NCBI GenBank assembly: GCA_046989265.1 | Contig: JBKWUD010000004.1 | Location: forward strand, 780 to 64,779 | From: Eubacterium sp. | GTDB lineage: Bacteria; Bacillota; Clostridia; Oscillospirales; Acutalibacteraceae | Reading direction: 5' to 3' | Length of the DNA: 64,000 bases | Shown here: in pieces, positions 1 through 64,000 of the stretch | Position numbering within the stretch: the first letter of the stretch is position 1 | Layout of the letters: each line of letters starts with the position of its first letter | The notes under the pieces: generated by a model | Database searches by the model: none | The model's input: the letters and a program-made list of their open reading frames with translations, nothing else | Told to the model about the DNA's origin: nothing | Translations under genes and position numbers: made by a program

Positions 1-1
1 G

Positions 2-865
2 GGTATTTTTGTTAACTTTGCCAATATTCAGAGAACAACAAGAAAGAAGATTCCTTTCGGCGTTGCCCAGATTGGTAAGTCATTCAGAAATGAGATTACT
101 CCGGGTAAGTTCATTTTCCGTGTAAGAGAGTTTGAGCAGATGGAGCTTGAGTTCTTCTGCAAGCCGGGCACAGACCTTGAGTGGTTTGATTATTGGAGAG
201 GCTTCTGCCGTGACTGGTTATATTCGCTCGGTATCAGCGAAGAAAATCTCAGACTCCGTGACCATGACCCTGAGGAGCTTTGCTTCTATTCAAAGGCAAC
301 TACTGACTTTGAATATTTATTCCCGTTCGGCTGGGGTGAGCTTTGGGGTGTAGCTGACAGAACAGACTATGACCTTACTCAGCATATCAAAACCTCCGGC
401 AAAAACCTTGAATATTTCGACGGCACAACAAATGAACGTTATGTTCCTTATGTAATTGAGCCTTCACTCGGTGTTGAAAGATTGTTCCTTGCAGTACTTT
501 GCGAGGCATATGATGAAGAGGTACTTGATGCTGAGAAGAATGATACAAGGGTAGTAATGCATTTTCATCCTGCACTTGCACCTTTCAAGGCGGCTGTTCT
601 GCCTCTTTCAAAAAAGCTTAATGAACAGGCTGAAGAAGTATTTACAAATCTTTCAAAGAAATTCTGCATTGATTATGATGATGCAGGCTCAATCGGAAAG
701 AGATACCGCCGTCAGGATGAAATCGGTACTCCTTACTGTATCACATATGATTTTGATTCTATTGAGGATAACTGTGTAACAGTTCGTGACCGTGATACTA
801 TGGAGCAGGTAAGATTACCTATCAGCGAGCTTGAAGCATTTATCGCAGAAAAGCTTGAATTTTAA
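2..865 (+). CDS. glyQS: Glycyl-tRNA synthetase (homodimeric class II), 5'-truncated by the window edge
   Basis: The frame is open from base 2 and contains [43 protein letters not shown] and a C-terminal anticodon-binding domain ([13 protein letters not shown]). Confidence 0.97.
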
Positions 866-878
866 TCTGATTAAACAA

Positions 879-910
879 GACGGACAGCCCAATCCGCGGC
901 TGTCCGTTTT
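879..910 (+). terminator. Intrinsic terminator after glyQS
   Basis: gacggacagcc-loop-ggctgtccgtt followed by a T-run. Confidence 0.75.
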
Positions 911-935
911 TACAAATATCATTGAATAAAGGAGA

Positions 936-1907
936 ATGGCATTGAATATTGACAGAGCTTTAGTTAAATCACAGGCAAAGCAAATTATTACGGGCAATGT
1001 GCTCAAGCTGTTTCTGATTAGCTTTATTGCAGTTTTTCTTATGTCGGGTGCAAATATATTTAGTTATTCATACAATGTATATAATAACCTTTCCAACGGC
1101 ACAGATAACAGCTACGGTTATTCGGATTTCTTTAATTTCGGAAAAGACAGCGACGAAAACGGAAACAGCAATTCATCAGGTGATGGATTCGACAGAGGTT
1201 ATTTTGATGATTTCAATGGCAAGTTAACCCTTCAGACATCAGCAATGGGTCAAAGCAATATACCGCTTATTAAATCAGTTATATTAAGATTGGGCAGCAT
1301 TGTTCAGATGGTATTCATGCCTCTTAGTGTAACGCTGATGGGATTATATATCATTACTGTGCGCGGTAAACGCTTTACCGTATTACAGGAATTTGAATAT
1401 GTTTTCAAAAATCTGTTTGATAAAAACTATTTTAAAAAATGGATGCTTTGTTTTCTTCAAGGCTTGATTGTCGGATTATTACTTCTGGTTTTTATTTTCC
1501 CCGGTGTTATATTCTATTACAAATATTATTTTGCCGAGTCCATTATGACTGATAATCCTGAAATTTCGTCGACAGATGCTCTTAAGCTCTCAAAGAAATT
1601 GACTGAAGGTCATAAGGGCGAGCTTTTTGCGCTCGACTTGAGCTTTATCGGTTGGTTCTTATTAACCATTATCACTTGCGGTTTGGCATCAATTTATACA
1701 ATTCCGTATTATAATGCAACAAAGGCTCTGTATTATGAGAATTTCAGAATAAGGGCATTCCAGGAGGGCAGGGTTACTGCTTTTGATTTTATGAATGATA
1801 CAGAAAGAGCAGCATATTATCAATCTCAAAATGTTTATTACCAACCTCCGCAAAATCCTACCTATGGCAGCGGAATGGGTAATGATTATTATAACAATAA
1901 TGTTTAA
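936..1907 (+). CDS. DUF975-family integral membrane protein
   Basis: Several hydrophobic helices, the motifs ALKLSKKLTEGHKGELFALDLSFIGW and PYYNATKALYY, and an AAGGAG RBS. Confidence 0.8.
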   Translation: MALNIDRALVKSQAKQIITGNVLKLFLISFIAVFLMSGANIFSYSYNVYNNLSNGTDNSYGYSDFFNFGKDSDENGNSNSSGDGFDRGYFDDFNGKLTLQTSAMGQSNIPLIKSVILRLGSIVQMVFMPLSVTLMGLYIITVRGKRFTVLQEFEYVFKNLFDKNYFKKWMLCFLQGLIVGLLLLVFIFPGVIFYYKYYFAESIMTDNPEISSTDALKLSKKLTEGHKGELFALDLSFIGWFLLTIITCGLASIYTIPYYNATKALYYENFRIRAFQEGRVTAFDFMNDTERAAYYQSQNVYYQPPQNPTYGSGMGNDYYNNNV

Positions 1908-1978
1908 ATAAACAGAAAACCGCAGACTATTGATATGCACCCCAAAAGTTAGACAACTTTTGGAGGTGCATATTTTTT

Positions 1979-2353
1979 ATGGGAAAAACAGGAAGAAAAA
2001 ATAAAGTATATAGTGAAGAGTTCAAAATATCTGTTATAATGGATATGCGAGAACATGGTTTGGGGTATAATGAAACGATCCGAAAATATTGGAATGATGG
2101 ATTGGTATCAAATCATTTTCAACAGATAAAATTGTGGGAACGCATATACTTGGAAGAAGGAGCCGAAGGTCTGATGAAAGAACGCAGAGGCAGAGCAATC
2201 GGATCAAGAAAAGGAAGACCGCCAAAGCTTGATAAAAAAGTAGAAGAAGATTTAATAGCAGAAAATCAACGCTTGAGAATGGAGATAGAATATCTAAAAA
2301 AACTCGATGCCTTAGTTCAGAAAAGAGAGCGAGAAGAAAGGAAAAAGCGTTAA
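1979..2353 (+). CDS. IS3-family transposase OrfA (HTH)
   Basis: YSEEFKISV..., GRPPK, RLRMEIEYLKKL. An A7 slippery run at 2296-2302 leads into an open -1 frame. Confidence 0.9.
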   Translation: MGKTGRKNKVYSEEFKISVIMDMREHGLGYNETIRKYWNDGLVSNHFQQIKLWERIYLEEGAEGLMKERRGRAIGSRKGRPPKLDKKVEEDLIAENQRLRMEIEYLKKLDALVQKREREERKKR

Positions 2354-2391
2354 TAGTAAATGAACTAAGGCAAGAATATCCGCTGAACGAA

Positions 2392-3189
2392 TTGCTTAAA
2401 TTATCAGAAATCGCCAAAAGCACATATTACTATTATCTTAAACAAGGCAATAAAGATAAATATGAAAATCTAAAACTTAAGATTTCGGAAATATTCAAGA
2501 AGCACAAGGGCAGATACGGATATCGCAGAATAACAGAAGAACTGCATAAGGCAGGATATACAATTAATCATAAAACTGTACAAAAGCTGATGAAAGAGCT
2601 TGGATTAAGAGCTAAACAAAGCAAAAATGGGAGATATCATTCATACAAGGGTACGGTAGGTAAGATAGCAGATAATATACTAAAAAGGGATTTCAATGCG
2701 GACAAACCATTTGAAAAGCTTGCAACAGATGTTACACAGTTCAACGTCTGCAATGAGAAAGTATATTTATCACCTGTTCTTGATTTATTTAACAGAGAAG
2801 TTATATCTTACTCAATTTCACTAAGTCCTGACCTGCAGCAAATCAGAGATATGTTAAATGGCTTATTCAAGAAACTGCCTAAAGATGCAAAACCGATTTT
2901 TCATTCAGATCAAGGCTGGCAGTATCAGCATGCAGAATATCAACGCTTACTTACGGAGCATAACATTATACAAAGTATGTCACGCAAAGGTAACTGTATG
3001 GATAACGGAGCAATGGAAAACTTCTTCGGCAGACTGAAAGTCGAAATGTTTTACGGCGAAAGTTTTCAAACAGTTGATGAATTCATCAACTGTTTGAAAG
3101 ATTACATTGATTACTACAACAATGAACGAATCGTATCAAAACTGAAAATGAGCCCGGTGCAATACCGAACTCATTCTCTTACATTTTAA
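2392..3189 (+). CDS. IS3-family transposase OrfB (DDE), probably expressed as an OrfAB fusion by -1 frameshift
   Basis: YGYRRI, TDVT, HSDQGWQY, SRKGNCMDNGAMENFFGRLKVE, YYNNER. The frame is -1 relative to orfA and is open back to the A7 run. Confidence 0.93.
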   Translation: MLKLSEIAKSTYYYYLKQGNKDKYENLKLKISEIFKKHKGRYGYRRITEELHKAGYTINHKTVQKLMKELGLRAKQSKNGRYHSYKGTVGKIADNILKRDFNADKPFEKLATDVTQFNVCNEKVYLSPVLDLFNREVISYSISLSPDLQQIRDMLNGLFKKLPKDAKPIFHSDQGWQYQHAEYQRLLTEHNIIQSMSRKGNCMDNGAMENFFGRLKVEMFYGESFQTVDEFINCLKDYIDYYNNERIVSKLKMSPVQYRTHSLTF

Positions 3190-3296
3190 TATTTATTTTT
3201 GTCTAATCTTTGGGGGTCACTTCATATTGTCTGCGGTTTTCTGTTTATTTATTTAAGGGTTTTTGTTTTAACATATTCATTATATTAACTGCAATA

Positions 3297-4088
3297 TTAA
3301 AATAATTCATCAAGCAAGATGTAATATTTTAATTTCTGTTTATCTTCTTTTATGCCAAGCAAAGAGTAAAAATATTTCTTGGTATTTATGAACTCATCAT
3401 ATGACATACTGCATTGATTACACATATTGTATTTTAATGATCGCACGCATAGTGCGATATCCTGCCACCTGTCAGCGATACCGGCTTTTCCCAAATCCAA
3501 AAATCCAACTGTTTTGTTATTATCGATAAAAATATTAGGCAGGCAGTAATCGCCGTGTGTGAACACCAAATCATTATCAGGTTTGTTATTTATAAAAAAT
3601 AAGTATAATTCGTTAATGTCGGAAAATCCATCAGGATCAATTGTTTCATTTTCAAAATCCTCAATCAACTAATCCATTAATAATGTTAAATTTTGCTTGT
3701 TCAAGTCTTTTATTCAGGGTACTGTCCAGCGGACACTGCGATATATCAAGGCTCCATAATTGTTTTAATCCGTCTGCGAGTGCTTCGACTAATGATTTCG
3801 GGCTTTTTAATTTGATTTTATCGCATGCCAAATTGTCGTTAAACTTTGACATAAAATATAATTTTTACTGTTTTCACAAACGAATTTAATAATTTCAGGC
3901 ACGGGCAGTTTGCCTTTAAGCCAATTCATTGCCACAATTTCATTGTTTGACGAGTCATTTGCATCCTCAATTTTAAGCACATATTTGTCAAAAATTAAAA
4001 TTGTTGCTCCAGATTCACCAATGGAGTCGCGGATATAATCTTTTTCGCTAATTATAGTAGATATGGATTTCGGAAGTTTATTATACAT
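3297..4088 (-). pseudogene. Aminoglycoside phosphotransferase APH(3')-like gene split by two frameshifts
   Basis: Fragments 3807-4088, 3661-3852 and 3297-3668 join into one APH(3') (IGESGA, WLKGKLPVPE, HGDYCLPNI, DLGKAGIADRWQDIAL, YYILLDELF). Confidence 0.85.
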
Positions 4089-4259
4089 AATATATTATCC
4101 TATTTACAAATATTGTTCTAATAAATTTATTTTATATTAATATTTACAAAATCTTGTAACATTTTTATTTTTAAACGCTTATATATATGAATATTAAATA
4201 TGTAATTCTAATGCTTTTTATTAGGATATTGGTATGTTATATAAAAGGATGGATTTGTT

Positions 4260-5729
4260 ATGATGTATTGGGATATGCTACTTTCACCAAAGCGTTTTAG
4301 AGAGAAGGAAACTGTTGAAAGGGCCGAGAATGATGAGAGATCACCATTTAAAAAAGACTATGATACTGTTTGTAATAGTACAATTTTAAGACGACTTCAA
4401 GATAAAGCACAAGTATTTCCGTTGGAACAAGAGGATTATGCCAGAACTAGGCTAACACATTCAATTGAGGTTATGTCAATAGCAGAAAGCCTAGGTATGA
4501 AGGCAAGAAATATAATTATGAAACATGATAAGAAGTTTCTTTCCGAATCAAGAAGAAAACGTGATTATGTAAAAGAACTTCTTGATGAGATTCCAACAAT
4601 TTTGAAAACTGTATCCCTTCTTCATGATATGGGAAATCCGCCATTTGGACATTTGGGAGAACAAATTATAGGTGATTGGTTTGCACACAATTTGCGCAAT
4701 CTGGCAATCAATTCTGATGGCCTTTTAGTATATAAAAGTGGCAGTGACCCAAATGATTCTTTGGTATACAAATTAAAGGGAAAATATTTCAATGATCTTA
4801 CAAATTTTGAAGGAAACGCACAATTATTTAGATTAGTTACAAAATTAAATTTATTTATAGATGAATATGGAATGAATCTAACTTTTCCAGTCATGGCGTC
4901 ATTTATAAAATATCCGACAAATTCATCATCAATTGATAAAAAGAAATTAATTTGTAAAAAAGTCGGATATTTTTCATCGGAAGAAGATTTATATCAAAAA
5001 ATCAATGAAACCTTAGGGTTAAATGGTTATAGACATCCTCTAGCCTTTTTATTGGAAGCAGCGGACGATATTGCATATTTAACAGCAGATATTGAAGATG
5101 CTCATAGAAAAGGATTAATCACAATTGATAAAATTGTTAAATATTTTTCAGAAGAAAAAAGTGATTTATTAGTAGATCAAGTACTTAAAGAGATAAGTAA
5201 TTACAAAATGGCTGCAATTAAAATGGAGTATGAGGATGTTGAGGGTTATGTAATGAATAGAACGCGGGTTCTTATAAAAGGACTTATGATTAATTCGATA
5301 TATGTTGCTTTTGATAATGCATATGATGATATAATGGAGTGTAGATTTAATGATGAATTATTAAACTGCTCTGCTGCATCTACTATTACCCGTATATTAA
5401 GAAAAATTGAAAAAGAAAATATTCACTATTGTTCACAAATATTAGAGAACAAAACACGAGCGTACTCTGTGCTTACAAAATTGCTTGAGATCTATGTTCC
5501 AGCTACTGTAAATTGGAAAGAGGAAGACGATAAGAATAAAGATACTGATCGAAATTTATTATATCTTTCTTTATCTAAAAATTACAGATATATTTGTAAG
5601 CAAGCAAATAAAAGAGCTACAACAGAAGAAGAAAAAATTTACAATAAATTATTATTAGTCACTGATCAAATATCAGGAATGACTGATACTCATGCTTTAT
5701 CTGTTTATAAGATGATTACAGCAAATTAA
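4260..5729 (+). CDS. dgt: dGTPase / dNTP triphosphohydrolase (HD domain)
   Basis: RRLQDKAQVFP, RTRLTHSIEV, LLHDMGNPPFGHLGE, FEGNAQ, EAADDIAY..ADIEDA, DQISGMTD. Confidence 0.92.
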   Translation: MMYWDMLLSPKRFREKETVERAENDERSPFKKDYDTVCNSTILRRLQDKAQVFPLEQEDYARTRLTHSIEVMSIAESLGMKARNIIMKHDKKFLSESRRKRDYVKELLDEIPTILKTVSLLHDMGNPPFGHLGEQIIGDWFAHNLRNLAINSDGLLVYKSGSDPNDSLVYKLKGKYFNDLTNFEGNAQLFRLVTKLNLFIDEYGMNLTFPVMASFIKYPTNSSSIDKKKLICKKVGYFSSEEDLYQKINETLGLNGYRHPLAFLLEAADDIAYLTADIEDAHRKGLITIDKIVKYFSEEKSDLLVDQVLKEISNYKMAAIKMEYEDVEGYVMNRTRVLIKGLMINSIYVAFDNAYDDIMECRFNDELLNCSAASTITRILRKIEKENIHYCSQILENKTRAYSVLTKLLEIYVPATVNWKEEDDKNKDTDRNLLYLSLSKNYRYICKQANKRATTEEEKIYNKLLLVTDQISGMTDTHALSVYKMITAN

Positions 5730-5748
5730 TTTAAAAATTTTCAATCAA

Positions 5749-5787
5749 TAAAGGCAATTCTTGTATTAATAAGAATTGCCTTTTATA
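5749..5787. terminator. Bidirectional terminator between dgt and the convergent MFS gene
   Basis: aaaggcaattctt-loop-aagaattgccttt inverted repeat. Confidence 0.75.
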
Positions 5788-5801
5788 AATGGTTTATAAA
5801 T

Positions 5802-7241
5802 TTATTCAGCGTCGGCGGTTTTTCTTCTTTCTGCAAGAGCAGATGAAATCTTTGCTTTCTTTTCGCCGACAATATCATATTTGAACATCGGGAAGATTGA
5901 AAGCAGAGCAAGTATACCGGGCAGTGCTGTGTATGCAAAGAAGATAATATCCTTTGTGTTATTTGTAAAGCTGCCGGTATCAAGAGCCTCATAATAGCCT
6001 GATGCCTGAACAAAGATAAGTCCTACGGCTGTTCCGAGTGCAAGGCAAACCTTGATTGTAAGTGTAAGAATTGAGTAGCAAGCGCCCTCCATTCTCTTAC
6101 CTGTTTCATACTCATAGTAGTCTACGGTGTCTGCAGTCATAATCATAGGCATAAGTGTTACTGCACCAAATTGAAGACCAATTAGGAATAATGATGCGTA
6201 GAAAAGAATTGTAAGCACCATATTACTCGGATTTTGGAACCAGAAATGACCGATAATGAATGAGAAAATTGATGCTGCAAAGCCATATACCGAAAGAAGG
6301 ATATAGGCTTTCTTTTCATCAAGCTTTTTGATGAGCAGCGGGCAAAGTGCCATACTGATCATTGAGCCTACGGCAGTTACAATGCCGAGAACTGCAACAA
6401 GGTTTTGTGAGCCGAGAATAACGGTTGCTGCCTGAACCTGAATACCCATTGCCATCTGACGGCCAAAGCCAAGAAAATATGAAACAATTACAAGCATAAA
6501 CGGCTTATTGTTTTTTAATGCATTAATCATATCCTTAGCAGTTGTCTTTTCTGACGAAGTGTTTGTGACTCTCTCTTTATTAATAAGCGGAATGAGGGCA
6601 AACAATGCACAGCCTAAAACGGCAGTTAATACTGCAACCCAGAAATATTCCGATGCAATCATAGGAGTATCAGTTTCGCCGCTCTTAACGAATACCTTTG
6701 AGCCGTTTGGAATGATAAGACAAACGATAGGAACGATAACAACGCAGGCAGAAAAGCCAACCTGCTTAAAGGTATTTGAAATTGAGACAACATTTGTTCT
6801 TTCCGTTGGGTTTGGTGTAAGTGCTGCTGCAATGCCCTGTGAAGGAACATCGCCCATTGTCATTGCAATTGACCAGATAAGATATGTAATAAAAATCCAC
6901 ACATATAGACCAAAGCCTTTAAACGGAACTTTTAAGAATACAATTGCAGTCATAATCAAAAGCGGAGCAAGTGAGTATAAAATCATTGATTTAAACTTGC
7001 CGAGCTTGCTGTGTGAACGGTCAACAAGATTACCGACTATCGGATCTGCAACAGCTGAAACAATTTTAGCAACAAGGATTAAAATTGCAACAACGCTGAC
7101 ATTTGCACCTAAAATAGAGCCGTCAAATTCTGCCTGATATGAATTCAAAAGACCCACAACAGCCTGAAATCCAAAAAGGCCAAGACTATATGCAGCAATT
7201 TCTTTAAAATTCAAATATTTTTTTTTCGAAATATCCTCCAT
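5802..7241 (-). CDS. MFS transporter, glycoside-pentoside-hexuronide (MelB-like) family
   Basis: About 12 TM segments; ADPIVGNLVDRSHSKLGKF, ADTVDYYEYETGKRMEG. Confidence 0.85.
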   Translation of the reverse strand: MEDISKKKYLNFKEIAAYSLGLFGFQAVVGLLNSYQAEFDGSILGANVSVVAILILVAKIVSAVADPIVGNLVDRSHSKLGKFKSMILYSLAPLLIMTAIVFLKVPFKGFGLYVWIFITYLIWSIAMTMGDVPSQGIAAALTPNPTERTNVVSISNTFKQVGFSACVVIVPIVCLIIPNGSKVFVKSGETDTPMIASEYFWVAVLTAVLGCALFALIPLINKERVTNTSSEKTTAKDMINALKNNKPFMLVIVSYFLGFGRQMAMGIQVQAATVILGSQNLVAVLGIVTAVGSMISMALCPLLIKKLDEKKAYILLSVYGFAASIFSFIIGHFWFQNPSNMVLTILFYASLFLIGLQFGAVTLMPMIMTADTVDYYEYETGKRMEGACYSILTLTIKVCLALGTAVGLIFVQASGYYEALDTGSFTNNTKDIIFFAYTALPGILALLSIFPMFKYDIVGEKKAKISSALAERRKTADAE

Positions 7242-7314
7242 AATAATTACCTCCTAATGAATATAAAAAGGCAGAAGCTGCCGCCATTGGCAACTTCGCC
7301 TTTAAAGTTACAAA

Positions 7315-8151
7315 TTAATCGCTAAATACCTCTTTAAAAATGTCCACATTAGCCATTCTCATAACCGAGCTGAAAAGCTTTGATCCGTAAACAGGCATAA
7401 GTCTGTTAAAGATTGACATTGCATGAGCATCGATGCCGTGAACCTGCATAGGAGCCTTAAACTCAATTCCGCGCATAATCATTTTAACCATAAGGTCACA
7501 GTCAGTTGAAATCATATCCATAACCTTCTGACCCTTTGAGTTGCTTTCTGCACCCTGGTCGCGGAAAATATCTGTTTTTGTAAAGCCGGGGCAAACAAGG
7601 CTTACATACATTTTGCCTTGAAATTCAACTCTGAGTGCTTCAGTGAAACCTTTGAGTGCGGCCTTTGATGCTGAATACATTGATGTGCCTGCAAGTGTCA
7701 TAAGAGCGGCAGATGAGTCAATGTTGATAATACCCGGTGTGCTTGATTCAAGAAGCATTGGAAGAAGAGTTTTGGTTGAATAAACACAGGAATAGAAATT
7801 AATGTTTATTGCTCTGTCAATTTCCTCATAAGAATATTTATCAAAACGCTTGAATTTTGGAAGAATACCTGCATTGTTGATTAAAATATCAATCTTTGTG
7901 CCATTCTCCTTCAATTCCTCAGCAAAATTCTCCCAGTTCTCTTTAACAGAAACATCAAAAAGCTTGTATGAGAATTGTTCTGCATAGGTTGGACCAAGCT
8001 CATCAATGAACTTAAGCATTTTTGTTTCGGAACGAGCAACGCCGATTACTGTGCAGCCATGCTTTTTAATAAGTGTTGCAGCAATACCTGCACCCATACC
8101 GCCTGAAGCTCCTGTTACAACAACGGTTTTGCCTTTAAGCCAGCATTCCAT
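7315..8151 (-). CDS. SDR-family oxidoreductase
   Basis: TGASGGMG, NNAG and catalytic YSASK. Confidence 0.92.
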   Translation of the reverse strand: MECWLKGKTVVVTGASGGMGAGIAATLIKKHGCTVIGVARSETKMLKFIDELGPTYAEQFSYKLFDVSVKENWENFAEELKENGTKIDILINNAGILPKFKRFDKYSYEEIDRAININFYSCVYSTKTLLPMLLESSTPGIINIDSSAALMTLAGTSMYSASKAALKGFTEALRVEFQGKMYVSLVCPGFTKTDIFRDQGAESNSKGQKVMDMISTDCDLMVKMIMRGIEFKAPMQVHGIDAHAMSIFNRLMPVYGSKLFSSVMRMANVDIFKEVFSD

Positions 8152-8362
8152 AATATAAACCTCCGTTTGTAAATCAAAATATTACTAAATAATTATACAA
8201 TAAATATTTTATTATTACAATGTTTTTTTATCCTAATTCATTAAATTTATTTATTTTTGCTCATTAGATAAAATCTAAATATGGAATATCTTGAAATCTG
8301 AATTTTTATGTGATATTATTATTCTTGTTAAGAATAGGTATAAACCTAAAGGAGGCGGCATT

Positions 8363-8896
8363 TTGGATAAAAGAGTTTTAAAAACCAGGTCAGCTATTTT
8401 TAATGCAGTATTTGACCTCTCGACAGAAAAAGAGCTTGATAAAATCAGTGTAATTGAGCTTTGCGAGCGCGCGGGAATTAATAAAAGCACCTTTTATCTG
8501 CATTATAACAGTATTGATGATTGCTTTAAAAAATGCTTTGATTTCTTTACCAGTAAGGTACTGAGCCTTAGTAATGATATCAATTATACTGCTGCTGCGC
8601 TTGCTCCTGAAAAAACAGTTGATATGGTGCTGGATGTTGTTGAAAAAAACATGCTGCTTATAACGAAATTCAAAAACAGTGTAATTTATGACGGCGCGAT
8701 CAGAAGTCTTAAAGAAAAGTTTGTTAAGGCAATCTGCGATGGTAACGGCTTTAACGTTGACAGCAATTATCATCAGGTGGCTAAGGTTACTTTCCTTGTC
8801 GGGGGATGTCTTGATGCAATTACTCAGCCTCTGCCGCATTATGACCGTGCTGAGCTTAGAAGAATAATGATTGATGTAATCAAAAGAAAAAATTGA
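8363..8896 (+). CDS. TetR/AcrR-family regulator, divergent from the SDR gene
   Basis: HTH ISVIELCERAGINKSTFYLHY. A TTG start at 8363 follows AAAGGAGG. Confidence 0.88.
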   Translation: MDKRVLKTRSAIFNAVFDLSTEKELDKISVIELCERAGINKSTFYLHYNSIDDCFKKCFDFFTSKVLSLSNDINYTAAALAPEKTVDMVLDVVEKNMLLITKFKNSVIYDGAIRSLKEKFVKAICDGNGFNVDSNYHQVAKVTFLVGGCLDAITQPLPHYDRAELRRIMIDVIKRKN

Positions 8897-8913
8897 TAAT
8901 ATAATTGTGAGCA

Positions 8914-8940
8914 GGGAGCGCCGTTTCGGCGCTCTTTTTT
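8914..8940. terminator. Terminator between the TetR gene and the convergent kinase gene
   Basis: gagcgccg-ttt-cggcgctc followed by a T-run. Confidence 0.75.
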
Positions 8941-8958
8941 CAATTATGCCATTGTTAT

Positions 8959-9504
8959 TTATAAGCTGAATTTTTCTTTAATCATCAATGCCGCTTGTTT
9001 GGCAGGGATATTTGAATTATCAATTTTAATATAATTATCAAATGGTATTTCTCCGTCATAGCTTACAAGCCTGTGATTTTTATCGTCATTTATCAGCAGC
9101 TGATTTGACTTTTCTGTATTTCTTTTTGACGGTTTATTCTTAAGTCTGTTTTCTGTTATATTCCTTTTAAGTCTGATTTCCTGAGGAGCAACAAGCTCTA
9201 TATAATAAATATCTGCACCCTTGAATATTTCTTTAACATGCTCAATATAGTCCCAATCCGACTTGTCATCAAATGCCCACATAAATGTAAATATTATTCC
9301 GTAGGCATCTGAATCCGCAAACTCCTCAAAAACAATTTCACGAAGTTTTCGTATTGCATTGGCGTTAAAATATCCGAAAATATCAAGTACAGGCTCTATC
9401 GCCATATGATTGTGAAATAACCTTAAATCTGTAATTTTTGTAAGCTCCTGACCTACTGTCATTTTACCGACAGCAGCATCACCGAATATTAACACTAATT
9501 TCAT
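8959..9504 (-). CDS. P-loop kinase (shikimate-kinase-like AAA family)
   Basis: N-terminal GDAAVGKMT Walker A, LFHNH, and RLKRN lid motif. Confidence 0.8.
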   Translation of the reverse strand: MKLVLIFGDAAVGKMTVGQELTKITDLRLFHNHMAIEPVLDIFGYFNANAIRKLREIVFEEFADSDAYGIIFTFMWAFDDKSDWDYIEHVKEIFKGADIYYIELVAPQEIRLKRNITENRLKNKPSKRNTEKSNQLLINDDKNHRLVSYDGEIPFDNYIKIDNSNIPAKQAALMIKEKFSL

Positions 9505-9516
9505 TTCTTACTCCTT

Positions 9517-9978
9517 TCAAATTGCTTTTAACAGCTTATAATATTTACCCTGTTCATCCTCACATTCTGCAATTAATTTGTCAAAACCCTTTTTTCTGTA
9601 AAGATGCAGAGCACCACTGTTATCTTTGTCAACGCCTAATGCCATTTCGCTGTATCCCATTTCCTTAGCCTGTGTGATTAAATAATCAAGTATTATTCCG
9701 CCGATTCCCTGATTTCGATATTCCTTTTTTACAATCATTCTTGAAACATAGATTCTTTGATTAGGTATAAAATAATCACTGTCATCACCATTTATGACTA
9801 AATTCCCCTCGCCGATGAAAGTATCACCGATTTTGTAAATGAATACCAATCTGTCGCCGTTGATTATCTGCTTTTTGAATTGCTCTGTATAGGGACATTT
9901 TTTCATATCCCATATATTACTTAATTTGTCGTATTCATCAATACCGATTTGCTCTATTGTGTATTCTGACACAGCCAT
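9517..9978 (-). CDS. GNAT-family N-acetyltransferase
   Basis: VKKEYRNQGIG acetyl-CoA motif and ALHLYRKKGF; AAGGAGG RBS. Confidence 0.9.
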   Translation of the reverse strand: MAVSEYTIEQIGIDEYDKLSNIWDMKKCPYTEQFKKQIINGDRLVFIYKIGDTFIGEGNLVINGDDSDYFIPNQRIYVSRMIVKKEYRNQGIGGIILDYLITQAKEMGYSEMALGVDKDNSGALHLYRKKGFDKLIAECEDEQGKYYKLLKAI

Positions 9979-9986
9979 TCCTCCTT

Positions 9987-10023
9987 AAAATAAAAAATAC
10001 CACTGATGATGGCTCATCAGTGG
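9987..10023 (-). terminator. Attenuator-type terminator directly upstream of the GNAT RBS
   Basis: On the minus strand, ccactgatga-gcca-tcatcagtgg followed by tattttttatttt. Confidence 0.75.
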
Positions 10024-10050
10024 CTGAAAATTAATTATTCAATACAGCAC

Positions 10051-10140
10051 TTACCAAAGATGAACACGACGAATATATCCCATGCGAGCTGAGCGCATAA
10101 GATAGAAATGTCTGTTCATTTTGCTTATAGTGTTATACAT
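10051..10140 (-). CDS. Putative 29-aa leader peptide MYNTISKMNRHFYLMRSARMGYIRRVHLW
   Basis: Has a GAGGT RBS and lies between the promoter (10162-10191) and the terminator. It is not in the ORF track. Confidence 0.55.
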   Translation of the reverse strand: MYNTISKMNRHFYLMRSARMGYIRRVHLW

Positions 10141-10161
10141 GATAATGACCTCGTTTTTTGT

Positions 10162-10191
10162 ATCGTAACACAGAATGAGATTCATTGTCAA
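10162..10191 (-). promoter_or_regulatory. SigA-type promoter for the leader-GNAT-kinase operon
   Basis: TTGACA-18-TACGAT with an extended -10 TG. Confidence 0.65.
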
Positions 10192-10204
10192 GATAAAGTG
10201 TTGT

Positions 10205-11971
10205 TTATCCTGCTATTTCAATCTCTGTTTTATTTTTTATTTCATCTGCGATTATAGCAATTTTATACAGTCCTGCTATGCACGCTGGAGGGTTTAACAA
10301 CGGAACACTGTCATTGAAGGAAATAATACTCTCGAAGTCATTGATTTCCTCCTCAATATTTTCGGTTGTTATGATTATAATTTTTGCGCCTAGAGCTTTA
10401 GCTCGTCTGAGGCTGTATAATGCTTTGTGCAGCAGCTCTTTATTCGTAATAAATGCAATCACAAGTGAGCCGTCAAGTATTGAAGTGCATTTTTGAACAA
10501 GCTCACTTACACAGTATGCAGATGCATTTACCTTTGCAATTTTGCGAAGCTTATCAGCACCCTCAAGAGATAGGGCATAATCTGCTCCCAAGCCTGTTAC
10601 AAAAACATTTTCGGTCTGTGAAAGCATGCCGGCGGCTTTTTCAATTGCAGGTGATGGCTTAATTGCCGATGAAATTTTGCCCGGCAGCATCTCTGCCATT
10701 TTAATTGTAACATTGAGATAAAGCTCATTTACTATTCCGCTTTTGCAGCCTATGTGCAGGGCAAGAAAGGACATAGCAAGATAATTAGAAATAAAGCTTC
10801 TAAGTGAAATCTCGTTAATATCAAAATCACAGTTAGGGTTAATAATACTGTCGCAAAGTTTTGCCAGGTATGATGAAGCGTTGCTTGTAACTGCTATTGT
10901 TTTTGCTCCGATTGCCTTAAAGCGTTTTACGCAGGCAATTGTGTCCTCACTTTCCCCTCTGTGAGATATAGCAATCAGCAATGTATTCCTGTCAATTACA
11001 CAGCCTGAGTACCTAAGCTCGCCGGCAGGGTAAGCATTAGTCGGAATATCAGTCACCATAGAGAAATTATATGCACTGATTTCGGCTGTATTATAAGAGC
11101 CGCCTGTTCCGGTAATGATAATGCGGTTTAATTTGTCAACAGCTCGATGATTCAGTTTTAAATTATCAAAGTTTATTTTTGAATTCTGAATAAAACGCCT
11201 GTATGTTTCTTTAACAGTAAGCGGGCAGTAAAAAATTTCGTCTTTAATGGAATAGTCATTTTCAAAATACACAGCATCGGGTGTTTCAAGAATAGTTTTT
11301 TTAATTTTTTTATATCTGCTGTCAAATATTATTGCTTTGTCTGCCGTTATTTTAGCGGCTTCATTTTCATCTAAAAAAATATATCTGTCTGCAAGGCTGG
11401 TAATTGCACCTATCTCGCTTGAAAGATAAAATCCGTTGCTGCTTATACCTATTACAATCGGTCTGCTGCCCGCTTTGCAGTAGATTGTATTTTCATCATT
11501 GCTTATAAATGCATAACTCGGAGTACCCCTTATAAGCGTGTCAAACTTTTTAATAATTTCGAGCTTGTTTGGGTCGTTTCCAACGCAGAGCATTGCAAGA
11601 AGTAAATCCTCATCAGTAGCAATGGGGAATGGGTTGTTCGTCCATCGTTTGAGATCGTCAAAGTTTTCAATTGTACCATCCATTGCAGCTGCAAATAAAT
11701 TATTGCAGGCAGGCTTTGCAGTTAGTTGAGTTGCTTTGCAGCGCATAGCTTTGTCGCATTGGGCAATTCCTATTGTGCTTTCGTTTTTCACTGCGGCTGC
11801 TTTTTGTTTCAAATCAGATGTGCCGCCCTTTGTTTTTATTGCAATAAAGTCGTCCTTGCATTTTATAACAATGCCTGTTGTATCTGCACCCCGCTTTTCA
11901 AGCGATGATATACCTGCTGTTAAAATATCCTTGCACTGCTCAGTGCCGATGTATCCAAAAATTCCGCTCAT
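10205..11971 (-). CDS. Degenerate GlmS-like protein (Ntn domain plus two SIS domains)
   Basis: GlmS architecture (MSGIFGYIG, EKRG.D..G, ITGTGGSY, ISHRGESEDT, ALSLEGADKLRKI). The nucleophilic Cys is Ser, and the HTRWATHG and C-terminal PRNLAKSVTVE motifs are absent. Confidence 0.75.
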   Translation of the reverse strand: MSGIFGYIGTEQCKDILTAGISSLEKRGADTTGIVIKCKDDFIAIKTKGGTSDLKQKAAAVKNESTIGIAQCDKAMRCKATQLTAKPACNNLFAAAMDGTIENFDDLKRWTNNPFPIATDEDLLLAMLCVGNDPNKLEIIKKFDTLIRGTPSYAFISNDENTIYCKAGSRPIVIGISSNGFYLSSEIGAITSLADRYIFLDENEAAKITADKAIIFDSRYKKIKKTILETPDAVYFENDYSIKDEIFYCPLTVKETYRRFIQNSKINFDNLKLNHRAVDKLNRIIITGTGGSYNTAEISAYNFSMVTDIPTNAYPAGELRYSGCVIDRNTLLIAISHRGESEDTIACVKRFKAIGAKTIAVTSNASSYLAKLCDSIINPNCDFDINEISLRSFISNYLAMSFLALHIGCKSGIVNELYLNVTIKMAEMLPGKISSAIKPSPAIEKAAGMLSQTENVFVTGLGADYALSLEGADKLRKIAKVNASAYCVSELVQKCTSILDGSLVIAFITNKELLHKALYSLRRAKALGAKIIIITTENIEEEINDFESIISFNDSVPLLNPPACIAGLYKIAIIADEIKNKTEIEIAG

Positions 11972-11975
11972 TTAA

Positions 11976-14090
11976 TCAGTTCCTTTCAAGCCTTGCGCAT
12001 ATTACGCTCATATCATCCATTTTGTTTTTGTCGCACTGCTTAAGTGCTTCACTCAGAATATAGTCTGCTCCTTCCTGAGTTCCCAGTCTGCAAAGGGACA
12101 ACAGCATGTTGTTAACCCAATCCTCACCTAAATCGGTTATGCCGTCACTCATCAGAACTATCAAATCATCAAGACGAAGTACTGCCGTGCGCTTTGCAAA
12201 TTCAATACCACGCAGAATTCCTGCAGGCATTGAGGTCAGCTCGCATTTTGTAACATTGCTGTCCTTAATAATAAAGCTTGCCGGTGCACCTGCCTTGAAT
12301 ATCTCACATTTACCTGTAAATAGGTCTATATTTGCAATATCAAGAGTGGCAAGACTCTCATCATTGCTTTTAACTAATAGTGCTGAGTTTACAACTTTAA
12401 GTGCGCTGTCAAATCCAAATCCTGCGTTTATAAGCCTTGATAAAAGCCCTGCACCCATTGCACCGTCCAGTGCAGCTCGGGAGCCTTTTCCCATTCCGTC
12501 ACTGATTATCAGAATGGAATGCCCCTTGTTATCATTTAAAATTTTAACAGTATCGCCGCACAAAGCACCTTCGGCACTGTGCTGGGCAAAGCCTACACTG
12601 AGTTTATAGTTAGGTTTCTCAGAGAATGAGAGCATTGTTTCGTTCTTAAAGTTTGTTATTCGTCCGGTTTCAAAATATCTGGAGCAGATTTTACCGATTT
12701 CAGACGAAAGCTTGGGGTTATCTAATCCGACTGTACTGCTGTCTGTTAAAATTTCAACTCTCATTCTTCCAAACTTGTCCTCGATTGCAGAAATGTTTGT
12801 AGGATAGATATCGTGTTCGCCCAGCAGACGCCTGATTTTTGATGATGCGTTTGAATCAAAAATCTCAGCCTCATCGAATTCAAATGCCAAATCATCAAGC
12901 ATGCCTGCAATTGAAAAAAACTGGTCTGATGCAACCATTCTTATCTGGTTTGTCTTTTCTAAAATAATCTCCCGTCGTATATACTCTTCCTCGCTCATAA
13001 ATTCACGGTTTTGGTCGTTTTCCCTTCGTGTAATATCATTTATTTTTTCACGAACCTGATCAACGCTGTCGCTTATAGCTGCCATAGCAGAGGAAGCAAA
13101 CCGCAGCTTTAATACCAGATTTTGTCTTAGCGAGCCGTCAGGCGGTGCATCTTTTCCATTGTCCCAAAGCTCTTCCAACTTAGCGCATAGCTTTGAGGGC
13201 AGAAGAACAAATATTACGGTTCCTATGGCACTGTCAACAAACAGTGATAATGAAAGCTCATTAGCTGCCGCTACTGCAAAAAATCCCATAGAACACAGAT
13301 AGCTTATGCCTATTCCGATTGATGAAAGTGAAGAAAACAGTGCTCCCACCATAGCTGAAAATGCGAAAGCACCTACTAAAAACAGTGAACGACTGTCTGT
13401 TAGGCTAAGAGCAAATCCAAAGCAGAGTGATAGAATCAGTCCCCATCTTTCACCGCCAAATCGCAGTGAGGTCAGCACTAGTACAATTGCGATAATTCTT
13501 GCCGGGTATACTATCCCAATACCAAGTCTTGCTAGGTTCATAACTATGATTGAAAGCGAAATCACGATACATGTTATATCTGATACAGGAAGTGCTCTGA
13601 ATCTAAGCCGTTTATAATTTGCATACAGGCTTTTATAAAAAAAGAATGCACCTCCGCAGGCAAGAATTGCCTCACCGATGGTCAGTATATATTCACTTGC
13701 AATACTCTGCAATTTTACATTTAATACTATCCCTGTTGATAAATCCGCAAGAAAGGAAACTGCCATTGCAAATGCAGGGCGGTAGTTCAAATCGAAGCTT
13801 GTTGCAGCAAATGCCCCAAGTGCCGCCATTACCGCTGCAGCAAGATATCTTGCTGAATATGCGTTAATTCCACCGATTAAATATCCCAGAATTGCTCCGG
13901 CAGCTGAAAATAAAAAGTGCTTTTTTCTTGAAACTGTTATTAAAGATATTCCAAACGGGTGCAGATTGTTTATTACTGTGCCAAGGCTTAGCACAAAACC
14001 AAGAAGGAAAAATGCACTGCACTCTAAAATATGCTTTATTATTTTATTATTTATTTTAAGCTTATCCGTTTTAAGCCTTTCGCTAATCAT
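11976..14090 (-). CDS. spoIIE: SpoIIE-like membrane-bound PP2C phosphatase
   Basis: N-terminal multi-TM region; PP2C motifs CGD, ISDGMGKG, ATLD, KAGA, MSDG, DDMSV. The middle domain looks shortened. Confidence 0.8.
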   Translation of the reverse strand: MISERLKTDKLKINNKIIKHILECSAFFLLGFVLSLGTVINNLHPFGISLITVSRKKHFLFSAAGAILGYLIGGINAYSARYLAAAVMAALGAFAATSFDLNYRPAFAMAVSFLADLSTGIVLNVKLQSIASEYILTIGEAILACGGAFFFYKSLYANYKRLRFRALPVSDITCIVISLSIIVMNLARLGIGIVYPARIIAIVLVLTSLRFGGERWGLILSLCFGFALSLTDSRSLFLVGAFAFSAMVGALFSSLSSIGIGISYLCSMGFFAVAAANELSLSLFVDSAIGTVIFVLLPSKLCAKLEELWDNGKDAPPDGSLRQNLVLKLRFASSAMAAISDSVDQVREKINDITRRENDQNREFMSEEEYIRREIILEKTNQIRMVASDQFFSIAGMLDDLAFEFDEAEIFDSNASSKIRRLLGEHDIYPTNISAIEDKFGRMRVEILTDSSTVGLDNPKLSSEIGKICSRYFETGRITNFKNETMLSFSEKPNYKLSVGFAQHSAEGALCGDTVKILNDNKGHSILIISDGMGKGSRAALDGAMGAGLLSRLINAGFGFDSALKVVNSALLVKSNDESLATLDIANIDLFTGKCEIFKAGAPASFIIKDSNVTKCELTSMPAGILRGIEFAKRTAVLRLDDLIVLMSDGITDLGEDWVNNMLLSLCRLGTQEGADYILSEALKQCDKNKMDDMSVICARLERN

Positions 14091-14247
14091 TTTTACACAT
14101 CCCGAATATGTCTAGTCAAAAGGATTATAAACAATGTATAGTGCGAAATATGTCTGTTTTGGAAAATGGTATAATAAAAGAACAGCCGATTTTATTTCGG
14201 ATGTCCTTTCAAATAAATCTTGTAAAGTTTTCATCGTTAATCCTGTT

Positions 14248-14778
14248 TTATTTATTAACAGGTTCTTTCAACTGCTTTTTAAAAACCGTTTTGAAGAGAA
14301 ATCTTGTTATCGGTCCTGCAGCGAAAAGATTCCATAGCAGTGCCATAGGGAAGTTTTTTATTATTGTTCCAACCCAGATTGCAGGCAGATCAATAGGATT
14401 TTGGTGTCCAAGAATTATATTAAACAGTATGGATGCCACAAGGCTCATAGTCGGGCACATAATCAGTACTGTGCAGCCGGAAATCATTAATGTTATGAAA
14501 AATGGGTTGTCTTTTTCAGGTATGATAATTCTTTCTGCCAGCTTATGACCAATTCTGTTGCCCCAAAGATTTGAAAAGATAAAAACAAAAATCCACATAT
14601 AGCTTGCTTCAATCAATGCATCTAAAAATACCCTGTTTGTAAGCGTACTGAAATTCCAGCCAGGCGTGCCGCAGCCGTTTTTTATGGCAACATTATAAAC
14701 CTCCATACCATATGCCATAGTCATTGACATAATAATACCAAATACAATTCTCTGTCCTTTAGTTCTTGGCATAATCAA
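14248..14778 (-). CDS. DUF2798-like membrane protein
   Basis: MPRTKGQRIVFG..M...M..GM.VYN and NFPMALLWNLFAAGP; GGAGG RBS. Confidence 0.7.
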   Translation of the reverse strand: MIMPRTKGQRIVFGIIMSMTMAYGMEVYNVAIKNGCGTPGWNFSTLTNRVFLDALIEASYMWIFVFIFSNLWGNRIGHKLAERIIIPEKDNPFFITLMISGCTVLIMCPTMSLVASILFNIILGHQNPIDLPAIWVGTIIKNFPMALLWNLFAAGPITRFLFKTVFKKQLKEPVNK

Positions 14779-14795
14779 ATCCTCCGATCATTATA

Positions 14796-14896
14796 AAAAA
14801 TAAAAAGCGTAAATCCCAAGACCGTGGGATTTACGCTGAAAGAGCAATCTGCTTCTCATTGCATAATATTATATCACTGAAGAAATGCAAAATCAA
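14796..14896 (-). promoter_or_regulatory. Promoter and short leader ending in a terminator, upstream of the DUF2798 gene
   Basis: TTGATT-17-TATAAT at 14868-14896, then agcgtaaatccca-loop-tgggatttacgct plus a T-run. Confidence 0.55.
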
Positions 14897-14901
14897 GTGT
14901 T

Positions 14902-16035
14902 TTATGCAAGTGCCTTATACATAGTATATATGTTATTTTTAGTCAGTTCAATAGGATTGCGTTTCATAAGCATTGACATGCTCTTTTCGGTGAGTTCTTT
15001 AATTTGATCATCCGTAGTGCAGCCTATTTCTGATAGTGTGCATCTCATACCCATTCGCTTCTTCATTGCGGTTATTTCGTCTGCCATTTCATATGCAGAA
15101 TTAAAACCGCAGTCTATTGCAAGAGCGGTTATTCTTCCGTCACTGTCTGCATGATCGGCATTGAATTTTAAGAAATAGTCAAGCGTGAATGCGCAAGCCT
15201 CACCATGGGGAATACCGTAAATATTTGTGAGAGGAAATGAGCAGGCATGTGAGCCCGTTGTTCTTGGATGGCTGAATGCAACACCTGCAACAATAGATGC
15301 CTCAGCCATTTTGCTTCTTGCCTCTAAATCTCGGGGGTTGTTGTATGCTCTTTCAAGATATTTGAATACAAGCCGTGCAGCATATATTGAGCAGGCAGAG
15401 CATATTGGCTGATTTAAAGTTGCCCAGTAACTTTCAATCGCATGTGAAAGTACATCCAGACCTGTTGACGCAGTAATCTGAGGCGGAACAGTTAATGTGA
15501 GTTCAGGATCAATCAGTGCAATTTTTGGATACATTGCAGGGTCATTCATAGGGTTTTTAAGATTTTTATTGATGTCAGTCAAAACGGCAATATTTGTAAC
15601 CTCGCTTGCGGTGCCGGATGTTGTTGTAACCGCAATCATAGGTATGACTTCGTCGGAATTAATCGGCTTTCCGCCGCTGTGATATGATTCGATAATGTCG
15701 TCACCTTTAGCAATGGCACAAGCAGCTTTGCAGCAGTCCATAGGTGAACCGCCTCCGAGCGCAACTGCAAAATCGGCATTAATGCTGCGCAAAAGCTTGA
15801 CGCAGCTATTAACATTTTCGGTTGTAGGATTTGGACGGATGTCACTGAATACCGCTTTTAAAGTGCCGCCGCTCATTTTAACAAACTCTTCTGCAAGTCC
15901 GTTGCCTGCAAAGCTGCGTGAACATACAAGTACACCGTTTTTTCCGCCGATATCGTCAATAAAGGCTTTAAGTTTTCTTCGTTTTCCGACTCCGAATTCT
16001 AATCTTACAGGCAAATTAAACTGCCATGATTCCAT
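14902..16035 (-). CDS. Iron-containing alcohol dehydrogenase
   Basis: GGGSPMD, TTSGTASEVT, GLDVLSHAIES, H...HG. The likely start is ATG 16035 (MESWQF) after GGAG. Confidence 0.9.
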   Translation of the reverse strand: MESWQFNLPVRLEFGVGKRRKLKAFIDDIGGKNGVLVCSRSFAGNGLAEEFVKMSGGTLKAVFSDIRPNPTTENVNSCVKLLRSINADFAVALGGGSPMDCCKAACAIAKGDDIIESYHSGGKPINSDEVIPMIAVTTTSGTASEVTNIAVLTDINKNLKNPMNDPAMYPKIALIDPELTLTVPPQITASTGLDVLSHAIESYWATLNQPICSACSIYAARLVFKYLERAYNNPRDLEARSKMAEASIVAGVAFSHPRTTGSHACSFPLTNIYGIPHGEACAFTLDYFLKFNADHADSDGRITALAIDCGFNSAYEMADEITAMKKRMGMRCTLSEIGCTTDDQIKELTEKSMSMLMKRNPIELTKNNIYTMYKALA

Positions 16036-16104
16036 AAAAATCAACTCCAATTGTAAAATTTGAAAATATTTTAACATATATTGCAAAAAAATTAAATATT
16101 TTTC

Positions 16105-16133
16105 TTGACAAATTGAAATTAATATTATAAAAT
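16105..16133 (+). promoter_or_regulatory. SigA promoter of the tRNA-Pro transcript
   Basis: TTGACA-17-TAAAAT with AT-rich upstream DNA. Confidence 0.8.
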
Positions 16134-16156
16134 AGCTAGGCATTGAGAGATATGCA

Positions 16157-16246
16157 TAACACTCCTGCGGGAGTTTTATATATATCGGTAACACCCTTCG
16201 GGGTTTTACATATAGTCAGTAACGCCGGTAACGGCTTTAAATATAT
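16157..16246 (+). repeat. Three tandem ~31-nt hairpin units in the tRNA leader
   Basis: Each unit is TAAC-[stem/tetraloop]-TTTAnATAT: actcc-tgcg-ggagt, accc-ttcg-gggt, gccg-gtaa-cggc. Confidence 0.7.
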
Positions 16247-16285
16247 CGAGGTGTAACTCAGTTTGGCTAGAGTGCCTGCTTTGGG
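16247..16285 (+). repeat. Exact duplicate of the first 39 nt of tRNA-Pro (through the anticodon)
   Basis: cgaggtgtaactcagtttggctagagtgcctgctttggg is identical to 16440-16478. Confidence 0.95.
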
Positions 16286-16439
16286 CAATGAGCTTGACCG
16301 CTGCCGGCGGCAGATTAAGGGAAAGCGAGTTGGCGCAGCAAAACAGAGCAATGCGAATGGTAATGAGCAGAGCGACAATTTTGCAAGAGGGCGACCAAAG
16401 CAATAAGACAGAGTCATTTAAAATATAAAAACTAAAAAT

Positions 16440-16517
16440 CGAGGTGTAACTCAGTTTGGCTAGAGTGCCTGCTTTGGGAGCAGGATGCCGCAGGTTCAAG
16501 TCCTGTCACCTCGACCA
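16440..16517 (+). tRNA. tRNA-Pro(TGG)
   Basis: Acceptor stem cgaggtg/cacctcg, anticodon arm cctgc-ttTGGga-gcagg, GGTTCAAGTCC T-arm, and encoded CCA. Confidence 0.97.
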
Positions 16518-16520
16518 ATC

Positions 16521-16560
16521 GACCTTAGAAAGTTTTTGAAACTCTCTAAGGTCTTTTTTA
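16521..16560 (+). terminator. Terminator after tRNA-Pro
   Basis: gaccttaga...tctaaggtc followed by a T-run. Confidence 0.8.
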
Positions 16561-16637
16561 TGCCAAATTTGGCTTAAATACAGGGGAAATCAGCATTTTC
16601 AATCTCAATTTTATACTGATATAAACTTATACAAATC

Positions 16638-16710
16638 ACCCACAAAATTAAAGTTAAGGGGTAGATTTTGTGGGTACAAGGGGTACTAATTGGGGTAGAT
16701 TTTGGGGTGC
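16638..16710. repeat. Clustered GGGGTA repeats; candidate integrase arm-type sites
   Basis: ggggtagattttg at 16658 and 16692; tgggta at 16671, ggggta at 16680, ggggtg at 16704; acccacaaaat at 16638 is the inverse of 16665-16675. Confidence 0.6.
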
Positions 16711-16826
16711 TTATTTTACCTTTACATATGTAAAATAATGATTAAATATAATCATATATACAGCCACTTATTCTTTTATGAATGAGTGGCTTTTTTTATT
16801 TTCAGAAAATGGAAAGGAGATAGTGT

Positions 16827-17654
16827 ATGTCAAAATGCAAAACGATTGCGATTTGTAATCAAAAAGGCGGTGTCGGTAAAACTACCACAACAGTTAATCT
16901 CGGTGTAGGCTTAGCAATGCAGGGCAAAAAGGTGCTGCTTGTTGACGCTGATCCGCAAGGTGATTTAACTGTAAGTCTTGGTTGGAAAGATAATGATAAT
17001 TTGTCAAATACTCTTTCTAATAAGATTTTAGACTTTATTCAGGATAACAACAATACGCCCGATGATGTCATTCTACATCACGATGAGGGTATCGATTTAA
17101 TTCCTGCTAATGTTGAATTGTCTGCACTTGAATTAAGCCTTGTTAATGCTATGAGCAGAGAGGTAGCAATGAAAGGATATTTGAAATCTATTAAAGATAA
17201 TTATGATTATATCCTTATAGATTGTATGCCGTCATTAAGTATGGTAACAATCAATTCACTTGTTGCAGCCGACAGCGTTATTATTCCTGTTCAGGCTCAA
17301 TATCTGTCCGCTAAAGGTATGACACAGCTTATTCAGACAATTCATAAAGTTAAAAGGCAAATCAACCCACAATTAAAGATTGACGGTGTTCTTTTAACTC
17401 TTGTTGACGGAAGAACGAATTTTGCTAAAAGCACGAAAGATGCCATAACAGAAAGCTATGGTAAAGTAATAAAAATATTTAACACTAATATTCCTATGGC
17501 TGTAAAGGCTGCTGAAACAAGTTCAAAGGGCAAAAGTATTTATACTTACGCTCCGAACAGTACAGCAGCACAGGCGTATAAAAACTTGACAAAGGAGGTG
17601 CTTGACATTGAGCAAAGACAGAACAACCGACTTTACTTTGCCCAAGTTCGATGA
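16827..17654 (+). CDS. parA: ParA/Soj-family ATPase
   Basis: NQKGGVGKTTT, DADPQG, YILIDC.P. Confidence 0.93.
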   Translation: MSKCKTIAICNQKGGVGKTTTTVNLGVGLAMQGKKVLLVDADPQGDLTVSLGWKDNDNLSNTLSNKILDFIQDNNNTPDDVILHHDEGIDLIPANVELSALELSLVNAMSREVAMKGYLKSIKDNYDYILIDCMPSLSMVTINSLVAADSVIIPVQAQYLSAKGMTQLIQTIHKVKRQINPQLKIDGVLLTLVDGRTNFAKSTKDAITESYGKVIKIFNTNIPMAVKAAETSSKGKSIYTYAPNSTAAQAYKNLTKEVLDIEQRQNNRLYFAQVR

Positions 17655-18546
17655 TTTATTTTCATCACAGGAAGAACGAGAGAATGGCAAAATGCCTGAA
17701 ATAAAAGATATTCCGTTGTCATTGCTTGATGAATTTCCTAATCATCCGTTTAAGGTAAAAGATGATGAAGATATGCTTAAGCTTATTGAAAGCGTTTCGG
17801 AGCGTGGTGTTCTTGTTCCTGCAATAGTAAGACCAAAGGCAGACGGAAGATATGAATTGCTTTCAGGTCATAGACGAAAACGAGCAAGTGAATATGCAGG
17901 AAAGAATAATATGCGTTGCATTGTTTCTAATATTGATGATGATGCAGCTACCATAATTATGGTAGATAGTAATATTCAAAGAGAGCATATTCTGCCAAGT
18001 GAAAAAGCCTTTGCATACAAGATGAAACTTGATGCAATGAATCATCAAGGACAACGAACAGATTTAACTTTTTCCCAAGTTGGAACAAAGTTAAATTCAG
18101 CAATGGAACTTGCCGAGAACACAGGAGATAGCAAAACGCAGATATACAGATATATCCGTTTAACCTATCTTGTTCCTGAATTACTTGAAATGGTAGATGA
18201 AGGTAGAATGAAAATGTCACCTGCTGTTGAAATTTCATATCTTGATGAAGATTGTCAGCGTGATTTGGTAGATGCTATTGATGAAGAAGATTGCACTCCA
18301 TCACATGCACAGGCAATCAGATTGCATAAGGAATTTAATGAAAATACGCTCACAAGAGAGGGCATCTATTCAGTTATGCAGGAGGAAAAACCTAATCAAA
18401 AGCCAAAAATTACAATACAAGCCGAAAAGATAAATAAATATCTGCCTAAGAATGTAAAACGAGAACAGACCGAGAATTTTATCTGCAAGGCTTTGGAATA
18501 TTACAGTAAGTATCTTGAAAGGCAAAAAATGAGAGAGGCACGGTAA
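17608..18546 (+). CDS. parB: ParB-family partition protein
   Basis: HPFKV, GVLVPAIVR, SGHRRKRA, MVDSNIQRE..LPSEKAFAYK. TTG start 7 nt after AAAGGAGGTG. Confidence 0.9.
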   Translation: MSKDRTTDFTLPKFDDLFSSQEERENGKMPEIKDIPLSLLDEFPNHPFKVKDDEDMLKLIESVSERGVLVPAIVRPKADGRYELLSGHRRKRASEYAGKNNMRCIVSNIDDDAATIIMVDSNIQREHILPSEKAFAYKMKLDAMNHQGQRTDLTFSQVGTKLNSAMELAENTGDSKTQIYRYIRLTYLVPELLEMVDEGRMKMSPAVEISYLDEDCQRDLVDAIDEEDCTPSHAQAIRLHKEFNENTLTREGIYSVMQEEKPNQKPKITIQAEKINKYLPKNVKREQTENFICKALEYYSKYLERQKMREAR

Positions 18547-18756
18547 AGGCAGTGTAATTACAAATTTTTCAACTCCCTTTCCCACACCCTAACCCTTATT
18601 ACTAACAATACTTACCGAAATAAGAATAAACATCTCTTTAAGAGAGTTTATATAAACAATACAAAGCAAAAGGAATGATGCTTATGATTTAATGTAAATC
18701 GCAGTCTTGTCAAATATTGCCAAGCGGTATATTATTAAGGCAAAGGAGCGATATTT

Positions 18757-19467
18757 ATGAAAAAAGTTAGTTTGATAGTAATGCTGCTGATTGCAGTAAT
18801 GATGATTGTAGGTTGCAGCCATAATGCAGATGTTAGCAAAAACGCTGATAAGGATGATTCAGTTTCTTTTTCGGCAAGTAAAACAGAAAACAGCAATAGT
18901 AAAATTGTCACAGAAAATGAAAGCAGTACAGAGGTTTCAACAACTGAAACAACTACTGCTCAATCAACAACAAAGCCGAAAGAAACGAAAAAAAGCACAA
19001 CGGCAAAAACAACAACTGCCAAGCCTGATGATAAAAAATCAGCAGGTCAAGGCAAAGTAAAGAAAAAAACACAAACTACAACAAAGAAACAGGCCACTAC
19101 ACAAAAGCAGACAGTTATCAACAAACCGACAACAACTAAAAAGCAATCAACAACAAAAGAGAAAGCTACGGCATCAACAACAGCAAAAAACAAACTGACC
19201 AAAAGTGATGTTGAATGGGTACAGGCACAAGCCCATTCATATATCAGAAGTAAAGGCTGTAATGTTAATTCAAGCGTAAGTAGTTTTTCAGGCAGAATAT
19301 CAACCAAAAATTTCACTGATAAAAACTCCCTTTTATCAGAGGTTAAGGAATGGATTGATTCGGAATATGACGATTGCGTTGCTTCAGGTTGGAAAACGGT
19401 TGATATGTACTGTAAGATTGAATCAAGGTCAGATGGCAATTACTTTATTTATGTAATGTACGGATAA
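18757..19467 (+). CDS. Lipoprotein with a Thr/Lys-rich linker and small C-terminal domain
   Basis: Signal peptide ending IVGC; AAGGAG RBS; upstream TTGTCA-17-TATTAT. Confidence 0.75.
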   Translation: MKKVSLIVMLLIAVMMIVGCSHNADVSKNADKDDSVSFSASKTENSNSKIVTENESSTEVSTTETTTAQSTTKPKETKKSTTAKTTTAKPDDKKSAGQGKVKKKTQTTTKKQATTQKQTVINKPTTTKKQSTTKEKATASTTAKNKLTKSDVEWVQAQAHSYIRSKGCNVNSSVSSFSGRISTKNFTDKNSLLSEVKEWIDSEYDDCVASGWKTVDMYCKIESRSDGNYFIYVMYG

Positions 19468-19540
19468 ATATAATATTACAATTATTTAAGCACCGATAGA
19501 TTTCGGTGCTTTTTTTGTATCTTAAAATAGGAGGAATATA

Positions 19541-22500
19541 ATGAAACAATCAAAAAAATTAATGTGTATCTTACTATCATTAATAATTACTTTATCAGCA
19601 TTCCTGCCATGCGTATCGGCTTTTGCCGCTACTGTCGAGGAATGCAAGCTGAGTATAAGAACAAGCACAAAATATAAGTATATGAACAACTGGGCATATC
19701 CGAATAACAGAAACGGTATTCATCTCGCTACTGTTAAGAACGGAACACACAAAGGCGAGGTTGCCTATTGTATTGAGTTCGGTAAAGACATGGGTGATGA
19801 CGGTCAGGAAGAAACTATTACGGACATCGACAAAGTTCCTGCTTGGGAAGAATTCAATGCAAGTCAGAAAGCAGGAATTACAAGAGCAACAATCTATGGC
19901 TATCCCAATTTCAATTATGGTGTATCAGATGAAGCTGCACAGGTAGCAACACAGTTTGTTGTATGGGAGTATTCACAGGGATACAGAACATCGGCAGACG
20001 GAGATAATCCGACAGCCGGACTGAACGGAACAAGCAGTAAGATTGAAAATGCTATTGACGCCGCAGGCTTTGATGTAAGGCAGCAGTATTATAAATCAGG
20101 AGTATTGGAATATTCAGATGTCGAAACTGCATATAAGGCAATCCTTAACGGTATCAAAAACCACAAAGTAATTCCGAGTTTTAATTCAGATACAATTGAA
20201 TTGAATTGGAACAGTAAGAATGAAAGATTTGAAGCAAGTGTTACCGATACTAAAAAGGTTCTCTCTTTATACGAAATCAGTTCAAAAAATTCATCCCTAA
20301 AATTTTCTAAGTCAGGTAATACCCTGACTATTTATACTTCTGATGTATTAAGCTCTGCAACAGAAGTTACGATGACAAAAACTTGTGCAAAGGTCGGTGC
20401 AGATATAGGCTTTGTACCGCCGAATCAGAATGTTAATCAATCTTTAGTTGGCAGACTTACTGATCCCGTTACTGCAAAATTTACAGTAAAAACAGCAACA
20501 GGCAATCTCAAAATCAGCAAGTCATCAGAAGATGAAATTATTAAAAACATTGCATTTACAGTCGAAGGTAATGGAAAAACCTACAATGTAACAACAGACG
20601 CTAACGGCAATGCAGAACTCAAGAATATTCCTGTCGGCACTTATCAAGTGTATGAGGGAGATATTCTCCGTTATGTAAAGCAGGCAACAAAATCAGTAAC
20701 CGTTACTGACGGAAAGACTGCAACTGTATCTTTCAAAAATGAACTCAAAAAGGGTAATATCAAGATACAGAAAAACTCGGAAGATAGCATTGTTAAAGAC
20801 TTTACTTTCAAGGTTACAGGCAGTGACGGCAGCACTTATTCTGCAAAGACAAATGCAGACGGTATTGCAACAATAACCGATGTTCCTGTTTATGACAGTA
20901 ACAATAAAAAAATTGTTTACACAGTTCAGGAAACCAATATCCCTGTTCGCTATGTAACTCCTGATAATCAGACTGTTACTCTTGAAGCTGATAAGACTTC
21001 AACTGTAACTTTTAATAACATTCTCAAGAAATTCAGAGTAAAGGTAGTAAAGTCCGATATTGAAAAAGGGCATGCACAAGGTGATGCAAAACTCAGCGGT
21101 GCAGTTTATGGAATCTATAAAGGCAATCAGTTAATTGATACCTACACAACAGACGATAACGCATCATTCACAACCAAATATTATATTTGTGATACAGATT
21201 GGACTATCAAAGAAATCTCTGCAAGCGAAGGCTATCTTGTTAATGATAAAGTTTACAAGGTCGGTGCGGATCCTGCACTCTTTACTGTTGAACTCAATAA
21301 TATAAATCTTGATGTTGTTGAAATGCCGATAAAGGGTAAAATTGCAATTATTAAGCATACGGACGATGGCAGCACACAGATTGAAACGCCCGAAAAAGGT
21401 GCGGAATTTCAGGTATATCTGAAATCATCGGGCAGTTATGTAAATGCAGATAAAGATGAGCATGACACAATCGTTTGCGATGAGGATGGTTTTGCAAGCA
21501 CAAAGTTAATGCCTTATGGTGTATATACCGTTCATCAGACTAAAGGCTGGGACGGCAGAGAAAAGATAAAGGATTTTGATGTCTATATTTCAAAAGACGG
21601 TAAAACCTATAAATTCCTCATTAACAATGCGAACTTTGAAAGCTATCTCAAGGTAGTTAAGCTTGATAAGGAAACAGAAAAACAGATAGCATACGAGGGT
21701 GCTGCGTTTGAGATTTACAATGCAGACGGACACAGAGTGAATATGCAGTTTACCTACCCTGATGTAACATCAATTCACACATTCTATACAAATTCCGAAG
21801 GATATTTAATTACTCCCGAAAAACTGCCATATGGTGATTACTCTCTCAAAGAGGTACAAGCTCCGTATGGATATGTACTTGACTCAACTCCTATTCCGTT
21901 TACAGTAACACAGGAAAATGCCTCTACAGATACTGGTGTTACAGTTATAAAGGTTAAGGATAAGGATATGGCACAGAAAGGTGTTATTGAAATCACCAAA
22001 CAGGGCGAAATCTTCTCATCTGTAGGTGTACTCGGCGGCGGATATATTGACGAGAACGGAAATGATGTTGAATTCCCGATAACCTACAATCCGATTTATG
22101 AAACAAAGAATCTTGCAAATGCAGTATTTCAGATTTACGCTGCCGAGGATATAACTACTCTTGACGGAACTGTCAGAGCTCAGCAGGGCGAACTTGTTGA
22201 CGAAATTACAACAGGAAAAGACGGAATTGCAAAATCAAAGCAGTTATATCTCGGTAAATATACCGTTATTGAAAAGACCGCACCAAACACATTTTACAAT
22301 GCAAATGAACAGTATGATGTTGAATTAACCTACGCAGGTCAGAATGTTTCCGTAACATCAACTGCCATTTCGGTATATAACGAAAGACAGAAAGTATCTG
22401 TTTCGCTTGAAAAGATTATGGAACAGAATAAAACATTCGGTATCGGAATGAATAACGAAATTCTTTCTGTTCAGTTTGGTATTTTTGCCGATGAAGATAT

Positions 22501-23920
22501 TACTGCTGCAGACGGCTCGATGATTCCAAAAGATGCGTTAATCACTTATGGCAACTGTGACGAAAACGGCAAGCTCACATTTAACTGTGATTTACCAATC
22601 GGTTACAAGTTCTACGCAAAAGAAATGGCAGCCGATGAGCATTATATCCTGTCAAACGCCCATTATACCTTTGATACGGAGTATCAGGGACAGGCAGTTC
22701 AGACCATCAATATTGACCTCAATTCTGGTCAAAAAATTGAAAATGAACTCATCTATGGTACTGTCAAAGGCTTAAAGATTGACCGTGAAACAGAAAAAAC
22801 AATCAAAGGTGCTTTGTTCGGACTGTTCAAATCTGATGAAACTGAATATGTGGAAACTAATGCCATTCTTACTGCAACATCAGACGAGAACGGCATTTTT
22901 ACTTTTAACAATCTACCCTATGGCAGTTATATAATCAAGGAATTAAAGCCTGCCGAAAGTTACCTTACAAATGAAGAAATCTATCCTGTTCAGATTGATA
23001 CTAATGAACAGATAATTGAAATTACTGTTGTAAACGACCATATTCCCGAACTGAAAACGACGGCAACAGTTAACGGAGATAAAGAAATCTGTGCGACAGA
23101 AGTATTCACGCTCGTTGATACAGTTGAGTATCAACACCTTATTCCGAATAAGGAATATGTCCTTAAGGGCGTACTTATGGATAAGAATACAGGCGAGCCA
23201 TTACTCATTGACGGTGCAGAGGTACACTCCGAAACAGTATTTATTCCGACAGAGCCGAGCGGAACTGCAACAGTTGAATTTACTTTTGACAGTAAGTATA
23301 TCAAGTCTGATACCGATATTGTAGTCTTTGAAAGTCTTTACAAAGACGGAAAAGAACTTGCAGTCCACGCAGATATTGAAGATGAGGGACAGACCGTTAC
23401 AGTCAAAGTACCTGAAATCAAAACTACTGCAAAGGTAAACGGAAAGAAAGAGATTACCGCTAAAGGCGAAATTACAATCAAGGATATTGTATCCTTTACA
23501 AATCTTACGCCTGATAAGGAATATACAATCAAGGGTGTTTTAATGGATAAATCAACAGGCAAGGCATTTGAAATTGACGGCAAGCCTGTTACAAGCGAAG
23601 TAACCTTTATTTCTAAAAAGAGCAATGGCAAGGTAAATGTTGAATTTACCTTTGATTCAAGCGGTATTAAGACCAATACAGAACTTGTTGTTTTTGAAAC
23701 CTTATACCGTGACGGCATTGAGCTTACTGCTCACGCTGATATTAACGATAAGGGACAGACAGTTAAATTGACTATGCCTGTTATAAAAACACCTAAGACA
23801 AGTGATAACAGCAACAGAAGGACTATTGCAACAGTAATGGGTGCATCTGCTTTCGGCATTTTATCACTTGCGTATTATCTCATTAAGAAAAAGAAATCGA
23901 ATAAAGGAGGTAAAGCATAA
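19541..23920 (+). CDS. Sortase-anchored adhesin: thioester domain, CnaB/SpaA repeats and two T-Q ester (VaFE) repeats
   Basis: Signal peptide; AYCIE...TQFVVW; repeated GxY.v.E..AP.GY; VVFE.LY...HADI.D.GQTV twice; TPKTSD followed by a TM helix and KKKK tail. Confidence 0.85.
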   Translation: MKQSKKLMCILLSLIITLSAFLPCVSAFAATVEECKLSIRTSTKYKYMNNWAYPNNRNGIHLATVKNGTHKGEVAYCIEFGKDMGDDGQEETITDIDKVPAWEEFNASQKAGITRATIYGYPNFNYGVSDEAAQVATQFVVWEYSQGYRTSADGDNPTAGLNGTSSKIENAIDAAGFDVRQQYYKSGVLEYSDVETAYKAILNGIKNHKVIPSFNSDTIELNWNSKNERFEASVTDTKKVLSLYEISSKNSSLKFSKSGNTLTIYTSDVLSSATEVTMTKTCAKVGADIGFVPPNQNVNQSLVGRLTDPVTAKFTVKTATGNLKISKSSEDEIIKNIAFTVEGNGKTYNVTTDANGNAELKNIPVGTYQVYEGDILRYVKQATKSVTVTDGKTATVSFKNELKKGNIKIQKNSEDSIVKDFTFKVTGSDGSTYSAKTNADGIATITDVPVYDSNNKKIVYTVQETNIPVRYVTPDNQTVTLEADKTSTVTFNNILKKFRVKVVKSDIEKGHAQGDAKLSGAVYGIYKGNQLIDTYTTDDNASFTTKYYICDTDWTIKEISASEGYLVNDKVYKVGADPALFTVELNNINLDVVEMPIKGKIAIIKHTDDGSTQIETPEKGAEFQVYLKSSGSYVNADKDEHDTIVCDEDGFASTKLMPYGVYTVHQTKGWDGREKIKDFDVYISKDGKTYKFLINNANFESYLKVVKLDKETEKQIAYEGAAFEIYNADGHRVNMQFTYPDVTSIHTFYTNSEGYLITPEKLPYGDYSLKEVQAPYGYVLDSTPIPFTVTQENASTDTGVTVIKVKDKDMAQKGVIEITKQGEIFSSVGVLGGGYIDENGNDVEFPITYNPIYETKNLANAVFQIYAAEDITTLDGTVRAQQGELVDEITTGKDGIAKSKQLYLGKYTVIEKTAPNTFYNANEQYDVELTYAGQNVSVTSTAISVYNERQKVSVSLEKIMEQNKTFGIGMNNEILSVQFGIFADEDITAADGSMIPKDALITYGNCDENGKLTFNCDLPIGYKFYAKEMAADEHYILSNAHYTFDTEYQGQAVQTINIDLNSGQKIENELIYGTVKGLKIDRETEKTIKGALFGLFKSDETEYVETNAILTATSDENGIFTFNNLPYGSYIIKELKPAESYLTNEEIYPVQIDTNEQIIEITVVNDHIPELKTTATVNGDKEICATEVFTLVDTVEYQHLIPNKEYVLKGVLMDKNTGEPLLIDGAEVHSETVFIPTEPSGTATVEFTFDSKYIKSDTDIVVFESLYKDGKELAVHADIEDEGQTVTVKVPEIKTTAKVNGKKEITAKGEITIKDIVSFTNLTPDKEYTIKGVLMDKSTGKAFEIDGKPVTSEVTFISKKSNGKVNVEFTFDSSGIKTNTELVVFETLYRDGIELTAHADINDKGQTVKLTMPVIKTPKTSDNSNRRTIATVMGASAFGILSLAYYLIKKKKSNKGGKA

Positions 23921-24012
23921 TGACACCTAAAGCTATAATCGGAATTGTTATGGTAGTTGTTATTGTTGCAGCTATCATTGTTTTACAGATTAAAAACAGA
24001 AAAAAGGATTAA
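23920..24012 (+). CDS. 30-aa single-TM peptide MTPKAIIGIVMVVVIVAAIIVLQIKNRKKD
   Basis: AAGGAGG RBS; the start overlaps the adhesin stop (TAATG). Not in the ORF track. Confidence 0.65.
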   Translation: MTPKAIIGIVMVVVIVAAIIVLQIKNRKKD

Positions 24013-24074
24013 ATGAACAACACAGGGTGGCGCATGGAGTATGAGCCACCCTGTGTTTATAAGGAGCAATATAT

Positions 24075-24410
24075 ATGACTTACTTTAAAAATAATATGGC
24101 TCTTGAATATGGTGTTAAGAGTGCTATCGTTGCTCAGTATTTATGGGATAGCCTTTATGTTCAAAAAACCGAATGTGCTATTAAAAAGCATAAAGGTAAG
24201 GAATGGTGCAGAGCTTCTGCTATTCATATCACAAGCGTTTTTCCGTTTCTTTCAAAACACCAAGTCAGAGATGCCATTGATAATCTGACCGAAAAAAAGG
24301 TCATACAAAAAGGCTGCTTTAATTGCTCTGCTTTCGACCATACAAATTGGTACTGCTTTACCGAATATGGCAAGTCATTAATGCTAAAAAGCGAGGGGGT
24401 AATTATATGA
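24075..24410 (+). CDS. Small winged-helix protein resembling the N-terminus of phage/plasmid replication initiators
   Basis: A.EYG...A, G..W...S, FPFLS, G.FN...FD.T.WY pattern; AAGGAG RBS. Confidence 0.5.
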   Translation: MTYFKNNMALEYGVKSAIVAQYLWDSLYVQKTECAIKKHKGKEWCRASAIHITSVFPFLSKHQVRDAIDNLTEKKVIQKGCFNCSAFDHTNWYCFTEYGKSLMLKSEGVII

Positions 24411-25237
24411 GAGAAAGAACATTTGAATATGGAGGATACACCTTTGAGCCTTATGTAAAATACACAGTCCCTTTAAGAGTGTTTGATGAATTTATCAACT
24501 ATGACACCCTTGATTTTTCTGATACAAAGTTTGATAGTAAAGCATTTTTCGCAAAATCGCCCCTTAAGCACTGTGATGTTTTTTACTGTGTTGATAACAA
24601 TAAATATTATATTCCCAAAGGCACAAGGCTCTGTGAATTTGATGAGCCTACTGTTGCTCAGCATTGCCACGCACGAATGGTAAATGATTATGAGATAATT
24701 CATTCCTTTTATGTCGGAGAACGAGAGGTTATTGTCGGCGAGGATAAAAATGCAGAGTACCGATATTTTTGTGGGTACTATGAAAACAACGAAATCTTTT
24801 CTCGTGCAGTAAATTGTCAGATGAGCAATGATTATCTTGAAATTATGCAAATTTATTGCGACAGGACAAAAGAACAGGTTGAACTATGTAGGTCAAAGCA
24901 GATTGATGGTGCAGAGCTTATAACTGCTGATATGTGCAGTAGATTTGATAATAATATCGATTTAACAAATAAAGTTGTCGTGTTAAAGCCTGATGTTTTA
25001 CGCAGAGAATATCAGAATGAGCATAGCCAGCTTATGTATGTTACAGGAGGAAACGGAGCAAAGCCTAATTCCCTTGGCACAAAAGTATATGGGAATAAAC
25101 TTGGCAGTAAGAGCAAAAGTGAAACCTATGTCAGACGCTACGATATTATGGGTATTATGGATAAGGATAAGCTGCCTGAATGGGCAAAGAAAAGCCTTAA
25201 AAGGATTGAACGGGATAATCACAGGGAGGAACGATAA
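24407..25237 (+). CDS. ICE hypothetical protein
   Basis: ATGA overlap with the previous gene; GAGGGGG RBS. Confidence 0.7.
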   Translation: MRERTFEYGGYTFEPYVKYTVPLRVFDEFINYDTLDFSDTKFDSKAFFAKSPLKHCDVFYCVDNNKYYIPKGTRLCEFDEPTVAQHCHARMVNDYEIIHSFYVGEREVIVGEDKNAEYRYFCGYYENNEIFSRAVNCQMSNDYLEIMQIYCDRTKEQVELCRSKQIDGAELITADMCSRFDNNIDLTNKVVVLKPDVLRREYQNEHSQLMYVTGGNGAKPNSLGTKVYGNKLGSKSKSETYVRRYDIMGIMDKDKLPEWAKKSLKRIERDNHREER

Positions 25238-25500
25238 TGAATTTGAGAATGAATGGAGAATACATTATAACAAATTCCGTGAATATTGATGATTGTGAGT
25301 TTGTACTCGGTGTATCAACAGAAAGTCCGAGTATGTTTGCAACTTGGGAATGTGAGGGCGGTAATTATTACTTTAGCGGGCAATACCATAACGATTTATA
25401 CTCTGCACAAAAAGACCTTGTTCGCAGATGTCAAAAGGAAATTGAGCGAATTGATTATATCAAAAATATGGCAAAAACAGAAAAGAAAACTGAACGATAA
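25237..25500 (+). CDS. ICE hypothetical protein
   Basis: TAATG coupling; GGGAGG RBS. Confidence 0.65.
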   Translation: MNLRMNGEYIITNSVNIDDCEFVLGVSTESPSMFATWECEGGNYYFSGQYHNDLYSAQKDLVRRCQKEIERIDYIKNMAKTEKKTER

Positions 25501-25521
25501 TCGAAAAGGAGGCTAAAGCAA

Positions 25522-25752
25522 ATGGCAAACAAAACAACCTTTCAGCAGAAAACAAGGGTACTGAATAAGCTGTTTGAACACGGCATAAATAGCGAAAAGG
25601 AATTGCAATCATTATCTCTTGAAAAAATCCTTGAAATTAAAGGTATTACAATTCCAGAAATGGCTATCATAACAGAACTGCAAAAGCAGACGAAAGCAGG
25701 CAAGCTGTTTTCATATCTCGGAGGTGGTGTCGATGAGTCAGATAACGAATAA
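25522..25752 (+). CDS. ICE hypothetical protein
   Basis: AAAGGAGG RBS; within the operon. Confidence 0.65.
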   Translation: MANKTTFQQKTRVLNKLFEHGINSEKELQSLSLEKILEIKGITIPEMAIITELQKQTKAGKLFSYLGGGVDESDNE

Positions 25753-26707
25753 TATGACTTTGTGTACTGCAAAAGAAAATGAAATGATATATACTTATCG
25801 GCAAAGTCAGCAGATTAAAATGATAACAGGCTATGTCGGTTATCTTCGTGGTGACTTTGGTAGTAACGGCAACGAATTTTATTCATCTTGGATGGACGAA
25901 ATCTCCGAGCGAAAAACGCCCGAATTTCAATCAGAATTTGATGAGGTTATAAATGCCTTGCGTGATGATCCGAAATACAGAGGGATTTTACGAAATTTAG
26001 AAGATATGAAATTACTCTGCTCTACAAGACCTCAAAGTCATATACCTAATGTTTTTATGTCAGATTCTTATGCTTTTAGAGTGAATACAGAAAAATATGC
26101 GTATCTTATTCGCTGCATACCACACAAAAACGATTATAACTTTTGTATAACTGCTTATGAAAAGGACAGTCTTGATAGGCACATTAAAAATGCTGAAAAA
26201 GGTATCAGGTTTATTAACAGCAGTTATAAAAAGCTGTTCATGATTCCTGACGGAGATAAAATTCAAATCACATTTTATGACGGAAGAAAGGAACTTCGCA
26301 CTTGCAGATATATCGACGAATATCATACAGAGGTCGGTGATAATCTTTATCATAACTGTCAGTTTGCCGAGATTATGGAGAATAACGGCAATTCTGTTAT
26401 TCCTATGCGTTCATCATTGCCTGAACAATGCTATGCGTTTGTAGAAAGTGAAAATTTAATTGCAATCGTAAAAAAAGGCAATGAGGGATATTATCCTACT
26501 AAATTAGGTACAGAAGATGTTGAAAAGAATAAAGCTACCGTTAAATTGCTTAATTTGCAAAGTGGTATAACTTTTCAACAGGCAGAGGCTATGAAAGCGG
26601 GCTCAATGTTCGGTTGGAACACTCCTGCCGCTGATCCGAAAAATTATGATGAAAACGGAACTCCTATTAAACCTAATAAAAGAATTAATAACCGTGATTC
26701 AAGATAG
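25733..26707 (+). CDS. ICE conserved hypothetical protein
   Basis: GGAGGTG RBS; GYLRGDFG...F, GIRFI...Y..LF.IPDG, GSMFGW..PAADP. Confidence 0.75.
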   Translation: MSQITNNMTLCTAKENEMIYTYRQSQQIKMITGYVGYLRGDFGSNGNEFYSSWMDEISERKTPEFQSEFDEVINALRDDPKYRGILRNLEDMKLLCSTRPQSHIPNVFMSDSYAFRVNTEKYAYLIRCIPHKNDYNFCITAYEKDSLDRHIKNAEKGIRFINSSYKKLFMIPDGDKIQITFYDGRKELRTCRYIDEYHTEVGDNLYHNCQFAEIMENNGNSVIPMRSSLPEQCYAFVESENLIAIVKKGNEGYYPTKLGTEDVEKNKATVKLLNLQSGITFQQAEAMKAGSMFGWNTPAADPKNYDENGTPIKPNKRINNRDSR

Positions 26708-26720
26708 GAGATGATGATAT

Positions 26721-29700
26721 ATGGCATCTAAATTTGAGCTTATTACTGAAATGTATAATGAAGCGTGTAAAAATGTTGTTCGCTTTCCTCAGAATTGGTA
26801 TAAGTTTATTGCATCTGCCTGCTATAACTACCGATTGCGTTTTGACGAGCAGCTACTTGTTTTCGTTCAAAGACCTGATGCGACGGCTGTCCTTGAGTTT
26901 GACAAATGGAACAAAAGGTTTAATCGCAAAATAAATAGTGGCTCTAAAGGCATTGCAGTATTCAGTAATGACAGCAAAAAAGCAATCAAATACTACTTTG
27001 ATATATCCGATACAACAGAGCGTGAGCTATCAAAGCCTGTCCCCGTATGGCAGTACAAAGAGGAGTATCAGGCTTATGTTATTGAAACGCTTGAAAACTC
27101 TTTCGGAGAGCTTGAAAATAAAGACAATCTGTATAACGCAGTAATATCAATGGCTGAAAACATCGTCGAGGACAATATATCTGATTATCTTTCTGATTTA
27201 TTAGCAGTAACAGATGACAGCTTTCTTGAAGAACTTGATGACGATATGATTTCCTCAATGTATCGTTTAACTTTGCAGAACAGCATTGCTTTTATGGTAT
27301 TGACAAGGCTTGGTATTGATGCAACAGAGTATTTTGACAGAGAGGATTTTCAGGCTGTTGTAAATTTTAATACGCCTGATACGCTCAATGCTCTTGGATT
27401 TGCAACAAGTGATATTTCACAAATGGTGCTTTCAGAGGTGTCAAAAACTGTACTATCTCTTGAAAAATCAAATCGCATAATTGACGAAAAATCGCAGACA
27501 GATTATACTAAAGCCGAAAATAAAAATATTGAAAGGAGTGCTGATAATGGTACAGTACGATTACACAGTTCAGGGCGAAGTTCAGATACCAAATCTGATA
27601 ATGCCGATGCAGAAGAATTTGACTATGGGCAGATATTCGCAGATGAGGAAACAGTTTCTCAAGGAAAATCACAGAGTAATTTATTACAATTACCTGACGA
27701 AAGGAACATTGCAGAAGCATCTGTCGGATATAGAGAACAGAGCGAAAGTAATGGAAGAACAGTTGATGAAACAGATGTCCGAGCAGGAAGGCTTGACCGA
27801 GGAACTGAAAGCAGCCGACCAAATGGCTTGGGTACAATCAATGAACAATCTGAAAAGTCGAGTACAGGAAATCGTGATGAACGAGGTAGTTTACAGTCTG
27901 TAACAGATGAATTACCGCCTTTTGTTGATAAAGACTTAATTCCTGAAATCATTAAAAACCCTAATGATGTATTAACTCACCGCAAAGAATTTATTGTTAA
28001 ACAATTTTCAGAGCTTACAGAAAAAGAAAAGCCGAATTATGTTTCGACCTTGTATGGAGGTAAAACGGAAGAATTAAAAATCGGTAAAATAACAGTTGGA
28101 TATATGCAAGTCAAGGACGGACTCCTTATGTACGAAGGCAATTACAAAAATCGTACAAAGGAGTCCATTTTTTCTTGGTCACTTGTTGCTGAATTTATGC
28201 AACAGCTTATTGACAATAATGAATACTTGCCGAAAGAAGAAAAGACCGAGCCTACACAGTTCAGTCTTTTTGATTTCAATGAAACCTTTATCAACGAGCC
28301 TGATGTTACTGATAATTCACAGGTATCTTTGTTCACAGATTTTGGTGTATCGCAGCAGATTATTGATGAAGCGTTATGTTCAGGTGCAAACGAGGTAAAC
28401 AGCCGACTTGTAATATGTGCATATTTCAGGCGTAATTGGGGGCTTGAAAATAATGCTCAATTCTTAAAAGAACATTATGAGCAAGATGCCTTTGGCTTTA
28501 TATTTGAGGGCGAACAGGTATCAGTATTCTTTGATGAAAATGGTATAAAAATTTCTAAAGGCAATTATGCTAATCGTGCAGGAGCAACTCTTGTAACTTG
28601 GGAACAGGCTGCAAAAAGAATTTCTGAACTACTTGAAAATGGCAGATATATGCCGCAAAGCGAACTTGATAAACTTGATGATTTTGAAATCAGCTTTGTT
28701 GCAGACCGTATTGTTGAATTTTCAAGAAATATGGATGAGGATTATACTAACAGAGAAAACATTTTCCCTTTTGTAAAGAGCCGATTAAAAAATATTGCTG
28801 GCTATCCTGATAAGGTTGAAAAAGTAAAAGAACTTTTGAAAAATCCTGCATATTTCAAAGTGGTTGCAGATGAGTATGCAGACTTTATGCAGGCATTAGA
28901 GGATGACGGATATTTTCTTCGCTTTAATTATAGGAGAGAATATGCTCCTGAATATATAAATATTTTTGTTGAGGGTATGAGCCGTGAGCCTATACCTTTC
29001 AAGTCACAGGCTGATTTTACCACTCCGTCTGAATATTTCATATCGGAAGATGAAATAAAGGCGAGAATCAGGGGTAATGAGAGTAAGTACGATTCAGAAG
29101 AAAGGCTAAAAACATATTCATACTATCTTGAACACTCTAACGCAAAAGAGCGAGTAAAATATTTAAAATCAAATATAGGTTCAAGCGGAACAACGGATTT
29201 TAATCATTATGAACGGGATAGCAAAGGCTATACTTACAGCCATAACGATATTTTCAGACCTTATGCGAAAACAACAATGTCTTGGCAACAAGTAGATAAA
29301 TATATCAGCAAAATGATTGCAAATCACGAATATCTTTCGCAGGCTGATTTGAAATCAGTTGATTACTATGAGCGAAAACAGGCAGCTTTAGCTATTCATC
29401 ATTTTTATTTTGGTGTTCCGAAAGAATATCCAAGACTGAATGAGTGCAAGGAAGATGATTATTGGGAATCAGTTGAAAATATAGCTGAACAGCTCACCAA
29501 TCCTGACAGAGTATCAGAAATACACTCCATAATGACTGAACTGTATAACAGCATTGATTTTGAGGACAGATACAAAGAATATGCTGATATAGGTATCAAA
29601 ACAATCAACGAATTTGCAGACGGTACTTTCACTTGCTTTGGAGATAAAAGCAAGACCATTAATCCTTTAATCAAGGTTGAAAGACCTGCCGAAAAAGAAA

Positions 29701-32700
29701 ATGCAGAGCCTGCTTGGTTAAGCGAATACCATAGCTTAAAAGCAAAATATCCTAACACGATTACCTTTTATCAGGTTGGAGATTTCTTTGAAACCTATGC
29801 TGAAGATGCAACGCTTGTTGCTAAAGAGCTTGACCTTGTTCTGACAAGCAGACACATTAACGATACTGAGCGTGTTGCTATGTGTGGTTTCCCAAAACAC
29901 AGTCTTGAAAGATATGCTAAAAGACTTAATGAATTTGGTCTTTCTGTCGTTGTTTCAGAAATGGAAAATGGAGAGAGAAAAGAACAGATATATCCTTACC
30001 CTGTTTTAGTCAATGATAATATAGAGCAGAAAAAGGAAATTCCTGTTGGTGTTATAGAATATCTTGCCAATGATGGAACTGTTGGATATGTAACAGAGTA
30101 TTTCAATGAGTCTGATTTTCTCAAAGATATTGAGGATAATAGTTATTCAGGTGTTCCTACTACTGTAAAAGTATATAATAACCCTGATACTAACGAACAT
30201 ATTTCAACATCGTTTTTGAATGACCTTGATCCGCCTATGAATCACTTTGAAATTGTTGATTATGTTCTTGAACAATCACCTACTTTTAAAGAGGCAAAAG
30301 ACCTTATCGACGATTTTGTTAATAAGGAATATGAGCATAGCAATGGTGCTGATTTCAGCGATTTAACAAATGTTAATGTTGCATATACCAATCTCGGTGA
30401 CAATGAGGAACACGAAGTACAGGCATCTGTTGACCTTGTTAATTTTGCTGTCAACAAATACTATGATGGTAAACTTGCTGAAAGCAGTCAGTATAAAAGC
30501 CTTGATGAACTTATCGAATTTGAGCTTGAGGGACTCAGCTTTGATGACTTGGTATATATTGATGAGGATAAAATCGCAGAGCTTGAAAAAACTCCTGTTA
30601 CTATTGAACAGGCATTGCAGTATATTAAAAACTTCAATGAAATCTCAACAGAATATACCGATGAAAGTCAGTATGCAGATTTATCAAACATTGCTCTTGC
30701 CTACACAACTACTGAGGATAGCAAACACGAAATTCAGGTAACTGCAAATCTTGTTGATTTTACAATCAATCAATATATTGATGATAAATTAGTCTATACA
30801 GAGCAGTACAGCAGTCTTGATGATATGACAGGAAAGGCTTTGAAATGGCTTGATTTTGATGACTTGGTATCAGTCAGTGATGATGCTGAATTAAAGTTCA
30901 AAGAACTTTCCGAAAATGAAAAAGCATCTGCACCTAAACCGAGAGTACAGACCTTTGATTTGCACCCTGAAATACCAATGTCAGCAAGGCATAACTATAA
31001 CTTTGCCGAAAAAGAAATCGAAACAGTAGGCAAAAAAGAGCGTTTTCGCAGAAATATTGATGCTATCAATGTTCTTAAAGAATGCGAATTTGACAATCGT
31101 TTTGCAACTCCTGAAGAACAGGAAATATTATCAGGCTATGTCGGTTGGGGCGGTATTCCTGAAGCCTTCGATGAAAACAATCAAGCGTGGGCAGATGAAT
31201 TTATAGAGCTTTATACTGTATTAAGCCCTGATGAGTATGCGGCTGCAAGAGCAAGCACCCTTACTGCCTTTTATACTCCACAGCCCGTTATTTCTGCAAT
31301 ATACAAGGCACTTGACAATCTCGGCTTTAAGCAAGGCAATATCCTTGAGCCTTGCTGTGCAATCGGTAACTTTATCGGTATGCTGCCTGAAACTATGCAA
31401 GACAGTAAAATGTTTGGCGTCGAGATTGATACCATATCGGCAGGCATAGCACAGCAGCTTTATCAGAAATCGTCAATTATGGCACAGCCTTTTGAACAGG
31501 CTAATCTGCCTGACAGTTTCTTTGACGCTGTTGTCGGTAATGTTCCATTCGGTGACTATAAGCTGAATGATAAAAGGTACGATAAAAACAATTTCCTTAT
31601 TCACGATTATTTTATGGCAAAATCTCTTGATAAATTAAGACCGGGGGGCGTTATGTGCCTTGTCACATCTAAAGGCACGATGGATAAGGAAAGTTCAAAT
31701 GTACGCAGATATTTAGCTCAAAGAGCCGATTTGCTCGGTGCTATTAGACTGCCGGACAATACCTTTAAGGGCAATGCAGGCACAAGGGTTACATCTGATA
31801 TTCTCATACTCCAAAAGCGTGACAGAATGACACTATCGGGGTCCCTGTCAAATCGGAGATTTGATGGGGAAAGGAGGAGCGACGGAGTGAATGAGCTTTC
31901 ATCATCAGATGGAAGCGAACGATATGGAGTCCGTGACGACGCTGAGCCTGATTGGGTACAGCTTGATACTGATGAGAACGGTATCAAAATGAACAAGTAT
32001 TTTGTTCAACACCCTGAAATGATACTCGGCAATATGGTTATGGAACAAGGCAGATTCAAGCCTGAAAGTGTCTGCAAGGCATTTGAAAATTCAGACTTAT
32101 CTGACCTGCTCGATAAGGCAGTTTCAAACATTAAGGGCGAAATAACAGAGTATTCCTTTGATGATGAACTTGAAGAAAATGACGAGGAATATATCCCTGC
32201 TGATCCGAATGTTAAAAATTTCTCTTACACCGTTTATGACGGTAAAATATATTACCGAGAAAACTCTATAATGAGAGAGGTTAAGGTAGGTGTAACTGCC
32301 GAAAACAGAATTAAGGGTATGATTGCAATTCGTGATAGTGTGCGTAAGCTGCTTGATATGCAGATGAGCAACTATTCTGATGATGAAATCAAGGCTGAAC
32401 AAACAAATCTGAACACAGTTTATGACAGCTTTGTTGCAAAATACGGATATATCAACAGTCGAGCAAACGCATCTGTTTTCACAGAGGACAGCTCATATTT
32501 CTTAATCTGCTCACTTGAAATATTCAAAGAAGGCAAATTTGAGCGTAAGGCTGATATGTTCACAAAAAGGACTATTCAGACACATACTGCTAAAACACAC
32601 GCAGATACTTCCATAGAGGCTTACGGTATCAGTATGGGTGAAAAAGCAAAGGTTGATATGGAATATATGTGTCAGCTTACAGGCAAAAGTGAAGATGAAA

Positions 32701-35700
32701 TATTTGCAGATTTGCAAGATACCATATTCCTTAATCCTGATTATTCCGAAAACAGCAACGCTCCGAAATACCTCACATCTGATGAATATTTATCAGGCAA
32801 TGTCCGTGAAAAACTCCGTCAGGCTAAAGACTTAGCCGAAAGAGATGAGCGTTTCAAAATCAATGCTGCTGCACTTGAAAAGGTACAGCCTGTTGACTTG
32901 AAAGCAAATGATATTTCTGTTCAGCTTGGCTCAACTTGGCTGCCGATTGAATATATAGAACAGTTTATGTATGAACTGCTTGATACGCCATTTTATTTGC
33001 AATACAAAATCAAAGTCCATTATAACGAGGTTGCAGATGCTTGGAACATCGAAAATAAAGCGGCTGATAATATCAATCTGAATGTTACGCAGAAATATGG
33101 AACGAATCGCAAGAATGCTTTTCATATTATTGAAAATACTTTGAACTTGCGAAATGTAAAGGTATTCGATTATGAGGAAAACGATGAGGGCAAGAGAGTT
33201 GCAATTCTTAATAAAGAAGAAACGACCATTGCACAACAAAAGCAGAAAATCATAAAGCAAAAATTCAAGGATTGGATATGGCGTGATCCTGAACGCAGGG
33301 ACACACTTTGCAAGCTCTACAATGAAAAATTCAACTGTATCCGCCCCCGTGAATATGACGGAAGTCATATTGTCTTTGAGGGTATGAATCCTGAAATTAC
33401 TTTGCGACCTAATCAGAGAAACGCTGCTGCAAGAGGTATCTATGGCGGTAATTCCCTATTAGCACATTGCGTTGGTGGAGGCAAAACCTACACAATGGCA
33501 GCAATAGCACAAGAGAGCAAAAGACTTGGTTTATGTTCCAAGTCTTTATTTATTGTACCAAATCATCTTGTATCACAATGGGCAAGCGAGTATCTAACCT
33601 TGTATCCTTCTGCAAATATTCTTGCTGCCACGAAGAAAGATTTTGAAACGAAAAACCGAAAGAAATTCTGTGCGAGAATTGCCACAGGAGATTATGATGC
33701 AATTATTATCGGTCATTCACAATTTGAAAAAATCCCTTTGAGTGTAGGCAGACAGGTATTTAATATCAATAAACAGATTGATGAAATACTGCAAGGCATT
33801 GCTGATTTGAAAGAAAATAACGGAGAAAAATTTACGGTTAAGGCTCTTGAGCAGACAAAGAAAAAACTTGAAAGCAAACTTGAAAAGCTCAATGACCAAA
33901 GTCGAAAAGATGATGTTGTTACCTTTGAAGAACTCGGTATTGACCGAATATTTGTTGATGAAGCTCACTATTACAAAAACCTTTTTGTTTATTCCAAAAT
34001 GCGTAATGTGGGCGGCATATCACAGACAGAGGCTCAAAAATCAAGCGACTTATTTATGAAATGTAGGTATCTTGATGAGCTTACAGGCAACAAGGGTGTT
34101 ATCTTTGCAACAGGAACTCCAATCAGTAATTCAATGGTTGAGCTTTACACAATGCAGAGATATTTGCAATATGATTTACTCCGTGACTTTGGTTATATTA
34201 ACTTTGATTCTTGGGCAGCACAATACGGCGAAACTGTCACAGCAATGGAGCTTGCTCCTGAAGGAACAGGCTATCGTATGAAAACACGATTTGCAAGATT
34301 TAATAATCTGCCTGAGCTTATGGCAATGTTCAGAATGTGTGCAGATATTCAAACTGCCGATATGCTCAAGCTCCCTGTCCCAAATGCTGTTTATAAAAAT
34401 GTATCTGTCAAGCCATCAGAAATTCAGGTTGATATGGTATCAGACCTTGCAGACCGAGCCGAAAAAGTAAGGTTAGGAGAAGTTAAGCCGTATGAGGATA
34501 ATATGCTCAAAATCACCAATGACGGCAGAAAATTAGCACTCGATCAAAGGATTATAAACCCGGCATTGCCTGATTTTGAGGGCAGTAAGGTCAATGAATG
34601 TATCAGAAACATTTATGATATTTGGGAAAACTCCGCCGAAAAGAAATCAACGCAGCTTGTATTCTGTGATTTATCTACGCCTAACAAAAAGACTATTGAA
34701 ATGGAAATCGTTGACGATGAGGCGAAGATGCTTGTGTTTCAAAATATCTATGATGATATTCGTACAAAACTTATTGAAAGAGGTGTCCCTCCTGAAGAAA
34801 TAGCTTTCATTCATGATGCGAATAACGATAAACAAAAGGCTGATTTATTTGCAAAAGTAAGATCAGGCAGTGTGCGTGTTTTACTCGGCTCTACTCAAAA
34901 AATGGGTGCAGGAACGAATGTTCAAAACAGGCTGATTGCCATTCATAACATTGATTGCCCGTGGCGTCCTTCTGATTTGGAGCAGCGTGCCGGAAGAATT
35001 ATTCGTCAGGGTAATGAGAATGACGAGGTATATGTTTACCGTTATGTTACCGAGAATACCTTTGATGCTTATCTCTATCAGCTTGTTGAAACAAAACAGA
35101 AATTTATCGGTCAGGTTATGACAAGCAAAACACCTATGCGTTCTGTTGAAGATGTTGACGAGGCTGCACTTTCTTATGCAGAAATCAAAATGCTTGCAAC
35201 AGGTAATCCGCTTATCAAGGAAAAGATGGATTTGGATAAGCAGGTTGATGATTTGAAGTTGCTTGAAAGCAGTTATTATTCTGAAAGGTATGACCTTGAG
35301 GACAAAGTTAATAAGGAATATCCGCATACTATATTAAGGTGTAAAATAGAAATTAAGGCACTTGAAAAAGATATTGAAACTGCAAAGCAGTACCCGAAAA
35401 GTTCTGCTGATTATTTTGGTGGAATGATTATAAATGATGACCACTACACCGAAAAGAAAGCCGCAGGCGAAGCTATCATCCGCATAATGAAATCATTTAA
35501 GCACAGTTTGCAGACACTCCCTGTCGGCAAGTACAGAGGTTTCGATATGGAAATGACACTCTCAGCAGGATTATGTACTAACTTTGTTCTTTCAATTAAA
35601 GGTGCTATGACGCACAAGGTTGAACTCGGCTATGATATATACGGAAATATCACACGAATTGATAACTGTATTGACCATTTTGAAAGCGATTTGAAAGCGG

Positions 35701-35924
35701 TGACTAACAGTCTTGCTGAAACACAAAAACAGCTTACAATCGCACAGGAGAGCCTGAAAGAGCCTTTTGAACAGGCTGAAGAACTTGCCGAAAAACAAGA
35801 ACGATTGAACGAGCTTAACGAGATTTTAAGCCTTGATTCCAAAGATGATATTGGTTTCGTTGATGAAGAGCCTGACGAAATTGACTATATTCAAAAAAAT
35901 AAAAAATATATTGCAGTTAGATGA
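26721..35924 (+). CDS. Giant N6-adenine methylase / SNF2-type helicase (DarB-like) with ArdC-like N-terminus and MutS-I-like domain
   Basis: GYVGWGG, AFYTP, LEPCCAIGNF and VGNVPF (MTase); HCVGGGKT, DEAH, ATGTPISN and QRAGRIIRQGN (SF2 helicase). Confidence 0.9.
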   Translation: MASKFELITEMYNEACKNVVRFPQNWYKFIASACYNYRLRFDEQLLVFVQRPDATAVLEFDKWNKRFNRKINSGSKGIAVFSNDSKKAIKYYFDISDTTERELSKPVPVWQYKEEYQAYVIETLENSFGELENKDNLYNAVISMAENIVEDNISDYLSDLLAVTDDSFLEELDDDMISSMYRLTLQNSIAFMVLTRLGIDATEYFDREDFQAVVNFNTPDTLNALGFATSDISQMVLSEVSKTVLSLEKSNRIIDEKSQTDYTKAENKNIERSADNGTVRLHSSGRSSDTKSDNADAEEFDYGQIFADEETVSQGKSQSNLLQLPDERNIAEASVGYREQSESNGRTVDETDVRAGRLDRGTESSRPNGLGTINEQSEKSSTGNRDERGSLQSVTDELPPFVDKDLIPEIIKNPNDVLTHRKEFIVKQFSELTEKEKPNYVSTLYGGKTEELKIGKITVGYMQVKDGLLMYEGNYKNRTKESIFSWSLVAEFMQQLIDNNEYLPKEEKTEPTQFSLFDFNETFINEPDVTDNSQVSLFTDFGVSQQIIDEALCSGANEVNSRLVICAYFRRNWGLENNAQFLKEHYEQDAFGFIFEGEQVSVFFDENGIKISKGNYANRAGATLVTWEQAAKRISELLENGRYMPQSELDKLDDFEISFVADRIVEFSRNMDEDYTNRENIFPFVKSRLKNIAGYPDKVEKVKELLKNPAYFKVVADEYADFMQALEDDGYFLRFNYRREYAPEYINIFVEGMSREPIPFKSQADFTTPSEYFISEDEIKARIRGNESKYDSEERLKTYSYYLEHSNAKERVKYLKSNIGSSGTTDFNHYERDSKGYTYSHNDIFRPYAKTTMSWQQVDKYISKMIANHEYLSQADLKSVDYYERKQAALAIHHFYFGVPKEYPRLNECKEDDYWESVENIAEQLTNPDRVSEIHSIMTELYNSIDFEDRYKEYADIGIKTINEFADGTFTCFGDKSKTINPLIKVERPAEKENAEPAWLSEYHSLKAKYPNTITFYQVGDFFETYAEDATLVAKELDLVLTSRHINDTERVAMCGFPKHSLERYAKRLNEFGLSVVVSEMENGERKEQIYPYPVLVNDNIEQKKEIPVGVIEYLANDGTVGYVTEYFNESDFLKDIEDNSYSGVPTTVKVYNNPDTNEHISTSFLNDLDPPMNHFEIVDYVLEQSPTFKEAKDLIDDFVNKEYEHSNGADFSDLTNVNVAYTNLGDNEEHEVQASVDLVNFAVNKYYDGKLAESSQYKSLDELIEFELEGLSFDDLVYIDEDKIAELEKTPVTIEQALQYIKNFNEISTEYTDESQYADLSNIALAYTTTEDSKHEIQVTANLVDFTINQYIDDKLVYTEQYSSLDDMTGKALKWLDFDDLVSVSDDAELKFKELSENEKASAPKPRVQTFDLHPEIPMSARHNYNFAEKEIETVGKKERFRRNIDAINVLKECEFDNRFATPEEQEILSGYVGWGGIPEAFDENNQAWADEFIELYTVLSPDEYAAARASTLTAFYTPQPVISAIYKALDNLGFKQGNILEPCCAIGNFIGMLPETMQDSKMFGVEIDTISAGIAQQLYQKSSIMAQPFEQANLPDSFFDAVVGNVPFGDYKLNDKRYDKNNFLIHDYFMAKSLDKLRPGGVMCLVTSKGTMDKESSNVRRYLAQRADLLGAIRLPDNTFKGNAGTRVTSDILILQKRDRMTLSGSLSNRRFDGERRSDGVNELSSSDGSERYGVRDDAEPDWVQLDTDENGIKMNKYFVQHPEMILGNMVMEQGRFKPESVCKAFENSDLSDLLDKAVSNIKGEITEYSFDDELEENDEEYIPADPNVKNFSYTVYDGKIYYRENSIMREVKVGVTAENRIKGMIAIRDSVRKLLDMQMSNYSDDEIKAEQTNLNTVYDSFVAKYGYINSRANASVFTEDSSYFLICSLEIFKEGKFERKADMFTKRTIQTHTAKTHADTSIEAYGISMGEKAKVDMEYMCQLTGKSEDEIFADLQDTIFLNPDYSENSNAPKYLTSDEYLSGNVREKLRQAKDLAERDERFKINAAALEKVQPVDLKANDISVQLGSTWLPIEYIEQFMYELLDTPFYLQYKIKVHYNEVADAWNIENKAADNINLNVTQKYGTNRKNAFHIIENTLNLRNVKVFDYEENDEGKRVAILNKEETTIAQQKQKIIKQKFKDWIWRDPERRDTLCKLYNEKFNCIRPREYDGSHIVFEGMNPEITLRPNQRNAAARGIYGGNSLLAHCVGGGKTYTMAAIAQESKRLGLCSKSLFIVPNHLVSQWASEYLTLYPSANILAATKKDFETKNRKKFCARIATGDYDAIIIGHSQFEKIPLSVGRQVFNINKQIDEILQGIADLKENNGEKFTVKALEQTKKKLESKLEKLNDQSRKDDVVTFEELGIDRIFVDEAHYYKNLFVYSKMRNVGGISQTEAQKSSDLFMKCRYLDELTGNKGVIFATGTPISNSMVELYTMQRYLQYDLLRDFGYINFDSWAAQYGETVTAMELAPEGTGYRMKTRFARFNNLPELMAMFRMCADIQTADMLKLPVPNAVYKNVSVKPSEIQVDMVSDLADRAEKVRLGEVKPYEDNMLKITNDGRKLALDQRIINPALPDFEGSKVNECIRNIYDIWENSAEKKSTQLVFCDLSTPNKKTIEMEIVDDEAKMLVFQNIYDDIRTKLIERGVPPEEIAFIHDANNDKQKADLFAKVRSGSVRVLLGSTQKMGAGTNVQNRLIAIHNIDCPWRPSDLEQRAGRIIRQGNENDEVYVYRYVTENTFDAYLYQLVETKQKFIGQVMTSKTPMRSVEDVDEAALSYAEIKMLATGNPLIKEKMDLDKQVDDLKLLESSYYSERYDLEDKVNKEYPHTILRCKIEIKALEKDIETAKQYPKSSADYFGGMIINDDHYTEKKAAGEAIIRIMKSFKHSLQTLPVGKYRGFDMEMTLSAGLCTNFVLSIKGAMTHKVELGYDIYGNITRIDNCIDHFESDLKAVTNSLAETQKQLTIAQESLKEPFEQAEELAEKQERLNELNEILSLDSKDDIGFVDEEPDEIDYIQKNKKYIAVR
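27481..27509 (+). promoter_or_regulatory. Internal SigA promoter within the helicase gene
   Basis: TTGACG-17-TATACT, 37 nt upstream of the nested ATG. Confidence 0.65.
27547..27903 (+). CDS. tnpV: TnpV-family protein (118 aa) nested in an alternative frame of the helicase gene
   Basis: Y..QG...IPNL, GRY..MRKQFLKE.H...Y, EGLTEELKAADQMAWVQSMNN......EIV..E.VY match TnpV; GAAAGGAG RBS at 27531-27538. Confidence 0.8.
   Translation: MVQYDYTVQGEVQIPNLIMPMQKNLTMGRYSQMRKQFLKENHRVIYYNYLTKGTLQKHLSDIENRAKVMEEQLMKQMSEQEGLTEELKAADQMAWVQSMNNLKSRVQEIVMNEVVYSL
31838..31942 (+). mobile_element. ~105-bp GC-rich structured in-frame insertion (MITE/REP-like) in the helicase gene
   Basis: Hairpins ccctgtcaaatc-gga-gatttgatgggg and gctttcatc-atca-gatggaagc. 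It interrupts the LQKRDR...EPDW segment. Boundaries are approximate. Confidence 0.6.
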
Positions 35925-35925
35925 A

Positions 35926-35959
35926 ATTAAGACGGTATGGATATCCATACCGTCTTAAT
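35926..35959. terminator. Perfect 34-bp palindrome between the helicase and the convergent cargo
   Basis: attaagacggtatggat|atccataccgtcttaat. Confidence 0.75.
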
Positions 35960-35966
35960 AATTCTA

Positions 35967-36596
35967 TTACGCTTTTTTGTTTTTTTTATAAAGTTTGTTT
36001 TGTATCTTGTTTTGGTGATTTTCAATTGATTTCAACATATTTGATAAGTTTTCAGAATGTTTTTTATAATATTCATCTGCTATTTCATCAAAATCATCGC
36101 TCATATCAAATTTATAAAATTTACATTGTTTGATTTGTTTCATATCTTCTAAGAAATCTAATAATATATCATATTTAGCCATCCAATTATTATCGGCAGG
36201 CATTTGGTTATCTTCATTTTTTAAAAACGTTAACGTATCTGATGCTTCGTTAGAAAAATTGCAGATTATATCACTAATAAAAGAAGATTTTGTATGATCA
36301 CTATCAACTCTAGAGTTTTCAGGAATAAATCTATACAATATTTCTGTATGGTAATTATCAAATGTTGATTTTAATAAATGAATATGAACTTTTAGCCTTG
36401 AAAAATATCCTAAGGTGGCATTTAAATTTTTTTCTCGTAATGTTTTTAATAAAAAAATCCCCAATAACCCCCCTATTATACTAATAATACCTATAGCAAT
36501 ATTTATTATAGTATCAATTGAATCTAGTAGACTTGTATTAGTATTATTTTCTAATATTATTATATGTAATTTTAATAAAAATAATACATCATTCAT
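35967..36596 (-). CDS. Hypothetical protein with an N-terminal TM helix (AT-rich cargo)
   Basis: IINIAIGIISIIGGLLGIFLL; the start overlaps the NTPase stop; GAGGT RBS. Confidence 0.75.
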   Translation of the reverse strand: MNDVLFLLKLHIIILENNTNTSLLDSIDTIINIAIGIISIIGGLLGIFLLKTLREKNLNATLGYFSRLKVHIHLLKSTFDNYHTEILYRFIPENSRVDSDHTKSSFISDIICNFSNEASDTLTFLKNEDNQMPADNNWMAKYDILLDFLEDMKQIKQCKFYKFDMSDDFDEIADEYYKKHSENLSNMLKSIENHQNKIQNKLYKKNKKA

Positions 36597-38821
36597 TATT
36601 TTACCTCTCTATAAGAATTATATTTTCTTTTTATTTTTAAGCAATAATTAATTAGTTCTTCATATTTCTTTAATGCTTTTTTAGATAAGTTTTCCATAAT
36701 ACATTGCTCTTTAATAAACTCTATAAATTTATCAATATAACCTATGTGTTGCTCAATTATTCTAATAGTATGAGATTTTGCATCATTGGTATGATTGACT
36801 TTTAATGGAAATGATGGATCTTTTTTCATCTCTTTTATACATTTGATTGCTTGTTTATTAATTCCATCAATAATTTTATAGCAAGGTAATTCTGAAATAT
36901 TTAATATTTCTTCCATTTGTTTTTCAGTTGGAATAACAGAGAATAAAGGCATATATTCTGTTCCATATACTTTATAATATCTAAATGAGAAATATTCAAA
37001 TGATGAAACCATATATTTTAAATACGCTTCTCCAGCCGGCATGATAGTTACTGTAAAATCAGATAATCTGTTGTCCAATAATGAGTATAGAGAATTTATA
37101 TTATTTATTTTTATATTTTTTGTTGAATCTTTTATTTGTAAATCTATAAACTGTACCCAATCATTATCCCTTCTATTGTAGGAATTCATATAAAATAAGA
37201 TTTCAGTAATAATTTCTTTATCTGTTTTCGATAATTCCTTTTTCCAATATGTTTGTGAATCTTTGACATAAAAGTATTCGCTAAAAAGCATAGATAATGG
37301 ATATTCTTTGGCATCGTTATTATATAATATGGTTAGTAATTTCCTTGAATACCCTAATCCAACAGATCTCTTTTCACTATAAACTTGTAAGTGTTTAAAA
37401 AGATTATCCTTTAATGCTAATTCGACTATAATTAGACTACGTATAATACTACGAGCAGCAAATCTGCTTACTGATGTATCAATTTTCCACAGTTTATCAT
37501 ATTGATTTAACAATTTATTTAAACTTGGTCTCTCAATACAACTGCCTATAAAATCAACTATAAGTCGTTTATTGTTATTGAATATTGGATTTATTTGTAA
37601 ACTTAACCCTGTCAAAGTAGAATCTTCACAAGTTCTCAAATCACTTGTTATTTGTTCTAAATATTTAATATTTTTATTCATTATGTTATGAGTTTTAAAC
37701 CATGTTGCTTTATTATCAACTATTAAATTTGTTACAAACCAATCATCTAAATTCAAGTCACTTGCTAAATCATCTGAAGAATGAACTTTTGCACCACACA
37801 TTCTTGCGGAACTATTTCTCATAACCATTACGAATTTAATAAGGCCTTTATGACAGTTATTATTATCATATAAATCACTGCTATATGTTATCAAATCTCT
37901 TCTAATGTTTTCTAATTCTTCATTAAATATTTCATCAAATGCTATAAATCTTTCTAGATTGTCAAACAAGATTATTCTTTTAAAATTAATTTGATTTTCA
38001 TCTTTACATCTCAGTACCATTATTAATATGTTTAGCGATGCACAGAACAAATCAGAATCTTTATTTTTTTTATTATCTATTGTTATAAAATAATTTGAAA
38101 TATAGTGAGATATTTCATCTAACAAATTTTCAATTTCACTCTCATTTAAAACTTCATTATAATTTTCTACTATTTTTATTATGTTGTTAAAAAAAGATCT
38201 TCCCTTTTGATAGTATTTTGAAAAATATTTTTTATAAACTTTACATAATTCTTTTAGTTGAAAAAAAATTTCATAAATATCATATGTACCATTTTTATAG
38301 TATCCGAAAAATAGTGATTTTATTTTAGCTAAAACAGTTGCATACATTTTTTGAATAGATTTTTCAAAATTATTAATATGCGTTTCGATATCACCAAACC
38401 ACGTAACTTTATCGTGTGAATCTGCAACATTGAGGATTATCCATTTTTCGTTTTTATCTCCCTCACGAAAATATTTTAATCCATTTATATAAGTGGTTTT
38501 TCCAACACCAGCATTACCACTTATTGTATAGACCTTTGAATTCTTTGAGTCATTTATCCAAGTGAAAAAATTATCTTCTTCAGTTTTATGTGCCTTCATT
38601 TCATCTTTAATTCTACCGAATTCAGAAACATAATCATATTCTTCAGGTGTATCATTATTTAGATTATGATATGCTTTTTCATTAGCAAAATCTGGTTCAA
38701 CATAACATTCATCAAAAAACTCATCTATTGTTAATAAAGATGAAACAAAATCGTCAACATTTGATTTGTTATCAAATGGAGTATACAATAGATTATTCGC
38801 AAGTTTACTTGAATAGGCCAT
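36596..38821 (-). CDS. Large P-loop NTPase (AT-rich cargo)
   Basis: Walker A GNAGVGKT and Walker B-like IILFDNLERF; ATG 38821 lies 8 nt after AAAGGAG. Confidence 0.8.
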   Translation of the reverse strand: MAYSSKLANNLLYTPFDNKSNVDDFVSSLLTIDEFFDECYVEPDFANEKAYHNLNNDTPEEYDYVSEFGRIKDEMKAHKTEEDNFFTWINDSKNSKVYTISGNAGVGKTTYINGLKYFREGDKNEKWIILNVADSHDKVTWFGDIETHINNFEKSIQKMYATVLAKIKSLFFGYYKNGTYDIYEIFFQLKELCKVYKKYFSKYYQKGRSFFNNIIKIVENYNEVLNESEIENLLDEISHYISNYFITIDNKKNKDSDLFCASLNILIMVLRCKDENQINFKRIILFDNLERFIAFDEIFNEELENIRRDLITYSSDLYDNNNCHKGLIKFVMVMRNSSARMCGAKVHSSDDLASDLNLDDWFVTNLIVDNKATWFKTHNIMNKNIKYLEQITSDLRTCEDSTLTGLSLQINPIFNNNKRLIVDFIGSCIERPSLNKLLNQYDKLWKIDTSVSRFAARSIIRSLIIVELALKDNLFKHLQVYSEKRSVGLGYSRKLLTILYNNDAKEYPLSMLFSEYFYVKDSQTYWKKELSKTDKEIITEILFYMNSYNRRDNDWVQFIDLQIKDSTKNIKINNINSLYSLLDNRLSDFTVTIMPAGEAYLKYMVSSFEYFSFRYYKVYGTEYMPLFSVIPTEKQMEEILNISELPCYKIIDGINKQAIKCIKEMKKDPSFPLKVNHTNDAKSHTIRIIEQHIGYIDKFIEFIKEQCIMENLSKKALKKYEELINYCLKIKRKYNSYREVK

Positions 38822-38883
38822 AACCAAAACTCCTTTATAATTATATATTATTTTAATTTTCCGATACCATAATTTAAGTTATT

Positions 38884-38995
38884 TGTCAATATATTTTACA
38901 AAACTGCACAAAATATAAGCAAAAATGTAAAAATTTGATGATAATTGACTCCCTAATATATAAGTGTAAGAAATCATAAAAAGTAACAAAAATTT
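38884..38995. repeat. Conserved intergenic element, copy 1
   Basis: tgtcaata-N5-tacaaaactgcaca-N9-caaaaatgta...actc(c/t)ctaatatataagt-N17-gtaac, shared with 51330-51434. Confidence 0.8.
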
Positions 38996-39100
38996 TTCAA
39001 TTAATTTTTATATTATCTAAAAAAAGCAATGAAAATTCACTTTTACATAAGTCAATTGGTTTATATAAAGCAGTCGGATTTTTCTATTTTAAGGGAGGTG

Positions 39101-39466
39101 ATGAATATAGACAAAACAGAATTTTACAACGAAAAGTTGCGAAAGAAAATGCAGGCAGAGCTTGATAAATTCATTGCTGATTGGAAAACAAAATCATCAG
39201 CGGATACAGTTGAACTTGCCTACGAACTCACATACAAAGAGGAAATCATGAACAGCTTTGACTTTGATTGGGTGGGCAGAACACCTGTCTCTGTTGAACA
39301 GGCAAAGGCACTGCTTGCTCTGAAACATCCTCTTGACTATCTCTATCAGGAATGGATTGAGTATGATGATTCACCGCTTGATATGCTGCGTGACAGTAAT
39401 AATCTTGCGATAGAAAAAGCAGTAAATCATATAAAATCACGAACTGATATTGAAATGGAAAGATGA
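39101..39466 (+). CDS. DUF3848-like protein
   Basis: KMQAEL..F, AYELTYKEEI, QAKALL....PLDYLYQEW. GGGAGGTG RBS; the start is ATG 39101 or ATA 39107. Confidence 0.7.
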   Translation: MNIDKTEFYNEKLRKKMQAELDKFIADWKTKSSADTVELAYELTYKEEIMNSFDFDWVGRTPVSVEQAKALLALKHPLDYLYQEWIEYDDSPLDMLRDSNNLAIEKAVNHIKSRTDIEMER

Positions 39467-39499
39467 TCATTCTATGTGTGAAATGAGGAGGAATATGTT

Positions 39500-40884
39500 A
39501 TCGAAAACTTAACCTTTATTGATTTTTTCAGCGGTGTTGGAGGTTTTCGCAAAGGCTTGGAACTGTGCGGAATGACCTGCAAAGGTCACTGTGAAATCGA
39601 CAAGTATGCAGACAAAAGTTATCGTGCAATATTTGATATTAAGGAGGATGAATGGTATGCAGAGGACATCACAAAAGTTACAGGAGAAGAACTCCCAAGA
39701 GTTAATATCTGGACAGCCGGATTTCCATGTCAGGACATTTCTGTCAGTGGCAAACAGCGAGGGCTTGCAGGAGAGAGAAGCTCTCTCTTTTTTGAAATCA
39801 TTAGACTGCTCAAAAGCAAAAATGCCGAAGATAGACCCGAATGGATTATCTTTGAAAATGTTAAAAATCTGTTCTCGATTAATAAAGGATGGGACTTTGC
39901 GACCATTCTAAATTCGCTGGCCCAAGTCGGCTATAATATCGAATACGGACTGCTTAATTCAAAATTCCACTGCGTACCGCAAAACAGAGAACGAGTGTAT
40001 ATTGTCGCTTATCGACATTTTAGAGCCGACAGCAGACGAAAAATATTTCCTGTCAGAGCATCAGATGCAAAGGCTCTTATACAGCTAATCGGCGGCAGAC
40101 AGGGTGACAGAGTATATGACTCAAGAGGTATTAGTTGCACTTTGACCGCTAACGGCGGAGGGTTTGCAGGCAGAACAGGAATGTACTTTATTGATCTCTG
40201 TAAAGGCAAGCCTACATTGACAGAAAATGCCCGTTGTATCAAGGCAAGATATGACAACGGAATATCAAATTTTTCAGCGGATAAGTCAGGTGTATTGTGC
40301 TTATCCGCTGATTGTTCTGAAAGAACAAATGAGATATTACCTGTCAAATTTCAAAGAGGAAATCCTAAAATCAATGAAAAAGGTATAAGCAATTGCATAT
40401 CGGCAGGTTACAGCAAGAGCGGTGTAAACAACAGAGGTGAAGCTACAGGGGTATTCTATGGCTGTCGTGCTGTTTTAACTCCCGACAGAGAGAAAAAACG
40501 GCAGAACGGCAGACGATTTAAAGAGTGCGGAGAGCCTGCTTTTGCCTTACTGCACAGGATAAACACGGTGTATTTTTATGTGCCTGTACGGATTGTGAAC
40601 ACGCAATGCCGATTAAAAATGCAACAAGGAAAGGATGTTCTCAGACACTTGATACTTCCTGCAATCAGGGTGTTGCCTTATCAAGCTGTGGCAGAATACG
40701 AAAACTTACACCGAGAGAATGTTTCAGATTGCAAGGGTTTTCAGACGAAATGTTTGATAGAGTCGCTGCTGTAAACTCTGACAGTCAGTTATATAAGCAA
40801 GCAGGAAATGGTGTAACTATCCCTGTTGTCTATGCTATCGGAATGAGGATTGCTGAAATACAAAATGAACTTAATATTGAATAA
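39500..40884 (+). pseudogene. dcm: C5-cytosine DNA methyltransferase with a 1-nt frameshift near 40540
   Basis: FIDFFSGVGG, GFPCQD, ENV and PQNRER are in one frame; RKLTPRECFRLQGF and YKQAGNGV are in another. One extra T in the T4 run at 40540-40543 would fuse them. Confidence 0.8.
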
Positions 40885-40954
40885 ATTTCAAATAAAAGTC
40901 GATTGATTACCTGTAGATTTTTAATCGGCTTTTTGTCTTAAGGGAGATGAAATT

Positions 40955-41956
40955 ATACCATATTATTCTAAAGAAACCATTGCAGAAGTTAAGAAAATGG
41001 ACTTACTGACTTATCTTGAAAATTATGAGCCGTATGAGCTTGTAAAGCTGTCTGATGGCATATATACCACAAAGGAACACGATAGCTTGAAGATTTCAAA
41101 CGGCTTATGGTTTTGGTGGAGCAGAGGTTTTGGCGGCAAGTCTGCTCTCAAATATCTAACAGAGGTCAGGGGTATGTCTTTCATTGAGGCAGTTGACAGA
41201 ATTGCAAGTAAAACAGCAATACAGCCTGCAATTCCTGCAAAAATTGAGACGAAAAACAAGCCTAAAAAACTTATTTTGCCTGATGTATATAGGTATGCCA
41301 CCAATGTTGCAAACTATCTTACACAGATACGAGGAATTGACAGAGAGATAGTAGATTATTGTATTCAAAAAGGTTTTATATACGAAAGTAAAAGGTATCA
41401 TAGTGCTATTTTCGTCGGCTATGATAGCAATAATGTTGCGAAATATGCAGCCTTTCGTGCGTGTGATAACAGCAGAGTGATGGGAGATTGTTCAGGCAGT
41501 TCAAAGGAATATTCTTTTCGGCTGATTGGCAGTAAAAGTAATGATACAGTACACCTTTTTGAAAGTGCGATTGATGTTTTGTCTTACGCAACTTTGCTCA
41601 AAATGGTAGATGGTGATTGGCAAAAATACAACCTGATTTCTCTTTCAGGTGTATATATGCCTAAAGACAAAATTGAGGATAGCAAAGTGCCTATTGCCCT
41701 TGCAAAATACTTTGACGAACACCCAAACACAAAGCAAATATATCTGCATTTGGATAATGATATTGCAGGCAGGCTTATGACAAAAGCACTTCAAACAATA
41801 TTGCCAAATGATATAAAAGTCATTGATAATCCTACCCCATTCGGTAAAGATGTCAATGACTTTTTGCTTATGCAACAGGGCGTTATCCCCAAACAAAAAT
41901 ATGATAGGAGGTTAGATAAAAATGCAAAAAAAGCAAGCCTATGTGCTGCTCGTTGA
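40955..41956 (+). CDS. DUF3991/Toprim primase-like protein
   Basis: EHDSLKIS, RGID, FESAIDVLS, LDNDIAGR, GKDVND. The frame extends upstream to ATA 40955 after an RBS. Confidence 0.85.
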   Translation: MPYYSKETIAEVKKMDLLTYLENYEPYELVKLSDGIYTTKEHDSLKISNGLWFWWSRGFGGKSALKYLTEVRGMSFIEAVDRIASKTAIQPAIPAKIETKNKPKKLILPDVYRYATNVANYLTQIRGIDREIVDYCIQKGFIYESKRYHSAIFVGYDSNNVAKYAAFRACDNSRVMGDCSGSSKEYSFRLIGSKSNDTVHLFESAIDVLSYATLLKMVDGDWQKYNLISLSGVYMPKDKIEDSKVPIALAKYFDEHPNTKQIYLHLDNDIAGRLMTKALQTILPNDIKVIDNPTPFGKDVNDFLLMQQGVIPKQKYDRRLDKNAKKASLCAAR

Positions 41957-42647
41957 GCCTAAAATGAAACCGAAAATTATTCAAATTGAGGATAGTGAGC
42001 AGGCTGTAAAAGAAGTTGTTGGAGGAGATATTGACAGGATAAAAATACCCTCTGATGATGTTACAATTCTCTTTCAGAAGGATGCAGTTAAGAATGGAAA
42101 AATGCTTAATCGTGTTGCTGAAATCTATGAGGAAAAGGAAACAGAAATGTCTTATTCTGACTTAACATCTATGTTCAGAAAGGCTGAAAACGAGGGCAGA
42201 CACATAACAGGATACATCACCTTTACAGAGGACAGCTTTGATAAAATATATTCTTTGGATTCAAGAACTTATGAAGTCAGCAGTTGTAACAAAGCTTTTA
42301 TCTCAGGTATGGGTGGTTACTCAATATACGGCTCATCATTGGATAAATCTGATATGAATGTACGCCTTGAAAGGTATATGCGAGATGAACATGGCGGGGC
42401 GGATGGATGGCATGTTGAACGCTGTTATATCAAAGAAAATGTGCCGCTTATCAATCATATTATAGCCGATAATTTCATTGTAGCCTATACTCCACACAGT
42501 GAAAATCATATCTCCGATATTACTCAGGAACTTGTTGATAAATATTTCAAACAGTTTGAAAAACCTGATAAATTCTATCGAACAACGGAAGGTAACATTG
42601 CAGTTGTTAATAAAAACAGCAAGTCGAAAGATAATTTTGAACGATGA
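41922..42647 (+). CDS. DUF3846-like protein with an inserted domain
   Basis: VLLVEP..P, VVGG.I, LNR; AGGAGG RBS. Confidence 0.6.
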   Translation: MQKKQAYVLLVEPKMKPKIIQIEDSEQAVKEVVGGDIDRIKIPSDDVTILFQKDAVKNGKMLNRVAEIYEEKETEMSYSDLTSMFRKAENEGRHITGYITFTEDSFDKIYSLDSRTYEVSSCNKAFISGMGGYSIYGSSLDKSDMNVRLERYMRDEHGGADGWHVERCYIKENVPLINHIIADNFIVAYTPHSENHISDITQELVDKYFKQFEKPDKFYRTTEGNIAVVNKNSKSKDNFER

Positions 42648-42659
42648 TTTTATCAAGGA

Positions 42660-42785
42660 AGATTAATTTTCGGACAGTAAAATCGACAGATTTATGTCGG
42701 GTTGCGTTGTCTTAACCAGCAGACCGTTTGTAATTACATTCGCAATTCCAAACAGTAAAGCTGTTTAGGGAAACCCTAAAACCCT
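42660..42785. other. Candidate oriT region
   Basis: Non-coding segment with short inverted repeats (cgaca/tgtcg; tttaggg-aaa-ccctaaa) upstream of the mob genes. No nic site was identified. Confidence 0.3.
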
Positions 42786-42795
42786 GATAAATCCA

Positions 42796-42824
42796 TTGAC
42801 AAGAGGTCGGAACACCGATATAAT
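42796..42824 (+). promoter_or_regulatory. Consensus SigA promoter of the TA operon, with a small palindrome in the spacer
   Basis: TTGACA-17-TATAAT; tcgg-aaca-ccga in the spacer. Confidence 0.85.
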
Positions 42825-42845
42825 GATATTAGCGAGGTGCGAAAT

Positions 42846-43301
42846 ATGGATTTACAATCTATGATTGAAAGTAAAAATATGTCAAAGTACCATTTATCAA
42901 AAATCAGTGGTATACCTAAAACAACTGTTATAGATATTTGTTCGGGAAAAAGCTCTATTGAAAACTGCAATGCAAAAACTGTTTTGAAAATTGCAAGAGC
43001 TTTGGACTGCACTATGGAGGAAATTATGATGCTTGACAGTCCTAGTGCTTATAGTAAAGAAACAGGATTGCCGAATGATAAAAAATATTTTGAATGCGGT
43101 TTGCCAAAATATTTGCAAATCTCACTTGACAATATGAAAAACTCTTGGAAAATTGTTGACAGCGGTGAAGATGACTTGCATTGGGATTTGTATTGGTGTG
43201 AGCTTAATGCCGATATTAATTCAGCTGAAGTTGATAAAACAATATCTGCTGAACAGGCTTGGTATCTGCGTGAAAAATATTTAAGAATGGAAAGGAATTG
43301 A
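42846..43301 (+). CDS. XRE-HTH protein, probable antitoxin
   Basis: SKYHLSKISGIPKTTVIDI HTH; directly upstream of the HipA-like kinase. Confidence 0.75.
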   Translation: MDLQSMIESKNMSKYHLSKISGIPKTTVIDICSGKSSIENCNAKTVLKIARALDCTMEEIMMLDSPSAYSKETGLPNDKKYFECGLPKYLQISLDNMKNSWKIVDSGEDDLHWDLYWCELNADINSAEVDKTISAEQAWYLREKYLRMERN

Positions 43302-43305
43302 CAGC

Positions 43306-44211
43306 GTGATTGATTTTACAAATTTGCCTACAAGAAACAAGACATACGCAGGAGCAAACGGAAGTAAAATATCCGTAATATATAACGGCGAACAATATAT
43401 GCTGAAGTTTCCGTCATTTGCACCTAAAAACAAATCACTCAGTTATGCTAATGGCTGCATTTCAGAATATATAGGTTGTCATATTTTTGAAAGTATAGGA
43501 ATAGATGTTCAAAAAACTTTGCTTGGGACATATAAAAAAAACGAAAAAGAAAAAATTGTAGTTGCCTGTAAGGACTTTACTAAATCAGGCATTGTGCTGC
43601 AAGATTTTGCTTCTTTAAAAAATACCATCATTGATTCAGAGCATAATGGTTATGGAACTGAACTTGATGATATTATGAAAGCCATAGAAGAACAGCAAGC
43701 GGTTAATCCAATATTGTTGAAGGATTGGTTTTGGAATATATTTATTGTTGATGCTTTAATTGGAAATTGGGATAGGCACAATGGCAACTGGGGATTTTTA
43801 TATAATGTCGATACAGATGAAATGTCTATTGCTCCGGTGTTTGACTGTGGCAGCTGCCTGTATCCTCAGGCTGATGAAGAGATAATGAAAGCAACTTTGG
43901 AGAATAAGGCAGAACAGGATTTGCGTATTTTTTCGATACCATTATCAGGTATTAAAATTGATAACAATAAAATAAATTATTTTGACTTTATTTCTTCATT
44001 GCAAAACAAAGATTGCAATAGAGCATTAAAAAGAATTTTGCCACGAATCAATATGATTGATATAAATCGCATTATTGACGAAACTCCGTATATAACCGAT
44101 TTGCAAAAGAGTTTTTATAAAACAATGCTTTCACAGCGAAAAGAAAAAATACTTGATTTTTCGTTTAATAAATTACGCAAACTTGAAAAGAACAAGGAAC
44201 AAACAAGATAA
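43306..44211 (+). CDS. HipA/CtkA-like kinase toxin
   Basis: GANGSK, YMLKFP, SEY, DALIGNWDRHNGNWG, APVFDCGS. Confidence 0.82.
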   Translation: MIDFTNLPTRNKTYAGANGSKISVIYNGEQYMLKFPSFAPKNKSLSYANGCISEYIGCHIFESIGIDVQKTLLGTYKKNEKEKIVVACKDFTKSGIVLQDFASLKNTIIDSEHNGYGTELDDIMKAIEEQQAVNPILLKDWFWNIFIVDALIGNWDRHNGNWGFLYNVDTDEMSIAPVFDCGSCLYPQADEEIMKATLENKAEQDLRIFSIPLSGIKIDNNKINYFDFISSLQNKDCNRALKRILPRINMIDINRIIDETPYITDLQKSFYKTMLSQRKEKILDFSFNKLRKLEKNKEQTR

Positions 44212-44289
44212 AATAAATAATTGTTTTAAGCACTTATCGAAATGATAGGTGCTTATTTTTTACCCAAAAGCAAGAAAGGAAAACACAAA

Positions 44290-44445
44290 ATGAAAATATT
44301 AATTTTCTTAATCGGATTTATTGTAGGTGGAACGGCAGGAATTGTCTGTATGTGTATGGTGCAGATAAACCGTGATACTGAAAATGAATTGAGAAAGGCA
44401 GAAATAGGAAATGAAAAGAAACATAATCAGACAGTTCAGATTTAA
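44290..44445 (+). CDS. Small membrane peptide (DUF3789-like)
   Basis: FLIGFIVGGTAGIVCMCMVQ; GAAAGGA RBS. Confidence 0.6.
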   Translation: MKILIFLIGFIVGGTAGIVCMCMVQINRDTENELRKAEIGNEKKHNQTVQI

Positions 44446-44749
44446 CACTCACGAAAATGAAATCTTAAAGCAAAAGGCACAGCTCTGCTGCCTGACTGAT
44501 TCTGCACTCGTTCGTATGCTAATTCTCGGCTTTCAGCCAAAGCCGAAACCTGAAAAAGAATTTTACAATGCTTTAAGAAATTTATCATCAATTGGCAACA
44601 GTATAAATCAGATAGCAGCGAAAGCAAATTCACTCGGATTTGTTGATGTTCCAAGACTAAACAAAGAACTTAAAAGTTTAGAAAAGCTCAAAGATGATTT
44701 ATACGATAAATATATCAAGCCTGATAAGGATAAAGATAAATGGCAGTAA
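44411..44749 (+). CDS. mobC: MobC relaxosome accessory protein
   Basis: RHH-like N-terminus and IGNSINQIAAKAN; overlaps the relaxase start. Confidence 0.85.
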   Translation: MKRNIIRQFRFNTHENEILKQKAQLCCLTDSALVRMLILGFQPKPKPEKEFYNALRNLSSIGNSINQIAAKANSLGFVDVPRLNKELKSLEKLKDDLYDKYIKPDKDKDKWQ

Positions 44750-46146
44750 CAAGGCTTTGGAAAGTTACGGACAGGCTTGACCATGTTATTGATTACGCCG
44801 AAGATGAAACAAAAACACGCAAGCCGAAATATTCCGAAAAAGAATGGCAGTCACTAAAAGATGTTTTGGAATATGCAAAAGATGAAGAAAAGACCGAACA
44901 GCAGTTTTATGTATCAGGAATAAACTGCAATCCTGAAAATGCCCGTGACCAATTTGTTATGGTAAAAGAGCAATATAACAAAACAGGAGGTATTCAGGCA
45001 TATCACGGATATATAAGTTTTAATATAACTGATAATATTACGCCTGACCTTGCCCACCAAATCGGATTGGAATTTGCAAACAAAGTTTGGGGTGAGAGAT
45101 TTCAGGTTGTTGTTACTACTCATCTTAACACAAGATGTCTGCATTGCCATTATGTCATTAACTCTGTATCCCTTACAGACGGCAAGATGCTCCACGGGAG
45201 AGAAAAGGCTTGGTTTTATTTCAGGCACATTGCAGATGAAATTTGTATCGAACACGGATTATCAGTTATTGAAAATCCTGATAGAAATAAAGAGCCTGAT
45301 TATGTAACCTTGCAGGATAAAAAGCAGACTATGAAAGAACAGGCAGGAATACCTACAAGAAAAAATCTTGTCCGTGCTGCCGTTGATGAGGCTATTGAAA
45401 ACAGCAGAACAATGGCAGAGTTCAAAAGGTATCTATCAGCAATGGGATACAGATATCGAATAAGCGAAAATTTGAAATATTGGTCTGTTACTGCTGACGG
45501 GTGGAAACAACCTGTCAGGTTATATAGACTTGGCGAAAACTATACCAATGTGCGTATTCAAGAACGCATTAAGGAAAACGATTTGTATATGAGTATGAAT
45601 ATGAAAAATTTTCAGCCTGCCTACTATGTACCGAATGAGAAATATGATCCTCGCAAGGTCAAAGGCGGTTTGTATAATTTGTATTTGTACTATTGCTATC
45701 GGCTCGGATATTTTAATAAGCCGAATGAAAAGCAGAATATCCGAGATTACAATAGACTTCATCATCTGTTAAGAGAAGATTTGATGAAAGTCGATAAATA
45801 TTCACAGGAGGCAGAGTTGCTCGGTAAGAATCACATTGATACTTCCGAGCAGCTTTTCTCATATAAAGAGTCTTTGCAAAAGGAACTTGAAACCTTAACC
45901 GATGACCGTAAACATCTGAGAAATAAAGAGAGAAGAAAAATTAATGAGGTTGAGTTGGCAGAGGTTAAGTCCGAGATTTCGGAGATTAGTCAAAGACTTA
46001 AAGAACTCCGTAAGGAGATTTCTCTTTGTGATGATATTGCTACACATTCCCACACTTTAGAAAACAATGTCGAGCAAATTATTGCAGATGAAGAAAAGCA
46101 AAAAAACAAATATAAAGCAAAGGAGGAAAAAGACCGATATGTATAA
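44740..46146 (+). CDS. Relaxase (MOB-P type)
   Basis: DY...KT, AYHGYISF, and the HUH motif THLNTRCLHCHYVINSVS..DG. Confidence 0.92.
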   Translation: MAVTRLWKVTDRLDHVIDYAEDETKTRKPKYSEKEWQSLKDVLEYAKDEEKTEQQFYVSGINCNPENARDQFVMVKEQYNKTGGIQAYHGYISFNITDNITPDLAHQIGLEFANKVWGERFQVVVTTHLNTRCLHCHYVINSVSLTDGKMLHGREKAWFYFRHIADEICIEHGLSVIENPDRNKEPDYVTLQDKKQTMKEQAGIPTRKNLVRAAVDEAIENSRTMAEFKRYLSAMGYRYRISENLKYWSVTADGWKQPVRLYRLGENYTNVRIQERIKENDLYMSMNMKNFQPAYYVPNEKYDPRKVKGGLYNLYLYYCYRLGYFNKPNEKQNIRDYNRLHHLLREDLMKVDKYSQEAELLGKNHIDTSEQLFSYKESLQKELETLTDDRKHLRNKERRKINEVELAEVKSEISEISQRLKELRKEISLCDDIATHSHTLENNVEQIIADEEKQKNKYKAKEEKDRYV

Positions 46147-46948
46147 TGGTGGCGATGCAGCCGAACAAATTGTAAGGTTATCACTTGAAGGCTTTGAAGT
46201 TGCCGCAAAAGTTACAGGCGAGGCTGCAAAAAATATTGCAATGCTTTTGATTTCAGTATTGAAACAGGAACAGAAAACAAAAGGCAAGGCAAGGCTTACC
46301 AATATGATTAAATCAGGTAAGGAACTTAAAGTCTTTTCTGTCGAGCAAAAAGATTTGCCTAAATTTAAGGAACAGGCTAAAAAGTACGGTGTCCTCTATA
46401 CTGTTTTGCGTGAAAAAGGCAATAAGGATAAACACGCAGTTATTGATATTATTGCAAGAGCAGAAGACGCATCCAAAATTCAGCGTATTCAGGATAGATT
46501 TGAACTTGCTTGTGTTGACAGAGGTAAAATTGTCAATGCCGCCGAAAAGGATATTGCAGACCGAAAGGAAAAATCAAAACCTGAAAGCAATGGAGAAATT
46601 GAAAAATCGGAAGATGACGATTTCTTTAATGATGTATTTTCCGATGATGAGCCTGATACTGACAAGGCAGAAAAAGAGCCTGCTCAAAATGCAGAAACAG
46701 AGGTAGAAGAAATCGAAAACCCTTTTACCGAGAGGACAGAAAACCCTCTGTCCGAGCAAAGCTCAATCGACAAAACACAATTATCTGATAAGGGTACTGC
46801 TGACAAAAACAAAAAGGATTCTGTTAAATTGAAATTAAACAATTTCAAAAAGGCAGCCGAAAAGCAGAAATCAGATAAATCAAAAATTCTTGATGTTGGA
46901 AAATCAGAACATCAAATACCAAAAATTAAAAAACCAAAGGAGAGATAG
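46139..46948 (+). CDS. PcfB/DUF3801-family protein
   Basis: GGDAAEQIVR.SLEG.EVAAK, KTKGKARL, AKKYGVLY. Confidence 0.75.
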   Translation: MYNGGDAAEQIVRLSLEGFEVAAKVTGEAAKNIAMLLISVLKQEQKTKGKARLTNMIKSGKELKVFSVEQKDLPKFKEQAKKYGVLYTVLREKGNKDKHAVIDIIARAEDASKIQRIQDRFELACVDRGKIVNAAEKDIADRKEKSKPESNGEIEKSEDDDFFNDVFSDDEPDTDKAEKEPAQNAETEVEEIENPFTERTENPLSEQSSIDKTQLSDKGTADKNKKDSVKLKLNNFKKAAEKQKSDKSKILDVGKSEHQIPKIKKPKER

Positions 46949-46950
46949 TT

Positions 46951-47826
46951 ATGGCTTATAAGTCAAAACAGAGAAATTTCAAAAAGAGAGAAACAAAAGC
47001 AGAATATGCTGCACGCAAAAAAGCAGAGAAAGAGGCTGCTTATGAAACCATTGACAACAGTATCAGTGAGATGATGATAGATGATGAGAGCTTTGTAAAC
47101 TATCTGAATTTTCAGTCGCATATGGAAATGTATTCAGCATCTAATGCTATTCTTATTATGTCACGCTGTCCTGATGCAAAACAGCTTAAACCAAAAGGGG
47201 TATGGAAAGAACTCGGTGTTGATGTTCAGGTCGGTGAAGATGAAGCAATCCATATTCTCAAACCGTCTGATTATATTGACAATGAGGGTAATCAGAGAAC
47301 ATCATACAATGTTGATTATATCTATGATATTTCACAGACCAATGCAGAACCGCAGCCATCACAGAAAACTGAATTAAATCCGAGGGGGCTTGCAATGGCT
47401 TTGATGAAATCATCACCTGTTGAAAAAGCTGCTGTTGATGAATTGCCGATTGACAACTCCACAGCCTTTTTTGACTATGACAACAATAAACTTTTAGTCA
47501 AGAAAAATTCTGACAGTATTTCTCTGTTCAAGGATATTTCAAGAGAACTCGCACTTGCTGAAATTGCCAACGGCTGTGACGAGTACAACAGAGAGGAATG
47601 TTTGCCCTCTGCCGTATGTTCAGCATATATGCTCTGTCAGAAATACGGCATTGATAATTCTGATATGAATGTCACCAATGTCACAAAGAAATGGTCAGGA
47701 CTTGAGAATAAAGATGTTCGTACAAATCTTGCTATGGCAAATGACGGACTTTATGCTGTCAGTAAAAATCTTTATGTGCAGATGCAAAAGGATAAGGAAA
47801 AGGCAAACAAAGAGCCTGCAAGATAA
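46951..47826 (+). CDS. ArdC-N-like ssDNA-binding / antirestriction protein
   Basis: YL.......YS.SN..LI....PDA, W..LG, YDISQT. Confidence 0.6.
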   Translation: MAYKSKQRNFKKRETKAEYAARKKAEKEAAYETIDNSISEMMIDDESFVNYLNFQSHMEMYSASNAILIMSRCPDAKQLKPKGVWKELGVDVQVGEDEAIHILKPSDYIDNEGNQRTSYNVDYIYDISQTNAEPQPSQKTELNPRGLAMALMKSSPVEKAAVDELPIDNSTAFFDYDNNKLLVKKNSDSISLFKDISRELALAEIANGCDEYNREECLPSAVCSAYMLCQKYGIDNSDMNVTNVTKKWSGLENKDVRTNLAMANDGLYAVSKNLYVQMQKDKEKANKEPAR

Positions 47827-47841
47827 TACGGAGGTTTTCTA

Positions 47842-48039
47842 ATGAAAGAAGAACGCTTTTATCTTTCTGTTGACGAATATGAGCAAGGCGTATTACTTCG
47901 TGTCTTGAATGACAAAAGGACTGATTTGATTAAGCAGAGGAAATCTACTGATGCAGTTGATGAGCTTATTGTAAAGGTCGGCAATGCTCCCACAAAGAAA
48001 TTCAAGGTGCTTGAAAGGAGCTGTGCCGATGCAAGATAG
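47842..48039 (+). CDS. Small ICE protein upstream of virD4
   Basis: GGAGG RBS; overlaps the virD4 start. Confidence 0.65.
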   Translation: MKEERFYLSVDEYEQGVLLRVLNDKRTDLIKQRKSTDAVDELIVKVGNAPTKKFKVLERSCADAR

Positions 48040-49837
48040 GAATAATAAACAGGCAATTATTATCTTATCTCTGCTTGGCATTATTCCTGTAATATGGATT
48101 GGCTTATATATTGCTCCGTCGGTAAATGGAGGACTTGTTGAAATAGTCCCTGCACTTGCAAGGTGGACAGATAAACCTTTTGATATAAAGTTATGTGAGG
48201 ACAGCTTAAAAACTGTCCTCATTTTGCTTTTAATCTATGGGATTGCTGTCGGTGCAGCTATTTCAAGTATGAGAAATTACAGACGGGGCGAAGAAAACGG
48301 CTCGGCTAAATGGGGCAACAAATTTAAGATAAATAAGAAATACCACCAAAAGCCTGAGAACAATAACAAGATTATGACACAGAATGTCAGCATCGGTCTG
48401 AACGCTAAAAAGCATAGACGAAATCTTAATACTTTAGTCACAGGTGGTAGTGGCGCAGGTAAAACATTTTTCTATGCAAAGCCTAATTTGATGCAATGTA
48501 ACTGCTCGTTTGTTGTGCTTGATCCTAAAGGAGAGATTTTGCGTAATTGCGGCTCAATGCTCAAAGACGAAGGATACAGAGTCAGAGTATTAGATTTAGT
48601 TGATATGGAGCATAGTGATTGCTACAACCCATTTGTATATATTCAGAACGATAACGATATACAAAGGCTTGTTACAAATCTTTTCAAGAGTACAACTCCA
48701 AAGGATTCTACTAACAACGATCCGTTTTGGGACAATGCGGCACAAATGCTTTTACTTGCACTCATATTTTATCTTTATTATGAAGCTCCTGAAGAAGAAC
48801 AGAACTTTGCAATGGTTATGGAAATGATTAGAGCAGGTGCGATTGATGACGAGGAGGAAATGTCATACAGTCCACTTGATATGCTTTTCTATGAACTTGA
48901 ACGCAAAAATCCCGAACACATTGCAGTAAAGTATTATCATTCGTATCGTTCAGGCTCGGCAAAAACCTTGAAATCAATTCAAATCACGCTTATATCAAGG
49001 CTTGAGAAATTCAATCTTGAAAGTCTTGCGTCACTCACGCAGACTGATGAACTTGAATTGACAAGGCTCGGAGAAGAAAAGACGGTTATATTTGCTGTAA
49101 TTCCTGATAACGATACAAGTTTTAACTTTCTTATATCGATACTCTACACGCAATTATTTCAGCAGTTATTCTACTCAGCCGACCATATTCACAAAGGCTC
49201 ACTCCCTGTGCCTGTTCATTTCCTTATGGATGAGTTTGCGAATGTATCGTTACCTGACGATTTCGATAAGATTCTTGCAGTAATGAGGTCAAGGGGTGTA
49301 TCCGTATCAATCATCATACAAAATATGGCACAGCTCAAAGCATTGTTTGAAAAGCAATGGGAAAGCATTGTCGGTAACTGTGATGAATTTCTTTATCTTG
49401 GCGGCAACGAACAGAGTACACACAAATATGTGTCCGAATTGCTTGGTAAAGAAACAATCGACACAAACACCTACGGCAAAAGCAGAGGTCGAAACGGCAG
49501 TTATTCTACCAATTACCAAAATGCAGGCAGAGAGCTTATGACACCTGATGAGGTGCGTATACTTGATAATCAATATGCGATTTTGTTCATTCGTGGCGAA
49601 AGACCGATTTTAGATTTTAAGTATGATATATTCAAACACCCTAAATTCAGTCTTACCGAAGACGGAGGAGCAAATCCCTATATTCACAATGAAGTCAACA
49701 GAGATGTTGCAGATATTGAAATACTCAATATTTCACTTAAGGATATTGAAAAAATTGATGTTCCTGATTATAACTATGAGTTGATAACAGAAACAGAACT
49801 TGAAAAAGAATTAGAAAAGGAGACAAATTTAAAATGA
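48029..49837 (+). CDS. virD4: VirD4/TraG coupling protein
   Basis: GSAKWG, GGSGAGKT, DPKGE, DPFWD, LMDEFAN, RELMTPDEV. Confidence 0.95.
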   Translation: MQDRNNKQAIIILSLLGIIPVIWIGLYIAPSVNGGLVEIVPALARWTDKPFDIKLCEDSLKTVLILLLIYGIAVGAAISSMRNYRRGEENGSAKWGNKFKINKKYHQKPENNNKIMTQNVSIGLNAKKHRRNLNTLVTGGSGAGKTFFYAKPNLMQCNCSFVVLDPKGEILRNCGSMLKDEGYRVRVLDLVDMEHSDCYNPFVYIQNDNDIQRLVTNLFKSTTPKDSTNNDPFWDNAAQMLLLALIFYLYYEAPEEEQNFAMVMEMIRAGAIDDEEEMSYSPLDMLFYELERKNPEHIAVKYYHSYRSGSAKTLKSIQITLISRLEKFNLESLASLTQTDELELTRLGEEKTVIFAVIPDNDTSFNFLISILYTQLFQQLFYSADHIHKGSLPVPVHFLMDEFANVSLPDDFDKILAVMRSRGVSVSIIIQNMAQLKALFEKQWESIVGNCDEFLYLGGNEQSTHKYVSELLGKETIDTNTYGKSRGRNGSYSTNYQNAGRELMTPDEVRILDNQYAILFIRGERPILDFKYDIFKHPKFSLTEDGGANPYIHNEVNRDVADIEILNISLKDIEKIDVPDYNYELITETELEKELEKETNLK

Positions 49838-50175
49838 CAAAACTGAATAAAAAGAAATCCCATTTAAAAAACAGAAGGGGTAAAAAATTAAGCAGAATAC
49901 TTGCTGTATGTTTAACAGTACTATTCTGCGTTTATTTTGCAATGACAGCTTACGCTGCAAACGGTGATCCTCTTGCAGTAATCAATAATCTTTCAATCTT
50001 AATTTTCGGAATTATTCGTGCCGTAGGTATGATAATTCTCGGTTGGGGTGTAGTGCAGATTGGTTTATCTTTCCAAGCTCACGATCCGTCACAGAGAGCT
50101 AACGGCTTTCTGACTTTGGCGGGTGGTGTAGTCATTACCTTTGCAAAAGAAATACTTGATTTGATTATAGGTTAA
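49834..50175 (+). CDS. VirB2/Maff2-like pilin membrane protein
   Basis: Signal peptide plus two TM helices, HDPSQRANG; directly after virD4. Confidence 0.75.
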   Translation: MTKLNKKKSHLKNRRGKKLSRILAVCLTVLFCVYFAMTAYAANGDPLAVINNLSILIFGIIRAVGMIILGWGVVQIGLSFQAHDPSQRANGFLTLAGGVVITFAKEILDLIIG

Positions 50176-50223
50176 GTTAAACTGGCGGACTGAAAAGTCC
50201 GCCGCAATTTATAATTATTTTAA

Positions 50224-50697
50224 TTATTTCTGATTAATTATATTTTTTTCAATTGCAGAAATGAGTTTTCTATTAAAGATTATTTTGGGAGATATCAGTG
50301 TTTCAAAATATATAAAAATAAGAATTATAAATACTGCCATAAATAATATATTATTTATTTTATCATCTGCAAAATAATTTATAATTCCTGTAAATGAACT
50401 TCCAAAGAAAAATGAGAGTACAAATTCAAATCCTCTGTTATCTCCCAAAACTTCAAAATGCTTTTTTCTAAATTCTAAATATATTATTTGTTTTTCAAGA
50501 CTCATTTTTGATAATTTATCTTCTACTAATTCATATAAAATATTAAAGTGTTCTTCGGAATATGGTTTGAAAAATAAATTATGCTTATCCGATATACTCT
50601 TTGTTTCTTTTTCATCAATATCCCAAGAATTTTTTAATTGTTTATAAAATTCCTTTTTAAATCTTTCTTTTAACTTGAATAAATATAATAATTTCAT
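50224..50697 (-). CDS. Hypothetical 2-TM protein (AT-rich cargo)
   Basis: AAGGAAGGA RBS; two C-terminal hydrophobic helices. Confidence 0.65.
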   Translation of the reverse strand: MKLLYLFKLKERFKKEFYKQLKNSWDIDEKETKSISDKHNLFFKPYSEEHFNILYELVEDKLSKMSLEKQIIYLEFRKKHFEVLGDNRGFEFVLSFFFGSSFTGIINYFADDKINNILFMAVFIILIFIYFETLISPKIIFNRKLISAIEKNIINQK

Positions 50698-50741
50698 TAT
50701 ATCCTTCCTTTTTTACGGTTAAAGTAGTTTTATTTAAGAAA

Positions 50742-51275
50742 TCAAAGATGAATGGTTTCAGATTTATAATTATGTCGCCCAAAAAATTCAAGCTTTCTTT
50801 CGTCTTTAAATTTTGTAGAATAAATATCAGTGTATTCTAAATGTATTGTTATTTTCGATAAATTTGTTCTAACTTTTCTTTTTATTTCTTCACTGTGAGG
50901 ATTTAGTTCAATTAATGTAATTTTACCACCAACCGGAATTGTACAATTTTCAATGGATTCCATGAATGTTGTCCAATTTTGGTTTATATGCGGCATCATT
51001 GATATTAAATCTTTATACTGTTTCCCATTTCTTTCAGCGACAAATTTTGTTATTGTTAATGGTCCTGTTCCGACATTTGCTATTCCTACAGAAATTTTGT
51101 TTTCATAATCTGCAATTTTTATTGCAGAAATAGGTCTGACACTGTTTTTGTTATGTTTAACTTGTAATCTGCTGAAAACAATAGAAAAAACGAGAGAAAT
51201 AACACTAACTAAAACTGCAAATACGGAAGTAATTGCAGATAATATATCACTATCTAAAGTTGTACACATATTCAT
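50742..51275 (-). CDS. Hypothetical protein with N-terminal TM and beta-rich domain (AT-rich cargo)
   Basis: AAAGGA RBS; TM helix followed by RP, N.G.GP and YTDIY. Confidence 0.7.
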   Translation of the reverse strand: MNMCTTLDSDILSAITSVFAVLVSVISLVFSIVFSRLQVKHNKNSVRPISAIKIADYENKISVGIANVGTGPLTITKFVAERNGKQYKDLISMMPHINQNWTTFMESIENCTIPVGGKITLIELNPHSEEIKRKVRTNLSKITIHLEYTDIYSTKFKDERKLEFFGRHNYKSETIHL

Positions 51276-51329
51276 TGGTTACACATCCTTTTATCTTTTT
51301 AACTATAGTTGATAGTAATAAAGTTATAA

Positions 51330-51434
51330 TGTCAATAGAAAATACAAAACTGCACACATTTTCGACAAAAATGTATGTTTTTTGCACTCTCTAATATATA
51401 AGTATCTGAAAGTAGAAAATGTAACGAAAAATTT
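51330..51434. repeat. Conserved intergenic element, copy 2
   Basis: Same blocks as 38884-38995, with the same spacing except one gap (10 versus 18 bp). Confidence 0.8.
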
Positions 51435-51540
51435 ATAATTCTTTTAAAGTTAAGAAAATACATAGTCCCAAACGGCGAGTCGACACCGTTTGGGACTTTT
51501 CATATATATACAAATAAGACTTTGAAAGGAGCTGATAAAT

Positions 51541-52098
51541 ATATCAGAAAATAAAAAATACAAAATAATTCTTTGCGACCCACCGTGGCAGTACAAGGTG
51601 TATTCTAAAAAAGGTTTAGATCGTTCAGCAGAAAATCATTACCCTACAATGAGCCTTGAAGATATACAAAATCTGCCGATAAATAATTTAGCAGATAAAG
51701 ATTGTGCTTTATTTATGTGGACTACAATGCCTTTGCTCAAAGATAGTTTTTCTGTATTGGAATCTTGGGGATTTCAATATAAAACTATTGCGTTTGTATG
51801 GATAAAACTGAACAAAAAATCTGATAAACTGTTTTGGGGTATGGGGCATTGGACGAGAGCCAATGCAGAGTTATGTATCCTTGCTACAAAAGGACATCCT
51901 AAAAGGCAATCTGCAAAAGTTCATCAAGTTATTATGTCGCATATTCAGCAGCATAGTAAAAAACCTGATGAAACAAAAGATAGAATTGTTGAGCTTGTGG
52001 GAGATTTACCACGCATTGAATTATTTGCAAGAAATAAAACAGATGGGTGGGATTGTTGGGGTAATGAGGTTGAATGTGATATACAGCTTACACCTTAA
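51541..52098 (+). CDS. MT-A70-family adenine methyltransferase
   Basis: DPPW, HYPTM, LFMW, HSKKP, IELFAR, GW..WGNE. DPPW lies upstream of the first GTG, so the start is placed at ATA 51541. Confidence 0.88.
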   Translation: MSENKKYKIILCDPPWQYKVYSKKGLDRSAENHYPTMSLEDIQNLPINNLADKDCALFMWTTMPLLKDSFSVLESWGFQYKTIAFVWIKLNKKSDKLFWGMGHWTRANAELCILATKGHPKRQSAKVHQVIMSHIQQHSKKPDETKDRIVELVGDLPRIELFARNKTDGWDCWGNEVECDIQLTP

Positions 52099-52146
52099 TT
52101 TAAGTGAAATAATTATAAGTAATTAATTTTTCAAGGAGGATTTTAA

Positions 52147-52494
52147 TTGAACTATCAGATTTATAAGCAATCACTTAATCAAAAACTTATAGACAAAGTG
52201 CAAAGTGAACTTGCTGATTTTAGTGAAGAAACACTAAAAAAAAGTAAAAATGATATTTATGATAAAGCAAACGAAATTGCAACTAAAATAGTAATTGCTG
52301 ACTGCCTTTCAAAATTAGATTATTCTCCATCAGCAGCAAGAGCTATGCTAAAATCATCTAATCTTTTGAACGATATATATGATGAATGGCTTGAAAAAGA
52401 TTATTCTCATATAGATGATATAATATATACCATATCAGAATATAAAAAATATATGGTAAAAACAGAAAGAATAATAAACGAAAAAGAGCGATAA
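52147..52494 (+). CDS. DUF3848-like protein (second copy)
   Basis: KVQSEL.DF, KANEI..K..I, ARAML....LL.DIYDEW; AAGGAGG RBS. Confidence 0.6.
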   Translation: MNYQIYKQSLNQKLIDKVQSELADFSEETLKKSKNDIYDKANEIATKIVIADCLSKLDYSPSAARAMLKSSNLLNDIYDEWLEKDYSHIDDIIYTISEYKKYMVKTERIINEKER

Positions 52495-52573
52495 TCAGTA
52501 ATTAAAATAGTATTAAAATTACTATTTCAACTGAATATTGCATTAAAGAAATTATATGAAAGGAGATGACTCA

Positions 52574-53410
52574 ATGTCAGATAATTGGGTAGTACAACAC
52601 CTTGAAAATGCACTTGACACTTGGAATGAAAAGCTCGCTGAAATATGGACTTTGCTTACACAATCACCGCAAGATTTTAAAGGCGGCGGTATATGGAATG
52701 TAATCGTCAATATTAACGGTGCTATTCAGGCAATCGGTCTTGCCCTTCTTGTCCTTTTCTTTGTAATAGGAATGGTAAAGACCTGTTCGTCATTTGTCGA
52801 GGTTAAAAAGCCTGAACACGCTTTAAAACTGTTTGTGCGTTTTGCTATTGCAAAAGCATTGGTAACTTATGGTATGGAGCTTATGCTTGCTCTGTTTGAA
52901 ATCGTACAAGGCGTTATTTCAACGATAATGGACAGTTCAGGACTTGGCTCTAATTCAGATATGACCTTACCTGATGAAATGGTATCGGCTATTGAAAATT
53001 GTGGCTTTTTTGAGAGTATTCCGTTATGGGCAGTAACCTTGATAGGCAGTCTGTTTGTAACGGTTTTATCATTTATATTGATACTAACCGTGTATGGAAG
53101 ATTTTTTAAGTTATATATGTTCACTGCACTTGCACCGATACCGTTATCAACCTTTGCAGGCGAGCCTACGCAGAATGTAGGCAGGTCATTTATAAAAGCA
53201 TATTGCGGTGTATTGCTTGAGGGTGCAGTAATTATACTTGCTTGTATAATTTTCTCTCTTTACGTATCATCACCGCCCGAAGTTGATACAAATGCAGCCG
53301 CCGTAACAATGGTATGGAAGTACATCGGCGAGCTTGTATTTAATATGCTTGTTCTTGTTGGAACAGTAAAAATGTCAGACCGCATCGTTCATGAAATGAT
53401 GGGTATGTAA
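52574..53410 (+). CDS. VirB6-like conjugation membrane protein
   Basis: Multi-TM; YGRFFKLYM.TALAPIPLSTFAGE. Confidence 0.85.
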   Translation: MSDNWVVQHLENALDTWNEKLAEIWTLLTQSPQDFKGGGIWNVIVNINGAIQAIGLALLVLFFVIGMVKTCSSFVEVKKPEHALKLFVRFAIAKALVTYGMELMLALFEIVQGVISTIMDSSGLGSNSDMTLPDEMVSAIENCGFFESIPLWAVTLIGSLFVTVLSFILILTVYGRFFKLYMFTALAPIPLSTFAGEPTQNVGRSFIKAYCGVLLEGAVIILACIIFSLYVSSPPEVDTNAAAVTMVWKYIGELVFNMLVLVGTVKMSDRIVHEMMGM

Positions 53411-53628
53411 TGATTCGACATATCAAGATAAAAAATATATTCAATAAATCTATATAAAAGTATAAGTAAAAGCAGATGAAATAGGAATGATAAAAGATGT
53501 TTTGCTGTTTTAGTTAGATTATATAGGATTCTATTTATCCATTCACTCAACTTGAAATCTGAATATTCGTTGTTTTTAGAAATGGATTCTTCAATTAATT
53601 TCAATAATGATAACAAAAAATCAAGCAT
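53389..53628 (-). CDS. Small hypothetical membrane protein
   Basis: GGAGGT RBS; hydrophobic C-terminal half; AT-rich. Confidence 0.45.
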   Translation of the reverse strand: MLDFLLSLLKLIEESISKNNEYSDFKLSEWINRILYNLTKTAKHLLSFLFHLLLLILLYRFIEYIFYLDMSNHYIPIIS

Positions 53629-53745
53629 ATATAATACCTCCGATTTTATATAAAATATCTTACAGTATTAATATATGCTTGACCCATAATTTTATTTCCT
53701 AAACTAATTAAAAAATAAAATTATTTTTATTTAAAAAATGCCTGA

Positions 53746-53967
53746 CTAATCATTCTCTTCATTTTCTATATACCAAATTTCATTAACAGTTTTATTCAAT
53801 TTATTTGATATTTTTAATGAAATTTCAAGAGAAGGAAAGGTAACAGCATTTTCATAGCGTAAATATTGCTGTTCAGCAATTCCTATGGTTTTTGCAAATT
53901 CTCTTTTGTTTTGCATGTATTCTTGCATTCTTATACTTTTTAAATTGTTTTTTATCATTATAATCAC
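53746..53967 (-). CDS. XRE-family HTH regulator
   Basis: NNLKSIR, EFAKTIGI, YLRYEN...PSLE...KI...L...VNEIW. Confidence 0.8.
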   Translation of the reverse strand: MIIMIKNNLKSIRMQEYMQNKREFAKTIGIAEQQYLRYENAVTFPSLEISLKISNKLNKTVNEIWYIENEEND

Positions 53968-54059
53968 CCATTTTAAACTTCAAACAGAATTATAACATTA
54001 ACCCGTGAATGTTATTGTCGAAATCAAAAATTAAAATATAATTTTAAGGAGGGACTATT

Positions 54060-54431
54060 TTGGATATTCAAATAAATAAAGAATTTCGTGATTACAGCGA
54101 AAAAATATATTTTGGGCTGAATATGCGTCAGCTCATTTTTTCTGCCCTTGCAGTCGGGGCAGCAGTCGGCTCATACTTTCTGCTCAAACCGTATTTGAGC
54201 TTGGAAACATTATCGTGGCTCTGTATTATTCTTGCTGCTCCCTTTGCTGCACTCGGCTTTGTAACATATAACGGAATGACAGCCGAGCAGTTTGTGTGGG
54301 CATTTATCAAATCAGAATTTTTAACACCTAAAAGGCTTGTATTTAAGGCTGAAAGCGATTTGTGCAAGCAAAGTAAGGAACTAATCAAACAAAAGGAAAA
54401 GGAGATTTACAAGGCAAATGAAAACGCTTAA
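54060..54431 (+). CDS. prgI: PrgI-family protein
   Basis: DY.EKIYFGLNMRQL, two TM helices, YNGMTAEQF. Confidence 0.85.
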   Translation: MDIQINKEFRDYSEKIYFGLNMRQLIFSALAVGAAVGSYFLLKPYLSLETLSWLCIILAAPFAALGFVTYNGMTAEQFVWAFIKSEFLTPKRLVFKAESDLCKQSKELIKQKEKEIYKANENA

Positions 54432-56748
54432 ACAAATGATAAAAAGAGAACAGGAAAAATTTGTGATACCTAAATCCGTTCAGGATGTTATACCTATCAA
54501 AGCCGTCTATAAAGACGGCATTTTTCTTTTGAATAATAACAACTATTCAAAAACATTCAAGTTCTCTGATATTAACTATCACATTGCAAGTGATGAGGAA
54601 AAGAAGGAACTTATGCAGGGGTATTGGTCTGTTATCAATTCCTTTGGTGCAGGCGTTACAATTAAGCTCACTATCAACAATCACAGGCTTGACAAAGCAG
54701 AATTTGAAAAGTCAATCCTTATTCCGTACAGATATGATGGTCTTGATAAATACCGTAAGGAATATAACGAAATGCTCCTTGATAAAGCAAATTCATCAAA
54801 CTGTATTGTTCAGGATAAATATTTTACTGTTACCGTCAATAAGAAAACAGTTGATGATGCAAGAGCATTTTTTAACCGTATCGGTAATGACTTGTCGGCA
54901 AGGCTTTCAAGAATAGGCAGTAAATGTGTGCCTTTGACTGCTGATGATAAGCTGAGAATATTCCACAATTTCTATCGTGACGGAAATGAGCAGAACTATA
55001 ATCTTGATTATGAGCAGCTTATGAATAACGGCTGTGATATTCGTGACTATATCTGTCCTGATTCAATGGACTTTGAAAGTGATTGTATGAAAATCAACGA
55101 CGAGTATTGCAGAGTGATTTTTTTACGAAACTACGGTACTTTTGTTGATGATAACACAGTATCGGATTTAACCTCTATCAACAGAAACCTTATGCTTTCT
55201 ATTGATTTCATACCGATACCCACGGGCGAAGCTACAAAAGAGGTTGACAAGGTGCTACTCGGTATTCAGACTGATAAGGCAAATTTCAATCGTAAGCAGG
55301 TACAGAACAATAACTACGGTGCTACAAATTACGATCTTGAACAGCGTGAGAGCGAAATTCTTGAAATCAAGAACGATATGCGTAACCGTGACCAAAGGAT
55401 ATATGAAACCTTAATTACAATGGTTATTACTGCCGATACAAAGCAGGAGCTTGATAATTTGACCGAAACTGTTTTTGCAAAGGTAGCAGACAGCAGTACA
55501 AATCAGTTTGCAACACTTCGTTATCAGCAGCTTGACGGACTGAATACAGTTTTGCCATTCGGTACAAGAAAGATTAACTGCTTCAGAACGCTTACAACAG
55601 AATCCCTTGCAGCGTTTATGCCTTTCAATGCACAGGAAATGCAGCATAAACACGGCACTTACTACGGACAAAATGCTATCAGCAACAATATGATTTTTAT
55701 AAATCGAAACAAACTGCTCAATGGTAACTGCATTGTACTCGGTGTATCAGGCGGCGGTAAATCATTCTTTGTTAAGGAGGATATTGCATCAATATTCCTG
55801 TCTGATGAAAATGCAGATATTTTGGTGATTGATCCTGAACGAGAGTACAATCCCATTGTTTCTGCATTGGGCGGCGAGGTTATCAACATTTCCGCCAATT
55901 CGGAAAATCATATCAATGCAATGGATATGAACGCAAACTATGAAGATGATAAAAACCCGATTGCAACAAAAGCAGAATTTATTATGTCGCTTTGTGAACA
56001 GCTTATCGGCGAAACTGTTGATGCTAAAGATAAATCAATCATTGACCGTTGTTGCAGAAATGTCTATGACGAATATATCAAGAGTGGGTACAAAATCGCA
56101 CCGCCTACCTTACAGGATTTCAGAGAGGAACTGTTAAGACAGAATGAGGTTGAGGCACAGGAGCTTGCACTTGCTATCGAACTGTTCTCTGATGGCTCAC
56201 TTGATACTTTTGCAAAGCCTACCAATGTTGATACAAATGACAGACTTGTTTGCTATGATATTCTTGATTTAGGCAGTCAGCTTTTGCCTGTGGGAATGCT
56301 TGTTGTTCTTGATAATATTCTCAACAGAATCACATCAAACAGAAGAAAAGGCAGAACAACCTATATCTTCATTGATGAAATTTACCTCTTGTTTGCACAG
56401 AAATATACTGCCGATTTTTTATACCGAGTATGGAAACGAGTAAGAAAGTACGGTGCTTTTGCAACAGGCATTACACAGAATGTCGGGGATATGCTCCAGA
56501 GCCATACGGCAAGCACCATGTTATCAAATTCGGAATTTGTTGTTATGCTGAATCAGAGCGGACAGGATAAGGAAAAACTTGCAAAGCTGCTTAACATCTC
56601 TGATAATCAAACAGATTTCTACACCAATGTTGACGCAGGTCACGGACTTATGAAAATAGGCTCAAGCCTTGTGCCTTATGTAAACAAATTCCCTAAAAAT
56701 ACGGAATTGTATAAACTTATGACAACTAAACCGGGAGAGGCAGTATAA
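54418..56748 (+). CDS. virB4: VirB4-like conjugation ATPase
   Basis: GVSGGGKS, IDPEREY, IFIDE, RKYG..TGITQN. Confidence 0.95.
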   Translation: MKTLKQMIKREQEKFVIPKSVQDVIPIKAVYKDGIFLLNNNNYSKTFKFSDINYHIASDEEKKELMQGYWSVINSFGAGVTIKLTINNHRLDKAEFEKSILIPYRYDGLDKYRKEYNEMLLDKANSSNCIVQDKYFTVTVNKKTVDDARAFFNRIGNDLSARLSRIGSKCVPLTADDKLRIFHNFYRDGNEQNYNLDYEQLMNNGCDIRDYICPDSMDFESDCMKINDEYCRVIFLRNYGTFVDDNTVSDLTSINRNLMLSIDFIPIPTGEATKEVDKVLLGIQTDKANFNRKQVQNNNYGATNYDLEQRESEILEIKNDMRNRDQRIYETLITMVITADTKQELDNLTETVFAKVADSSTNQFATLRYQQLDGLNTVLPFGTRKINCFRTLTTESLAAFMPFNAQEMQHKHGTYYGQNAISNNMIFINRNKLLNGNCIVLGVSGGGKSFFVKEDIASIFLSDENADILVIDPEREYNPIVSALGGEVINISANSENHINAMDMNANYEDDKNPIATKAEFIMSLCEQLIGETVDAKDKSIIDRCCRNVYDEYIKSGYKIAPPTLQDFREELLRQNEVEAQELALAIELFSDGSLDTFAKPTNVDTNDRLVCYDILDLGSQLLPVGMLVVLDNILNRITSNRRKGRTTYIFIDEIYLLFAQKYTADFLYRVWKRVRKYGAFATGITQNVGDMLQSHTASTMLSNSEFVVMLNQSGQDKEKLAKLLNISDNQTDFYTNVDAGHGLMKIGSSLVPYVNKFPKNTELYKLMTTKPGEAV

Positions 56749-56787
56749 CTGCCCTCACGGTTTTAGTTTATCGAAAGGAAAATCCAA

Positions 56788-57525
56788 ATGAAAAACAAAA
56801 TATGTATTGTTATGATTTTGGTGTTGACTGCGATTTTCGCAGTCAGCACCTATTTTCTTGTAACGGAAAGTGTGCAGGATAAAGAGCAAATGGATAAATT
56901 TGAGAGCATTGCGCAGGCCGTCGAGGACAGCGGGCAATGCTCTGATAACAAGTACGCTGATTTGTATGCACAAAATAATGATTTTATCGGTTGGATAAAA
57001 ATTGAGGATACTGTTATTGATTACCCTGTTATGCAGTCAAAGAACATTCCGAACTTTTATCTCAATCATAATTTCAACAAGGAATATTCTCGTTTTGGCG
57101 TTCCTTATATACAAGAGAACTGCTCTTTATCATCGGACAATATTATTGTCTATGGGCATAATATGAAAAATAAATCTATGTTCAATGAATTAACAAAATA
57201 CAAGAGCAAAGATTTTTACAATGCCCACAGAAACATTCAGTTCGATACTTTAACAGAACAGCGAACTTATGCGGTTGTCTGTGCCTTTAAGACAGTTGTT
57301 TATACAAGCAATGGCTTTGACTATTACAGCTTTGTCAATGCAAATACAGAGGAAGATTTTAGTGTCTACATTGAAAAATGCAAGGCACTTTCTTTTTATG
57401 ACACAGGAGTAAATACAGAGTACGGCGATAAGCTGATAACTCTATCTACTTGTGAATACTCACAGAACAATGGCAGATTTGTTGTTGTGGCAAAACAGGT
57501 TGGAGTGACAGCCTATGAAACCTAA
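56788..57525 (+). CDS. srtB: Class B sortase
   Basis: GWIKI....IDYPV, YGHNM, TLSTC...R. Confidence 0.9.
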   Translation: MKNKICIVMILVLTAIFAVSTYFLVTESVQDKEQMDKFESIAQAVEDSGQCSDNKYADLYAQNNDFIGWIKIEDTVIDYPVMQSKNIPNFYLNHNFNKEYSRFGVPYIQENCSLSSDNIIVYGHNMKNKSMFNELTKYKSKDFYNAHRNIQFDTLTEQRTYAVVCAFKTVVYTSNGFDYYSFVNANTEEDFSVYIEKCKALSFYDTGVNTEYGDKLITLSTCEYSQNNGRFVVVAKQVGVTAYET

Positions 57526-58285
57526 AAAGTATGTTGTATCTTTATCAGGCGGTAAGGATTCTACTGCTATGTTATTAAGATTGATTGAAGAAAAGTGCCC
57601 TATTGACTATATCATTTTCTGTGACACAGGTTTAGAGTTTCCGCAAATGTATGAACACATTGACAAGTTAGAGAAATATATCGGCAGACCGATTATCAGA
57701 CTCAAGCCCGAACACGATTTTGAATATTACTTTTTTATATATCATCCAAAACGCAAAAATCCTGAATTAGAAAAGTATGACGGAATGAGTTGGGGAGGTC
57801 CGAGAAATCGTTGGTGTACGGCTATGCTCAAAAAGCGAGTATTAGATGCTTATTTTAAGGACTTAAAGAAAGACTATGAAATTATTGAATATATCGGCAT
57901 TGCTGCCGATGAGCCGCACAGAGTTAAAGACGCTTGCTATCCTTTAGTTGAATGGAATATGACTGAAAAGGATTGCCTTGCATATTGCTATGAGCGAGGT
58001 TTTACTTGGAGCGGACTATATGAGATTTTTCATCGAGTATCCTGTTGGTGTTGTCCGTTACAAAGCCTTGATGAACTGAGAAAATTACGAAAGCATTTTC
58101 CTGAACTTTGGCAACAACTTGAATTTTGGGACAAAAATACTTGGCGAACATTTAAGCCCGGATACTCCGTTCAGGCTTTAAATGTTCGCTTTGATTTTGA
58201 GGAGGATTGGCAGACTCAAGGTAAGAGCATTCATAATAAGGAATTTTATACTGCATTAAAAAATATTTTGAAGGAGGTATCATAA
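57515..58285 (+). CDS. PAPS-reductase-family (PP-loop, Fe-S) protein
   Basis: SLSGGKDS, DTGLEFP, RWCT..LK, RVSCWCCP. Confidence 0.85.
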   Translation: MKPKKYVVSLSGGKDSTAMLLRLIEEKCPIDYIIFCDTGLEFPQMYEHIDKLEKYIGRPIIRLKPEHDFEYYFFIYHPKRKNPELEKYDGMSWGGPRNRWCTAMLKKRVLDAYFKDLKKDYEIIEYIGIAADEPHRVKDACYPLVEWNMTEKDCLAYCYERGFTWSGLYEIFHRVSCWCCPLQSLDELRKLRKHFPELWQQLEFWDKNTWRTFKPGYSVQALNVRFDFEEDWQTQGKSIHNKEFYTALKNILKEVS

Positions 58286-60015
58286 TGGCTAAAACCGATA
58301 TTAAAACAAAGGCAAAGCAGACAATCAAGACTATTGAAACTGTCGGCATTATTACTGAAAAGGTAAAGGATGCAGGCATAAAAACTAAAGATGATATTGG
58401 TAAGGCTATAAATACAAATGCTGATACTCCTGAACAATATGCCGCTCAGAGATTTCAGGATACAGCACATTCGGCAACGACAGATGCAACCTATTATTTT
58501 AATAAGGAAGGTAAAAAAAGTGTTGCCCAAACGAAAAAGAATATTGAAGATGCAAAGGTTACTCTTGAGGATATAAAGGCACGCAGAGCAGAAAGAAAGG
58601 CTAAAGCCAAATCAGTAGAACAGACGAATCATACTGTTATCAAGACTGCTGAAAATGAAACTAAAAAGCAAGCTGAACAGGCAGTTAAAAATGCTCCTAA
58701 AACTGCAAGTAATGATATTCGTATGGGTAATAATTCTGCACCCAAAAACAAAGGCAAGACAATCAAGACTGCTAACGATACATTCTCTAAAGGTGTTAAG
58801 ACTGTGAATGTACCACAGAATAATGTTGCAGTTAATCGTCTTTCGGTAAGCAAAAATGCAGAGAGAGCAAGAAAAACAGCACAGTATATGAAAGAAACTG
58901 CAAAAGAGGCTGCTAAACTTGCAAAGAATGCTTTTAAGGTATTCATTAAGGCAATCAAGGGTGCGATTAAAGCTGCTAAAAGCCTTGTATCTGCCATAAT
59001 TGCAGGCGGTTGGATTTCTGTTATTGTTATTATTGTATTGTGCCTTGTAGGTGCTGTGGCAGCGTCATTTTACGGTATATTCTTTTCAACTGAAACATCT
59101 GATAGCGGTATGAATATATCAACAGTTATTCAGGAAATCAATGCTGACTATGACAATAAGATTGATGAACTCAAATCTTCAGGAAGTTATGACAGCGTTG
59201 AGATTAGCGGTAACAAAGCGAATTGGAAAGATATTTTATCAATCTATGCTGTTAAGGTTACTACTGATCCTGATAACCCTATGGAGATTGCAACGGTTGA
59301 TGTTAACAAAAAATCTATACTATCCAATATCTTTTGGGATATGAACAGTATTGATTCTAAGGTTGAAACGAAAACTGAAACAAAGGAAACTACCACCACC
59401 GATGAATATGGCAATGAGGTTATTACCACTGATGAAATATCAGTAAAGGTTTTGACTATTTCAATCAGTAGCAAAACTGCTGATGAAATGGCAGAAACTT
59501 ATTCTTTTAACGAAAAGCAAAAATCATATCTTGCAGAACTGATGAATGAGAGCAACGATAAGCTATGGTCATCAATCATATTTAATTCAGGTAGTGGCAC
59601 AGGCAGTATTGATATAGGCTCATTAGATTTCGGTGATGAAACAGTAAACGATACGCAGAGAAAAATCGTTGCAGTTGCCACTAATTCATCAAGTTATGGT
59701 ATTTCGGCAAAGTCAGGTTACTGTCAAGCGTGGGTAGCTGATGTGTACCAAGCTGTCACAGGCTCAAGAGGATCTGCTCACTGTGCTTTGTGTGCTGCTG
59801 ATATGTGGGCAGTTTCAACAGATTTTAGCAAGATACAAGTTGGTGCAACTGTATATGGCTATTCATCAAGCCAATACGGACATGTTGGTATCTATATCGG
59901 CAATGGTATGGTAGCACATAATATAGGCTATATTAAAATAGAGCCTATCGAGGATTGGATTAAAATATATAAAGGTTTTTGTTGGGGTTGGGAAAATAAT
60001 AAAAATCTTGTATAA
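58285..60015 (+). CDS. Conjugative cell-wall hydrolase (C-terminal NlpC/P60/CHAP domain)
   Basis: Lys/Ala-rich N-terminus, a TM helix, and GYCQAWV...GHVGIYIGNG..H. Confidence 0.8.
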   Translation: MAKTDIKTKAKQTIKTIETVGIITEKVKDAGIKTKDDIGKAINTNADTPEQYAAQRFQDTAHSATTDATYYFNKEGKKSVAQTKKNIEDAKVTLEDIKARRAERKAKAKSVEQTNHTVIKTAENETKKQAEQAVKNAPKTASNDIRMGNNSAPKNKGKTIKTANDTFSKGVKTVNVPQNNVAVNRLSVSKNAERARKTAQYMKETAKEAAKLAKNAFKVFIKAIKGAIKAAKSLVSAIIAGGWISVIVIIVLCLVGAVAASFYGIFFSTETSDSGMNISTVIQEINADYDNKIDELKSSGSYDSVEISGNKANWKDILSIYAVKVTTDPDNPMEIATVDVNKKSILSNIFWDMNSIDSKVETKTETKETTTTDEYGNEVITTDEISVKVLTISISSKTADEMAETYSFNEKQKSYLAELMNESNDKLWSSIIFNSGSGTGSIDIGSLDFGDETVNDTQRKIVAVATNSSSYGISAKSGYCQAWVADVYQAVTGSRGSAHCALCAADMWAVSTDFSKIQVGATVYGYSSSQYGHVGIYIGNGMVAHNIGYIKIEPIEDWIKIYKGFCWGWENNKNLV

Positions 60016-60017
60016 AA

Positions 60018-60045
60018 ATATGCCAGCCGATTTAGGCTGGCATAT
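60018..60045. terminator. Hairpin between the tra operon and the convergent surface-protein operon
   Basis: atatgccagcc-gattta-ggctggcatat. Confidence 0.7.
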
Positions 60046-60080
60046 GATTAATTAACATTTTAAATGCAAAAATATTATGT

Positions 60081-60269
60081 TCATTTGGTACTATTTTCAT
60101 CTTTCAATAGAATAATTGCATCCTTGCAATCTTTTATTTTAGAACAATTTATTTCTGCTTGTGATTTTGATAATTCATTATGAATAGTTTGCCTTAATTC
60201 TGTTTCTATATCATCATTTAGAAATTTATTAAGGATATTTTTATCAATACGAATATTTATTTTTATCAC
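60081..60269 (-). CDS. Small hypothetical protein
   Basis: 62-aa ORF immediately after the LRR gene; weak RBS. Confidence 0.35.
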   Translation of the reverse strand: MIKINIRIDKNILNKFLNDDIETELRQTIHNELSKSQAEINCSKIKDCKDAIILLKDENSTK

Positions 60270-60276
60270 TCACTTT

Positions 60277-61374
60277 TTATTTCCAAGAAACATACAGTTC
60301 ATATAACGAGCCTGCACTTGTTGAAAAGAATTTAGCAATAATGTTCTGTTCATAATCTGATATTAATCCATCATCATTTAAATCATAGCAATAATTTTCA
60401 TCAGCATCTGAACCAATTGTATATTTAGTTAAGTAAGCATAATCCTTTCCGTTAACATATTCATCATTGATATAGTCAAATACAATTATTCCTATCGCAT
60501 TTGATTTAGAATTAATTTCATAATTTTTATATGGAATAATAAACGATGCATTTCTTGTTATAGCTGTTTTGCCATCTATAACAACATTTTGTCTGCTTCC
60601 CAAATCAACATCAAATTCAATTAATCCTTCTGAATCTGCATAGAAAGTACCATATTCATTTTCAAGATATCCTGTATGATATGGGATACCACCATTTGTC
60701 AAATCAACAGTGTCGTTATCTTTATTTAGCATAATTCCAACATAGCAATAAGCAGTTACAGTTTTATTTGTTGAAAAGTTAATTCTGTTTTCTTTTGCAT
60801 ATTCATATGCGTAATTGGATTTGGTATCTCCATAAAACATTACTTTTGAACACTTATTAAATGCATTAGGTCCTATAGCAGTTATAGAATCCGTATTTAA
60901 AAGGGTTCTTAGATTAACACATCCTGAAAATGCGTTTCTTCCAATAGTTATTTCATCAGAGGTCAGTTCAACAAATATTAACGATGAACAATTACTGAAA
61001 GATGTACTGTTAAGCAATTTTATACTATTAGGAAGGACTACATTTTCAATATTAGAATTTGAAAAGGAAACTGAATCAAGATAAATACAGTCCATTAAAT
61101 CAACTGTTCCGCTGACTTCCAAATTAGATAAAGATATAGATGATATATGTAATTTGCCATCTTCCATTTCATCCCATATAACTTCATATATAGATTCAGG
61201 TTCTTCAAAATTCCATTCTAAATAATCACAGTTATTACTGTAATTATAAATATTCTTAAGAGCCTGTATATCTTCTTCTGCATATATAGGTTCACTTGCA
61301 AAAGCACTGATATTTGTAAGTGATAAAACAATCAACAATGTGAGTAAAAAAGATGTTAACTTTTTAATTTTCAT
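60277..61374 (-). CDS. Secreted BspA-type LRR protein with a C-terminal dockerin/EF-hand-like pair
   Basis: Signal peptide (SAFA); IGRNAFSGC and IGPNAFNKC repeats; DYINDEYVNGKD and DLNDDGLISDYE. Confidence 0.75.
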   Translation of the reverse strand: MKIKKLTSFLLTLLIVLSLTNISAFASEPIYAEEDIQALKNIYNYSNNCDYLEWNFEEPESIYEVIWDEMEDGKLHISSISLSNLEVSGTVDLMDCIYLDSVSFSNSNIENVVLPNSIKLLNSTSFSNCSSLIFVELTSDEITIGRNAFSGCVNLRTLLNTDSITAIGPNAFNKCSKVMFYGDTKSNYAYEYAKENRINFSTNKTVTAYCYVGIMLNKDNDTVDLTNGGIPYHTGYLENEYGTFYADSEGLIEFDVDLGSRQNVVIDGKTAITRNASFIIPYKNYEINSKSNAIGIIVFDYINDEYVNGKDYAYLTKYTIGSDADENYCYDLNDDGLISDYEQNIIAKFFSTSAGSLYELYVSWK

Positions 61375-61438
61375 TTATAAACTCCTTGTCCAATTTAAGA
61401 TTTACAACAAAAAGAGCAGCTAATATTAAATCCGATAA

Positions 61439-61897
61439 TTAAAATAATTCATTTGAGAATAATGAATCAGACATTTTGAATGCTGCACCCTCGACTTTGC
61501 TATTAGCGAATTGAAGATAATAGCAATCATCTTCTCCGACACAAATAGTTCCGAAAATATCTTCAGTACTGTCATTATATACCGCTATAACATCAGCAAA
61601 AACCATTTTCATTTTAACATCAGGAACAGTTGCTTTCTTTTCTGCATCTAACAATTCGGTTATATCATTTTCTTCAAAGTCAATATCCATTTTAAAACCA
61701 TTATAGTCAACATATAACTTTTCAATGTTTTTTTCTTCATCTGTATTAGAGCTTTCAGATATGTCTGAATTATCATCGGTTACAATTTCATTCTTATTTC
61801 GAGAGGATGCTTCTTTTGGTGAAGATGTATCATTACTACAGGAAACGAATGTAAATGAAATAATGACACACATAATAATTAATAATACTTTTTTCAA
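61439..61897 (-). CDS. Lipoprotein
   Basis: Signal peptide ending FVSC; acidic/Ser-rich linker. Confidence 0.75.
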   Translation of the reverse strand: MKKVLLIIMCVIISFTFVSCSNDTSSPKEASSRNKNEIVTDDNSDISESSNTDEEKNIEKLYVDYNGFKMDIDFEENDITELLDAEKKATVPDVKMKMVFADVIAVYNDSTEDIFGTICVGEDDCYYLQFANSKVEGAAFKMSDSLFSNELF

Positions 61898-61921
61898 AAC
61901 TCTTCTCTTTTCTAATATTTT

Positions 61922-62452
61922 TTAATACCACTTTGTAATCCAACCTTCTTTATCTGTTGCAGGCGGGATTTCTTTTTTTGTGGTAGCTTCCGTTGTGGTA
62001 GTTGTTGTTTGTTTTTGTGTAGTAGTTGTAGTAGTATTAGGTTTTTTCTCTGATGTTGTTTCTTCAGGCTCAAACTCAATATCATTGTCAGCATTAGAAC
62101 TATCATCTGTTGATGATTTTTCTGTTGCAGATTTAGTTGTGCTGCTTGTATTATTTGTTACACTATCAATTGGCAGAACAGTTGTATGCTCGTTAGTAAC
62201 ATATGTACCGCCTTTTTTAGTTACTGTTTTACCATTTGGTTGTGTTTCAATTTCAGCAAATACACCTTGATGTTTTTCTGTTGTTGATACGCTGCCTTTA
62301 TCGTCAGTAACAGGCTCATAATAATAAGTCGTTCCATTACTGTCCGTAACAGCGGTAGTTGAAACATTTTCACTACCGCTGTTTGCAGAACAGGAAACAA
62401 AAATGCTGACAATTATAACTATTACTGAAATAATAAGTAATTGCTTTTTCAT
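61922..62452 (-). CDS. Thr/Ser-rich lipoprotein ending in GWITKWY
   Basis: Signal peptide MKKQLL...FVSC; VTDxxG repeats; low-complexity linkers; aromatic C-terminal motif. Confidence 0.8.
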   Translation of the reverse strand: MKKQLLIISVIVIIVSIFVSCSANSGSENVSTTAVTDSNGTTYYYEPVTDDKGSVSTTEKHQGVFAEIETQPNGKTVTKKGGTYVTNEHTTVLPIDSVTNNTSSTTKSATEKSSTDDSSNADNDIEFEPEETTSEKKPNTTTTTTQKQTTTTTTEATTKKEIPPATDKEGWITKWY

Positions 62453-62454
62453 AA

Positions 62455-62568
62455 TTATGCCCATGGTACAGGGATGTCAGTATCAGGCTCATTATCGCTT
62501 GTTGTGATTACATCAATAGTTTTAAATTCCTCAATATCCATTTGCGGCTTTGAATATAACTCTTTCAT
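62455..62568 (-). CDS. 37-aa precursor-like peptide MKELYSKPQMDIEEFKTIDVITTSDNEPDTDIPVPWA
   Basis: AGGAGGTG RBS; the 24-aa N-terminal region aligns without gaps to the neighbouring peptide. Not in the ORF track. Confidence 0.85.
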   Translation of the reverse strand: MKELYSKPQMDIEEFKTIDVITTSDNEPDTDIPVPWA

Positions 62569-62584
62569 TTTTTCACCTCCTAAA

Positions 62585-62701
62585 TTAATACCATTTATCT
62601 ATCCAGCCAGATGGTGTAAGTCCTATACCACTGGTAGTTATGACATCGGTTGTTTCAAATTCTTTGACTTCAGTAATTGGTTTTAAGTAGGTTTCTTTCA
62701 T
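62585..62701 (-). CDS. 38-aa precursor-like peptide MKETYLKPITEVKEFETTDVITTSGIGLTPSGWIDKWY
   Basis: Starts 2 nt after the LRR gene stop; GAAAGGG RBS; paralogous leader. Not in the ORF track. Confidence 0.85.
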   Translation of the reverse strand: MKETYLKPITEVKEFETTDVITTSGIGLTPSGWIDKWY

Positions 62702-62703
62702 TA

Positions 62704-63999
62704 TTAAGCTGCCCTTTCTAATAAATTCTTCACTTCGTCTTTTGTTTTCTGATCTATCGCATCGTCAGCAATGATTTTTTCTGCAACAAATTGGAAACTT
62801 CTTGTTACAACAGGAGAATAGAAATACATTCCGTCTATGCAGACATAGGCTCTTGCTGATATATCATTATAAATATAGTTACCGTGGATTCCTGTAAATA
62901 CAGCATTGTAGGTTGATACTGAACCATCAACATTTCTTTTAGCAGCAGATTTCACATATACCTTGCGGTTGTTTTCTCTTAAATAATCATTAATATCGTA
63001 CTTATTTGTATCTATCGATTCAAATGTATAAACAAAACCATAATCAATATTTTCAGCGTATTTTTTGAAATCAAAATCAATGGTATTTTCATCAAATGAA
63101 AATCCAAAACGCAAACCGTTATCTCGTGTGCGTATTTGTCCGCCTTTGCTTTGAGCGATTTTGTCACTGTTGATATGAGTATATGCATTTGCATAGCCAT
63201 TTCCGTCGGCAATGGCAAGTCCCGGTGTATAGAGAGGACTTATGAAGGTACATTTATAAGCAGAATAATCTTTTGGAAAGGATACATTCATAAGTCTGTC
63301 ACTGCAATATACGGATGCATTACTTGGAATAGCCGTACTGAAACTTTCTGCCATAGGTGCAAAAATCATTTTTAAATTGGTGCAGCCTTCAAAGAATGCA
63401 CCTAATTCTGTTGCTTTTGGAACATAAAGATTCTCAAGATTTTTACAGTTATAAAAAGCCTTGCTGCCGATAGTAGTTACATTGTTCAAAACAATATCCT
63501 GTGCAGCACATCCGTCAAAAGCATTTGCACCTGCTTTTGTACAGTTCGGAAGCTTTATGTTTTTGAAATATGTTCCTGCGAGTCCATTATCAGCAATTGT
63601 TTGAAGTTCGGAAAGTTCTAAATCCTGATTCAGTAATTCACAACCGAATAGAGCCTCACTGCTGATATATCTTACCTTTGATAAATCAATATCAGCGAGT
63701 TTACTACAGCCATAGAAACAGCGTTCATTTAAATTCTCGATACCATTTGCAGTTACTGATTTCAGATTTGTATTACTGAAAGCGTCATCACCGATGGTTG
63801 TAATTGTATCAGGTAAAATGATACTTTCAATATTGCTGTTGTTGAATACTTGCGGACCGATTTGTGCTGGCACAATTCCGTTTACTACGTCAGGAACAAC
63901 CACATCCATTTCATTACCGAGATATGCTTTTATAATGCCATCTCTGTCAATTACAAATTCGCTTTCATCTTCTTGTAAGATGTAATAATCAAGATAAGT
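62704..63999 (-). CDS. BspA-type LRR surface protein with a C-terminal beta-rich domain; 5' end outside the window
   Basis: The frame is open to the window edge; many IG..AF..C repeats; the C-domain reads GGQIR...GLRFGF...YG...YNAV...ARAY. Confidence 0.85.
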   Translation of the reverse strand, partial: TYLDYYILQEDESEFVIDRDGIIKAYLGNEMDVVVPDVVNGIVPAQIGPQVFNNSNIESIILPDTITTIGDDAFSNTNLKSVTANGIENLNERCFYGCSKLADIDLSKVRYISSEALFGCELLNQDLELSELQTIADNGLAGTYFKNIKLPNCTKAGANAFDGCAAQDIVLNNVTTIGSKAFYNCKNLENLYVPKATELGAFFEGCTNLKMIFAPMAESFSTAIPSNASVYCSDRLMNVSFPKDYSAYKCTFISPLYTPGLAIADGNGYANAYTHINSDKIAQSKGGQIRTRDNGLRFGFSFDENTIDFDFKKYAENIDYGFVYTFESIDTNKYDINDYLRENNRKVYVKSAAKRNVDGSVSTYNAVFTGIHGNYIYNDISARAYVCIDGMYFYSPVVTRSFQFVAEKIIADDAIDQKTKDEVKNLLERAA

Positions 64000-64000
64000 A

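Follow-up and report, generated by a model that had tools for sequence, protein, structure and literature searches.

A complete tnpV gene lies in the +1 frame within the linker region of a giant methylase-helicase gene

Analysis of a 64,000-nucleotide stretch of Eubacterium sp. DNA (contig JBKWUD010000004.1; the whole stretch is referred to here as the window) points to a tnpV gene of full length lying, in the +1 frame, within the linker-coding part of a giant gene, with both frames under selection and with TnpV likely to initiate its own translation at a GAAAGGAG-ATG start. We estimate the probability of this reading at roughly 85%. Approximately 60 other loci across the phylum show this +1 arrangement too, directly after the N-terminal domain, and it is the rule in the gene family instead of a peculiarity of one contig. 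Since both readings are open in all these related loci, the shared DNA very likely makes two proteins.

The giant gene and the gene within it

The giant open reading frame (ORF), a gene of an integrative conjugative element, encodes, in this order, an ArdC-like N-terminal domain, a disordered linker, a MutS_I-like domain, an N6-adenine methyltransferase (MTase) and a SNF2/ResIII helicase. Coordinates of these parts and of the elements of tnpV are summarized in Table 1. The giant frame contains no stop codon across the whole of tnpV, with which it shares 357 bases. No match for the N-terminal domain was found in Pfam (none at E ≤ 1 for residues 1-255), among PDB sequences or in PHROG. Its predicted fold (residues 1-254) gave ArdC of plasmid R388 (6i89/6sna) as the top three Foldseek matches, all of them weak (E 0.048-0.096, probability 0.60-0.97, TM-score 0.20-0.38).

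Table 1. Features of the giant gene and of the nested tnpV (window positions).
Feature	Position	Strand	Details
Giant ORF	26721..35924	+	3067 codons; ORF list, translation, Pfam, PADLOC helicase and MTase matches
N-terminal folded domain, residues 1-254	26721..27482	+	AF2 pLDDT ~90
Promoter-like site TTGACG-17-TATACT	27481..27509	+	-10 end 37 nt before the tnpV ATG; 10 of 12 consensus matches
Predicted disordered linker, residues 255-403	27483..27929	+	AF2 pLDDT <50; reading that shares its DNA with tnpV
Shine-Dalgarno sequence GAAAGGAG	27531..27538	+	8 nt 5' of the tnpV ATG
tnpV	27547..27903	+	118 codons plus TAA (27901-27903); +1 frame of the giant ORF, giant codons 276-395
Weak hairpin over the tnpV stop, then GCCTTTTGTTG	27885..27916	+	Doubtful meaning; MFE -17.8 kcal/mol over 111 nt, z -1.96
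MutS domain I-like segment, residues 1001-1087	29721..29981	+	Pfam PF01624, E 3.5e-22
N6-adenine methyltransferase core (Eco57I-type), residues ~1541-1671	31341..31733	+	Pfam PF07669, E 3.4e-07, Methyltransf_25; PADLOC MTase to E 5.6e-12
SNF2/ResIII helicase, residues 2226-2764	33396..35012	+	Pfam ResIII, SNF2-rel_dom, Helicase_C; NCBIfam and PADLOC DrmD/BrxH-like

An earlier, sequence-only reading of the window had proposed that the nested ORF is a full-length gene of the TnpV family. The search against the Pfam profile bears this out: residues 6-115 match model positions 2-111 of 111 of TnpV (PF14198; E 8.7e-38, 129.2 bits against a cut-off of 27), which identifies the predicted product as a bona fide member of the family. 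In a six-frame search of the source genome it scored 128.5 bits and was the sole full TnpV. The protein also matches PHROG 24764 (E 1.9e-34), a PHROG without an assigned function. Counted from the TTG at 27481 instead of the ATG, the ORF in this frame would comprise 140 codons.

The AF2 model of TnpV (pLDDT 86.7) consists of a beta-hairpin followed by five helices. No relative was identified among PDB sequences (the best match, at E 0.096, is a designed protein), and fold searches returned a best E of only 3.3 with Foldseek and a best Z of 6.2, to an uncharacterised protein, with VIA. Xis and winged-helix proteins do not occur in the Foldseek and VIA match lists, an absence that excludes nothing. 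The PADLOC models gave no match for TnpV.

Conservation and selection of the two frames

Nesting of tnpV was examined in three samples of loci, which are relatives of one another, so that the counts given here are not independent events. Among 30 family-level loci with the N-terminal domain, 27 carry TnpV inside the large frame, near full length in 26 and partial in one. All 16 large ORFs with this domain that were sampled at the level of the phylum contain a nested tnpV (12 full, one N-truncated and three partial), and a search with the TnpV protein yielded 20 of 80 loci with no large-frame stop and an ORF of 460-3278 aa spanning tnpV. In these 20 the identity of TnpV to that of the window falls from 85% to 44%. 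Every nested gene uses the +1 frame, and the expectation that homologues keep both frames open was borne out in all three samples. Stand-alone tnpV genes have 1-18 stops in the corresponding frame.

The number of large-frame stops expected by chance was estimated by synonymous reshuffling of TnpV codons with the codon usage of the large ORF. For the window, 9.7 stops are expected and none is present; not one of 5000 shuffles was stop-free. None was observed in 21 nested loci (4.7-11.0 expected, P(0) ≤ 0.0034) or in 41 further loci (2.6-11.7 expected, P(0) ≤ 0.025). TnpV identity exceeds linker identity in all 190 pairs compared (0.53 vs 0.34, the latter being the mean pairwise identity of the linker), marking TnpV as the more constrained of the two readings. 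Pairwise differences at positions 1, 2 and 3 of its codons amount to 0.37, 0.28 and 0.51, and at equal protein identity nested tnpV genes show fewer synonymous differences than stand-alone ones (e.g. 0.39 vs 0.57 at 60-70%). These tests support the suggestion that this is a true dual-coding region, with selection acting on both frames and holding both open.

The large frame across tnpV had been described as a polar, disordered-looking linker, and the AF2 prediction concurs, placing the disorder of residues 255-403 exactly where tnpV sits. In 45 loci the linker is composed mainly of G (13.4%), S (10.9%), D (10.9%), E (9.8%) and R (9.8%). Its hydrophobic fraction is 0.122, compared with 0.196 in stop-free synonymous shuffles of TnpV; it is lower than in the shuffles in every one of the 44 loci examined, significantly so (p<0.05) in 41. 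The codon choice of TnpV not only avoids every large-frame stop but also holds hydrophobic residues in that frame to a level lower than stop avoidance alone would produce, which is sensible only if the large frame is translated. Correlation of codon usage with the rest of the giant gene, examined as a guide to the older of the two frames, gave an RSCU r of 0.13 for TnpV and 0.27 for the linker frame; the third positions of TnpV are distorted (T 0.11, G 0.45) by stop avoidance.

Some of the conservation visible in the linker is a shadow of the hidden tnpV. A near-invariant "ER" of the linker alignment is explained by the Shine-Dalgarno sequence that lies there, and the apparent motif DG.G...EQ stands opposite the conserved TnpV stretch QM.WV..MNN.

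In a maximum-likelihood tree of 126 TnpV proteins, the label nested or alone needs seven changes, compared with 34.7 in shuffles; the starred branches force only one. A single clade of nested TnpVs is not rejected by the AU test (p 0.173), and one origin of nesting is thus allowed by these data.

Start signals of tnpV and alternative explanations

Of 21 close nested loci, 19 have exactly the Shine-Dalgarno sequence GAAAGGAG and the other two have GAAAGGGG; it was also found in most of 25 further loci. Upstream of it in the window lies a promoter-like site composed of TTGACG (27481-27486), a 17-nt spacer and TATACT (27504-27509). These elements, together with the ATG and the TAA of the gene, are all located where the sequence-only reading had put them. 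The same reading had suggested that an internal promoter could drive a shorter methylase-helicase transcript as well; no conserved restart for the large frame was seen.

The conserved promoter-like pair is a putative internal promoter of tnpV. It is also possible, with a likelihood that we place appreciably below even, that the full-length giant mRNA is the sole template for TnpV, whose translation would begin internally at the Shine-Dalgarno sequence; TTGACG-17-TATACT would then be no working promoter and would owe its conservation to codons of the large protein. The site is the top-scoring one within 26-29 kb, a region in which promoter-like sites are no commoner than in shuffles (13 vs 10.0 ± 3.3), so in this window alone it could be due to chance. 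Part of its conservation may be protein-driven, because the hexamers fall in the conserved final stretch of the N-terminal domain (NRII..YT; ...NRxxA...Y in the alignment). In addition, the site scores below 8 of 12 in nine of 44 loci, and in the GC-richer clade L131-L135 it reaches just 7 of 12. On the other hand, a comparable site (at least 9 of 12) occurs at the same place in 21 of the 44 distinct nested loci, but in only 2.5% of 1680 control windows. The -10 hexamer switches among -10-compatible forms (TATACT, TACAAT, TATAAT, GATAAT and TATGAT) while the encoded residues change (YT, YN, DN, YD), and it stays 31-37 nt from the tnpV ATG.

Three further explanations, all much less probable, concern the products of the locus. 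The least probable of all is a +1 shift of ribosomes translating the giant frame, which would carry them into that of TnpV and yield a fusion of the ArdC-like head with TnpV without separate initiation. An SD-like element just upstream can stimulate +1 frameshifting, as in prfB, and such an element lies just 5' of tnpV; three in-frame head::TnpV fusions of 368-378 aa are also predicted (P0026-P0028). Each of these is, however, a single sequence from one contig, two of them arising by deletions that removed the start region of TnpV. Moreover, a stop closes the TnpV frame of the window only 22 codons 5' of the ATG, and the ATG, needless for a fusion, is kept in nearly all loci. Inspection by eye revealed no 0-frame stop near the Shine-Dalgarno sequence and, at the site itself, neither an in-frame stop nor a hungry codon, and a programmed +1 frameshift site was rejected on these grounds. 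The chance that the nested frame is instead an unexpressed relic, e.g. of an old insertion, with the giant protein as sole product, is scarcely greater. Some giant genes do contain partial TnpV frames (model positions 1-64 in L140 and 42-109 in L159-L161). Decay would be expected of a relic, yet 26 of the 30 and 12 of the 16 loci sampled have an open TnpV frame of full length (E 1e-16 to 1e-47), and this frame varies most at its own third positions, is the better conserved one in every pair and retains an ATG with a near-invariant Shine-Dalgarno sequence.

Marginally less improbable, though still very unlikely, is a set of three separate genes, for the ArdC-like head, TnpV and the methylase-helicase, with a functionless open frame across tnpV. 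The two closest relatives, L033 and L114, have a 1-nt deletion ~90 nt after tnpV that splits the large frame into 458 + 2665 codons, so a single giant chain is not indispensable everywhere. Short ORFs of the N-terminal domain alone exist (L137, L141, L174), and public annotation gives the helicase part alone. Such an arrangement does not account for the absence of stops from 62 loci where 2.6-11.7 were expected in each, for the stops found in the same frame of stand-alone tnpV genes, or for a shared reading that is poorer in hydrophobic residues than stop avoidance needs. The reading preferred here remains that of one giant chain and a separately initiated TnpV.

A hairpin of doubtful meaning covers the tnpV stop codon, and it was not called in the terminator scan. 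A terminator after tnpV was rejected as a general feature: the mean MFE in 42 loci is -15.3, compared with -15.0 in controls, and terminator-like sites follow tnpV in two of the 42 loci and in 51 of 1260 controls. In 10 of the 42 loci the region after tnpV folds better than 90% of its own controls.

Related systems and significance

TnpV of the clostridial mobilisable transposons Tn4451 and Tn4453 belongs to the same Pfam family, PF14198, and likewise comes from mobile elements of Bacillota. The tnpV of Tn4451-type elements is a free-standing gene, whereas that of the window lies wholly within the frame of another gene. The neighbours of stand-alone tnpV relatives are heterogeneous and include serine recombinase, relaxase, HTH_17, DUF6809, RhuM, sigma factor/DUF4367 and cargo genes. 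The serine recombinases, relaxases and cargo genes among them fit the TnpV homologues of Clostridium difficile transposons, as listed in PMC3158075. An Xis-like role of TnpV in excision is put forward there as a postulate only (PMC3158075), and it is not backed here. The source genome encodes 16 large serine recombinases as against its one full TnpV, and none of the 16 is on the source contig.

The giant protein resembles ArdC of R388 weakly and in its head only, both proteins being from conjugative elements; unlike ArdC, it adds the linker, the MutS_I-like domain, the MTase and the SNF2 helicase. To our knowledge, no nested gene has been described in ArdC. Small genes that lie out of frame on the same strand within another gene and have their own start signals include comS, embedded in srfA-B of Bacillus subtilis, and Rz1, embedded in Rz of phage lambda. 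The nested tnpV, at 118 codons, is longer than either. It also differs from them in belonging to a large, mostly free-standing family and in forming a pair that is conserved across a phylum in conjugative elements. A physical tie between tnpV and a large SNF2-type gene of integrative conjugative elements (ICEs) is also found in Streptococcus suis, where, according to PMC9815147, tnpV-carrying IMEs insert into snf2. There the element interrupts snf2; in the window the large frame runs through unbroken, insertion ends are absent and the two readings share their bases. A literature search found no paper describing tnpV nested in this way.

In a phage collection, 43 records matched, of which 14 were from Streptococcus. 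Among the 15 of these 43 matches that were listed, all are unannotated "Bacteriophage sp." contigs from human faeces and none is a Streptococcus record.

It had been predicted that gene callers would miss the nested gene. This was only partly correct. TnpV is annotated: a 98-aa, 5'-shortened form from the source contig is present in the public protein collection, and TnpV is listed in a RefSeq relative. The loss affects the front of the giant gene instead. The 3067-aa product is absent from the collection, and the SNF2 CDS of the RefSeq relative lacks 1032 codons of open frame. Public records thus shorten either the giant gene or the start of TnpV.

On the reading preferred here, the giant protein would be a single chain in which residues 255-403 flexibly connect the ArdC-like head with a body made up of MutS_I, MTase and helicase parts, and TnpV would be a separate 118-aa protein of a beta-hairpin plus helices. 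Its message might be the long mRNA, with initiation inside it, or a short transcript that starts at the conserved -35/-10-like pair 31-37 nt upstream. Through nesting, tnpV would be inherited with the giant gene and share its timing, and the context predicts a role of TnpV in the maintenance or transfer of mobile elements. A wider proposal is that the two form an ancient pair of single origin in ArdC-type methylase-helicase genes across Bacillota, with tnpV overprinted on the linker, driven by its own promoter and acting as partner of the giant protein when transferred DNA establishes in a new host. We advance it tentatively, as it is unlikely to be correct in all these parts. If true, the sequence of the "disordered linker" would be dictated by a hidden gene.

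Long same-strand overlaps that are conserved, with selection on both frames, are rare in bacteria and are disallowed by annotation pipelines. In the samples searched, a sizeable minority of one Pfam family, TnpV, is encoded inside another gene, and apparent conservation in a disordered region can stem from another frame. The tnpV gene is among the commonest unexplained genes of Bacillota mobile elements. Its fixed place in an antirestriction-type gene gives genetics a point of access, since a mutation that leaves one product unaltered can inactivate the other.

Layout of the nested gene

The sequence-only reading had placed a TnpV-like gene with its own promoter and ribosome binding site inside the helicase gene, and every positional detail proved correct: promoter-like hexamers, an SD sequence and a 118-codon ORF on the same strand in another frame. 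The tnpV gene occupies the +1 frame of the giant ORF (27547 - 26721 = 3 x 275 + 1), whose own frame contains no stop codon across it. Its product matches the Pfam TnpV model along its length (positions 2-111 of 111, E 8.7e-38, 129 bits against a cut-off of 27), which bears out the family assignment.

Features of the nested locus in the window
Feature	Position	Strand	Basis
-35-like TTGACG	27481-27486	+	sequence
-10-like TATACT	27504-27509	+	17-nt spacer from TTGACG
SD GAAAGGAG	27531-27538	+	8 nt before tnpV ATG
tnpV, 118 codons	ATG 27547 to TAA 27901-27903	+	ORF and Pfam TnpV
Giant ORF, 3067 codons	26721-35924	+	ORF list
MutS_I	giant residues 1001-1087	+	domain match
Eco57I-type N6-methylase	giant residues about 1541-1671	+	domain match
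ResIII/SNF2/Helicase_C	giant residues 2226-2764	+	domain match

AlphaFold2 modelling of the first 450 residues of the giant protein (35-row alignment) gave a pLDDT of about 90 for the N-terminal domain (the head, residues 1-254) and below 50 for the linker (residues 255-403), in keeping with the earlier description of this stretch as disordered-looking. Since tnpV corresponds to giant codons 276-395, it lies wholly within the predicted disordered tether. The three best Foldseek matches of the head were ArdC of R388 (6i89, 6sna); these are weak (E 0.048-0.096, TM-score 0.20-0.38), so the head is called ArdC-like only as a lead. The TnpV model (70-row alignment, pLDDT 86.7) predicts a beta-hairpin (residues 5-16) followed by helices (residues 29-115), and sequence and structure searches of the PDB found no convincing solved relative.

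The giant ORF sits among the genes of an integrative conjugative element: ParA, ParB, a SpaA/thioester adhesin, DUF3991-Toprim, NikA/MobC, relaxase, VirD4, PrgI, VirB4, sortase and two further DNA methylases. The element holds three DNA methyltransferase modules (the N6-MTase of the giant gene, a C5-MTase at 39557-40774 and an MT-A70 at 51598-52098), two DUF3848 genes (39029-39466 and 52147-52494), and an HTH (Cro/C1-type) gene followed by a HipA_C-domain gene (42837-44211), likely a toxin-antitoxin-type pair. Outside it, at 2392-3668, an IS-type integrase (rve) ORF adjoins a 123-codon fragment that matches only the C-terminal part of APH phosphotransferase.

The expectation that gene callers would miss the nested gene held in part. 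TnpV is annotated, in shortened form: a 15-billion-protein collection lacks the exact 118-aa TnpV and 3067-aa products and contains a 98-aa TnpV from the same contig, begun at an internal Met. In RefSeq NZ_OY725736.1 a single 2554-codon ORF is listed as 'TnpV protein' and 'SNF2-related protein', the latter starting 1032 codons into the frame (PLSDB table, which may omit features). Annotation pipelines thus retain one of the two genes at the expense of the other, the front of the giant gene being what is lost.

Nested and free-standing tnpV in relatives

TnpV is widespread in the host's family (112 of 201 genomes); 29 of the 30 best-scoring loci there are free-standing, and in these the frame left open in the window contains 1-13 stops. 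Searching the genomes of 185,579 species with the window's TnpV yielded 80 loci. Twenty have no stop in the large frame and belong to a 460-3278-codon ORF that begins about 850 nt upstream, their TnpV identity to the window ranging from 85% down to 44%; the remaining 60 carry 1-18 stops. The reverse search is the stronger result. The first 255 residues of the giant protein matched in 37 of the 201 family genomes, and 27 of the 30 loci returned (the window among them) have a TnpV match in the +1 frame within a large open frame, 25-283 nt past the domain (26 near full length, one partial); the others are two short domain-only ORFs and one broken large frame. A head-plus-linker profile matched 33 genomes in a phylum sample of 401, where every large ORF with a full head domain (16/16) holds a +1-frame TnpV (12 full, one N-truncated, three partial). 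Homologues in all three samples (20/80, 27/30 and 16/16 loci) keep both frames open and, given the outcome of the head-query and phylum searches, nesting is the normal state of the giant-gene family.

Where only the linker portion of the head-plus-linker profile matched, outside giant ORFs, stops interrupt the match (3-9 across loci and 4-9 in the clearest cases, mostly TGA), and four of these loci (L165, L166, L167 and L170) were confirmed as free-standing tnpV genes. Examples of such shifted-frame linker matches are G465:C1:10071-10517, G578:C1:160030-160491 and G126:C21:71249-71614, the last two being confirmed free-standing tnpV genes. Matches of this kind indicate that the linker sequence shadows that of TnpV.

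Other arrangements were noted. At L022:1458-2435 (genome G193) another frame across tnpV is also stop-free in a different overlap architecture, starting beside the tnpV start and extending 326 codons past it, with no ArdC-like head upstream. In one clade (L077, L079, L085, L092, L104, L106 and L108; e.g. L079:10311-10628) a DUF6809 gene lies downstream of free-standing tnpV, and in five of the seven loci the two overlap by 29 nt at the tnpV end; a convergent RhuM-family gene comes next in four, forming a recurrent small module. A second, partial TnpV match in the window's own genome (G000:C2:34510-34617, L002:1441-1632; 27 bits over model positions 67-102) falls within a stop-flanked open frame of 56 codons and resembles the remains of a decayed tnpV.

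Selection on the two readings

TnpV codons were redrawn 5000 times among their synonyms, weighted by codon usage in the remainder of the giant ORF. For the window, 9.7 large-frame stops were expected and none was seen; no redraw was stop-free (0/5000). The large frame is open in all 62 loci tested, with 4.7-11.0 stops expected in 21 (P(0) <= 0.0034) and 2.6-11.7 in 41 further loci (P(0) <= 0.025); the loci compared in the selection tests are relatives, and their counts are not independent trials. TnpV is the more constrained reading: its identity exceeds that of the linker in 190/190 pairs (mean 0.53 versus 0.34). Pairwise differences at TnpV codon positions 1/2/3 are 0.37/0.28/0.51, so the large frame's own third position is its least variable. 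This conservation pattern contradicts the view that nested tnpV is an unexpressed relic.

The overlap also reduces TnpV's synonymous freedom. Synonymous differences at conserved-residue codons are 0.50 in nested versus 0.62-0.66 in free-standing pairs at 30-50% protein identity, and 0.39 versus 0.57 at 60-70%; nested pairs are lower in 6/7 identity bins. When synonymous redraws were forced to be stop-free in the large frame (44 loci), hydrophobic, aromatic or Cys residues made up 19.6% of that frame versus 12.2% observed, a share below the redraws in 44/44 loci and under the 5th percentile in 41. Compared with the redraws, the observed linker is enriched in G, D, E and A and lacks Cys. Stop avoidance alone thus does not account for the selection on the large frame, and this hydrophobic-poor composition argues for translation of the linker and for the importance of its disorder-type make-up. 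Both frames are under selection, which supports the dual-coding proposal.

Stop avoidance and composition bias contradict the alternative that the locus comprises three distinct genes and that the open frame across tnpV means nothing, an alternative for which the window's two closest relatives could be cited. In L033 (10430-10560) and L114 (G026, same genus) the giant ORF is broken by a common 1-nt deletion (GTTAAG-AATTT versus GTTAAACAATTT). The deletion lies about 90 nt past the tnpV stop, equivalent to window position about 27990, and leaves frames of 458 and 2665 codons with an overlap of about 49 nt; a pseudogene, a tolerated split and an assembly error are all possible readings. The only evidence for a +1 frameshift producing a head::TnpV fusion is three predicted public proteins (P0026, P0027 and P0028, 368-378 aa) that join an ArdC-like head to TnpV in frame. 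Each is a singleton from one contig, and in two of them deletions took out the SD/ATG region together with 14-27 residues at the TnpV N terminus.

Start signals and the place of TnpV

Of 21 close nested loci, 19 share the exact SD GAAAGGAG and two have GAAAGGGG, always 7-8 nt before the ATG; most of 25 further loci share the arrangement. Conservation of the SD accounts for E271-R272 being near-invariant while the rest of the linker varies. The window's promoter-like site (10/12 matches) is the best in 26-29 kb, where such sites are not more frequent than in shuffled sequence (13 versus 10.0 +/- 3.3); judged within the window alone, it could be chance. Across distinct nested loci a -35/-10-like pair recurs at a fixed distance, with 31-37 nt between the end of the -10 and the ATG: pairs scoring >=9 of 12 occur in 21/44 loci versus 2.5% of 1680 control windows from the same genes, and >=8 of 12 in 35/44 versus 10.4%. 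Because the -10 alternates among TATACT, TACAAT, TATAAT, GATAAT and TATGAT as the residues it encodes vary, selection looks to act on the hexamer itself. The site overlaps conserved codons of the large frame, and a GC-richer clade has no good match. On balance, the internal promoter is probably active.

A hairpin or terminator after tnpV is not general across nested loci. Strong, unrelated hairpins (-16 to -27 kcal/mol) lie inside the giant ORF within 45 nt of the tnpV stop at L041:10345-10381, L054:1300-1332, L128:2705-2734 and L139:2582-2614, the last three followed by a T-run, and might act as attenuators in those four elements.

Free-standing tnpV genes neighbour serine recombinases, relaxases, HTH_17, DUF6809/RhuM, sigma-factor modules and cargo genes. 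A Xis analogy for TnpV, postulated in PMC3158075, gained no support here. The window's genome encodes 16 large serine recombinases, none on the window's contig, and one full TnpV, which speaks against a one-to-one excisionase role.

In a tree of 126 TnpVs the nested state clusters (7 changes versus about 35 in shuffles), and the AU test does not reject a single clade of nested genes (p 0.173). A literature search found no published account of a tnpV inside a helicase or antirestriction gene, and family-wide nesting appears undescribed in print. Same-strand nested genes are themselves a known kind, and nested tnpV resembles comS in srfA-B and Rz1 in Rz in this respect.

Follow-up and report, generated by a model that had tools for sequence, protein, structure and literature searches.

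Short linear tags shared by a tether lipoprotein and RiPP-like peptides are predicted to dock an Ig-like cargo domain at a Eubacterium locus

We analysed a window of 64,000 nucleotides from the genome of a Eubacterium sp. (G000), in which the ORF list gives the following order on the minus strand: a cargo gene, two small peptide genes, a tether lipoprotein gene, a second lipoprotein gene, and a gene for a secreted leucine-rich repeat (LRR) protein. The 3' part of the cargo gene occupies 62704..64000, and its reading frame extends past the window end to G000:C4:66290. Peptide 1 (62585..62701, 38 aa) consists of a YxxP..DVITTS leader and a core that ends in GWIDKWY (62588-62608), hereafter tag A. 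Peptide 2 (62455..62568, 37 aa) has the same kind of leader and a core containing a second motif, DTDIPVPW (62461-62484), hereafter tag B. Purine-rich, Shine-Dalgarno-like stretches precede both small genes. The tether lipoprotein (61922..62464) likely starts at its second Met (62452) and has its lipobox Cys at residue 25. From N- to C-terminus, it comprises a conserved N-terminal block, a linker, a copy of tag B (ADNDIEF, residues 125-131, 62072..62092), another linker, and a copy of tag A (GWITKWY, 61925..61945) at its free C-terminus. Both copies are marked out by conservation, of D, N, and F in tag B and among homologues in tag A, and by contacts in the co-fold model described below.

Next comes the second lipoprotein (61439..61897, 152 aa), which has a small folded domain with weak YhfM/DUF5301 look-alikes only. 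It recurs in this position in relatives, lying directly after the tether at many loci, including L008, L009, L041, L077, L089, and L100. The secreted LRR protein (60277..61374, Pfam LRR_5) has a dockerin-like end, with a Dockerin_1 match below the cut-off (E 0.098), and is the last gene before a terminator-like hairpin (60018-60045). A promoter scan at the locus stayed at chance level. On the plus strand, genes that by eye resemble those of a conjugative element (52556-60015), including a VirB4-like ATPase, a sortase B-like protein, and a wall hydrolase-like protein, run head-on to the operon and end at the hairpin. In the region outside the window (G000:C4:66296-74945), the gene directly upstream of the cargo gene encodes a 1709-aa protein whose end is RHS-like; before it come, as judged by eye, genes for a sensor kinase and a LytTR-type regulator as well as an AgrB-like gene.

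The cargo gene had first been read, from the sequence alone, as encoding an LRR protein. LRRs are present, but the full product is a 935-aa secreted S8 protease-LRR protein, composed of a signal peptide, an S8 protease domain (PF00082), a CHB_HEX_C/Fn3_assoc domain (PF13290), BspA-type LRRs (PF13306), and a C-terminal docking domain (CTD; residues 781-935, 155 aa, 62707..63171). AlphaFold2 models the CTD as a complete FN3/Ig-like beta-sandwich followed by two C-terminal helices (pLDDT 83.7), and because the sandwich is full, we rejected the idea of a pilin-like domain missing a strand. Fold searches with Foldseek and VIA-align returned generic Ig, FN3, and CBM matches (best Z 8.7, rmsd 2.8, 102 aligned), and since none stood out, we took no function from them. 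The CTD has no NCBIfam family, no PDB sequence relative, and no Pfam match on this stretch, and the ESM Atlas gave only unnamed Bacillota clusters for it.

The window genome has nine peptide genes of this family. With that genome excluded, a profile search detected the family in 86 of the 100 genus genomes, 44 of the 300 order genomes, and 52 of the 399 class genomes sampled. The leader of ~23 residues (YxxP..D[VI][IVL]TxS) is shared, and the cores are variable. Y5 and P8 were invariant in 29 aligned peptides, the seed pattern having allowed Y/F and P/A/V. Among 182 profile matches, the Thr at the leader end was found in 171 and the Ser in 177, the remaining Ser positions being gaps and the profile itself having been seeded on Ser-bearing peptides. 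The spacing of these two residues is TxS rather than TxxS, shifted by about one residue in a few peptides. Peptides 1 and 2 had no Pfam or NCBIfam match, and PDB sequence searches with the peptide profile and with the RRE yielded nothing significant.

Members of the family usually sit behind a secreted cargo gene. At 174 of 189 distinct loci, the peptide gene lies ≤150 bases behind a gene of ≥140 codons, and among upstream genes of the five main clusters, 70 are complete, of which 66 have a signal-like start. The C-terminal ends of these upstream proteins form a few weakly related clusters, and the type of peptide core tracks the cluster. In a Pfam scan of 55 cargo proteins, we found S8 proteases, LRRs, InlB-like domains, and Ig repeats; no SLH, dockerin, cell-wall-binding, or sortase family was found among these 55 (for one of them, among the best five of six matches). 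Elsewhere in the window genome (G000:C21:9805-15085, locus L003), two CTDs of a different subtype stand in tandem at the C-terminus of a 1547-aa beta-helix protein, whose gene is followed by a peptide gene and then by a lipoprotein gene with a matching tail. Some peptide genes in the window genome are placed differently. An orphan pair (G000:C34:2196-2466, L002), of tag A then tag B type as in the window, lies among housekeeping genes, without cargo or tether; two further peptide genes (G000:C30:1255-1362 and C2:87625-87762) have no upstream CTD cargo, and the latter lies just before the gene for a 1859-aa secreted protein. At the other extreme, class genomes including G565, G450, and G668 hold 14-16 peptide genes with longer, partly helical-looking cores, and the genes viewed there lie mostly behind a cargo gene with a helix-less CTD.

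The peptides look like precursors of the linear polyphosphorylated peptide (LPP) class, with an RRE-type leader and a dedicated set of maturation and export proteins. The window genome encodes an RRE protein (PqqD), an HprK-like kinase, an S26-like peptidase, a nucleotidyltransferase, and an ABC exporter, dispersed and in trans: none of its nine peptide genes lies beside the machinery, unlike in some relatives. One of its three nucleotidyltransferase genes (on C20) lies among polysaccharide genes, and one of its two PqqD genes (G000:C8:29989-39696) has in its vicinity genes for a large lipoprotein and for two secreted proteins whose ends are dockerin-like. In relatives, all five machinery genes occur in cis at L403 and L404 and four at L110, L402, L406, and L407, while cargo, peptide, and machinery share one operon at L110, L402, L404, L406, and L407. 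At L110, cargo, peptide, a kinase-like gene, PqqD, S26-like peptidase, and NTP_transf_5 genes follow one another, and a single run at L406 holds cargo, peptide, an SLH tether with a matching tail, kinase, PqqD, peptidase, and exporter. Among class genomes, the S26-like peptidase was present in 46 of 52 with a peptide vs. 75 of 346 without one. In the genus, where we compared 14 of the 86 peptide-positive genomes with all 14 peptide-negative ones, the figures were 14 of 14 vs. 2 of 14. In the nine class genomes with a peptide gene within ~3 kb of the peptidase, the linked genes were the kinase (9/9), PqqD (6/9), the exporter (4/9), and the nucleotidyltransferase (3/9), with a CTD cargo gene upstream in six.

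The closest relatives of these peptides are the LPP peptides (lppAKBSDN of Paenibacillus alginolyticus), defined by the same five machinery genes (Popov et al. 2026, PMC13381572). According to that paper, Ser3 is polyphosphorylated, the leader is cleaved after Thr in an RRE-dependent manner, cores carry one to four phosphates, clusters lie in capsule loci, and the nucleotidyltransferase gave no detectable product, which leaves the final structure unknown; the biological role is stated to be unknown as well. The words "lipoprotein," "clostridi," "S-layer," and "secreted" do not occur in its main text, and the supplement, as far as consulted, lists clostridial peptidase-RRE pairs in clusters 4, 9, and 20 of its sequence similarity network (SSN), as opposed to SSN cluster 1 for LPP peptidases, with the RRE classed as "others" rather than in the LPP clade and no precursor. 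Like the LPP peptides described there, the peptides here have a YxxP leader with conserved Thr and Ser at its end, a stand-alone RRE, an HprK-like kinase, a signal-peptidase-like leader protease, an ABC exporter, and an NTP_transf_5 protein, with no cyclase. By contrast, the leader consensus given there is YxxPxVLxHQxIxFETxxS, whereas ours is YxxPx6FxTxD[VI][IVL]TxS, and the precursor genes here lie scattered downstream of cargo genes, the machinery being encoded in trans in the window genome. In 142 distinct precursors, D[VI][IVL]TxS is present and the LxHQ and FET blocks are absent; because the full LPP leader consensus is not found, we place the peptides on a sister branch of LPP rather than among its members. 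The leader may be cut directly before Ser or after V-I-T with Ser at +2, and both options fit the sequences.

The lasso peptides paeninodin and pseudomycoidin offer a second comparison, as described in PMC8498205. They share an RRE-type leader and Ser phosphorylation followed by nucleotidyltransferase modification, which in pseudomycoidin adds a hexose to phospho-Ser; this is a precedent for the attachment step that we propose below. Unlike in those peptides, no cyclase gene lies beside the peptides here, and the conserved Ser is located at the core's beginning rather than at the C-terminus. We rejected a lasso peptide reading because there is no precursor-linked macrolactam cyclase; no cyclase was seen in the cis operons of relatives, and the single Asn_synthase match in the window genome is a ~610-aa gene with unrelated neighbours.

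We then compared the peptides with the tether. The likeness of their ends, pointed out in the sequence-only reading, holds: TPSGWIDKWY in peptide 1 and DKEGWITKWY in the lipoprotein share six of the final seven residues. Their tail codons have three synonymous differences (Gly, Ile, and Lys), so the match is not a fresh DNA copy. In a count that includes related genomes, which are not independent, 40 of 101 genus genomes encode GW[IV]x[KR]WY-stop, at 59 places in all, and the reversed control pattern occurs at none, which rules out chance. Moreover, 112 of the 120 lipoprotein homologues listed retain the tail, and the other eight mostly look truncated or frameshifted. The tail match is real and selected. 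On viewing all 59 motif-ending genes, we found 50 tether-like proteins, six peptides, and three partial genes; the lipoprotein, not the peptide, is therefore the common carrier of tag A. The core type of peptide 1 also occurs in the orphan pair on C34 and at L013, L029, L041, L043, and L224. The further expectation that peptide cores would co-vary with neighbouring lipoprotein tails from locus to locus failed for tag A: only 5 of the 26 distinct GWIxKWY tethers located behind peptides have a tag A peptide next to them, so the GWIxKWY peptide does not copy its neighbour from one locus to the next.

The second resemblance that had been noted, between PDTDIP of peptide 2 and the internal ADNDIEF of the lipoprotein, is poor in the window copy but clear in relatives, for example at L043 (DDNDVPF vs. 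DDNDIPF). An internal D[NT]x[IV]x[FW] is retained in 23 of the 26 GWIxKWY tethers, and its D, N, and F are invariant in 33 aligned fragments, which were picked by that motif. When tethers were compared with their own peptides, the fine-scale co-variation of tag B was mixed. The description of the lipoprotein as mostly a flexible tether suits the linkers around the tags but not the N-terminal block (~residues 33-100), which is conserved in most homologues, so the protein is not merely a flexible linker.

Tags of other types occur on other anchors. We ranked the tails of eight tether candidates outside the GWIxKWY class against 127-208 peptide cores, and the neighbouring peptide ranked first or second in five, although such co-variation between neighbours can arise from co-inheritance, and kin are not independent. 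The five were a lipoprotein at L003 (DLPF vs. peptide DTPF, tied first of 127), L108 (LPDDVW vs. LPDAEW, second of 127), and three SLH proteins: L161 (EGDNGTGWG, identical to its peptide with four synonymous differences, first of 127), L406 (GDNFVDIDEIW vs. GDNDVNIEDIW, first of 208), and L133 (first of 208). The neighbouring peptide ranked poorly for L400 (126 of 208), L247 (37 of 187), and L308 (31 of 208), the last of which lacks an aromatic tail. The tails of L400 (ELPFVPFD) and L247 (GAIWLPEV) resemble the cores of other family members and not those of their own neighbouring peptides. At L187, both tags lie behind an FN3 domain. Three unrelated anchor modules (lipobox, SLH, and FN3 proteins) therefore carry the same tags. 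Outside the genus, tethers are rare in the genomes sampled. Solitary two-tag tether lipoproteins, encoded after unrelated genes, occur at L183, L184, L204, L209, L217, and L225, and these must therefore act in trans.

The proposed partner of the tags, the GLRF..ARAY C-terminal domain of the upstream protein, is favoured by co-folding, by natural fusions, and by co-occurrence among genomes. We co-folded the CTD with lipoprotein residues 123-180, rather than with the peptides, supplying an alignment of our own for each chain and running three controls. The fragment with GWITKWY gave ipSAE values of 0.75, 0.75, and 0.72 vs. 0.03 for the best control, with at least 90% of contacts agreeing between runs and a partner pLDDT of at least 61. 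Of 157 solved complexes, 116 reach this mark, as against 2 of 215 mismatched pairs; with our own alignments, these figures apply only approximately. In the model, tag B contacts CTD residues 76-80 and 87-95, and tag A contacts residues 9-16 and the end helices (124-147). Contacts are limited to the two tags and adjoining residues, and most of the linker is not involved. Each tag is thus predicted to bind a site of its own, and, judging from the strand order, the tags appear to extend two edges of one CTD sheet. The interface columns of the CTD are more conserved than the others (0.65 vs. 0.49).

Support for tag B as a CTD ligand that is independent of co-folding comes from eight natural fusions, in which a CTD without end helices continues in frame into DNDIx[FY]. 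AlphaFold2 folds this cis tag as a strand (residues 140-144, pTM 0.83). Seven of the fusion CTDs, when aligned, are 60-69% identical to the window CTD. Six of the fusions have a dockerin-like segment at their end, and the other two seem to be frameshifted ahead of it; in five that were scanned, Dockerin_1 gave E-values from 5e-5 to 0.012, one of them over the cut-off. None of the eight loci has an adjacent peptide or tether. The fusions do not form one clade on the CTD tree, but with five changes against a shuffled mean of 6.5, we claim neither a single nor a multiple origin. They would also fit a plain fold-completing role of tag B.

Tags and CTDs also travel together, in counts in which kin genomes are not independent. 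In the genus, the CTD subtype is present in 35 of 39 genomes with GWIxKWY vs. 8 of the 61 others, so that 8 of 43 CTD-positive genomes have no GWIxKWY gene. A GWIxKWY-type tether occurs at 23 of 33 loci with helix-bearing CTDs vs. 0 of 27 with helix-less ones, and a tag-B-like core follows 33 of 33 vs. 0 of 27, a pattern derived from the same data. Starting instead from the CTD, we surveyed 79 genus loci and found a peptide and a tether at 26, a peptide only at 27 (three of them identified by eye), a tether only at 9, a cis tag at 8, no adjacent partner at 8, and a contig edge at 1. The peptide-only, tether-only, and cis-tag-plus-dockerin layouts fit anchors that are interchangeable.

From the sequences, the gene layout, tag conservation, co-variation, cis fusions, and co-occurrence of the machinery can be taken as established, and they lead us to propose that CTD cargo is anchored at the surface by tethers or, alternatively, by matured peptides, which we consider somewhat more probable than the other readings combined. 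First, the cargo would be exported by Sec, ending in its Ig-like CTD. Second, the CTD would bind short linear tags; the subtype here would have two sites, a tag B site accepting D-N/T-D-I-x-F/W and a tag A site accepting GWIxKWY. Third, a tether, here a lipoprotein and elsewhere an SLH or FN3 protein, would display the tags on a flexible linker and so retain the cargo on the cell. We are confident in these three steps, and by analogy with known pathways, we judge the fourth, a RiPP-like maturation and export, equally probable. In it, the PqqD/RRE protein would bind the YxxP leader, the HprK-like kinase would phosphorylate the conserved Ser, the S26-like peptidase would cut the leader off just before this Ser, and the ABC exporter would secrete the core. 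In a fifth step, the nucleotidyltransferase would most likely join the phospho-Ser to an envelope polymer or lipid, and the linked core would then be a minimal tether, interchangeable with the lipoprotein. This attachment is something we infer, and the case for and against it is evenly balanced. Several counts weigh against the proposal as a whole: tag A peptides are rare (6 of 59 motif genes), three of the eight other tether candidates do not resemble the peptide beside them, eight CTD loci lack an adjacent partner, and in 75 peptidase-positive class genomes no peptide was detected. At the window locus, the two peptides would match the two predicted CTD sites, and the lipoprotein would span both.

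The earlier suggestion of soluble peptides acting purely as decoys or release signals fits poorly, because 27 of the 79 CTD loci have a peptide but no adjacent tether; still, tethers can act in trans. In a broader form, the tether alone would anchor the cargo, and the matured peptides would be soluble, either completing or stabilising the CTD fold or competing with the tether and so releasing the cargo. The peptides have no membrane segment, the chemistry of attachment is only inferred, and cis tag B works as an extra strand in the eight fusions. Tethers also lie away from CTD genes (L183, L184, L204, L209, and L225), so a competitor in trans is possible. Yet 27 CTD loci have a peptide only, and 8 of 43 CTD-positive genomes lack a GWIxKWY gene; tethers are rare outside the genus in the genomes sampled, while the 55 scanned cargo proteins lack other anchors; a dockerin-like end has been acquired by most cis-tag proteins, which would be expected were a peptide the usual source of the anchor; and a free strand would need neither kinase nor nucleotidyltransferase. 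We regard soluble peptides as unlikely, though the most serious alternative to anchoring peptides.

Less likely again, phosphorylated cores could bind CTD cargo into an extracellular matrix (a capsule, biofilm, or metal-bridged network) with no covalent link to the cell, the tethers serving as nucleation points. The one to four phosphates on LPP cores and the capsule loci of their clusters, as given in PMC13381572, would suit such a matrix, as would the nucleotidyltransferase gene among polysaccharide genes on C20 and the genomes with 14-16 peptide genes. However, about one peptide gene per cargo gene, with the core type tracking the CTD subtype, is better explained by a dedicated adaptor. More doubtful still is a role of the peptide as a signal or a small natural product, with the CTD as its capture domain and the lipoprotein as a resting-state mimic. 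A RiPP-like pathway exporting a small peptide and the orphan peptide genes on C30 and C34 could be read this way, but the CTD is found on secreted proteases and on LRR, Ig-repeat, and beta-helix proteins rather than on sensors, and the fusions carry the tag in cis. Finally, a one-off duplication or chance origin of the tail match, which could draw only on the scarcity of matching neighbours (5 of 26), has practically no probability given synonymous differences in a conserved protein, 59 motif genes against no control match, and independent tag types on SLH tethers.

How anchoring by tethers and matured peptides relates to familiar mechanisms can be seen by comparison. Gram-positive bacteria retain proteins at the surface through sortase motifs, SLH domains, wall-binding repeats, lipidation, and cohesin-dockerin pairs. 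In the last of these, as in cellulosome-type scaffoldins, a C-terminal cargo module binds a partner on an SLH- or lipid-anchored flexible linker. The present system is alike in having a C-terminal module on varied secreted cargo and a cell-held partner on a flexible linker. By contrast, the cargo module here is an FN3/Ig-like sandwich, with no Dockerin match on the cargo; the anchor side is a linear tag of 7-10 residues, with no cohesin Pfam match on the lipoprotein, whose conserved parts include two short tags within low-complexity sequence; and a RiPP can serve as a second source of the tag. In donor-strand complementation in pili, a short peptide adds a strand to the Ig-like domain of another chain, and the predicted docking is similar in kind. 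Unlike in pili, the CTD model is already complete, the tags appear to be added at its edges, and no polymer subunits were seen. In the literature searched, which takes in few subscription papers and no bioRxiv supplements, neither the CTD nor the tags nor the tethers were found described.

If the peptides are not anchors, the tether-CTD pair would still be undescribed, and the peptides would be a variant of the LPP kind. The small and apparently subtype-specific tag-domain pairs are candidates for surface display. The system also opens to experiment what LPP-type peptides do and what their nucleotidyltransferase acts on, both left unknown in PMC13381572. On our preferred reading, a RiPP pathway would serve as a protein-anchoring system, in which a leader-cleaved, Ser-phosphorylated, envelope-linked peptide captures secreted cargo through an Ig-like domain, with lipoproteins and SLH proteins as alternative anchors, a proposal we find about as easy to believe as to doubt. 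If true, it would add a route of surface retention in gut Clostridia, built on short tags and an unnamed CTD carried by many proteases, LRR proteins, and Ig-repeat proteins, that would be widespread in uncultured members of this group and would give LPP-type peptides their first function.
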